From Eledone cirrhosa (lineage: Eukaryota): a stretch of DNA of 64,000 bases. Below are positions 1 through 64,000 of the stretch, piece after piece; the first letter of the stretch is position 1; the number at the start of each line of letters is the position of its first letter. The stretch spans positions 32,054,001 to 32,118,000 of the forward strand of contig OZ024760.1 in NCBI GenBank assembly GCA_964016885.1, given 5' to 3'. The notes under the pieces were generated by a model. The model saw only the letters and a list, made by a program, of their open reading frames with translations. It was not told the DNA's origin and searched no databases. Both the position numbers and the translations under genes were made by a program.

Positions 1-3000
1 TTGAGAAGTTAGGGTGAGAAAGATTATAGACTGAGTTGATCCATGGTTTTGAGAAGTAAGTGAAAAAACGACTATTGTCTATATTGATCCAAGGTTTTGA
101 GGAGCAAAGAAGAGAAAGGCTATGCACTGAGTTGATCCAAGATTTTGAGAAGTAAGAGATAGAAACACTATAGTCTGAGTTGATCCAAGGTTTTGAGAAG
201 TAAAGGAGAGAAAGTCTATAGTCTGAGTTGATCCAAGGTTTTGAGAAGTAAGGGAGAGAAAGACTATAGTCTGAATTGAACCAAGGTTTTGAGAAGTAAG
301 GCAGAGAAAGTCTCTAGTTTGAGTTGATCCAAGATTTCGAGAAGTAAGTGAGAGAAAGGCTATAGTCTGTGCTGGTCCAAGGTTTTGAGAAATAAGGGAG
401 AGAAAGACTATAGTCTCAGTTGATCCAAGATTTTGAGAAGTAAGGGAGAGAAAGACTATAATTTGAATTGAACCAAGGTTTTGAGAAGTAAGGGAGAGAC
501 AGACTATAGACTGAGTTGATCCAAGTTTTTGAGAAGTAAGGGAGAGAAAGACCATAGACTGAGTTGATCCATGGTTTTGAGAAGTAGGGAGAGAAAGTCT
601 ATAGTCTGAGTTGATCCAAGGTTTTGACAAGTAAGGCAGAGAGAGGCTCTAGTTTGAGTTGATCCAAGGTTTTGAGAATTAAGGGAGAGAAAGGCTATAG
701 TCTGAGCTGATCCAAGATTTTGAGAAATAAGGGAGAGAAAGACTATAGTCTGAGTTGATCCAATGTTTTGAGAAGGAAGGGAGAGAAAGGCTATAGTCTG
801 AGCTGATCCAAGATTTTGAGAAGTAAGGGTGAGAAAAACTATAGTCTGAATAGATCCATGGTTTTGAGAAGTAAGGTTGAGAAAGGCTATGGACTGAGTT
901 GATCCAAGGTTTTGAGAAATAAGGCAGAGAAAGACTATTGGCTGACTTGATGCCAGGTTTTGAGAAGTAGGGGGATAAGACTATAGTCTGTGTTGATCCA
1001 AGATATTGAGAAGTAAGGGAGTGAAAGGCTGTAGCTGAGTTCATAAAAGGTTTTGAGAAGTAAAGTAGAGAAAGACTAGAGTCTGAGTTGATCCAAGATT
1101 TTGAGAAGTAAGGGTGAGAAAGACTAATGTCTGAATTGATCCATGGTTTTGAGAAGTAAGGGAGAGAAAGACTATAGTCTGACTTGATCCAAGACTTTGA
1201 GAAGTAAGGGTGAGAAAGTCGATAGACTGAGTTGATCCATGGTTTTGCGAAGTAAGGGAGAAAAAGACTATAATCTGTGTTGATCCACGGTTTTGAGAAT
1301 CAAAGGAGAGAAAGGCTATAGACTGAATTGATCCAAGATTTTGAGAAGTAAGAGATAGAAACACTATAGACTGAGTTGATCCAAGGTTTTGCGAAGTAAG
1401 GGATAGAAGACAATAGTCTGAGTTGAGCCAAGGTTTTGAGAAGTAAGGGAGAGAAAGACTATAGTGTGAGTTGAGCCAAGGTTTTGAGATGTAAGGCAGA
1501 GAAAGACTCTAGTTTGAGTTGATCCATGGTTTTGAGAAGTAAGGGAGAGACATACTATAGACTGAGTTGAGCCAAATTTTGAGAAGTAAGGGAGACAAAG
1601 ACTATAGACTGAGTTTATCCATGGTTTTGAGAATTAAGGGAGAGAAAGACTATAGTGTGGGTTGATGCCAGATTTTGAGAAGTAAGGGAGAGAAAGTCTA
1701 TAGTCTGATTTGATCCAAGATTTTGAGAAGTAAGGGAGAGAAAGACTATAGTCTGACATGATCCAAGGTTTTGAGAAGTAAGGGAGATAAAGACTATAGT
1801 TTCAGTTGATCCAAGTTTTGAGAAGTAAGGGAGGAAAGACTATAGTCTTGAGTTGATCCAAGGTTTTGAGAAGTAAGGCAGCGAAAGGCTCTAGTTTGAG
1901 TTGATCCAAGGTTTTGAGAAGTAAGGGAGAGCAAGGCTATAGTCTGAGCTGATCCAAGGTTTTGAGGAATAAGGGAAAGAAAGACTATAGACTGACTTGA
2001 TGCCAGGTTTTGAGAAGTAAGGGGGATGAGACTATAGTCTGTGTTGATCCAAGTAAGGGAGAGAAAGGCTGTAGCTGAGTTCATCACAGGTTTTGAGAAG
2101 TAAAGTAGAGAAAGACTATTGTCTGAGTTAATCCAAGATTTTGAGAACTAAGGGAGAGAAAGACTATAGTCTGAATTGATCCATGGTTTTGAGAAGTAAG
2201 GGAGAGAAAGACTATAGTCTGAGTTGATCCAAGATTTTGAGAAGTAAGGGAGAGAAAGAGTATAGTCTGAGTTGATCCAAGACTTTGAGAAGTAAGGGTG
2301 AGAAAGACTAAAGTCTGAATTGATCCATGGTTTTGAGAAGTAAGGGAGAGAAAGACTATAGTCTGAGTTGATCCAAGGTTTTGAGAAGTAAGGGAGAGAA
2401 AGTATATAGTCTCTGTTGATCCAAGGTTTTGAGAAGTAAGGGTGAGAAAGACTATAGTCTCAGTTGATCCAATGTTTTGAGAAGTAAGGGAGAAAAAGAC
2501 TATAGTCTGTGTTGATCCAAGATTTTGAGAAGCAAAGGAGAGAAAGGCTATCTTCTGAGTAGAATCAAGATTTTGAGAAGTTTGAGATAGAAAGACTATA
2601 GACCGTATAGATCCAAGGTTTAGCGAAGTAAGGGAGAGAAGACTATACTCTGAGTTGATCCAAGGTTTTGGGGAGGAAGGGTGAGAAAGACTATAGTCTG
2701 AATTAGTCCAAGGTTTTGAGAAGAAAGGGAGAGAAAGACTATAGTCTGAGTTGATGCCAGGTTTTGAGAAGTAAGGGGGATGAGACTATAGTCTGTGTTG
2801 ATCGAAGATATTGAGAAGTAAGGGAGAGAAAGGCTGTAGCTGAGTTCATCAAAGGTTTTGAGAAGTAAAGTAGAGAAAGACTATAGTCTAAGTTGATCCA
2901 AGGTTTTGAGAAGTAAGGGTCAGAAAGACTAATGTCTGAATTGATCCATGGTTTTGAGAAGTAAGGGAGAGAAAGACTATAGTCTGAGTTGATCCAAAAT

Positions 3001-6000
3001 TTTGAGAAGTAAGGCAGAGAAAGTCTCTAGTTTGAGTTGATCCAAGGTTTTCAGAAGTAAGGGAGAGAAAGGCTATAGTCTGGGCTGATCCAAGGTTTTG
3101 AGAAGTAAGGGTGAGAAAGACTATAGTCTGAGTTGATCCAAGGATTTGAGAGTAAAGGAGAGAAAGTCTATAGTCTGAGTTGATCCAAGGTTTTGAGGAG
3201 TAAATGAGAGAAAGACTATAGTTTGAGTTGAGCCATGGTTTTGAGAAGTAAGGCAGAGAAAGGCTCTAGTTTGAGTTGTTCCAAGGTTTTGAGAACTAAG
3301 GGTGAGAAAGACTATATTATGAGTTGATCAAAGGTTTTAAGAAGTAAAGGAGAGAAAGTCTATAGTCTCAGTCGATCCAAGGTTTTGAGAAGTATGGGAG
3401 AGAAACACTATAGTCTGAGTTGATCCAAAGTTTTGAGAAGTTAGACAGAGAAAGGCTCTAGTTTGAGGTGATCCAAGGTTTTGAGAAATAAGGTTGAGAA
3501 AGACTATAGTCTGAGTTGATCCAAAGTTTTGAGAAGGAAGGGAGAGAAAGGCTATAGTCTTCAGCTGATCCAAGGTTTTGAGAAGTAAGGGTGAGAAAGA
3601 CTATAGTCTGAGTTCATCCAAGGTTTTGAGAAGAAAGGGTGAGAAAGGCTATAGTCTGAGCTGATCAAAGGTTTTGAGAAATAATGGAGAGAAAGTCTAT
3701 AGTCTGAGTTGATACAAGATTTTGAGAAGTAAGGGTGAGAAAGACTATAGTCTGAGTTGATGCAAGGTTTTGAGAAGTAAGGGAGAGAAAGATTATAGTC
3801 TGAATTGAACCAAGGTTTTGAGAAGTAATGGAGAGACAGACTATAGACTGAGTTGATCCATTGTTTTGAAATGTAAGGGATTAAAAGACTATAGTCTATA
3901 TTGATCCAATGTTTTGAGAAGCAAAGAAGAGAAAGGCTATGCACTGAGTTTATCCAAGATTTTGAGAAGTAAGGGAGAGAAAGTCTATAGTCGGACTTGA
4001 TGCCAGGTTTTGCGATGTAAGGGGGATAAGACTATAGTCTGTGTTGATCAAAGATTTTGAGAAGTATGGGAGAGAAAGACTATAGTCTGAGTTGATCCAA
4101 AGTTTTGAGAAGTTAGACAGAGAAAGGCTCTAGTTCGAGGTGATCGAAGGTTTTGAGAAATAAGGTTGAGAAAGACTATAGTCTGAGTTGATCCAAAGTT
4201 TTGAGAAGGAAGGGAGAGAAAGGCTATAGTCTTCAGCTGATCCAAGGTTTTGAGAAGTAAGGGTGAGAAAGACTATAGTCTGAGTTCATCCAAGGTTTTG
4301 AGAAGTAAGGGAGAGAAAGTCTATAGTCGGACTTGATGCCAGGTTTTGCGATGTAAGGGGGATAAGAATATAGTCTGTGTTGATCCAAGATTTTGAGAAG
4401 TATTGGAGAGAAAGGCTGTAGTCTGAGATCATTAAAGGTTTTGATAAGTAAAGGAGAGAAAGACTATAGTCTGAGTTGATACAAGGTTTTGAGAAGTAAG
4501 GGTGAGAAAGACTATAGTCTGAGTTGATCCAAGGTTTTGAGAAGTAAGGGAGAGAAAGACTATAGTGTGAGTTGATGCCAGGTTTTAAGATGTAAGGGAG
4601 ATAAGACTATAGTCTGCGTTGATCCAAGATTTTGAGAATTATTGGAGAGAAAGGCTGTAATCTGAGTTGATCCAAGGTTTTGAGAAGCAAGGCAGAGAAA
4701 GACTAAAGTCTGAATTGATCCATGGTTTTCAGAAGTAAGGGAGAGAAAGACTATATTCTGAGTTGATCCAAGGTTTTGAGAAGTAAGGGTGACAATGACT
4801 ACAGTCTGAATTGATCCATGGTTTTGAGAAGAAAGGGAGAGAAAGACTATAGTCTCAGTTGATCCAAGCTTTTGAGAATTAAGGGAGAGAAAGACTATAG
4901 TCTGAATTGAACCAAGGTTTTAAGAAGAAAAGGAGAGAAAGATTATAGTCTGAGTTGACCCAAGGTTTTAAGAAGTAAGGGAGATAAAGACTATAGTCTG
5001 AGTTGATGCCAGGTTTTGAGATGTAAGGGGGATAAGAATATAGTCTGCATTGATCCAAGATTTTGAGAAGGAAGGGAGAGAAACACTATAGTCTGAGCTG
5101 ATCCAACGTTTTGAGAGGTAAGGGTGAGAAAGACTAAAGTCTGAATTGACCCATGGTTTTGAGAAGTAAGGGAGAGAAAGACTATAGTCTGAGTTGATCC
5201 AAGATTTTGAGAAGTAAGGGAGAGAAAGACTATAGTCTGAGTTGATCCAAGGTTTTGAGAAGTAAGGGAGAGAAAGGCTATAGTCTGGGCTGATCCAAGG
5301 TTTTGTGAAATAAGGGAGAGAAAGACTATAGTCTGAGTTGATCCAAGGTTTTGAGAAGTAAGGGAGAGAAAGGCTATAGTCTGAGCTGATCCAAGGTTTT
5401 GAGAAGTAAGGGTGAGAAAGACTATAGTCTGAGTTGATCCAAGGTTTTGAGGAGTAATGGAGGGAAAGGCTATAGTCTGAGTTGATCCAAGGTTTTGAGA
5501 AGTAAGTGAGAGAAAGACAATAGTGTGAGTTGATGCCAGGTTTTGAGATGTAAGGGGGATAAGACTACAGTCTGCGTTGATCCAAGATTTTGAGAAGTAT
5601 TGGAGAGAAAGGCTGTAGTCTGAGATCATGAAAGGTTTTGATAAGTAAAGGAGAGAAAGACTATAGTCTGAGTTGATCCAAGGTTTTGAGAAGTAAGGGT
5701 GAGAAAGACTATAGTCTGAGTTGATCCAAGGTTTTGAGAAGTAAGTGAGAGAAAGACAATAGTGTGATTTGATGCCAGGTTTTGAGATGTAAGGGGGATA
5801 AGACTATAGTCTGCGTTGATCCAAGATTTTGAGAAGTATTGGAGAGAAAGGCTGTAGTCTGAGTTGATCCAAGGTTTTGAGAAGCAAGGCAGAGAAAGAC
5901 TAAAGTCTGAATTGAACCATGGTTTTTAGAAGTAATGGAGAGAAAAACTATAGTCTGAGTTGATCGAAGGTTGTGAGAAGTAAGGGAGACAAAGACTATA

Positions 6001-9000
6001 GTCTGAGGTGATCCAAGGTTTTGAGAAGTAAGGGTGACAAAGACTACAGTCTGAATTGATCCATGGTTTTGAGAAGTAAGGGAGAGAAAGACTATAGTCT
6101 GAGTTGAGCCAAAGTTTTAAGAAGAAAAGGAGAGAAAGTTTATAGTCTAAGTTGACCCAAGGTTTTAAGAAGTAAGGGAAAGAAAGACTATAGTCTGAGT
6201 TGATGCCAGGTTTTGAGATGTAAGTGGAATAAGATTATAGTCTGCGTTGATCCAAGATTTTGAGAAGGAAGGGAGAGAAACACTATAGTCTGAGCTGATC
6301 CAAGGTTTTGAGAAGTAAGGGTGAGAAAAACTATAGTCTGAATTGATGTATGGTTTTGAGAAGTAAGGGAGAGAAAGGCTATAGACTGAGTTGATCCAAG
6401 GTTTTGATAAATAAGGGAGAGAAAAAGTATAGACTGACTTGTTGCCAGGTTTTGAGAAGTAAGGGGGTTGAGACTATAGTCTGTGTTGATCCAAGATATT
6501 GAGAAGTAAGGGAGAGAAAGGCTGTAGCTGAGTTCATCAAAGGTTTTGAGAAGTAAAGTAGACAAAGACTATAGTCTGAGTTGATCCAAGGTTTAGAGAA
6601 GCAAAGCAGAGAAAGACTATAGTCTGAGTTGATGCAAGGTTTTGACGAGTAAGGGAGAGAAAGACTATAGTCTGAGTTGATCCAAGATTTTGAGAACTAA
6701 AGGAGAGAAAGACTATAGTCTGAGTTGATCCAAGGTTTTGAGAAGTAAGGGTGAGAAAGACTATAGACTGAGTTGATCCATGGTTTTGAGTAGTAAGGGA
6801 GAAAAAGACTATAGTCTGTGTTGATCCACGGTTTTGAGAATCAAAAAAGAGAAAAGCTATAGACTGAGTTGATCCAAGGTTTTTGAGAAGTAAGGGACAG
6901 AAAGGCTATCTTCTGAGATGATTCAAGATTTTGAGAAGTAAGTGATAGAAACACTATAGACTTAGTTGATCCCAGGTTTCGAGAAGTAAGGGAGAGAAAG
7001 CATATAGTCTCAGTTGATCCAAGGTTTTGAGAAGTAAGAGAGAGAAAGACTATAAACTGTGTTGATCCAAAGTTTTGCGAAGTAAGGGAGAGAAGACTAT
7101 ACTCTGAGTTGATCCAAGGTTTTGAGGAGTAAGGGTGAGGAAGACTATAGTCTGAGTTGATCCAAGGTTTTGAGAAGTAAGGGAGAGAAAGGGTGTAGTC
7201 TGAGTTCATCAAAGGTTTTGAGAAGTAAAGGAAAGAAAGAATATAGTCGGAGTTGTTCCAAGGTTTTGAGAAGCAAGGCAGAGAAAGACTATAGTCTGAG
7301 TTGATCCAACGTTTTGAGAAGTAAGGGTGAGAAAGACTAAAGTCTAAATTGATCCATGGTTTTGAGAAGTAAGGGAGAGAAAGACTATAGTCTGAGTTGA
7401 TCCAAGATTTTGAGAAGTAAGGGAGAGAAATACTATAGTCTGAGTTGATCCAAGGTTTTGAGATGTAAGGGTGAGAAAGACTATAGTCTGAGTTGATCCA
7501 AGATTTTGAGAAGTAAGGCAGAGAATTCTCTAGTTTGAGTTGATCCAAGGTTTTGAGAAGTAAGGGAGAGAAAGGCTATAGTCTGGGCTGATCCAAGGTT
7601 TTGTGAAATAAGGGAGAGAAAGACTATAGTCTGAGTTGATCCAAGGTTTTAAGAAGTAATGGAGGGAAAGGCTATAGTCTGAGTTGATCCAAGGTTTTGA
7701 GAAGTAAGTGAGAGAAAGACAATAGTGTGAGTTAATGCCAGGTTTTGAGATGTAAGGGGGATAAGACTACAGTCTGCGTTGATCCAAGATTTTGAGAAGT
7801 ATTGGAGAGAAAGGCTGTAGTCTGAGATCATGAAAGGTTTTGATAAGTAAAGGAGAGAAAGACTATAGTCTGAGTTGATCCAAGGTTTTGAGAAGTATGT
7901 GAGAGAAAGACAATAGTGTGATTTGATGCCAGGTTTTGAGATGTAAGGGGGATAAGACTATAGTCTGCGTTGATCCAAGATTTTGAGAAGTATTGGAGAG
8001 AAAGGCTGTAGTCTGAGTTGATCCAAGATTTTGGGAAGCAAGGCAGAGAAAGACTAAAGTCTGAATTGAACCATGGTTTTTAGAAGTATTGGAGAGAAAA
8101 ACTATAGTCTGAGTTGATCGAAGGTTGTGAGAAGTAAGGGAGAGAAAGACTATAGTCTGAGTTGATCCAAGGTTTTGAGAAGTAAGGGTGACAAAGACTA
8201 CAGTCTGAATTGATCCATGGTTTTGAGAAGTAAGGGAGAGAAAGACTATAGTCTGAGTTGAGCCAAAGTTTTAAGAAGAAAAGGAGAGAAAGTTTATAGT
8301 CTAAGTTGACCCAAGGTTTTAAGAAGTAAGGGAAAGAAAGACTATAGTCTGAGTTGATGCCAGGTTTTGAGATGTAAGTGGAATAAGATTATAGTCTGCG
8401 TTGATCCAAGATTTTGAGAAGGAAGGGAGAGAAACACTATAGTCTGAGCTGATCCAAGGTTTTGAGAAGTAAGGGTGAGAAAAACTATAGTCTGAATTGA
8501 TGTATGGTTTTGAGAAGTAAGGGAGAGAAAGGCTATAGACTGAGTTGATCCAAGGTTTTGATAAATAAGGGAGAGAAAAAGTATAGACTGACTTGTTGCC
8601 AGGTTTTAAGAAGTAAGGGGGTTGAGACTATAGTCTGTGTTGATCCAAGATATTGAGAAGTAAGGGAGAGAAAGGCTGTAGCTGAGTTCATCAAAGGTTT
8701 TGAGAAGTAAAGTAGACAAAGACTATAGTCTGAGTTGATCCAAGGTTTAGAGAAGCAAAGCAGAGAAAGACTATAGTCTGAGTTGATGCAAGGTTTTGAG
8801 GAGTAAGGGAGAGAAAGACTATAGTCTGAGTTGATCCAAGATTTTGAGAAGTAAGGGTGAGAAATACTAAAGTCTGAATGGATCCAAGGTTTTGAGAAGT
8901 AAGGGAGAGAAAGACTATAGTCTGAGTTGATCCAAGATTTTGAGAACTAAAGGAGAGAAAGACTATAGTCTGAGTTGATCCAAGGTTTTGAGAAGTAAGG

Positions 9001-12000
9001 GTGAGAAAGACTATAGACTGAGTTGATCCATGGTTTTGAGTAGTAAGGGAGAAAAAGACTATAGTCTGTGTTGATCCACGGTTTTGAGAATCAAAAAAGA
9101 GAAAAGCTATAGACTGAGTTGATCCAAGGTTTTGAGAAGTAAGGGACAGAAAGGCTATCTTCTGAGATGATTCAAGATTTTGAGAAGTAAGTGATAGAAA
9201 CACTATAGACTTAGTTGATCCCAGGTTTCGAGAAGTAAGGGAGAGAAAGCATATAGTCTCAGTTGATCCAAGGTTTTGAGAAGTAAGAGAGAGAAAGACT
9301 ATAAACTGTGTTGATCCAAGGTTTTGCGAAGTAAGGGAGAGAAGACTATACTCTGAGTTGATCCAAGGTTTTGAGGAGTAAGGGTGAGAAAGACTATAGT
9401 CTGAGTTGATCCAAGCTTTTGAGAAGTAAGGGAGAGAAAGACTATAGTCTGAGTTGATCCAAGATTTTGAGAAGTAAGGGAGAGAAATACTATAGTCTGA
9501 GTTGATCCAAGGTTTTGAGATGTAAGGGTGAGAAAGACTATAGTCTGAGTTGATCCAAGATTTTGAGAAGTAAGGCAGAGAATTCTCTAGTTTGAGTTGA
9601 TCCAAGGTTTTGAGAAGTAAGGGAGAGAAAGGCTATAGTCTGGGCTGATCCAAGGTTTTGTGAAATAAGGGAGAGAAAGACTATAGTCTGAGTTGATCCA
9701 AGGTTTTAAGAAGTAAAGGAGAGAAAGTCTATAGTCTCAGTTCATCCAAGGTTTTGAGAAGTAAGGGAGAGAAAGACTATGGTCTGAGTTGATGCAAGGT
9801 TTTGAGAAGTAAGGCAGATAAAGTCTCTAGTTTGAGCTGATCCAAGGTTTTGAGAAGTAAGGGTGAGAAAGTGTATAGTCTGAGTTCATCCAAGGTTTTG
9901 AGAAGAATGGGTGAGAAAGGCTATAGTCTGAGCTGATCAAAGGTTTTGAGAAATAAGGGAGAGAAAGAGTATAGTTTGAGTTGATCCTAGATTTTGAGAA
10001 GTAAGGGTGCGAATGACTATAGTCTGAGTTGATCCAAGGTTTTGAGGAGTAAGGGAGAGAAAGGCTATAGTCTTCAGCTGATCCAAGGTTTTGAGAAGTA
10101 AGGTTGAGAAAGTCTATAGTCTGAGTTGATCCAAGGTTTTGAGGAGTAAATGAGAGAAAGACTATAGTTTGAGTTGAGCCATGGTTTTGAGAAGTAAGGC
10201 AGAGAAAGGCTCTAGTTTGAGTTGTTCCAAGGTTTTGAAAACTAAGGGTGAGAAAGACTATATTCTGAGTTGATCAAAGGTTTTAAGAAGTAAAGGAGAG
10301 AAAGTCTATAGTCTCAGTTGATCCAAGGTTTTGAGAAGTATGGGAGAGAAACACTATAGTCTGAGTTGATCCAAAGTTTTGAGAAGTTAGACAGAGAAAG
10401 GCTCTAGTTTGAGGTGATCCAAGGTTTTGAGAAATAAGGTTGAGAAAGACTATAGTCTGAGTTGATCCAATTTTTGAGAAGGAAGGGAGAGAAAGGCTAT
10501 AGTCTTCAGCTGATCCAAGGTTTTGAGAAGTAAGGGTGAGAAAGACTATAGTCTGAGTTCATCCAATGTTTTGAGAAGAAAGGGTGAGAAAGGCTATAGT
10601 CTGAGCTGATCAAAGGTTTTGAGAAATAATGGAGAGAAAGTCTATAGTCTGAGTTGATACAAGATTTTGAGAAGTAAGGGTGAGAAAGACTATAGTCTGA
10701 GTTGATGCAAGGTTTTGAGAAGTAAGGGAGTGAAAGATTATAGTCTGAATTGAACCAAGGTTTTGAGAAGTAATGGAGAGACAGACTATAGACTGAGTTG
10801 ATCCATTGTTTTGAAATGTAAGGGATTAAAAGACTATAGTCTATATTGATCCAATGTTTTGAGAAGCAAAGAAGAGAAAGGCTATGCACTGAGTTTATCC
10901 AAGATTTTGAGAAGTAAGGGAGAGAAAGTCTATAGTCGGACTTGATGCCAGGTTTTGCGATGTAAGGGGGATAAGACTATAGTCTGTGTTGATCCAAGAT
11001 TTTGAGAAGTATGGGAGAGAAAGACTATAGTCTGAGTTGATCCAAAGTTTTGAGAAGTTAGACAGAGAAAGGCTCTAGTTTGAGGTGATCGAAGGTTTTG
11101 AGAAATAAGGTTGAGAAAGACTATAGTCTGAGTTGATCCAAAGTTTTGAGAAGGAAGGGAGAGAAAGGCTATAGTCTTCAGCTGATCCAAGGTTTTGAGA
11201 AGTAAGGGTGAGAAAGACTATAGTCTGAGTTCATCCAAGGTTTTGAGAAGAAAGGGTGAGAAAGGCTATAGTCTGAGCTGATCAAATGTTTTGAGAAATA
11301 ATGGAGAGAAAGTCTATAGTCGGACTTGATGCCAGGTTTTGCGATGTAAGGGGGATAAGAATATAGTCTGTGTTGATCCAAGATTTTGAGAAGTATTGGA
11401 GAGAAAGGCTGTAGTCTGAGATCATTAAAGGTTTTGATAAGTAAAGGAGAGAAAGACTATAGTCTGAGTTGATACAAGGTTTTGAGAAGTAAGGGTGAGA
11501 AAGACTATAGTCTGAGTTGATCCAAGGTTTTGAGAAGTAAGGGAGAGAAAGACTATAGTGTGAGTTGATGCCAGGTTTTAAAATGTAAGGGGGATAAGAC
11601 TATAGTCTGCGTTGATCCAAGATTTTGAGAATTATTGGAGAGAAAGGCTGTAATCTGAGTTGATCCAAGGTTTTGAGAAGCAAGGCAGAGAAAGACTAAA
11701 GTCTGAATTGATCCATGGTTTTTAGAAGTAAGGGAGAGAAAGACTATATTCTGAGTTGATCCAAGGTTTTGAGACGTAAGGGTGACAATGACTACAGTCT
11801 GAATTGATCCATGGTTTTGAGAAGAAAGGGAGAGAAAGACTATAGTCTCAGTTGATCCAAGCTTTTGAGAATTAAGGGAGAGAAAGACTATAGTCTGAAT
11901 TGAACCAAGGTTTTAAGAAGAAAAGGAGAGAAAGATTATAGTCTTAGTTGACCCAAGGCTTTAAGAAGTAAGGGAGTTAAAGACTATAGTCTGAGTTGAT

Positions 12001-15000
12001 GCCAGGTTTTGAGATGTAAGGGGGATAAGAATATATTCTGCATTGATCCAAGATTTTGAGAAGGAAGGGAGAGAAACACTATAGTCTGAGCTGATCCAAC
12101 GTTTTGAGAAGTAAGGGTGAGAAAGACTAAAGTCTGAATTGACCCATGGTTTTGAGAAGTAAGGGAGAGAAAGACTATAGTCTAAGTTGATCCAAGATTT
12201 TGAGAAGTAAGGGAGAGAAAGACTATAGTCTGAGTTGATCCAAGGTTTTGAGAAGTATGGGAGAGAAAGGCTATAGTCTGGGCTGATCCAAGGTTTTGTG
12301 AAATAAGGGAGAGAAAGACTATAGTCTGAGTTGATCCAAGGTTTTGAGAAGTAAGGGAGAGAAAGGCTATAGTCTGAGCTGATCCAAGGTTTTGAGAAGT
12401 AAGGGTGAGAAAGACTATAGTCTGAGTTGATCCAAGGTTTTGAGGAGTAATGGAGGGAAAGGCTGTAGTCTGAGTTGATCCAAGGTTTTGAGAAGTAAGT
12501 GAGAGAAAGACAATAGTGTGAGTTGATGCCAGGTTTTGAGATGTAAGGGGGATAAGACTACAGTCTGCGTTGATCCAAGATTTTGAGAAGTATTGGAGAG
12601 AAAGGCTGTAGTCTGAGATCATGAAAGGTTTTGATAAGTAAAGGAGAGAAAGACTATAGTCTGAGTTGATCCAAGGTTTTGAGAAGTAAGGGTGAGAAAG
12701 ACTATAGTCTGAGTTGATCCAAGGTTTTGAGAAGTAAGTGAGAGAAAGACAATAGTGTGATTTGATGCCAGGTTTTGAGATGTAAGGGGGATAAGACTAT
12801 AGTCTGCGTTGATCCAAGATTTTGAGAAGTATTGGAGAGAAAGGCTGTAGTCTGAGTTGATCCAAGGTTTTGAGAAGCAAGGCAGAGAAAGACTAAAGTC
12901 TGAATTGAACCATGGTTTTTAGAAGAAATGGAGAGAAAAACTATAGTCTGAGTTGATCGAAGGTTGTGAGAAGTAAGGGAGAGAAAGACTATAGTCTGAG
13001 TTGATCCAAGGTTTTGAGAAGTAAGGGTGACAAAGACTACAGTCTGAATTGATCCATGGTTTTGAGAAGTAAGGGAGAGAAAGACTATAGTCTGAGTTGA
13101 GCCAAAGTTTTAAGAAGAAAAGGAGAGAAAGTTTATAGTCTAAGTTGACCCAAGGTTTTAAGAAGTAAGGGAAAGAAAGACTATAGTCTGAGTTGATGCC
13201 AGGTTTTGAGATGTAAGTGGAATAAGATTATAGTCTGCGTTGATCCAAGATTTTGAGAAGGAAGGGAGAGAAACACTATAGTCTGAGCTGATCCAAGGTT
13301 TTGAGAAGTAAGGGAGAGAAAAACTATAGTCTGAATTGATGTATGGTTTTGAGAAGTAAGGGAGAGAAAGGCTATAGACTGAGTTGATCCAAGGTTTTGA
13401 TAAATAAGGGAGAGAAAAAGTATAGACTGACTTGTTGCCAGGTTTTGAGAAGTAAGGGGGTTGAGACTATAGTCTGTGTTGATCCAAGATATTGAGAAGT
13501 AAGGGAGAGAAAGGCTGTAGCTGAGTTCATCAAAGGTTTTGAGAAGTAAAGTAGACAAAGACTATAGTCTGAGTTGATCCAAGGTTTAGAGAAGCAAAGC
13601 AGAGAAAGACTATAGTCTGAGTTGATGCAAGGTTTTGAGGAGTAAGGGAGAGAAAGACTATAGTCTGAGTTGATCCAAGATTTTGAGAAGTAAGGGTGAG
13701 AAAGACTAAAGTCTGAATGGATCCATGGTTTTGAGAAGTAAGGGAGAGAAAGACTATAGTCTGAGTTGATCCAAGATTTTGAGAAGTAAGGGTGAGAAAG
13801 GCTAAAGTCTGAATGGATCCATGGTTTTGAGAAGTAAGGGAGAGAAAGACTATAGTCTGAGTTGATCCAAGATTTTGAGAAGTAAGGGTGAGAAAGACTA
13901 AAGTCTGAATGGATCCAAGGTTTTGAGAAGTAAGGGACAGAAAGGCTATCTTCTGAGATGATTCAAGATTTTGAGAAGTAAGTGATAGAAACACTATAGA
14001 CTTACTTGATCCCAGGTTTCGAGAAGTAAGGGAGAGAAAGCATATAGTCTCGGTTGATCTAAGGTTTTGAGAAGTAAGAGAGAGAAAGACTATAAACTGT
14101 GTTGATCCAAGGTTTTGCGAAGTAAGGGAGAGAAGACTATACTCTGAGTTGATCCAAGGTTTTGAGGAGTAAGGGTGGGAAAGACTATAGTCTGAGTTGA
14201 TCCAAGGTTTTGAGAAGTAAGGGAGAGAAAGGGTGTAGTCTGAGTTCATCAAAGGTTTTGAGAAGTAAAGGAAAGAAAGAATATAGTCGGAGTTGTTCCA
14301 AGGTTTTGAGAAGCAAGGCAGAGAAAGACTATAGTCTGAGTTGATCCAACGTTTTGAGAAGTAAGGGTGAGAAAGACTAAAGTCTGAATTGATCCATGGT
14401 TTTGAGAAGTAAGGGAGAGAAAGACTATAGTCTGAGTTGATCCAAGATTTTGAGAAGTAAGGGAGAGAAATACTATAGTCTGAGTTGATCCAAGGTTTTG
14501 AGATGTAAGGGTGAGAAAGACTATAGTCTGAGTTGATCCAAGATTTTGAGAAGTAAGGGAGAGAAAGGCTATAGTCTGGGCTGATCCAAGGTTTTGTGAA
14601 ATAAGGGAGAGAAAGACTATAGTCTGAGTTGATCCAAGGTTTTAAGAAGTAAAGGAGAGAAAGTCTATAGTCTCAGTTCATCCAAGGTTTTGAGAAGTAA
14701 GGGAGAGAAAGACTATGGTCTCAGTTGATCCAAGGTTTTGAGAAGTAAGGCAGATAAAGGCTCTAGTTTGAGTTGATCCAAGGTTTTGAGAAGTGAGGGA
14801 GAGAAATGCTATAGTCTGACCTGATCCAAGGTTTTGAGAAATAAGGGAGAGAAAGAATATAGTCCGAGTTGATCCAAGGTTTTGCGAAGGAAGGGAGAGA
14901 AAGGCTATAGTCTGAGCTGATCCAAGGTTTTGAGAAGTAAGGGTGAGAAAGGCTATAGTCTGAGCTGATCAAAGGTTTTGAGAAATAAGGGAGAGAAAGA

Positions 15001-18000
15001 GTATAGTTTGAGTTGATCCTAGATTTTGAGAAGTAAGGGAGAGAAAGGCTATAGTCTGAGCTGATCCAAGGTTTTGAGAAGTAAGGGTGCGAATGACTAT
15101 AGTCTGAGTTGATCCAAGGTTTTGAGGAGTAAGGGAGAGAAAGACTATAGTCTGAGTTGATCCAAGATTTTGAGAAGTAAGGGTGAGAAAGACTAAAGTC
15201 TGAATTGATCCATGGTTTTGAGAAGTAAGGGAGAGAAAGACTATAGTCTGAGTTGATCCAAGATTTTGAGAACTAAGGGAGAGAAAGACTATAGTCTGAG
15301 TTGATCCAAGGTTTTGAGAAGTAAGGTTGAGAAAGACTATAGACTGAGTTGATCATGGTTTTGAGTAGTAAGGGAGAAAAAGACTATAGTCTGTGTTGAT
15401 CCACGGTTTTGAGAATCAAAAAAGAGAAAGGCTATGCACTGAGTTGATCCAAGATTTTGAGAAGTAAGGGAGAGAAAGGCTATAGTCTGAGCTGATCCAA
15501 GGTTTTGAGAAATACGGGAGAGAAAGAGTATAGTCTGAGTTGATCCAAGGTTTTGAAAAGCAAGGCAGAGAAAGACTATAGTCTGAGATGATCCAAGGTT
15601 TTGAGAATAACGGCAGAGAAAGACTAAAATCTGAATTGATCGAAGCTTTTGAGAATTAAGGGAGAGAAAGATTATAGTCTGAGTTGAGCCAAGGTTTTAA
15701 GAAGAAAAGGAGAGAAAGATTATAGTCTGAGTTGATCCAAGGTTTTAAGAAGTAAGGGAGATAAAGATTATAGTCTGAGTTGATCCAAGGTTTTGACAAG
15801 TAAGCGTGAGAAAGACTATAGTCTGAGTTGATCCAAGGTTTTGAGAAGTAAGGGTGAGAAAGACTATGGTCTGAGTTGATCCAAGGTTTTGAGAAGTAAG
15901 GGGGAGAAAGACTATAGTCTAAGTTGATCCAAGGTTTTGAGAAGTAAAGGAGAGAAAGTCTATAGTCTGAGTTGATCCAAGATTTTGAGAAGTAAGGGAG
16001 AGAAAGGCTATAGTATGAGCTGATCCAAGGTGTTGAGAAGTAAAGGAGAGAAAGTCTATAGTCTGAGTTGATCCAAGGTTTTGAGAAGTAAGGGAGAGAA
16101 AGACTATAGTCTGAGTTGAGTCAAGGTTTTGAGAAGTAAGGCAGAGAAAGGCTCTAGTTTGAGTTGTTCCAATGTTTTGAGAAGTAAGAGAGAGAATGAC
16201 TATAGTCTGAGTTTATCCAAGGTTTTAAGAATTAAAGGAGAGAAAGTCTATATTCTCATTTGATCCAAGGTTTTGGGAAGTAAGTGAGAGGAAGACTATA
16301 GTCTGAGTTGATCTATGGTTTTGAGATGTAATGCAGAGAAAGGCTCTAGTTTGGGTTGATCCAAGGTTTTGAGAAGTAAGGGAGAGAAAGGCTATAGTCT
16401 GAGCTGATTCAAGGTTTTGAGAAATAAGGGAGAGAAAGACTATAGTCTGAGCTGATCCAAGGTTTTGAAAAGTAAGGGTAAGAAAGACTATAGTCGGAGT
16501 TGATCCAAGGTTTTGAGAAGTAAGGGAGAGAAAGGCTATAGTCTGAGCTGATCCAAGGTGTTGAGAAGTAAAGGAGAGAAAGTTTATAGTCTGAGTTGAT
16601 CCAAGGTTTTGAGAAGTAAGGGAGAGAGAGACTATAGTCTGAGTTGAGCCAAGGTTTTGAGAAGTAAGGCCGAGAAAGGCTCTAGTTTGAGTTGTTCCAA
16701 GGTTTTGAAAAGTAAGGGAGAGAGAGACTATAGTCTGAGTTGAGCCAAGGTTTTGAGAAGTAAGGCAGAGAAAGGCTCTAGTTTGAGTTGTTCCAAGGTT
16801 TTGAGAAGTAAGAGAGAGAATGACTATAGTCTGAGTTGATCCAAGGTTTTGAGAAGTAAGGGTGAGAAAGACTATATTCTGAGTTGATCCAAGGTTTTAA
16901 GAAGTAAAGGAGAGAAAGTCTATATTCTCAGTTGATCCAAGGTTTTGGGAAGTAAGGGAGAGGATGACTATAGTCTGAGTTGATCTATGGTTTTGAGATG
17001 TAAGGCAGAGAAAGGCTCTAGTTTGGGTTGATCCAAGGTTTTGAGAAGTAAGGGTGAGAAAGGCTATAGTCTGAGCTGATTCAAGGTTTTGAGAAATAAG
17101 GGAGAGAAAGACTATAGTCTGAGCTGATCCAAGGTTTTGAGAAGTAAGGGTAAGAAAGACTATAGTCTGAGTTGATCCAAGGTTTTGAGAAGAAAGGGTG
17201 AGAAAGACTATAGTCTCAGTTGATGCAAGGTTTTGAGAAGTAAGGGAGAGAAAGACTCTGGTCTGAATTGAACCAAGGTTTTGAGAAGTAAGGGAGAGAC
17301 AGACTATAGAGTGAGTTGATCCTAGGTTTTGAGAAATTAAGCAGAGAAAGACTATAGTCTGAGTGATCCAGGGTTTTGAGAAGTAAGGGAGAGAAAGACT
17401 ATAGTCTGAGTTGATCGAAGGTTTTGAGAAGTAAGGGTGAGAAAGGCTATAGATTGAGTTGATCCAAGGTTTTGAGAAGTAAGGGAGAGAAAATCTATAG
17501 ACTGAGTTGATCCATGGTTTTGAGAAGTAAGGGAGAAAAAGACTATTGTCTATATTGATCCAAGGTTTTGAGAAGCAAAGAAGAGAAAGACTATGCACTG
17601 ATTTGATCCAAGGTTTTGACAAGTAAAGGAGAGAAAGGCTATAATCTGAGTTGATCCAAGGTTTTGAGAAATACGCAAGAGAAAAACTATAGTCTGACTT
17701 GATGCCAGGTTTAGAGATGTAAGGGGGATAAGACTATAGTCTGCGTTGATCAAAGATTTTGGGAAGTATTGGAGAGAAAGGCTGTAGTCTGAGTTCATCA
17801 AAGGTTTTGAGAAGTAAAGGAAAGAAAGACTATAGTCTGAGTTGATCCAAGGTTTTGAGAAGCAAGGCAGAGAAAGACTAATGTCTGAATTGATCCATGG
17901 TTTTGAGAAGTAAGGGAGAGAAAGACTATAGTCTGAGTTGTTCCATGGTTTTGAGAAGTAAGTTTGAGAAAGACTAAAGTCTGAATTGATCCATGGTTTT

Positions 18001-21000
18001 GAGAAGTAAGGGAGATAAAGACTATAGTCTGAGTTGATCCAACCTTTTGAGAAGTAAGGGAGAGAAAGCCTATAGTCTGATTTGTGGCCAGGTTTTGAGA
18101 TGTAAGGGGGATAAGACTATAGTCTGTTGATGCAAGATTTTGAGAAGTATTGAAGAGAATGTCTGTAGTTTGAGATCATGAAAGGTTTTCAGAAGCAAGG
18201 CAGAGAAAGACTATAGTCTGAGATGATCCAAGGTTTTGAGAAGTAAGGGAAAGAAAGACTATAGTCTGAGTTGATCCAACCTTTTGAGAAGTAAGGGAGA
18301 GAAAGCCTATAGTCTGATTTGTGGCCAGGTTTTGAGATGTAAGGGGGATAAGACTATAGTCTGTTGATGCAAGATTTTGAGAAGTATTGAAGAGAATGTC
18401 TGTAGTTTGAGATCATGAAAGGTTTTCAGAAGCAAGGCAGAGAAAGACTATAGTCTGAGATGATCCAAGGTTTTGAGAAGTAAGCGAGAGAAAGACTATA
18501 GTGTGAGTTGATGCAAGGTTTTGAGAAGTAAGGGAGAGAAAGACTATAGTCTGAATTGAATCAAGGTTTTGAGAAGTAAGGGAGAGACAGACTATAGACT
18601 GAGTTGATCCAATTTTTGAAAAGTAAGGTAGAGAAAAACTATAGATTGAGTTGATCCATAGTTTTGAGAAGTAAGGGAGAAAAAGACTATTGTCTATATT
18701 GATCCAAGGTTTTAAGAAGCAAAGAAGAGAAAGGCTATGCACTGAGTTGATCCAAAATTTTGAGAAGTAAGGGAGAGAAAGACTAAAGTCTGAATTGATC
18801 CAAGCTTTTGAGAATTAAGGGAGAGAAAGACTTTAGTCTGAGTTGATCTAAGGTTTTAAGAAGAAGAGGAGATCAAGAATATAGTCTGAGTTTATCCAAG
18901 GTTTTGAGATGTAAGGGTGAGAAAGACTATAGTCTGAGTTGATCCAAGATATTGAGAAGTAAGGCAGAGAATTCTCTAGTTTGAGTTGATCCAAGGTTTT
19001 GAGAAGTAAGAGAGAGAAAGGCTATAGTCTGGGCTGATCCAAGGTTTTGTGAAATAAGGGAGAGAAAGACTATAGTCTGAGTTGATCCAAGGTTTTAAGA
19101 AGTAAAGGAGAGAAAGTCTATAGTCTCAGTTGATCCAAGGTTTTGAGAAGTAAGGGAGAGAAAGACTATAGTCTGAGTTGATCCAAGGTTTTGAGAAGTG
19201 AGGGAGAGAAAGGCTATAGTCTGAGCTGATCCAAGGTTTTGTGAAATAAGGGAGAGAAAGACTATAGTGTGAGTTGATCCAAGATTTTGAGAAGTAAGGG
19301 AGAGAAAAGCTATAGTCCGAGTTGATCCAAGATTTTTAGAAGTAAAGGAGAGAAAGTCTATAGTCTGAGTTGATCCAAGATTTTGAGAAGTAAGGGAGAG
19401 AAAGACTATGGTCTGACTTGATGCCAGGTTTTGAGATGTAAGGGGGATAAGACTATAATCTGCGTTGATCCAAGATTTTGAGAAGTATTGCAGAGAAAGG
19501 CTGTAGTCTGATTTCATCAATATTTTTAGAAGTAAAGGAGAGAAAGTCTATAGTCTGAGTTGATCCAAGATTTTGAGAAGTAAAGGAAAGAAAGACTATA
19601 GTCTGAATTGATCCATGGTTTTGAGAAATAAGGGAGAGAAAGACTATAGTCTGAGTTGATCCAAGGTTTTGAGATGTAAGGGTGAGAAAGACTATAGTCT
19701 GAGTTGATCCAAGATTTTGAGAAGTAAGGCAGAGAAAGGCTCTAGTTTGACTTGATCTAAGTTTTGGAGAATTAGAGGAGAGAAAGTCTATAGTCTGAGC
19801 TGATCCAAGATTTTGAGAAATAAGGGAGAGAAAGAATATAGTCTGAGTTGATCCAAAGTTTTGAGAAGGAAGGAAGAGAAAGGCTATAGTCTGAGCTTAT
19901 CGAAGGTTTTGAGAAGTAAGGGTGAGAAAGACTATAGCCTGAGTTCATCCAAGCTTTTGAGAAGAAAGTGTGAGAAAAACTATAGTCTGAGCTGATCAAA
20001 GGTTTTGAGAAATAAGGGAGACAAAGACTATAGTCTGAGTTGATCTAAGGTTTTGAGAAGAAAGGGTGAGAAAGACTATAGTCTGAGTTGATGCAAGGTT
20101 TTTAGAAGTAAGGGAGAGAAAGACTATAGTCTGAATTGAACCAAGGTTTTGAGAAGTAAGGGAGAGACAGACTATAGACAGAGTTGATCCAAGGTTTTGA
20201 GAAGTAAGGGAGAGAAAAACTATAGACTGAGTTGATCCATGGTTTTGAGAAGTAAGGGAGAAAAAGACTATTGTCAATATTGATCCAAGGTTTTGAGAAG
20301 CAAAGAAGAGAAAAACTTTGCACTGAGTTGATCCAAGATTTTGAGAAGTAAGGGAAAGAAAGGCTATAGTCTGAGTTGATCCCAGGTTTTGAGATATACG
20401 GGAGAGAAAGACTATAGTCTGACTCGATGCCAGGTTTTGAGATGTAAGGGGTATAAGACTATAGTCTGTGTTGATGCAAGATTTTGAGAAGTATTGGAGA
20501 GAAAGTCTGTAGTTTGAGATCATGAAAGGTTTTCAGAAGCAAGGCAGAGAAAGACTATAGTCTGAGATGATCCAATGTTTTGAGAAGTAAGGGAAAGAAA
20601 GACTATAGTCTGAGTTGATCCAAGATTTTGAGAAGTAAGGGTGAGAAAGACTAAAGTCTGAATTGATCGAATGGTTTTGAGAAGTAAGGGAGAGAAAGAC
20701 TATAGTCTGAGTTGATGCAAGGTTTTAAGAAGTAAGGGAGAGAAAGACTATAGTCTGAATTGAACCAAGGTTTTGAGAAGGAAGGGAGAGACAGACTATA
20801 GACTGAGTTGATCCAAGGTTTTGTGAAGTAAGGGAGAGAAAGGCTATAGACTGAGTTGATCCATGGTTTTGAGAAGTAAGGGAGAAAAAGACTATTATCT
20901 ATATTGATCCAAGGTTTTGAGAAGCAAAGAAGAGAAAGGCTATGCACTGAGTTGATCCAAGATTTTGAGAAGTAAGGGAGAAAAAGACTAAAGTCTGAAT

Positions 21001-24000
21001 TGATCCAAGCTTTTGAGAATTAAGGGAGAGAAAGACTATAGTCTGAGTTGATCCAAGGTTTTAAGAAGAAAAGGAGAGAAAATTATAGTCTGAGTTGATC
21101 CAAGGTTTTAAGAAGTAAGGGAGATCAAGACTATAGTCTGAGTTGATCCAAGGTTTTGAGAAGTAAGGGAGATAAAGACTAAAGTCTGAATTGATACAAG
21201 CTTTTGAGAAGTAAGGGTGAGAAAGACTATAGTCTGAGTTGATCCAAGGTTTTGAGAAGTAAGGGTGAGAAAGACTATAGTCTGAATTGATCCAAGGTTT
21301 TGTGAAGTAAGGGAGAGAAAGACTATAGTCGGAGTTGATCCAAGGTTTTGAGATGCCAGGTTTTGAGATGTAAGGGGGATAAGACTATAGTCTGCGTTGA
21401 TCCAAGATTTTGAGAAGTATTGGAGAGAAAGGCTGGAGTCTGAGTTGATCCAATATTTTTAGAAGTAAGGGAGAGAAAGACTATTGTCTGAGTTGATACA
21501 AGGTTTTGAGATGTAAGGGTGAGAAAGACTATATTCTGAGTAGATCCAAGGTTTTGAGAAGTAAAGCAGAGAAAGGCTCTAGTTTGAGTTGATCCAAGGT
21601 TTTGTGAAGTAAGGGAGAGAAAGACTATAGTCGGAGTTGATCCAAGGTTTTGAGAAGCAAGGCAGAGAAAGACTATAGTCTGAGATGATCCAAGGTTTTG
21701 AGAAGTAAGGGAGAGAAAGACTATAGTCTGAGTTGATCCAAGGTTTTGAGAAGTAAGGGTGAGAAAGACTAAAGTCTGAATTGATCTAATGGTTCTGAGA
21801 AGTAAGCGAGAGAAAGACTATAGTCTGAGTTGATCCAAGAATTTGAGAAGTAAGGGAGAGAAAGACTATAGATTGAGTTGATCCATAGTTTTGAGAAGTA
21901 AGGGAGAAAAAGACTATTCCCTATATTGATCCAAGGTTTTAAGAAGCAAAGAAGAGAAAGGCTATGCACTGAGTTGATCCAAGATTTTGAGAAGTAAGGG
22001 AGAGAAAGACTAAAGTCTGAATTGATCCAAGCTTTTGAGAATTAAGGGAGAGAAAGACTATAGTCTGAGTTGATCCAAGGTTTTAAGAAGAAAAGGAGAG
22101 AAAATTATAGTCTGAGTTGATCCAAGGTTTTAAGAAGTAAGGGAGATCAAGACTATAGTCTGAGTTGATCCAAGGTTTTGAGAAGTAAGGGTGAGAAAGA
22201 CTATTGTCTGAGTTGATCCAAGATTTTGTGAAGTAAGGCAAAGAAAGGCTCTAGTTTGATTTGATCCAAGGTTTTGAGAAGTAAGGGAGAGAAAGGCTAT
22301 AGTCTGAGCTGATCCAAGGTTTTGAGAAATAAGGGAGAGAAAGAATATAGTCTGAGTTGATGCAAAGTTTTGAGAAGGAAGGGAGAGAAAGGCTATAGTC
22401 TGAGCTTATCGAAGGTTTTGAGAAGTAAGGGTGAGAAAGACTATAGTCTGAGTTCATCCAAGCTTTTGAGAAGAAAGGGTGAGAAAAACTATAGTCTGAG
22501 CTGATCAAAGGTTTTGAGAAATAAGGGAGAGAAAGACTATAGTCTGAGTTGATGCAAGGTTTTTAGAAGTAAGGGAGAGAAAGACTATAGTCTGAATTGA
22601 ACCAAGGTTTTGAGAAGTAAGGGAGAGACAGACTATAGACAGAGTTGATCCAAGGTTTTAAGAAGTAAGGGAGAGAAAAACTATAGACTGAGTTGATCCA
22701 TGGTTTTGAGAAGTAAGGGAGAAAAAGACTATTGTCAATATTGATCCAAGGTTTTGAGAAGCAAAGAAGAGAAAGACTTTGCACTGAGTTGATCCAAGAT
22801 TTTGAGAAGTAAGGGAGAGAAAGGCTATAGTCTGAGTTGATCCCAGGTTTTGAGATATACGGGAGAGAAAGACTATAGTCTGACTCGATGCCAGGTTTTG
22901 AGATGTAAGGGGGATAAGACTATAGTCTGTGTTGATGCAAGATTTTGAGAAGTATTGGAGAGAAAGACTGTAGTTTGAGATCATGAAAGGTTTTCAGAAG
23001 TAAAGGAGACAAAGACTATAGTCTGAGTTGATCCAAGGTTTTGAAAAGCAAGGCAGAGAAAGACTATAGTCTGAGATGATCCAATGTTTTGAGAAGTATG
23101 GGAAAGAAACACTATAGTCTGAGTTGATCCAAGATTTTGAGAAGTAAGGGTGAGAAAGACTAATGTCTGAATTGATCGAATGGTTTTGAGAAGTAAGGGA
23201 GAGAAAGACTATAGTCTGAGTTGATGCAAGGTTTTGAGAAGTAAGCGAGAGAAAGACTATAGTCTGAATTGAACCAAGGTTTTGAGAAGTAAGGGAGAGA
23301 CAGACTATAGACTGAGTTGATCCAAGATTTTGAGAAGTAAGAGAGAGAAAGGCTATAGACTGAGTTGATCCATGGTTTTGAGAAGTAAGGGAGAAAAAGA
23401 CTATTGTCTATATTGATCCAAGGTTTTGAGAAGCAAAGAAGAGAAAGGCTATGCACTGAGTTGATCCAAGATTTTGAGAAGTAAGGGAGAGAAAGACTAA
23501 AGTCTGAATTGATCCAAGCTTTTGAGAATTAAGGGAGAGAAAGTCTATAGTCTGAGTTGAGGCAAGGTTTTAAGAAGAAAAGCAGATAAAGATTATTGTC
23601 TGAGTTGATCCAAGGTTTTAAGAAGTAAGGGAGATAAAGACTAAAGTCTGAATTGATACAAGCTTTTGAGAAGTAAGGGTGAGAAAGACTATAGTCTGAG
23701 TTGATCCAAGGTTTTGAGAAGTAAGGGTGAGAAAGACTATAGTCTGAATTGATCCAAGGTTTTGTGAAGTAAGGGAGAGAAAGACTATAGTCGGAGTTGA
23801 TCCAAGGTTTTGAGATGCCAGGTTTTGAGATGTAAGGGGGATAAGACTATAGTCTGCGTTGATCCAAGATTTTGAGAAGTATTGGAGAGAAAGACTATTG
23901 TCTGAGTTGATCCAAGATTTTGAGAAGTAAGGGAGAGAAAGACTATTGTCTTAGTTGATCCAAGGTTTTGAGATGTAAGGGTGAGAAAGACTATAGTCTG

Positions 24001-27000
24001 AGATGATCCAAGGTTTTGAGAAATAAGGGAGAGAAAGACTATAGTCTGAGTTGATCCAAGGTTTTGAGAAGAAAGGGTGAGAATGACTATAGTCTGAGTT
24101 GATGCAAGGTTTTTAGAAGTAAGGGTGAGAAAGACTATAGTCTGAGTTGATCCAAGGATTTGAGAGTAAAGGAGAGAAAGTCTATAGACTGAGTTGATCC
24201 ATGGTTTTGAGAAGTAAGGGAGAAAAGACTATTGTCTATATTGATCCAAGATTTTGAGAAGCAAAGAAGAGAAAGGCTATGCACTGAGTTGATCCAAGAT
24301 TTTGAGAAGTAAGGGAGAGAAAAGCTATAGTTTGAGTTAATCCAATATTTTGAGAAATACGTGAGAGAAAGACTATAGTCTGACTTGATGCCAGGTTTTG
24401 AGATGTAAGGGGGATAAGACTATAGTCTGAGTTGATCCAAGGTTTTGAGAAGTAAGGCAGAGAAAGGCTCTAGTTTGAGTTGATCCAAGGTTTTGAGAAG
24501 TAAGGGAGATAAAGACTATAGTCTGAGTTGATCCAAGGTTTTGAGAAGTAAAGGAGAGAAAGTCTATAGTCTGAGTTGATGAAAGGTTTTAAGAAGTAGG
24601 GGAGAGAAAGGCTATAGTCTGAGCTGATCCAAGGTTTGAAGAAATAAGGGAGAGAAAGACTATTGTCTGACTTGATCCAAGTTTTCGAGAAGAAAGGGTG
24701 AGAAAGACTATAGTCTGAGTTGATGCAAGGTTTTGAGAAGTAAGGGAGAGAAGGACTATAGTCTGAATTGAACCAAGGTTTTGAGAAGTAAGGGAGAGAC
24801 AGACTATAGACTGAGTTGATCCAAGGTTTTTGAGAAGAATGGGAGACAAAAACTATAGACTGAGTTGATCTATGGTTTTGAGAAGTAAGTGAGAAAAAGA
24901 CTATTGTCTATATTGATCCAAGGTTTTGAGAAGCAAAGAAGAGAAAGGCTATGCACTGAGTTGATCCAAGATTTTGAGAAGTAAGGGAGAGAAAGAGTAA
25001 AGTCTGAATTGATCCAAGCTTTTGAGAATTAAGGGAGAGAAAGACTATAGTCTGAGTTGAGCCAAGGTTTTAAGAAGAAAAGGAGAGGAAGATTATAGTC
25101 TGAGTTGATCGAAGGTTTTAAGAAGTAAGGGAGATAAAGACTAAAGTCTGAATTGATCCAAGCTTTTGAGAATTAAGGGAGAGAAAGACTATAGTCTGAG
25201 TTGAGCTAAGGTTTTAAGAAGAAAAGAAGAGAAAGATTATAGTCTGAGTTGATCCAAGGTTTTAAGAAGTAAGGGAGATAAAGACTATAGTCTGAGTTGA
25301 GCTAAGGTTTTAAGAAGAAAAGAAGAGAAAGATTATAGTCTGAGTTGATCCGAGGTTTTAAGAAGTAAGGGAGATAAAGACTATAGTCTGAGTTGAGCTA
25401 AGGTTTTAAGAAGAAAAGAAGAGAAAGATTATAGTCTGAGTTGATCCATGGTTTTGAGAAGTAAGGGAGAGAAAGGCTATAGACTGAGTTGATCCAAGAT
25501 TTTGAGAAGTAAGGGAGAGAAAGACTAAAGTCTGAATTGATCCAAGATTTTGAGAATTACGGGAGAGAAAGATTATAGTCTGAGTTGATGCAAGGTTTTC
25601 AGAAGTAAGGGAGATAAAGATTAAAGTCTCAATTGATCCAAGCTTTTGAGAATTAAGGGAGAAAAAGACTATAGTCTGAGTTGAGCTAAGGTTTTTGAGA
25701 AGTAGGGGAGAGAAAGGCTATAGTCTGAGTTGATCCAAGGTTTTGAGAAGTAAGGGAGAGAAAGACTATAGTCTGAGTTGAGCCAAGGTTTTGAGAAGTA
25801 AGGCAGAGAAAGGCTCTAGTTTGAGTTGATCCAAGCTTTTGAGAAGTAAGGGAGAGAAAGGCTATAGTCTGACTTGATCCACGATTTTGAGAAGTAAAGG
25901 AGAGAAAGACCATAGTCTGAGTTGATCCAAGTTTTTGAGAAATAAAGGGAGAGAAAGACTACAGACTGAGTTTATGCAATGTTTTGAGAAGTAAGGCAGA
26001 GAAAGACTATAGTCTAAGTTGATCCATAGTTTTGAGAAGTAAGGGAGATAAAGACTATACTCTGTGTTGATCCAAGATGTTTAGAAGCAAGGGAGAGAAA
26101 GGCTATCTTCTGAGTTGATTCAAGATTTTGAGAAGTAAGGGATAGAAAGACTATAGTATGAGTTGATCCAAGGTTTTGAGAAGTAAGGGAGAGAAAGGCT
26201 ATAATCTGAGTTGATCCAAGGTTTTGAGTAGTAAGGGAGAGAAAGGCTGTAGTCTGATTTGTTCCAAAGTTTTGAGAAGTAAGGGAGAGAAAGTATATAG
26301 TCTGAATTGATCTAAGATTTTGAGAATAAAGGTGAGAAAGTCTATAGTCTGACTTGATCCAAGCTTTTGAAAAGTAAGGGAGAGAAAGACTATAGTCTGA
26401 GTTGAGCCAAGGTTTTAAGAAGTAAGGGTGATAAAGACTATAGTCTGAGTTGATGCAAGGTTTTGAGAAGTAAGGGTGAGAAAAACTATAGTCTGAGTTG
26501 ATCCAATGTTTTGAGAAGTAAGGGAGAGAAAGACTATGGTCTGAGTTGATCCAAGGTTTTGAGAAGTAAGGGAGAGAAAGACTATAGTCTGAGTTGATCC
26601 CAGGTTTTGAGAAGTAAGCGAGAGAATGACTATAGTCTGAGTTGATCGAAGGTTTTGAGAAGTAAGGGAGAGAAAGACTATAGTCTGAGTTGATCGAAGG
26701 TTTTGAGAAGTAAGGGAGAGAAAGACTATCGTCTGAGTTGTTCCAAGGTTTTGAGAAGTAAGGGAGAGAAATACTATAGTCTGAGTTGATCCAAGGTTTT
26801 GTGAAGTAAAGGAGAGAAAGTCTATAGTCTGAGTTGATCCAAGGTTTTGAGAAGTAAGGGAGAGAAAGACTATAGTCTGAGTTGAGCCAAGGTTTTGAGA
26901 AGTAAGCCAGAGAAAGGCTCTAGTTTGAATTGATCCGGGGTTTTGAGAAGTAAGGGAGAGAAAGGCTATAGTCTGAGCTGATCCAAGGTTTTGAGAAGTA

Positions 27001-30000
27001 AGGGAGAGAAAGACAATTGTCTGAGTTGATCCAAGGTTTTTAGAAGTAAGGGAGAGAAAGGCTATAGTCTGAGTTGATCCAAGGTTTTGAGAAGCAAGAC
27101 AGAGAAAGGCTCTAGTTTGAGTTGATCCAAGCTTTTGAGAAGTAAGGGAGAGAAAGGCTATAGTCTGCGGTGATCCAAGATTTTGAGAAGTAAGGCAGAG
27201 AAAGGCTCTAGTTTGAGTTGATCCGCGGTTTTGAGAAATAAGGGAGAGAAAGGCTATAGCCTGAGTTGATCCAAGGTTTTGAGAAGTAGGGGAGAGAAAG
27301 AATATAGTCTGAGTTGACCCAAGATTTTGAGAAGTAAGGTAGAGAAAGGCTATAGTCTGAGTTGTTCCAAGGTTTTGAGAAGTAAGAGAGAGAAATACTA
27401 TAGTCTGTGTGGATCCAAGGTTTTGAGAAGTAAAGGAGAGAAAGGCTATAGTCTGAGTTGATCCAAGGTTTTGAGAAGTAAAGGAGAGAAAGTCTATAGT
27501 CTGAGTTGATCCAAGGCTTTGAGAAGTAAAGGAGAGAAAGTCTATTGTCTGAATTGATCCAAGGTTTTGAGAAGTAAGGGAGAGAAAGACTATAGTCTGA
27601 GTTGATCCAAGGTTTTGAGAAGTAAGGCAGAGAAAGGCTCTAGTTTGACTTGATCCAAGGTTTTGAGAAGTAAGGGTGAGAAAAACTATAGTCTGAGTTG
27701 ATCCAATGTTTTGAGAAGTAAGGGAGAGAAAGACTATGGTCTGAGTTGATCCAAGGCTTTGAGAAGTAAGGGAGAGAAAGACTATAGTCTGAGTTGATGC
27801 AAGGTTTTGAGAAGTGAGAGAAAGAATATAGTCTGAGTTGATCCCAGGTTTGAAGAAATAAGGGAGAGAAAGACTATTGTCTGACTTGATCCAAGTTTTC
27901 GAGAAGAAAGGGTGAGAAAGACTATAGTCTGAGTTGATGCAAGGTTTTGAGAAGTAAGGGAGAGAAGGACTATAGTCTGAATTGAACCAAGGTTTTGAGA
28001 AGTAAGGGAGAGACAGACTATAGACTGAGTTGATCCAAGGTTTTTGAGAAGAATGGGAGACAAAAACTATAGACTGAGTTGATCTATGGTTTTGAGAAGT
28101 AAGTGAGAAAAAGACTATTGTCTATATTGATCCAAGGTTTTGAGAAGCAAAGAAGAGAAAGGCTATGCACTGAGTTGATCCAAGATTTTGAGAAGTAAGG
28201 GAGAGAAAGAGTAAAGTCTGAATTGATCCAAGCTTTTGAGAATTAAGGGAGAGAAAGACTATAGTCTGAGTTGAGCCAAGGTTTTAAGAAGAAAAGGAGA
28301 GGAAGATTATAGTCTGAGTTGATCGAAGGTTTTAAGAAGTAAGGGAGATAAAGACTAAAGTCTGAATTGATCCAAGCTTTTGAGAATTAAGGGAGAGAAA
28401 GACTATAGTCTGAGTTGAGCTAAGGTTTTAAGAAGAAAAGAAGAGAAAGATTATAGTCTGAGTTGATCCAAGGTTTTAAGAAGTAAGGGAGATAAAGACT
28501 ATAGTCTGAGTTGAGCTAAGGTTTTAAGAAGAAAAGAAGAGAAAGATTATAGTCTGAGTTGATCCGAGGTTTTAAGAAGTAAGGGAGATAAAGACTATAG
28601 TCTGAGTTGAGCTAAGGTTTTAAGAAGAAAAGAAGAGAAAGATTATAGTCTGAGTTGATCCATGGTTTTGAGAAGTAAGGGAGAGAAAGGCTATAGACTG
28701 AGTTGATCCAAGATTTTGAGAAGTAAGGGAGAGAAAGACTAAAGTCTGAATTGATCCAAGATTTTGAGAATTACGGGAGAGAAAGATTATAGTCTGAGTT
28801 GATGCAAGGTTTTCAGAAGTAAGGGAGATAAAGATTAAAGTCTCAATTGATCCAAGCTTTTGAGAATTAAGGGAGAAAAAGACTATAGTCTGAGTTGAGC
28901 TAAGGTTTTTGAGAAGTAGGGGAGAGAAAGGCTATAGTCTGAGTTGATCCAAGGTTTTGAGAAGTAAGGGAGAGAAAGACTATAGTCTGAGTTGAGCCAA
29001 GGTTTTGAGAAGTAAGGCAGAGAAAGGCTCTAGTTTGAGTTGATCCAAGCTTTTGAGAAGTAAGGGAGAGAAAGGCTATAGTCTGACTTGATCCACGATT
29101 TTGAGAAGTAAAGGAGAGAAAGACCATAGTCTGAGTTGATCCAAGTTTTTGAGAAATAAAGGGAGAGAAAGACTACAGACTGAGTTTATGCAATGTTTTG
29201 AGAAGTAAGGCAGAGAAAGACTATAGTCTAAGTTGATCCATAGTTTTGAGAAGTAAGGGAGATAAAGACTATACTCTGTGTTGATCCAAGATGTTTAGAA
29301 GCAAGGGAGAGAAAGGCTATCTTCTGAGTTGATTCAAGATTTTGAGAAGTAAGGGATAGAAAGACTATAGTATGAGTTGATCCAAGGTTTTGAGAAGTAA
29401 GGGAGAGAAAGGCTATAATCTGAGTTGATCCAAGGTTTTGAGTAGTAAGGGAGAGAAAGGCTGTAGTCTGATTTGTTCCAAAGTTTTGAGAAGTAAGGGA
29501 GAGAAAGTATATAGTCTGAATTGATCTAAGATTTTGAGAATAAAGGTGAGAAAGTCTATAGTCTGACTTGATCCAAGCTTTTGAAAAGTAAGGGAGAGAA
29601 AGACTATAGTCTGAGTTGAGCCAAGGTTTTAAGAAGTAAGGGTGATAAAGACTATAGTCTGAGTTGATGCAAGGTTTTGAGAAGTAAGGGTGAGAAAAAC
29701 TATAGTCTGAGTTGATCCAATGTTTTGAGAAGTAAGGGAGAGAAAGACTATGGTCTGAGTTGATCCAAGGTTTTGAGAAGTAAGGGAGAGAAAGACTATA
29801 GTCTGAGTTGATCCCAGGTTTTGAGAAGTAAGCGAGAGAATGACTATAGTCTGAGTTGATCGAAGGTTTTGAGAAGTAAGGGAGAGAAAGACTATAGTCT
29901 GAGTTGATCGAAGGTTTTGAGAAGTAAGGGAGAGAAAGACTATCGTCTGAGTTGTTCCAAGGTTTTGAGAAGTAAGGGAGAGAAATACTATAGTCTGAGT

Positions 30001-33000
30001 TGATCCAAGGTTTTGTGAAGTAAAGGAGAGAAAGTCTATAGTCTGAGTTGATCCAAGGTTTTGAGAAGTAAGGGAGAGAAAGACTATAGTCTGAGTTGAG
30101 CCAAGGTTTTGAGAAGTAAGCCAGAGAAAGGCTCTAGTTTGAATTGATCCGGGGTTTTGAGAAGTAAGGGAGAGAAAGGCTATAGTCTGAGCTGATCCAA
30201 GGTTTTGAGAAGTAAGGGAGAGAAAGACAATTGTCTGAGTTGATCCAAGGTTTTTAGAAGTAAGGGAGAGAAAGGCTATAGTCTGAGTTGATCCAAGGTT
30301 TTGAGAAGCAAGACAGAGAAAGGCTCTAGTTTGAGTTGATCCAAGCTTTTGAGAAGTAAGGGAGAGAAAGGCTATAGTCTGCGGTGATCCAAGATTTTGA
30401 GAAGTAAGGCAGAGAAAGGCTCTAGTTTGAGTTGATCCGCGGTTTTGAGAAATAAGGGAGAGAAAGGCTATAGCCTGAGTTGATCCAAGGTTTTGAGAAG
30501 TAGGGGAGAGAAAGAATATAGTCTGAGTTGACCCAAGATTTTGAGAAGTAAGGTAGAGAAAGGCTATAGTCTGAGTTGTTCCAAGGTTTTGAGAAGTAAG
30601 AGAGAGAAATACTATAGTCTGTGTGGATCCAAGGTTTTGAGAAGTAAAGGAGAGAAAGGCTATAGTCTGAGTTGATCCAAGGTTTTGAGAAGTAAAGGAG
30701 AGAAAGTCTATAGTCTGAGTTGATCCAAGGCTTTGAGAAGTAAAGGAGAGAAAGTCTATTGTCTGAATTGATCCAAGGTTTTGAGAAGTAAGGGAGAGAA
30801 AGACTATAGTCTGAGTTGATCCAAGGTTTTGAGAAGTAAGGCAGAGAAAGGCTCTAGTTTGACTTGATCCAAGGTTTTGAGAAGTAAGGGTGAGAAAAAC
30901 TATAGTCTGAGTTGATCCAATGTTTTGAGAAGTAAGGGAGAGAAAGACTATGGTCTGAGTTGATCCAAGGCTTTGAGAAGTAAGGGAGAGAAAGACTATA
31001 GTCTGAGTTGATGCAAGGTTTTGAGAAGTGAGAGAAAGAATATAGTCTGAGTTGATCCCAGGTTTTGAGAAGTAAGGGAGAGAATGACTATAGTCTGAAT
31101 TGATCGAAGGTTTTGAGAAGTAAGGGAGAGAAAGGCTATAGTCTGTGTTGTTCCAAGGTTTTGAGAAGTAAGGGTGAGAAATACTATAGTCTGTGTGGAT
31201 CCAAGGTTTTGAGAAGTAAGGCAGAGAAAGGCTATAGTCTGAGTTGATCCAAGGTTTTGAGAAGAAAAGGAGAGAAAGTTTATTGTCTGAAATGATCCAA
31301 GGTTTTGAGAAGTAAGGGTGAGAAAGACTATAGTCTGAGTTGAGGCAAGCTTTTGAGAAGTAAGCCAGAGAAAGGCTCTAGTTTGAGTTGATCCGAGGTT
31401 TTGACAAGTAAGGGAGAGAAAGGCTATAGTCTGAGCTGATCCAAGGTTTTGAGAAGTAAGGGAGAGAAAGACTATAGTCTGAGTTGATCCAAGGTTTTGA
31501 GAAGTAAGGTAGAGAAAGACTATAGTCTCTGTTGATCCAAGATTTTGAGAAGTAAGGGTGAGAATAACTATAGTCCGAGTTGATCCAAGGTTTTGAGAAG
31601 TAAGACAGAGAAAGGCTCTAGTTTGAGTTGATCCAAGCTTTTGAGAAGTAAGGGAGAGAAAGGCTATAGTCTGAGTTGATCCAAGATTTTGAGAAGTAAG
31701 GCAGAGAAAGGCTCTAATTTGAGTTGATCCGCGGTGTTGAGAAGTAAGGGAGAGAAAGGCTATAGTCTGAGTTGATGCAAGGTTTTGAGAAATAAAGGGA
31801 GAGAAAGACTATAGACTGAGTTTATCCAAGGTTTTGAGATGTAAGGGTGAGAAAGACTATAGTGTGAGTTGATCCGTACTTTCGAGAAGTAAGGGAGATA
31901 AAGACTATACTCTGTGTTGATCCAAGATTTTGAGAAGCAAGGGAGAGAAAGGCTATAGTCTGAGTTGATCCAAGGTTTTGAGAAGTAAGGCAGAGAAAGG
32001 CTATAGTCTGAGTTGATCCAAGGTTTTGAGAAGTAAAGGAGAGAAAGTCTATTGTCTGAAATGATCCAAGGTTTTGAGAAGTAAGGGTGAGAAAGACTAT
32101 AGTCTGAGTTGAGGCAAGGTTTTGAGAAGTAAGCCAGAGAAAGGCTCTAGTTTGAGTTGATCCGAGGTTTTGACAAGTAAAGGAGAGAAAGGCTATAGTC
32201 TAAGCTGATCCAAGGTTTTGAGAAGTAAGGGAGAGAAAGAATATAGTCTGAGTTGACCCAAGGTTTTGAGAAGTAAGGGAGAGAAAAGCTATAACCTGAG
32301 TTGTTCCAAAGTTTTGAGAAGTAAGGGAGAGAAAGACTATAGTCTGTGTGGATCCAAGGTTTTGAGAAGTAAGGCAGAGAAAGGCTATAGTCTGAGTTGA
32401 TCCAAGGTTTTGAGAAGTAAAGGAGAGAAAGTCTATTGTCTGAAATGATCCAAGGTTTTGAGAAGTAAGGGTGAGAAAGACTATAGTCTGAGTTGAGGCA
32501 AGGTTTTGAGAAGTAAGCCAGAGAAAGGCTCTAGTTTGAGTTGATCCGAGGTTTTGACAAGTAAGGGAGAGAAAGGCTATAGTCTAAGCTGATCCAAGGT
32601 TTTGAGAAGTAAGGGAGAGAAAGAATATAGTCTGAGTTGATGTAAGGTTTTGAGAAGTAAAGGAGAGAAAGGATATAGTCTGAGTTGATCCCAGGTTTTG
32701 AGATGTAAGGGTGAGAAAGACTATAGTGTGAGTTGATCCGTACTTTCGAGAAGTAAGGGAGATAAAGACTATACTCTGTGTTGATCCAAGATTTTGAGAA
32801 GCAAGGGAGAGAAAGGCTATCTTCTTAGTTGATCCAAGGTTTTGAGAAGTAAGGGAGAGAAAGGCTATAGTCTGAGTTGATCCAAGATTTTGAGAAGTAG
32901 GGGAGAGAAAGAATATAGTCTGAGTTGACCCAAGGTTTTGAGAAGTAAGGGAGAGAAAAGCTATAACCTGAGTTGTTCCAAGGTTTTGAGAAGTAAGGGA

Positions 33001-35969
33001 GAGAAAGAATATAGTCTGAGTTGATGTAAGGTTTTGAGAAGTAAAGGAGAGAAAGGATATAGTCTGAGTTGATCCAAGGTTTTGTGAAGTAAGGGAGAGA
33101 AAGACTATAGTCTGAATTGAGCCAAGGTTTTGAGAAGTAAGGCAGAGAAAGGCTCTAGTTTGAGTTGATCCAATGTTTTGAGAAGTAAGGGAGGGAAAGG
33201 CTATAGTCTGAGTTGTTCCAAAGTTTTGAGAAGTAAGGGAGAGAAAGTATATTGTCTGAGTTGATCCAAGGTTTTGAGAAGTAAGGGTGAGAAAAACTAT
33301 AGTCTGAGTTGATCGAAGGTTTTGAGAAGTAAGGGAGAGAAAGACTATCATCTGAGTTGTTCCAAGGTTTTGAGAAGTAAGGGAGAGAAATACTATAGTC
33401 TGTGTGGATCCAAGGTTTTGAGAAGTAAGGCAGAGAAAGGCTATAGTCTGAGTTGATCCAAGGTTTTGTGAAGTAAAGGAGAGAAAGTCTATAGTCTGAG
33501 TTGATCCAAGGTTTTGAGAAGTAAGGGAGAGAAAGACTATAGTCTGAGTTGAGCCAAGGTTTTGAGAAGTAAGCCAGAGAAAGGCTCTAGTTTGAATTGA
33601 TCCGGGGTTTTGAGAAGTATGGGAGAGAATGGCTATAGTCTGAGCTGATCCAAGATTTTGAGAAGTAAGGCAGAGAAAGGCTCTAGTTTGAGTTGATCCG
33701 CGGTTTTGAGAAGTAAGGGAGAGAAAGGCTATAGCCTGCGTTGATCCAAGGTTTTGAGAAGTAGGGGAGAGAAAGAATATAGTCTGAGTTGACCAAAGAT
33801 TTTGAGAAGTAAGGGAGAGAAAGGCTATAGTCTGAGTTGTTCCAAGGTTTTGAGAAGTAAGAGAGAGAAATACTATAGTCTGTGTGGATCCAAGATTTTG
33901 AGAAGTAAAGGAGAGAAAGGCTATAGTCTGCGTTGATCCAAGGTTTTGAGAAGTAAAGGAGAGAAAGTCTATAGTCTGAGTTGATCCAAGGCTTTGAGAA
34001 GTAAAGGAGAGAAAGTCTATAGTCTGAATTGATCCAAGGCTTTGAGAAGTAAAGGAGAGAAAGTCTATAGTCAGAATTGATCCAATGTTTTGAGAAGTAA
34101 GGGAGAGAAAGACTATAGTCTGAGTTGAGCCAAGGTTTTGAGAAGTAAGCCAGAGAAAGGCTCTAGTTTGAGTTGATCCGAGGTTTTGACAAGTAAGGGA
34201 GAGAAAGGCTATAGTCTGAGCTGATCCAAGGTTTTGAGAAGTAAGGGAGAGAAAGACTATAGTCTGAGTTGATCCAAGGTTTTGAGAAGTAAGGTAGAGA
34301 AAGACTATAGTCTCTGTTGATCCAAGATTTTGAGAAGTAAGGGAGAGAATAACTATAGTCCGAGTTGGTCCAAGGTTTTGAGAAGTAAGACAGAGAAAGG
34401 CTCTAGTTTGAGTTGATCCAAGCTTTTGAGAAGTAAGGGAGAGAAAGGCTATTGTCTGAGTTGATGCAAGATTTTGAGAAGTAAGGCAGAGAAAGGCTCT
34501 AATTTGAGTTGATCCGCGGTGTTGAGAAGTAAGGGAGAGAAAGCCTATAGTCTGAGTTGATCCAAGATTTTGAGAAGTAAGGCAGAGAAAGCCTCTAATT
34601 TGAGTTGATCCGCGGTGTTGAGAAGTAAGGGAGAGAAAGGCTATAGTCTGAGTTGATGCAAGGTTTTGAGAAATAAAGGGAGAGAAAGACTCTAGACTGA
34701 GTTTATCCAAGGTTTTGAGATGTAAGGGTGAGAAAGACTATAGTGTGAGTTGATCCGTACTTTTGAGAAGTAAGGGAGATAAAGACTATACTCTGTGTTG
34801 ATCCAAGATTTTGAGAAGCAAGGGAGAGAAAGGCTATCTTCTTAGTTGATCCAAGGTTTTGAGAAGTAAGAGAGAGAAAGGCTATAGTCTGAGTTGATCC
34901 AAGGTTTTGAGAAGTAAGGGAGAAAAAGACTATTATCTATATTGATCCAAGGTTTTGAGAAGTAAGGGAGAGAAAAGCTATAACCTGAGTTGTTCCAAAG
35001 TTTTGAGAAGTAAGGGAGAGAAAAACTATAGTCTGTGTGGATCCAAGGTTTTGAGAAGTAAGGGAGAGAAAGAATATAGTCTGAGTTGATGTAAGGTTTT
35101 GAGAAGTAAAGGAGAGAAAGGATATAGTCTGAGTTGATCCCAGGTTTTGTGAAGTAAGGGAGAGAATGACTATAGTCTGAATTGAGCCAAGGTTTTGAGA
35201 AGTAAGGCAGAGAAAGGCTCTAGTTTGAATTGATCCAATGTTTTGAGAAGTAAGGGAGGGAAAGGCTATAGTCTGAGTTGTTCCAAAGTTTTGAGAAGTA
35301 AGGGAAAGAAAGTATATAGTCTGAGTTGATCCAATGTTTTGAGAAGTAAAGGAGAGAATGTCTATAGTCTGAGTTGATCCAAGGTTTTGAGAAGTAAGGG
35401 AGAGAAAACTATAGTCTGAGTTGAGCCAAGGTTTTCAGAAGTAAGGCAGAGAAAGGCTCTAGTTTGAGTTGATCCACGGTTTTGAGAAGTAAGGGAGAGA
35501 AAGGCTATAGTCTGAGCTGATCCAAGGTTTTGAGAAGTAAGGGAGAGAAAGACCATAGTCTGATTTGATCCAAGGTTTTGAGAAGTATTTGAGAGAAAGG
35601 CTATTGTCTGATTTGATCCAAGATTTTGAGAAGTAAAGGAGAGAACGACTATAGTTTGAGTTGATCCAAGGTTTTGAGAAGTTAGGGAGCGAAAGACTAT
35701 AGTCTGACTTGATCCAAGGTTTTGCGAAGTAAGTGAGAGAAAGACTATAGACTGAGTTGATTCATGGTTTTGAGAAGTAAGAGAGAGAAAGCCTCTAGTC
35801 TGTGTTGATCCAAGGTATGTGAGAAGTAAAGGAGAGAAAGACTATAATTTGAGTTGATCCAAGGTTTTGAGAAGTAAAGGAGAGAAAGGCTATAGACTGA
35901 GGTGATCCCAGGTTTTGAGAAGTAAGGGAGAGAAAGACTATAGTCTGAGTTGATCCAAGGTTTGGAGAA
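1..35969. repeat. 48-bp tandem satellite array (~750 monomers), truncated by the left window edge
   Basis: Consensus TTGAGAAGTAAGGGAGAGAAAGACTATAGTCTGAGTTGATCCAAGGTT repeats head-to-tail, with a few substitutions per unit and occasional 47/49-bp units. It ends abruptly at ...ccaaggtttggagaa|tttttag (~35969). The 16-aa periodicity of the minus-strand ORFs (SQNLGSTQTIVFLSLT) confirms the 48-bp period. Confidence 0.98.
24632..31059. repeat. 3214-bp tandem duplication (2 copies, ~67 monomers each) within the 48-bp array
   Basis: Diagnostic variants recur at +3214: gaagtgagag at 27811/31025, identical ORFs at 25686/28900, ORF starts at 24849/28063. A chimeric junction atcccagg|tttgaagaaata lies at ~27846. 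Confidence 0.92.
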
Positions 35970-36203
35970 TTTTTTAGACAATTCAGGAAGAGTGAAACTT
36001 GTATTTATGCTAACTTGATGGAATCAATGGATGTGGACATGTTTCGAGCTCATTAGATTTCCTTAGCAAAGCATATTTATTTTGTATGTTAGCTTGACTA
36101 GAAATTGTTCTGATATTTGGATAACAACTCCATTCTCTGGACTTAAGATGTCTAAGTATTTGGGAAACATCACTTATATATATATATATATATATATATG
36201 TAT

Positions 36204-36357
36204 AAACATCGGCGGAGGTGGTGAGAGTAGACCTCAGATCGCTGAAGCTCATGGAGGAGATGATGAAGGACTGTGTCAAGTGGAGAGATTTCTGTGCTGA
36301 AAAGGACCCGTCCCACCCTTGCAAGCAGGGAAAAGTGGATATAAAATGATGATGATG
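36204..36357 (+). mobile_element. 5'-truncated 3' end of an RTE-clade LINE with an (ATG)n tail
   Basis: Translates as TSAEVVRVDLRSLKLMEEMMKDCVKWRD/(frameshift)SVLKRTR, matching the typical RTE ORF C-terminus (KTW.EVV..DL..L.L...M..DR..WR). It is followed by ...gcaagcagggaaaagtggatataaaatgatgatgatg. Confidence 0.8.
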
Positions 36358-36419
36358 CTGATACATCTGCACACGCAGTCATCACCGTTCATTCATCTAC
36401 AATATATACTATGTTACTA

Positions 36420-37290
36420 TACTATATATTAAACTAAATATACTTGAAAACATTTCTTTGTATATATAGATATATACTGTGTGTATATACAGTGCATATA
36501 TATGTGGGTATATACTGTATATATAAGTGTATATATGTGTGTGTATGTACATAGATAAATATGTGTGTGTGTATATTTACGTATATATGTATGTATTTGT
36601 ACGTACATAAGTGCATGTATGTGTGTGTGTGTGTATTTCTATGTAGGTAGGTATATATATATTCATGAATACAAAACTCAAGATTTACAAAAGAAAACTT
36701 GATTTTCTGGTGAACATATATTTCCAAATGAAAATATATACATATGTGTGTGTATATATATATGTATACATATATGCACACACACATATTTATGTATATA
36801 TATATATATGTGTGTGTATATATTAGTGTGTGTATATATTAGTGTGTATATATGTGTGTGTGTGTATATATATATATATGTGTACATATATGCACACACA
36901 TATTTATATATATATATATATGTGTGTGTGTGTATATGTATATACTCCAATCTTGTGTATTCATATATATATATATGTCTTGTGTATTCATGTACGGGAG
37001 TGTGTTTTAATTAAAATATTAATGAAGATCTGAATCTTAAAGGATGTTTGTATTTTTTGTTGGTGTGTGTATATATATATGTGTGTGTGTATATATGCAT
37101 ATATATGTGTGTGTGCATATATGTATACATATATATATACACACACATATGTATATATTTTCATTTGGAAATATATGTTCACCAGAAAATCAAGTTTTCT
37201 TTTGTAAATATTGATATATATATATATATGTGTGTGTGTATGTATATATATATATATATATGTGTGTATATATACATATATATGTGTGTG

Positions 37291-37359
<69 letters not shown>

Positions 37360-37409
37360 ATGTATATATATATATATATGTGTGTGTGTATATATATATG
37401 TGTGTGTGT

Positions 37410-37467
<58 letters not shown>

Positions 37468-37468
37468 T

Positions 37469-37501
<33 letters not shown>

Positions 37502-37574
37502 GCATGTGTGTGTATGTATATATATATATATATGTGTGTGTGTGTATATATATATATATATGTGTGTGTGTATG

Positions 37575-37639
<65 letters not shown>

Positions 37640-37642
37640 ATG

Positions 37643-37675
<33 letters not shown>

Positions 37676-37830
37676 ATATATTAAAATGATAACATACATA
37701 ATTAAATAAGAACAAAGAGATTCCTGTTTGTTTACATACATTCTTAGTATTCGTGTGTGTAAATACATATATATATGTATATATATATATAGTCATTTGT
37801 ATGTTTATATAAATATATGTGTGTGTGTGT
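36420..37830. repeat. Compound (TA)n/(TG)n microsatellite region
   Basis: Alternating TA and TG runs are directly visible. They explain the [12 protein letters not shown] ORFs. Confidence 0.95.
36683..37209. repeat. Inverted repeat with ~107-bp arms (36683-36789 and 37103-37209) and a ~313-bp spacer
   Basis: atttacaaaagaaaacttgattttctggtgaacatatatttccaaatgaaaat... is the reverse complement of ...attttcatttggaaatatatgttcaccagaaaatcaagttttcttttgtaaat. The peptide [17 protein letters not shown] appears on both strands in the ORF track. Confidence 0.93.
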
Positions 37831-38018
37831 TGGTGATCTATGCAATAAACACACCCAGTACACTCTGTAAAGTGGTTGGTGTTAAGAAGGACATCCAACC
37901 GTAGACCCTCCCAACAAAGGGTTGACACCACTTCAGTACTGACTTAATCTATGTAGACCCCGTCTAACCTTTTCTAGCATGGAAAGCAAACCTTAAATGA
38001 TGATGATGATGATGATGA

Positions 38019-38022
<4 letters not shown>
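37831..38022 (+). mobile_element. 3' portion of a SINE-like element with an RTE-type (ATG)n tail
   Basis: cacccagtacactctgtaaagtggttggtgttaagaaggacatccaaccgtag ... tctagcatggaaagcaaaccttaaatgatgatg. It shares its tail with 36300-36357 and 39631-39691, and its body with 40378-40450. Confidence 0.75.
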
Positions 38023-38066
<44 letters not shown>

Positions 38067-38090
38067 TATTCAAAATGTTAATAAATGAAA

Positions 38091-38143
<53 letters not shown>

Positions 38144-38190
38144 AATTATTGTGTAAAGTGCTCAGGTGCACTACAACTCATCAAAGGTGC
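38091..38190 (-). mobile_element. Probable 3' end of a retroposon with an (ATT)n tail on the minus strand
   Basis: The minus strand reads ...gagttgtagtgcacctgagcactttacacaataatttc(att)~17, with a small AGTGC/GCACT stem just before the tail, as in LINE/SINE 3' ends. Family not determined. Confidence 0.45.
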
Positions 38191-38809
38191 ATGTATAGTA
38201 CATAGAATAATATACAAATATCATGGAAGTGAATAGTGTATGATGAGTCATGATATACATGTGTGTATGTGTATGGAGGGGGAATATTAGATGTAGTGTT
38301 GTCAAAGGTACAATGGTGTTTAAGTACGTTTTCATCAGACAAAATATAAGATTTGATATGTGACATACCGCTACGGTTTCGATTATTCAATTCCAGTATT
38401 GGCAGTGATTTATTTCACCAACTCTCAACGTTTTTATATCATAAATAATATGATAAACTTAAAGAAGTTATATGTATATATATATGTAAATTAATTTCTG
38501 AAGACAGCATATATATGTGTAGGTATGTATATTCCCTCTGATAGTTTGTAATATTTTGACATAGATCTATATAATATACATACCAACACACATATACATC
38601 CTAGAAACGATCGTAAAATTATGAATTTTTTAATATAAGGAACTTGTTCTTTGTTTTTATTCATTGTTTTTATTAATTTATCTTGACTCTGTTTTCCTAT
38701 GATTTTCATCGGAAATTTTTGAATGCATCTTCTCCCTTCATGATATTTGGATTACATTGAGTTCTTCATACGGATTGGACACTACCGTATATTTTGGTAG
38801 ATTTATCTA

Positions 38810-38811
<2 letters not shown>

Positions 38812-38890
<79 letters not shown>
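38812..38890. repeat. (TA)n microsatellite, left flank of the hairpin element
   Basis: Pure TA run. Confidence 0.97.
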
Positions 38891-38892
<2 letters not shown>

Positions 38893-39178
38893 AAAGGATA
38901 ACAAGGACGATTGGTTACTCCTTCATTACATTTATTGGTTGGTGACGCGCGTTTCGCCACTGATCAGCTCAAGGTTCGATCTGAATCGATCTTACCCGAC
39001 TCTATAATCGACGGACCCTTTAAAATACATTTTAAAGGGTCCCTCGAGCTGCCGATTATAGAGTCGGGTAAGATCGATACAGATCGAACCTTGAGCTGAT
39101 CAGTGACGAAACGCGCGTCACCAACCAATAAATGTAATGAAGGAGTAACCAATCGTTCTTGTTATCCTTTCAATATAT
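38885..39178. mobile_element. Near-perfect 294-bp palindrome (hairpin 1); putative non-autonomous element
   Basis: The 126-bp arms 38885-39010 and 39053-39178 differ at 3 positions. An inner perfect 14-bp stem (39013-39026/39029-39042) closes a 2-nt loop. The palindrome is seen directly; the mobile-element identity is inferred. Confidence 0.7.
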
Positions 39179-39394
39179 TACACTCTGTCTAGCTCTACAC
39201 CTCAACACAGAAGTGAACCTAAACATTGAGTGCTCACCCGGGTGAACCTGCATAACTCCAAGTTACACTCCCTAGATATAGATATAGATATATACCCAGG
39301 AAGTGTAACGTGAAGTTAGTGTAGGTTCCCCCAGGTGAGCACTCAATGTTTAGGTTCACTTCTGTGTTGAGGTGTAGAGCTAGACAGAGTGTAA
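39178..39394. mobile_element. 217-bp palindrome (hairpin 2) abutting hairpin 1
   Basis: Perfect 61-bp arms 39178-39238 and 39334-39394. Imperfect pairing continues inward to ~39273/39298. The sequence is unrelated to hairpin 1. Confidence 0.7.
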
Positions 39395-39414
39395 ATATAA
39401 TCAAATCGTCCTTG

Positions 39415-39417
<3 letters not shown>

Positions 39418-39467
<50 letters not shown>
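39418..39467. repeat. (TA)n microsatellite, right flank of the hairpin element
   Basis: Pure TA run. Confidence 0.97.
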
Positions 39468-39470
<3 letters not shown>

Positions 39471-39595
39471 AAAAAAGATGAAATCGAAAATACAACTGGA
39501 GTCTTTTTTAAAATATTTATTTGGTTCCTTTACCAGTTTCGCAGTTCTTGTGCTTTTTAAAAGTAGAATTGAGATGGAGCGTTTGTGGTTTTTCT

Positions 39596-39630
<35 letters not shown>

Positions 39631-39636
<6 letters not shown>

Positions 39637-39691
39637 ATGCTAGTGTGGAAGATAGACGTTAAACGATGATGATGATGATGATGATGATGAT
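39631..39691 (+). mobile_element. Short RTE/SINE 3' tail fragment
   Basis: aacccatgctagtgtggaagatagacgttaaacgatgatgatg... has the same tail family as 36300-36357 and 37960-38022. It is embedded in (TA)n. Confidence 0.75.
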
Positions 39692-40209
39692 ATATATATA
39701 TATATGGAGAGAGAACAACCAAGTTACATCTAAAACATAATCCTACATATCTTTCAATGTATAATGGTGGGCCATACCACGGTATATTCGTGGTACCTGT
39801 CCAACGCTCTATATATCTTCAGGAACTTATATATTGTTTATAAGTTTCAAGAGATAACTTCATACCATGACGAGGTTCATATCATATCAATTAATATATT
39901 GTAAATTACAAGCACAATATAACCTTAGACACACATACACACACACACACACATATATATATATATGTGTGTGTGTGTGTAAACACTGTACGGCGTAATT
40001 CGGGCTGTTTGTTTGTTTACAAACAAACAAACCGAGCATTATAATAAATGTTCGGTAAACCGATACGTGCATATATATATATATATGTGTGCATGTATGT
40101 ATATATATATATACATACTACTGTACGTCTGCATACATATATGTATGTACGTATACATACATGCATACTTATATTTAAGTAACTGCCGTACTAAGAGTGA
40201 GAAATGAAG

Positions 40210-40260
40210 TTTCGATTCATTCTATTCCATTTATATATATATATATATATGTGTGTGTGT

Positions 40261-40334
<74 letters not shown>
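40210..40334. repeat. (TA)n followed by ~40 units of (TG)n
   Basis: Directly visible. Confidence 0.95.
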
Positions 40335-40336
<2 letters not shown>

Positions 40337-40341
40337 AGAGA

Positions 40342-40468
40342 GGGGTCTTGAGTCCAGTAAGACAACTTCTCTAGTGCTGGTGGCACGAATAAAACACCCC
40401 AGTCCATGCTCTAAAATGGCACTGGTGTTAGGAAGGGCATCCAACCAGTGTATTAATGCCAAAACAAA
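40342..40468 (+). mobile_element. Internal SINE-like fragment, same family as 37831-38022
   Basis: gctggtggcacgaataaaacacccagt...ggtgttaggaagggcatccaacc aligns by eye with aaacacacccagt...ggtgttaagaaggacatccaacc. Confidence 0.65.
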
Positions 40469-40628
40469 TATATATATATATATATATATACACACGGCTG
40501 TCTGTGACATTATGTATTTCCTATCTCAGTCATGTTGATACAATAACAACCTCACTTTTAAATCATGAGGTCCTCAGTTCTAACCCTACATTTATCCCTG
40601 TAAAATATTTATTTCTCCAAAGTTACTC

Positions 40629-40863
40629 CTAGTTGATAGCTTCTGTTACTCATGTGACTTAACACTTCAATGGAAGGGGTGGCTCTAACAGCAGAGTAGC
40701 TAAGAACAGGTTGGAAAAAGTTTAGGGTGTTACAACTTCTGTTGACAAGAAAAGGTTTTTTTTTCTACATGTGAAGTGTTGATTGTATGATGCTTGTGTG
40801 AGAAGTGTGATGTTGCATGTCAACCATGGGTGATAAATGCTGAGGATGCTCTGATGGATGTGA
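40629..40863 (+). mobile_element. Degenerate RTE-clade LINE ORF fragment (region just C-terminal to the RT core)
   Basis: Piecewise translation gives VDSFCY..D, RTGWKKFRVLQLLLTRKGF, LHVKC*LYDACVRSVMLH and ML*WM. These match the RTE motifs VDSFCYLGD / GWKKFRELLPLL / LYDACVRSVMLHGSETW / MLRWMC, with frameshifts and stops. Confidence 0.82.
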
Positions 40864-41060
40864 GCTGAACGGCATGGAGGAATAGAAAGAAAAGCTGTTC
40901 AACATATATGTTGAACATATATATTTAAAATGATCATACTGATCTTAATTGTTCTCAAAATAAATAAAATTGAAAGGTCATAGATTCGATATTATGTGAG
41001 ATAATTATATAAGATAAAGCCTTTACCATGAAAATATAAGAGTAATGTAAATTTTAAAGG

Positions 41061-44000
41061 GTTAACCACACAGCCATGTCTGTTGCTAACTAAACAGGTT
41101 AACCACACAACCATGTCTGTTGCTAACTAAACACGTTAACCACACGGCCATGTCTGTTGCTAACTAAACACGTTAACCACACTGCCATGTCTGTTGCTAA
41201 CTAAACACGTTAACCACACGGCCATGTCTGTTGCTAACTAAACACGTTAACCACACGGCCATGTCTGTTGCTAACTAAACACGTTAACCACACAGCCATG
41301 TCTGTTGCTAACTAAACATGTTAACCAGACAGCCATGTCTGTTGCTAACTAAACACGTTAACCACACAACCATGTCTGTTGCTAACTAAACACGTTAACC
41401 ACACGGCCATGTCTGTTGCTAACTAAACACGTTAACCAGACAGCCATGTCTGTTGCTAACTAAACACGTTAACCACACAGCCATGTCTGTTGCTAACTAA
41501 ACACGTTAACCACACAGCCATGTCTGTTGCTAACTAAACACGTTAACCACACAGCCATGTTTGTTGCTAACTAAACACGTTAACCACACAGCCATGTCTG
41601 TTGCTAACTAAACACGTTAACCACAGCCCTATCTGTTGCTAACTAAACACGTTAACGACACGTCCATGTCTGATGCTAACTAAACACGTTAACCACACTG
41701 CCATGTCTGTTGCTAACTAAACACGTTAACCACACTGCCATGTCTGTTGCTAACTAAACACGTTAACCAGACAGCCATGTCTCTTGCTAACTAAACATGT
41801 TAACCACACAGCCATGTCTGTTGCTAACTAAACACGTTAACCACACTGCCATGTCTGTTGCTAACTAAACACGTTAACCACACTGCCATGTCTGTTGCTA
41901 ACTAAACACGTGAACCACACTGCCATGTCTGTTGCTAACTAAACACGTTAACCACACTGCCATGTCTGTTGCTAACTAAACACGTTAACCAGACAGCCAT
42001 GTCTGTTGCTAAATAAACACGTTAACCACACTGCTATGTCTGTTGCTAACTAAACATGTTAACCACACAGCCATGTCTGTTGCTAACTAAACACGTTAAC
42101 CACACTGCTATGTCTGTTGCTAACTAAACACGTTAACCACACTGCCATGTCTGTTGCTAACTAAACACGTTAACCACACTGCCATGTCTGTTGCTAACTA
42201 AACACGTTAACCACACTGCCATGTCTGTTGCTAACTAAACACGTTAACCACACTGCCATGTCTGTTGCTAACTAAACACGTTAACCAGACAGCCCTATCT
42301 GTTACTAATTAAACACGTTAACCAGACAGCCCTGTCTGTTGCTAACTAAACACGTTAACCACACATCCATGTCTGTTACTAATTAAACACGTTAACCACA
42401 CTGCCATGTCTGTTACTAATTAAACACGTTAACCAGACAGCCCTGTCTGTTGCTAACTAAACACGTTAACGACACAGCCATCTCTGATGCTAACTAAACA
42501 CGTTAACCAGACAGCCATGTCTGTTGCTAACTAAACACGTTAACCACACTGCCATGTCTGTTGCTAACTAAACACGTTAACCACACTGCCATGTCTGTTG
42601 CTAACTAAACACGTTAACCACACTGCCATGTCTGTTGCTAACTAAACACGTTAACCACACAGCCATGTCTGTTGCTAACTAAACACGTTAACCACACAGC
42701 CATGTCTGTTACTAACTAAACACGTTAACCACACAGCCATGCCTGTTGCTAACTAAACACGTTAACCGCACTGCTATGTCTGTTGCTAACTAAACATGTT
42801 AACCACACTGCCATGTCTGTTGCTAACTAAACACGTTAACCACACAGCCATGTTTGTTGCTAACTAAACACGTTAACCACACTGCTATGCCTGTTGCTAA
42901 CTAAACACGTTAACCACACTGCCATGTCTGTTGCTAACTAAACATGTTAACCACACGGCCATGTCTGTTGCTAACTAAACACGTTAACCACACAGCCATG
43001 TCTGTTACTAATTAAACACGTTAACCAGACAGCCATATCTGTTGCTAACTAAACACGTTAACCACACTGCCATGTCTGTTGCTAACTAAACACGTTAACC
43101 ACACTGCCATGTCTGATGCTAACTAAACACGTTAACCACACTGCCATGTATGTTACTAACTAAACACGTTAACCACACAGCCACGACTGTTGCTAACTAA
43201 ACACGTTAATCAGACAGCCATGTCTGTTGCTAACTAAACACGTTAACCAGACAGCCATGTCTGTTGCTAACTAAACACGTTAACCACACTGCTATGCCTG
43301 TTGCTAACTAAACACGTTAACCACACTGCTATGCCTGTTGCTAACTAAACACGTTAACCACACAGCCATGTCTGTTGCTAACTAAACACGTTAACCACAC
43401 AGCCATGTCTGTTACTAACTAAACACGTTAACCACACAGCCATGCCTGTTGCTAACTAAACACGTTAACCACACTGCTATGTCTGTTGCTAACTAAACAT
43501 GTTAACCACACTGCCATGTCTGTTGCTAACTAAACACGTTAACCACACAGCCATGTTTGTTGGTAACTAAACACGTTAACCACACTGCTATGCCTGTTGC
43601 TAACTAAACACGTTAACCACACTGCCATGTCTGTTGCTAACTAAACATGTTAACCACACGGCCATGTCTGTTGCTAACTAAACACGTTAACCACACAGCC
43701 ATGTCTGTTACTAATTAAACACGTTAACCAGACAGCCATGTCTGTTGCTAACTAAACACGTTAACCACACTGCCATGTCTGTTGCTAACTAAACACGTTA
43801 ACCACACTGCCATGTCTGATGCTAACTAAACACGTTAACCACACTGCCATGTATGTTACTAACTAAACACGTTAACCACACAGCCACGACTGTTGCTAAC
43901 TAAACACGTTAATCAGACAGCCATGTCTGTTGCTAACTAAACACGTTTACCAGACAGCCATGTCTGTTGCTAACTAAACACGTTAACCACACTGCTATGC

Positions 44001-47000
44001 CTGTTGCTAACTAAACACGTTAACCACACTGCTATGCCTGTTGCTAACTAAACACGTTAACCACACTGCCATGTCTGTTGCTAACTAAACTCGTTAACCA
44101 CACTGCCATGTCTGTTGCTAACTAAACACGTTAACCACACAGCCATGTCTGTTGCTAACTAAACACGTTAACCACACAGCCATGTCTGTTGCTAACTAAA
44201 CACGTTAACCACACTGCTATGCCTGTTGCTAACTAAACACGTTAACCACACAGCCATGTCTGTTGCTAACTAAACATGTTAACCACACGGCCATGTCTGT
44301 TGCTAACTAAACACGTTAACCACACAGCCATGTCTGTTACTAATTAAACACGTTAACCAGACAGCCCTGTCTGTTGCTAACTAAACACGTTAACGACAGG
44401 GCCATGTCTGATGCTAACTAAACACGTTAACCAGACAGCCATGTCTGTTGCTAACTAAACACGTTAACCACACTGCCATGTCTGTTGCTAACTAAACACG
44501 TTAACCACACTGCCATGCCTGTTGCTAACTAAACACGTTAACCACACTGCCACGCCTGTTGCTAACTAAACACGTTAACCACACTGCCATGTCTGTTGCT
44601 AACTAAACACGTTAACCACACTGCCATGTCTGTTGCTAACTAAACACGTTAACCACACTGCCATGCCTGTTGCTAACTAAACACGTTGACCACAGAGCCA
44701 CGACTGTTGCTAACTAAACACGTTAACCACACTGCCATGTCTGTTGCTAACTAAACACGTTAACCACACTGCCATGTCTGTTGCTAACTAAACACGTTAA
44801 CCACACTGCCATGTCTGTTGCTAACTAAACACGTTAACCACACTGCCATGCCTGTTGCTAACTAAACACGTTAACCACACAGCCACGACTGTTGCTAACT
44901 AAACACGTTAACCACACAGCCATGTCTGTTGCTAACTAAACACGTTAACCACACTGCCATGTCTGTTGCTAACTAAACACGTTAACCACACTGCCATGTC
45001 TGTTGCTAACTAAACACGTTAACCACACTGCCATGTCTGTTGCTAACTAAACACGTTAACCACACAGCTATGTCTGTTACTAACTACACACGTTAACCAC
45101 ACAGCCATGCCTGTTGCTAACTAAACACGTTAACCACACTGCTATGCCTGTTGCTAACTAAACACGTTAACCACACAGCCATGTCTGTTGCTAACTAAAC
45201 ACGTTAACCACACAGCCATGTCTGTTGCTAACTAAACACGTTAACCACACTGCCATGTCTGTTGCTAACTAAACACGTTAACCACACTGCCATGTCTGTT
45301 GCTAACTAAACACGTTAACCAGACAGCCCTGTCTGTTGCTAACTAAACACGTTAACCAGACAGCCATGTCTGTTGCTAACTAAACACGTTAACCACACTG
45401 CTATGTCTGTTGCTAACTAAACATGTTAACCACACAGCCATGTCTGTTGCTAACTAAACACGTTAACCACACTGCCATGTCTGTTGCTAACTAAACACGT
45501 TAACCACACTGCCATGTCTGTTGCTAACTAAACACGTTAACCACACTGCCATGTCTGTTGCTAACTAAACACGTTAACCAGACAGCCATGTCTGTTGCTA
45601 AATAAACACGTTAACCACACTGCTATGTCTGTTGCTAACTAAACATGTTAACCACACAGCCATGTCTGTTGCTAACTAAACACGTTAACCACACTGCTAT
45701 GTCTGTTGCTAACTAAACACGTTAACCACACTGCCATGTCTGTTGCTAACTAAACACGTTAACCACACTGCCATGTCTGTTGCTAACTAAACACGTTAAC
45801 CACACTGCCATGTCTGTTGCTAACTAAACACGTTAACCACACTGCCATGTCTGTTGCTAACTAAACACGTTAACCAGACAGCCCTATCTGTTACTAATTA
45901 AACACGTTAACCAGACAGCCCTGTCTGTTGCTAACTAAACACGTTAACCACACATCCATGTCTGTTACTAATTAAACACGTTAACCACACTGCCATGTCT
46001 GTTACTAATTAAACACGTTAACCAGACAGCCCTGTCTGTTGCTAACTAAACACGTTAACGACACAGCCATCTCTGATGCTAACTAAACACGTTAACCAGA
46101 CAGCCATGTCTGTTGCTAACTAAACACGTTAACCACACTGCCATGTCTGTTGCTAACTAAACACGTTAACCACACTGCCATGTCTGTTGCTAACTAAACA
46201 CGTTAACCACACTGCCATGTCTGTTGCTAACTAAACACGTTAACCACACAGCCATGTCTGTTGCTAACTAAACACGTTAACCACACAGCCATGTCTGTTA
46301 CTAACTAAACACGTTAACCACACAGCCATGCCTGTTGCTAACTAAACACGTTAACCGCACTGCTATGTCTGTTGCTAACTAAACATGTTAACCACACTGC
46401 CATGTCTGTTGCTAACTAAACACGTTAACCACACAGCCATGTTTGTTGCTAACTAAACACGTTAACCACACTGCTATGCCTGTTGCTAACTAAACACGTT
46501 AACCACACTGCCATGTCTGTTGCTAACTAAACATGTTAACCACACGGCCATGTCTGTTGCTAACTAAACACGTTAACCACACAGCCATGTCTGTTACTAA
46601 TTAAACACGTTAACCAGACAGCCATATCTGTTGCTAACTAAACACGTTAACCACACTGCCATGTCTGTTGCTAACTAAACACGTTAACCACACTGCCATG
46701 TCTGATGCTAACTAAACACGTTAACCACACTGCCATGTATGTTACTAACTAAACACGTTAACCACACAGCCACGACTGTTGCTAACTAAACACGTTAATC
46801 AGACAGCCATGTCTGTTGCTAACTAAACACGTTAACCAGACAGCCATGTCTGTTGCTAACTAAACACGTTAACCACACTGCTATGCCTGTTGCTAACTAA
46901 ACACGTTAACCACACTGCTATGCCTGTTGCTAACTAAACACGTTAACCACACAGCCATGTCTGTTGCTAACTAAACACGTTAACCACACAGCCATGTCTG

Positions 47001-50000
47001 TTACTAACTAAACACGTTAACCACACAGCCATGCCTGTTGCTAACTAAACACGTTAACCACACTGCTATGTCTGTTGCTAACTAAACATGTTAACCACAC
47101 TGCCATGTCTGTTGCTAACTAAACACGTTAACCACACAGCCATGTTTGTTGGTAACTAAACACGTTAACCACACTGCTATGCCTGTTGCTAACTAAACAC
47201 GTTAACCACACTGCCATGTCTGTTGCTAACTAAACATGTTAACCACACGGCCATGTCTGTTGCTAACTAAACACGTTAACCACACAGCCATGTCTGTTAC
47301 TAATTAAACACGTTAACCAGACAGCCATGTCTGTTGCTAACTAAACACGTTAACCACACTGCCATGTCTGTTGCTAACTAAACACGTTAACCACACTGCC
47401 ATGTCTGATGCTAACTAAACACGTTAACCACACTGCCATGTATGTTACTAACTAAACACGTTAACCACACAGCCACGACTGTTGCTAACTAAACACGTTA
47501 ATCAGACAGCCATGTCTGTTGCTAACTAAACACGTTTACCAGACAGCCATGTCTGTTGCTAACTAAACACGTTAACCACACTGCTATGCCTGTTGCTAAC
47601 TAAACACGTTAACCACACTGCTATGCCTGTTGCTAACTAAACACGTTAACCACACTGCCATGTCTGTTGCTAACTAAACTCGTTAACCACACTGCCATGT
47701 CTGTTGCTAACTAAACACGTTAACCACACAGCCATGTCTGTTGCTAACTAAACACGTTAACCACACAGCCATGTCTGTTGCTAACTAAACACGTTAACCA
47801 CACTGCTATGCCTGTTGCTAACTAAACACGTTAACCACACAGCCATGTCTGTTGCTAACTAAACATGTTAACCACACGGCCATGTCTGTTGCTAACTAAA
47901 CACGTTAACCACACAGCCATGTCTGTTACTAATTAAACACGTTAACCAGACAGCCCTGTCTGTTGCTAACTAAACACGTTAACGACAGGGCCATGTCTGA
48001 TGCTAACTAAACACGTTAACCAGACAGCCATGTCTGTTGCTAACTAAACACGTTAACCACACTGCCATGTCTGTTGCTAACTAAACACGTTAACCACACT
48101 GCCATGCCTGTTGCTAACTAAACACGTTAACCACACTGCCACGCCTGTTGCTAACTAAACACGTTAACCACACTGCCATGTCTGTTGCTAACTAAACACG
48201 TTAACCACACTGCCATGTCTGTTGCTAACTAAACACGTTAACCACACTGCCATGCCTGTTGCTAACTAAACACGTTGACCACAGAGCCACGACTGTTGCT
48301 AACTAAACACGTTAACCACACTGCCATGTCTGTTGCTAACTAAACACGTTAACCACACTGCCATGTCTGTTGCTAACTAAACACGTTAACCACACTGCCA
48401 TGTCTGTTGCTAACTAAACACGTTAACCACACTGCCATGCCTGTTGCTAACTAAACACGTTAACCACACAGCCACGACTGTTGCTAACTAAACACGTTAA
48501 CCACACAGCCATGTCTGTTGCTAACTAAACACGTTAACCACACTGCCATGTCTGTTGCTAACTAAACACGTTAACCACACTGCCATGTCTGTTGCTAACT
48601 AAACACGTTAACCACACTGCCATGTCTGTTGCTAACTAAACACGTTAACCACACAGCTATGTCTGTTACTAACTACACACGTTAACCACACAGCCATGCC
48701 TGTTGCTAACTAAACACGTTAACCACACTGCTATGCCTGTTGCTAACTAAACACGTTAACCACACAGCCATGTCTGTTGCTAACTAAACACGTTAACCAC
48801 ACAGCCATGTCTGTTGCTAACTAAACACGTTAACCACACTGCCATGTCTGTTGCTAACTAAACACGTTAACCACACTGCCATGTCTGTTGCTAACTAAAC
48901 ACGTTAACCAGACAGCCCTGTCTGTTGCTAACTAAACACGTTAACCAGACAGCCATGTCTGTTGCTAACTAAACACGTTAACCACACTGCTATGTCTGTT
49001 GCTAACTAAACATGTTAACCACACAGCCATGTCTGTTGCTAACTAAACACGTTAACCACACTGCCATGTCTGTTGCTAACTAAACACGTTAACCACACTG
49101 CCATGTCTGTTGCTAACTAAACACGTTAACCACACTGCCATGTCTGTTGCTAACTAAACACGTTAACCACACTGCCATGTCTGTTGCTAACTAAACACGT
49201 TAACCAGACAGCCCTGTCTGTTACTAATTAAACACGTTAACCAGACAGCCCTGTCTGTTGCTAACTAAACACGTTAACCACACATCCATGTCTGTTACTA
49301 ACTAAACACTTTAACCACACTGCCATGTCTGTTGCTAACTAAACACGTTAACCACACTGCCATGTCTGTTGCTAACTAAACACGTTAACCACACAGCCAT
49401 GTCTGTTGCTAACTAAACACGTTAAACACACAGCCATGTCTGTTACTAACTAAACACGTTAACCACACAGCCATGCCTGTTGCTAACTAAACACGTTAAC
49501 CACACTGCTATGTCTGTTGCTAACTAAACATGTTAACCACACTGCCATGTCTGTTGCTAACTAAACACGTTAACCACACAGCCATGTCTGTTGCTAACTA
49601 AACACGTTAACCACACTGCTATGCCTGTTGCTAACTAAACAAGTTAACCACACTGCCATGTCTGTTGCTAACTAAACATGTTAACCACACGGCCATGTCT
49701 GTTGCTAACTAAACACGTTAACCACACAGCCATGTCTGTTACTAATTAAACACGTTAACCAGACAGCCATGTCTGTTGCTAACTAAACACGTTAACCACA
49801 CTGCCATGTCTGTTGCTAACTAAACACGTTAACCACACTGCCATGTCTGATGCTAACTAAACACGTTAACCACACTGCCATGTATGTTACTAACTAAACA
49901 CGTTAACCACACAGCCACGACTGTTGCTAACTAAACACGTTAACCACACAGCCATGTCTGTTACTAACTAAACACGTTAACCACACAGCCATGCCTGTTG

Positions 50001-53000
50001 CTAACTAAACACGTTAACCACACTGCTATGTCTGTTGCTAACTAAACATGTTAACCACACTGCCATGTCTGTTGCTAACTAAACACGTTAACCACACAGC
50101 CATGTTTGTTGCTAACTAAACACGTTAACCACACTGCTATGCCTGTTGCTAACTAAACACGTTAACCACACTGCCATGTCTGTTGCTAACTAAACATGTT
50201 AACCACACGGCCATGTCTGTTGCTAACTAAACACGTTAACCACACAGCCATGTCTGTTACTAATTAAACGCGTTAACCAGACAGCCATGTCTGTTGCTAA
50301 CTAAACACGTTAACCACACTGCCATGTCTGTTGCTAACTAAACACGTTAACCACACTGCCATGTCTGATGCTAACTAAACACGTTAACCACACTGCCATG
50401 TATGTTACTAACTAAACACGTTAACCACAAAGCCACGACTGTTGCTAACTAAACACGTTAATCAGACAGCCATGTCTGTTGCTAACTAAACACGTTAACC
50501 AGACAGCCATGTCTGTTGCTAACTAAACACGTTAACCACACTGCTATGCCTGTTGCTAACTAAACACGTTAACCACACTGCTATGCCTGTTGCTAAATAA
50601 ACACGTTAACCACACAGCCATGTCTGTTGCTAACTAAACACGTTAACCACACAGCCATGTCTGTTACTAACTAAACACGTTAACCACACAGCCATGCCTG
50701 TTGCTAACTAAACACGTTAACCACACTGCTATGTCTGTTGCTAACTAAACATGTTAACCACACTGCCATGTCTGTTGCTAACTAAACACGTTAACCACAC
50801 TGCTATGCCTGTTGCTAACTAAACACGTTAACCACACTGCCATGTCTGTTGCTAACTAAACATGTTAACCACACGGCCATGTCTGTTGCTAACTAAACAC
50901 GTTAGCCACACAGCCATGTCTGTTACTAATTAAACACGTTAACCAGACAGCCATGTCTGTTGCTAACTAAACACGTTAACCACACTGCCATGTCTGTTGC
51001 TAACTAAACACGTTAACCACACTGCCATGTCTGATGCTAACTAAACACGTTAACCACACTGCCATGTATGTTACTAACTAAACACGTTAACCACACAGCC
51101 ACAACTGTTGCTAACTAAACACGTTAATCAGACAGCCATGTCTGTTGCTAACTAAACACGTTTACCAGACAGCCATGTCTGTTGCTAACTAAACACGTTA
51201 ACCACACTGCTATGCCTGTTGCTAACTAAACACGTTAACGACACTGCTATGCCTGTTGCTAACTAAACACGTTAACCACACTGCCATGTCTGTTGCTAAC
51301 TAAACTCGTTAACCACACTGCCATGTCTGTTGCTAACTAAACACGTTAACCACACAGCCATGTCTGTTGCTAACTAAGCACGTTAACCACACAGCCATGT
51401 CTGTTGCTAACTAAACACGTTAACCACACTGCTATGCCTGTTGCTAACTAAACACGTTAACCACACAGCCATGTCTGTTGCTAACTAAACATGTTAACCA
51501 CACGGCCATGTCTGTTGCTAACTAAACACGTTAACCACACAGCCATGTCTGTTACTAATTAAACACGTTAACCAGACAGCCCTGTCTGTTGCTAACTAAA
51601 CACGTTAACGACACGGCCATGTCTGATGCTAACTAAACACGTCAACCAGACAGCCATGTCTGTTGCTAACTAAACACGTTAACCACACTGCCATGTCTGT
51701 TGCTAACTAAACATGTTAACCACACTGCCATGCCTGTTGCTAACTAAACACGTTAACCACACTGCCACGCCTGTTGCTAACTAAACACGTTAACCACACT
51801 GCCATGTCTGTTGCTAACTAAACACGTTAACCACACTGCCATGTCTGTTGCTAACTAAACACGTTAACCACACTGCCATGCCTGTTGCTAACTAAACACG
51901 TTGACCACAGAGCCACGACTGTTGCTAACTATACACGTTAACCACACTGCCATGTCTGTTGCTAACTAAACACGTTAACCACACTGCCATGTATGTTGCT
52001 AACTAAACACGTTAACCACACAGCCATGTCTGTTGCTAACTAAACACGTTAACCACACTGCCATGCCTGTTGCTAACTAAACACGTTAACCACACAGCCA
52101 CGACTGTTGCTAACTAAACACGTTAACCACACAGCCATGTCTGTTGCTAACTAAACACGTTAACCACACTGCCATGTCTGTTGCTAACTAAACACGTTAA
52201 CCACACTGCCATGTCTGTTGCTAACTAAACACGTTAACCACACTGCCATGTCTGTTGCTAACTAAACACGTTAACCACACAGCTATGTCTGTTACTAACT
52301 AAACACGTTAACCACACAGCCATGCCTGTTGCTAACTAAACACGTTAACCACACTGCTATGCCTGTTGCTAACTAAACACGTTAACCACACGGCCATGTT
52401 TGTTGCTAACTAAACACGTTAACCACACAGCCATGTCTGTTGCTAACTAAACACGTTAACCACACTGCCATGTCTGTTGCTAACTAAACACGTTAACCAC
52501 ACTGCCATGTCTGTTGCTAACTAAACACGTTAACCACACTGCCATGTCTGTTGCTAACTAAACACGTTAACCAGACAGCCATGTCTGTTGCTAACTAAAC
52601 ACGTTAACCACACTGCTATGTCTGTTGCTAACTAAACACGTTAACCACACTGCCATGTCTGTTGCTAACTAAACACGTTAACCACACTGCCATGTCTGTT
52701 GCTAACTAAACACGTTAACCACACTGCCATGTCTGTTGCTAACTAAACACGTTAACCACACTGCCATGTCTGTTGCTAACTAAACACGTTAACCAGACAG
52801 CCCTGTCTGTTACTAATTAAACACGTTAACCAGACAGCCCTGTCTGTTGCTAACTATACACGTTAACCACACATCCATGTCTGTTACTAATTAAACACGT
52901 TAACCACACTGCCATGTCTGTTACTAATTAAACACGTTAACCAGACAGCCCTGTCTGTTGCTAACTAAACACGTTAACGACACAGCCATGTCTGATGCTA

Positions 53001-56000
53001 ACTAAACACGTTAACCAGACAGCCATGTCTGTTGCTAACTAAACACTTTAACCACACTGCCATGTCTGTTGCTAACTAAACACTTTAACCACACTGCCAT
53101 GTCTGTTGCTAACTAAACACGTTAACCACACTGCCATGTCTGTTGCTAACTAAACACGTTAACCACACAGCCATGTCTGTTGCTAACTAAACACGTTAAC
53201 CACACAGCCATGTCTGTTACTAACTAAACACGTTAACCACACAGCCGTGCCTGTTGCTAACTAAACACGTTAACCACACAGCCATGTCTGTTGCTAACTA
53301 AACACGTTAACCACACAGCCATGTCTGTTACTAACTAAACACGTTAACCACACTGCTATGCCTGTTGCTAACTAAACACGTTAACCACACTGCCATGTCT
53401 GTTGCTAACTAAACATGTTAACCACACGGCCATGTCTGTTGCTAACTAAACACGTTAACCACACAGCCATGTCTGTTACTAATTAAACACGTTAACCAGA
53501 CAGCCATGTCTGTTGCTAACTAAACACGTTAACCACACTGCCATGTCTGTTGCTAACTAAACACTTTAACCACACTGCCATGTCTGTTGCTAACTAAACA
53601 CGTTAACCACACTGCCATGTCTGTTGCTAACTAAACACGTTAACCACACAGCCATGTCTGTTGCTAACTAAACACGTTAACCACACAGCCATGTCTGTTA
53701 CTAACTAAACACGTTAACCACACAGCCATGCCTGTTGCTAACTAAACACGTTAACCACACAGCCATGTCTGTTGCTAACTAAACACGTTAACCACACAGC
53801 CATGTCTGTTACTAACTAAACACGTTAACCAGACAGCCATGTCTGTTGCTAACTAAACACGTTAACCACACTGCCATGTCTGTTGCTAACTAAACACGTT
53901 AACCACACTGCCATGTCTGATGCTAACTAAACACGTTATCCACACTGCCATGTATGTTACTAACTAAACACGTTAACCACACAGCCACGACTGTTGCTAA
54001 CTAAACACGTTAATCAGACAGCCATGTCTGTTGCTAACTAAACACGTTAACCAGACAGCCATGTCTGTTGCTAACTAAACACGTTAACCACACTGCCATG
54101 CCTGTTGCTAACTAAACACGTTAACCACACTGCCACGCCTGTTGCTAACTAAACACGTTAACCACACTGCCATGTCTGTTGCTAACTAAACACGTTAACC
54201 ACACTGCCATGTCTGTTGCTAACTAAACACGTTAACCACACTGTCACGACTGTTGCTAACTAAACACGTTAACCACACTGCCATGTCTGTTGCTAACTAA
54301 ACACGTTAACCACACTGCCATGCCTGTTGCTAACTAAACACGTTAACCACACTGCCTTGTCTGTTGCTAACTAAACACGTTAACCGCACTGCTATGTCTG
54401 TTGCTAACTAAACACGTTAACCACACTGCCATGCCTGTTGCTAACTAAACACGTGAACCACACAGCCACGACTGTTGCTAACTAAACACGTTAACCACAC
54501 AGCCATGTCTGTTGCTAACTAAACACGTTAACCACACTGCCATGTCTGTTGCTAACTAAACACGTTAACCACACTGCCATGTCTGTTGCTAACTAAACAC
54601 GTTAACCACACTGCCATGTCTGTTGCTAACTAAACACGTTAACCACATAGCCATGTCTGTTACTAACTAAACACGTTAACCACACGTCCATGCCTGTTGC
54701 TAATTAAACACGTTAACCAGACAGCCCTGTCTGTTGCTAACTAAACACGTTAACCACACTGCCATGTCTGTTGCTAACTAAACACGTTAACCACACTGCC
54801 ATGTCTGATGCTAACTAAACACGTTATCCACACTGCCATGTATGTTACTAACTAAACACGTTAACCACACAGCCACGACTGTTGCTAACTAAACACGTTA
54901 ATCAGACAGCCATGTCTGTTGCTAACTAAACACGTTAACCAGACAGCCATGTCTGTTGCTAACTAAACACGTTAACCACACTGCCATGCCTGTTGCTAAC
55001 TAAACACGTTAACGACACTGCCACGCCTGTTGCTAACTAAACACGTTAACCACACTGCCATGTCTGTTGCTAACTAAACACGTTAACCACACTGCCATGT
55101 CTGTTGCTAACTAAACACGTTAACCACACTGTCACGACTGTTGCTAACTAAACACGTTAACCACACTGCCATGTCTGTTGCTAACTAAACACGTTAACCA
55201 CACTGCCATGCCTGTTGCTAACTAAACACGTTAACCACACTGCCTTGTCTGTTGCTAACTAAACACGTTAACCGCACTGCTATGTCTGTTGCTAACTAAA
55301 CACGTTAACCACACTGCCATGCCTGTTGCTAACTAAACACGTTAACCACACAGCCACGACTGTTGCTAACTAAACACGTTAACCACACAGCCATGTCTGT
55401 TGCTAACTAAACACGTTAACCACACTGCCATGTCTGTTGCTAACTAAACACGTTAACCACACTGCCATGTCTGTTGCTAACTAAACACGTTAACCACACT
55501 GCCATGTCTGTTGCTAACTAAACACGTTAACCACATAGCCATGTCTGTTACTAACTAAACACGTTAACCACACGTCCATGCCTGTTGCTAATTAAACACG
55601 TTAACCAAACAGCCCTGTCTGTTGCTAACTAAACACGTTAACCACACATCCATGTCTGTTACTAATTAAACACGTTAACCACACTGCCATGTCTGTTACT
55701 AATTAAACACGTTAACCAGACAGCCCTGTCTGTTGCTAACTAAACACGTTAACGACACAGCCATGTCTGATGCTAACTAAACACGTTAACCAGACAGCCA
55801 TGTCTGTTGCTAAATAAACACGTTAACCACACTGCCATGTCTGTTGCTAACTAAACACTTTAACCACACTGCCATGTCTGTTGCTAACTAAACACGTTAA
55901 CCACACTGCCATGTCTGTTGCTAACTAAACACGTTAACCACACAGCCATGTCTGTTGCTAACTAAACACGTTAACCACACAGCCATGTCTGTTACTAACT

Positions 56001-64000: not shown

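Follow-up and report, generated by a model that had tools for sequence, protein, structure and literature searches.

Four alternating pieces of an abundant hammerhead repeat, likely the 3′ end of a Penelope-like element, form a double hairpin between (TA)n tracts

The window, that is, the whole 64-kb stretch of DNA that was analysed, consists mostly of satellite DNA. TRF found a 48-bp unit repeated 750 times at 1–35969 and a 37-bp unit repeated 455 times at 41061–57877; these two satellites have opposite GC skew. Further arrays, (TAC)n/(ACC)n over about 2.9 kb and (CTGTCTCT)n, lie in 58440–61323 and 62695–64000. The microsatellite make-up may resemble that of octopus genomes, a likeness to which no conclusion here is tied. 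The hairpin locus described here sits in a 5-kb microsatellite-rich island between the 48-bp and 37-bp satellites, with (TA)n on both sides: an unstranded tract of 43.5 copies on the left (38804–38890), likely the insertion target, and one of 25 copies on the right (39418–39467; both from TRF). Another long inverted repeat in the window (36634–36822 and 37070–37258; 189 nt, 83%, 247 nt apart) has a non-microsatellite core of about 50 nt and is unrelated to the hairpin element. A 47-aa frame at 36206–36349, which stops just upstream of an (ATG)n run and has no Pfam hit, is presumably reminiscent of the 3′ end of a LINE, and two short, non-repetitive segments (37840–37995 and 40340–40460) that are alike by eye look like pieces of one interspersed repeat. 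No tRNA genes were found.

As the first-pass annotation had reported, two long palindromes lie between the (TA)n runs. Hairpin 1 has arms of 126 nt each (38885–39010 and 39053–39178) with three mismatched pairs (38906/39157, 38957/39106 and 38984/39079). TA repeat accounts for 6 of the 126 nt of its arm, and pairing resumes beyond an 8-nt indel, up to a loop of 2–4 nt at about 39026–39029. The arms of hairpin 2 (39178–39238 and 39334–39394) are perfect over 61 bp, base 39178 being common to both hairpins, and the stem extends inward for about 40 bp, matching in 30 of 40 columns, around a 22-nt, unstranded TA-like spacer (39273–39294) that forms the loop. The folding z-scores of the locus are −50.9 as DNA and −44.2 as RNA, and none of 100 shuffles folded as well. 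At the outer edges, 39404–39415 is indeed the exact reverse complement of 38901–38912 (12 bp), from which an alternative fold with paired outer ends had been proposed. When this pairing is forced, it costs 26 kcal/mol as RNA and 20 kcal/mol as DNA, so the alternative fold is not competitive.

The family to which the hairpins belong was studied in the contigs of four public runs (X1, X2, X4 and X6 of six, X3 and X5 being left out) at 80% likeness; X1 and X2 are the same sample. Contigs matching 547 bases at the locus numbered 6,862 in X1, 6,823 in X2, 26 in X4 (organism B) and 7 in X6 (organism C); those of X4 and X6 may represent traces of DNA from this host or a relative of it and hence are not counted as cross-species conservation. 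Junction 39178 is bridged by contigs of all four runs (among the pieces listed, 7 of 8 for X1, 8 of 8 for X2, 2 of 8 for X4 and 1 of 7 for X6), one bridging X1 piece having a depth of 520. In one repeat, therefore, hairpin 1's right arm leads directly into the left arm of hairpin 2; the junction is not unique to this locus, and the description of hairpin 2 as unrelated to hairpin 1 was mistaken. Summed X1 depth is 85,000–259,000 per bin over the hairpin 1 arms (38900–38975 and 39071–39146), and in the left arm of hairpin 2 it reaches 114,000. It falls to 55–61 in the middle of hairpin 1 (39018–39025) and to 144 at 39403, which makes both of these joints nearly private to the locus. Summed depth is not copy number; set against the single-contig depths listed, about 3–15, it suggests a family of the order of ten thousand copies.

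The hairpins are thus four back-to-back parts of one very abundant, non-coding repeat of about 250 bp. Read with the ribozyme strand as sense, the order is (TA)n, S1 (antisense), S2 (sense, with tail), the TA-like spacer, S3 (antisense tail), S4 (short sense end) and (TA)n. S2 (39026–39277, plus strand) is the longest family piece here; it carries the hammerhead, AATAAA, the short end and the tail, contigs bridge it over 39071–39280, and its right end is blurred, at about 39277–39286. Its tail, tail B (39179–39277, plus strand), is about 100 nt long, forms the left arm of hairpin 2 and is A+C-rich (A or C at 63 of the 103 bases of 39178–39280); its depth is about 40% of that of the hairpin 1 arm (arm A). 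S1 (38885–39026, minus strand), the left arm of hairpin 1, is a 5′-truncated copy whose sequence starts close upstream of the hammerhead and reaches the short 3′ end; it is the reverse complement of S2, from which it departs by the three mismatches within the outer 126 nt and by a deletion of 8 nt. S3 (39295–39401, minus strand) is an antisense copy of tail B and forms the right arm of hairpin 2; its outer 61 bp are identical to S2, and its inner part is a different family variant, the differences matching variants in contig loose ends. The spacer thus lies between two long 3′ ends. S4 (39398–39419, plus strand) comprises the last 20 nt or so before the short 3′ end (joints 39143→39398, 39101→39402, 39422→39174 and 39420→39174). 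It represents another family variant than S1 and S2, one whose end is a normal subfamily end according to joints in contigs; an alternative reading of it is a 14-bp micro-inversion flanked by TAAT and ATTA. S1+S2 and S3+S4 are each arranged head-to-head; of the two outer ends of each pair, one is short and the other carries a tail.

The supposed outer terminal repeat is the family's short 3′ end, present at both outer edges. That the rightmost copy matches the left-arm allele had been taken as evidence for a single unit; the C allele at 39157 accounts for 7,400 of 8,388 depth units (88%) and is the family majority, so the match carries no information. The loose ends before 38901 are of TA type in X4 and mixed AT-rich in X1, X2 and X6, and the right end abutting TA is a regular family terminus, as the X4 contig attests. 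The model of one 530-bp composite with outer terminal repeats and two alternative folds draws on the 12-bp outer match and on the shared middle junction, and the latter part stands, as junction 39178 recurs in other copies. Depth in the arms exceeds that at the centre and right end by three to four orders of magnitude, so the composite is not the repeated unit, and with the energetic cost of the outer fold and a terminal allele that is simply the majority one, we rate this model very improbable. Two TA-targeting foldback or MITE-type DNA transposons lying side by side would account for the long near-perfect arms and TA flanks, but the contig evidence largely refutes them and we rate them very improbable: the junction between the hairpins is the family's normal state (the annotation had rightly doubted two chance MITE insertions), hairpin 1 has a nearly private centre, copies are inverted at varying points, and a ribozyme motif and AATAAA lie in the arms. 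An assembly or read fold-back chimera of an abundant repeat is likewise very improbable. None of the contigs listed covers the full stretch, the best reaching 0.68 of the sampled words; this proves nothing, since a high-copy palindrome is where short contigs would be expected to break off. The three substitutions and 8-nt indel between the hairpin 1 arms speak against a chimera, as had been pointed out, and so do the 10 of 40 inner columns that differ in hairpin 2 and the similar inversions in other copies.

A type I hammerhead motif was located in S2 at 39038–39122 (plus strand) from the Rfam match to its 3′ half, the in-register core in contig loose ends and a constrained fold. Rfam Hammerhead_1 scored 22.2 bits (E 0.002 for 146 nt, 3′ half aligned) in S2 and 19.7 bits at 38938–38973 in S1, both under the gathering score of 34, and GAAACGCGCGTC is present twice in the window against 0.01 expected. 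In the constrained fold, helix I consists of 3 bp, GGU/ACC (39038–39040 with 39120–39122). The core position (39041–39047) reads CCCUCGA in S2 and CUGAYGA in other copies; it is followed by a helix II domain of 60 nt (39048–39107), predicted to be branched and closed by a G-C pair (G10.1–C11.1), by GAAA (39108–39111) and by a palindromic helix III, AC-GCGC-GU (39111–39118), whose 2 bp close in the constrained fold. The hammerhead register places the predicted cut, at a GUC site, after C39119, and AATAAA (39127–39132) follows 8 nt past it. Both free and constrained folds predict, beyond an internal loop, a distal helix I of 7 bp (39026–39032 with 39130–39136, spanning 39026–39136); few contigs cover its 5′ strand (depth 168 at 39027), and at the family level this helix is weakly supported. 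On the minus strand, S1 retains a hammerhead remnant (38941–39017) with the core CCGUCGA (39014–39008) and its own AATAAA (38931–38936), and its 8-nt deletion takes away the 5′ base of helix II.

In other copies, CUGAYGA followed by G lies in exact register with 39041–39048, seen in X1 loose ends that precede 39054 in 53 contigs and 39060 in 116, as well as in one X2 joint, with G at 39043 in 99% of the depth. A rough estimate puts the chance of finding core, G and helix I within 90 nt at about 5e-5. The family, judged from its sequence, carries a type I hammerhead motif with core, G10.1–C11.1, GAAA, helix III, a UH site and helix I, for which self-cleavage is predicted. Among the reads listed across the core, three of six are intact and three have one change (CCGA twice, CUGACAA once), and given this proportion many family copies may be inactive. 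At the present locus the core is broken in both arms, by CCCUCGA in S2 and by CCGUCGA plus the deletion in S1, neither of which fits CUGANGA, and with both cores broken the two hammerheads are likely dead. Changes of A6 and G8 lower or abolish activity in other hammerheads (PMC3088659; PMC11167929), and the hammerhead topology of the damaged S2 costs 13 kcal/mol over the free fold (−15.7 versus −29.0).

Two sets of candidates were rejected: the nearer core that Rfam aligned, CUGAUCA (39096–39102), in which G8 is C, helix I is unpaired and the following bases vary in the family, and the Rfam microRNA matches, all of which were below the gathering score and fell on hairpins or simple repeats. 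The X1 and X2 loose ends before 39060 and 38942 belong to at least two diverged subfamilies with differing 5′ strands of helices I and II; these differ after the cut site yet keep AATAAA, and 116–123 contigs run further upstream. One X4 loose end, before 39036, has a 255-nt upstream extension with a pyrimidine-rich, splice-acceptor-like AG right before helix I. The acceptor of the D. virilis Penelope intron likewise lies just upstream of helix I (PMC4209133), a resemblance that, coming from a single contig, is a hint.

We think it probable that the four alternating pieces at the locus stem from two neighbouring insertions of one hammerhead repeat into (TA)n, and that this repeat is the 3′-terminal portion, pseudo-LTR and tail, of a Penelope-like retroelement (PLE). 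Hammerhead, head-to-head inversion, one-sided tail and (TA)n target together make up the published PLE signature, and on these grounds the repeat would work like a PLE end. Insertions of PLEs are described as 5′-truncated, often with an inverted copy at the 5′ end and a tail of 30–40 nt at one end only, and a (TA)n bias is reported for the Neptune, Naiad and Hydra clades (PMC8557442). Among inverted forms of PLEs, those with head-to-head junctions occur most often (PMC3846280). The PLE hammerhead is marked by a palindromic helix III and a larger helix II (PMC4209133), and insertions tend to adjoin existing copies (PMC6765202). In work with a purified PLE protein, AT-rich DNA was nicked and extended on both strands, the tail being delimited by two internal RT start sites (PMC11167929). 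Penelope repeats are known to be abundant in cephalopods (PMC8967140). The one-sided extension in both the S1+S2 and the S3+S4 pair is about 100 nt long, compared with 30–40 nt in described PLEs. The annotation had suggested an undescribed TA-targeting non-autonomous element; the (TA)n setting bears out part of this, but the hammerhead and AATAAA, which had been missed, point to a PLE.

The PLE assignment, which we regard as likely, rests on these structural features; Pfam and a protein search linked no RT/GIY-YIG ORF to the locus. Pfam gave 0 families in the four frames tested; three of these are from the element, in agreement with the earlier statement that it encodes no protein, and one is that at 36206–36349. 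In a protein search with a 65-aa frame at 38902–39096, none of 68 candidates passed, which is weak evidence.

The favoured course of events would have four steps. A PLE RT/GIY-YIG protein supplied from elsewhere would nick both (TA)n strands and prime two cDNAs on the element RNA, which would start at two distances from the ribozyme cut site, the short start lying about 45–58 nt and the long one about 155 nt downstream of it. The two truncated cDNAs would then join head-to-head, giving a palindrome with a one-sided tail (S1+S2, hairpin 1). A second, more truncated event from another subfamily (S3+S4) would land beside the first, so that the tails face each other across the TA-like spacer as hairpin 2. 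Arm-to-arm copying would later render the outer 61 bp of hairpin 2 identical. What is left is likely a dead remnant without a function of its own.

Joints in other copies show how common such rearrangements are. Of 63 joints, 15 were listed: nine are head-to-head, four are strand switches without a stated direction, one is tail-to-tail and one is colinear. Inversions thus make up 14 of these 15, and breakpoints vary between copies; one joint, 39003→39060, folds back symmetrically, its mirror positions placing the centre elsewhere. None of the 15 is head-to-tail, the partial tandem arrangement that gives PLEs their direct pLTRs, and this counts against the PLE reading. The joints were taken from contigs at 80% likeness, and four of the nine head-to-head joints have fewer than 30 letters on the shorter side.

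Whether the locus records two events or one depends on the distribution of variants. In a single complex integration of the same family, the RT complex would have folded back and switched templates repeatedly, copying S3 and S1 from S2. Over the outer 61 bp, the hairpin 2 arms share family-rare alleles (4% at 39227; product 0.002 over six listed sites, ignoring linkage), so two independent insertions need a later homogenising step. Intramolecular template switching at quasi-palindromes produces this pattern, in which the outer stem is perfect and the inner one diverged. In further support of a single integration, S1 and S2 have two core changes and the longer junction variant in common, S4 could be the micro-inversion mentioned above, and self-priming has been put forward for PLE palindromes (PMC3846280). 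Against this, 10 of the 40 inner columns of hairpin 2 are mismatched, several of them at family-polymorphic positions, S4 bears the end of the other subfamily, and a fold-back copy would be identical nearest the loop. As S4, and in S3 both the inner part and the outer junction, carry other variants than S1 and S2, two templates are favoured, and we consider a single integration unlikely. Taking the two-insertion reading and its one-event variant together, we hold with good confidence that the locus originated from a PLE-type hammerhead repeat.

A non-LTR retrozyme or SINE-like hammerhead element, spread through circular or self-cleaved RNA by a helper that need not be a PLE and inverted secondarily, is a further reading to which we give a small share of credence. 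The unit of about 250 bp, non-coding and with a type I hammerhead, is within the 220–350 bp range of retrozyme monomers (PMC7229834), and many family copies seem to begin just upstream of helix I, where depth drops from 20,432 in bin 39033–39051 to 1,416 in bin 39014–39032. Longer upstream extensions exist, however (116 X1 contigs with a median of 76 loose letters before 39060). Retrozymes form head-to-tail tandem arrays, whereas head-to-tail joints number 0 of the 15 listed (of 63) and 0 of 12 in a further listing (38 more rows), with none at the locus, and a 2026 preprint treats retrozymes as PLE derivatives (bioRxiv 10.64898/2026.07.22.740005).

Under the PLE reading, the element is likely of a known kind, with an unusually large predicted ribozyme arm and a tail of about 100 nt. 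No description of the family was found in the literature searched; Repbase, Dfam, subscription papers and the supplements of PMC4209133 and of the preprint were outside its scope and may hold one. Exact-pattern scans of metagenomes, viral contigs and prokaryote genomes, collections not expected to contain the host, gave 0 loci. The core search of PMC8557442 used a spacer of 7–17 nt between the core halves; the 60 nt found here exceed this, and the score is under the Rfam gathering score, which suggests that such ribozymes are undercounted in animal genomes. More tentatively, the family could consist of non-autonomous "solo pseudo-LTR" units of about 250 nt, each starting at a fixed point just upstream of an active hammerhead with a 60-nt branched helix II, present as some ten thousand head-to-head palindromes with one short and one ~100-nt-tailed end. 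If true, the family would be a large group of animal ribozymes that standard descriptors miss, and its insertions would document, across a whole genome, PLE integration from two strands and two start sites. With thousands of insertions, varied inversion points and two 3′ ends, counts of end types could test the in vitro PLE integration model (PMC11167929). If transcribed, the palindromes would presumably yield long double-stranded RNA.

Among known systems, MITE and foldback DNA transposons have long inverted arms in a TA context. They differ from the present family, which has no fixed family-wide terminal inverted repeats and no constant centre, and whose inversion points vary. Endonuclease-positive (EN+) PLEs with a (TA)n preference (Hydra and Neptune; Naiad for the target only) resemble it in their (TA)n target and, for Hydra and Neptune, in a type I hammerhead about 50–160 nt from the 3′ end and an inverted 5′-truncated head-to-head copy with a one-ended tail; the family differs in that no ORF was seen here and the tail is about 100 nt rather than 30–40. 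Penelope-13_HM is listed with hammerheads on both strands and with an inverted copy attached to it (supplement of PMC8557442). Six probes from the hammerhead and tail gave no related match in the available Naiad, Chlamys and Hydra consensus files. The animal hammerheads tabulated in PMC8557442 have a short helix II hairpin of less than about 30 nt, compared with 60 nt, predicted to be branched, in this family.

Poseidon PAc of Anolis, studied in vitro, is like the locus in having two 3′ ends downstream of the hammerhead and an AT-rich target, and both strands are primed; its downstream region is A+C-rich, a feature shared by the tail described here (PMC11167929). The PAc ORF begins in helix II and the RT start sites lie 111–118 nt into it (PMC11167929), whereas the family here has no start codon or ORF downstream and its two ends are about 100 nt apart. 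Non-LTR retrozymes have a short non-coding unit, a type I hammerhead, a palindromic helix III and high copy number, as here (PMC7229834; bioRxiv 10.64898/2026.07.22.740005), but they are arranged as head-to-tail arrays, while inversions dominate the joints listed for this family. The non-canonical hammerheads of the PLE-X elements of Selaginella come near in the size of helix II, which is long (about 48–53 nt, counted from the table in PMC8557442), two of these plant motifs being the only entries there to come close to 50 nt; these elements are endonuclease-less, target 28S rDNA and occur in a plant, whereas the present family, with a helix II predicted to be branched, lies in an animal-like genome and has TA as its target.
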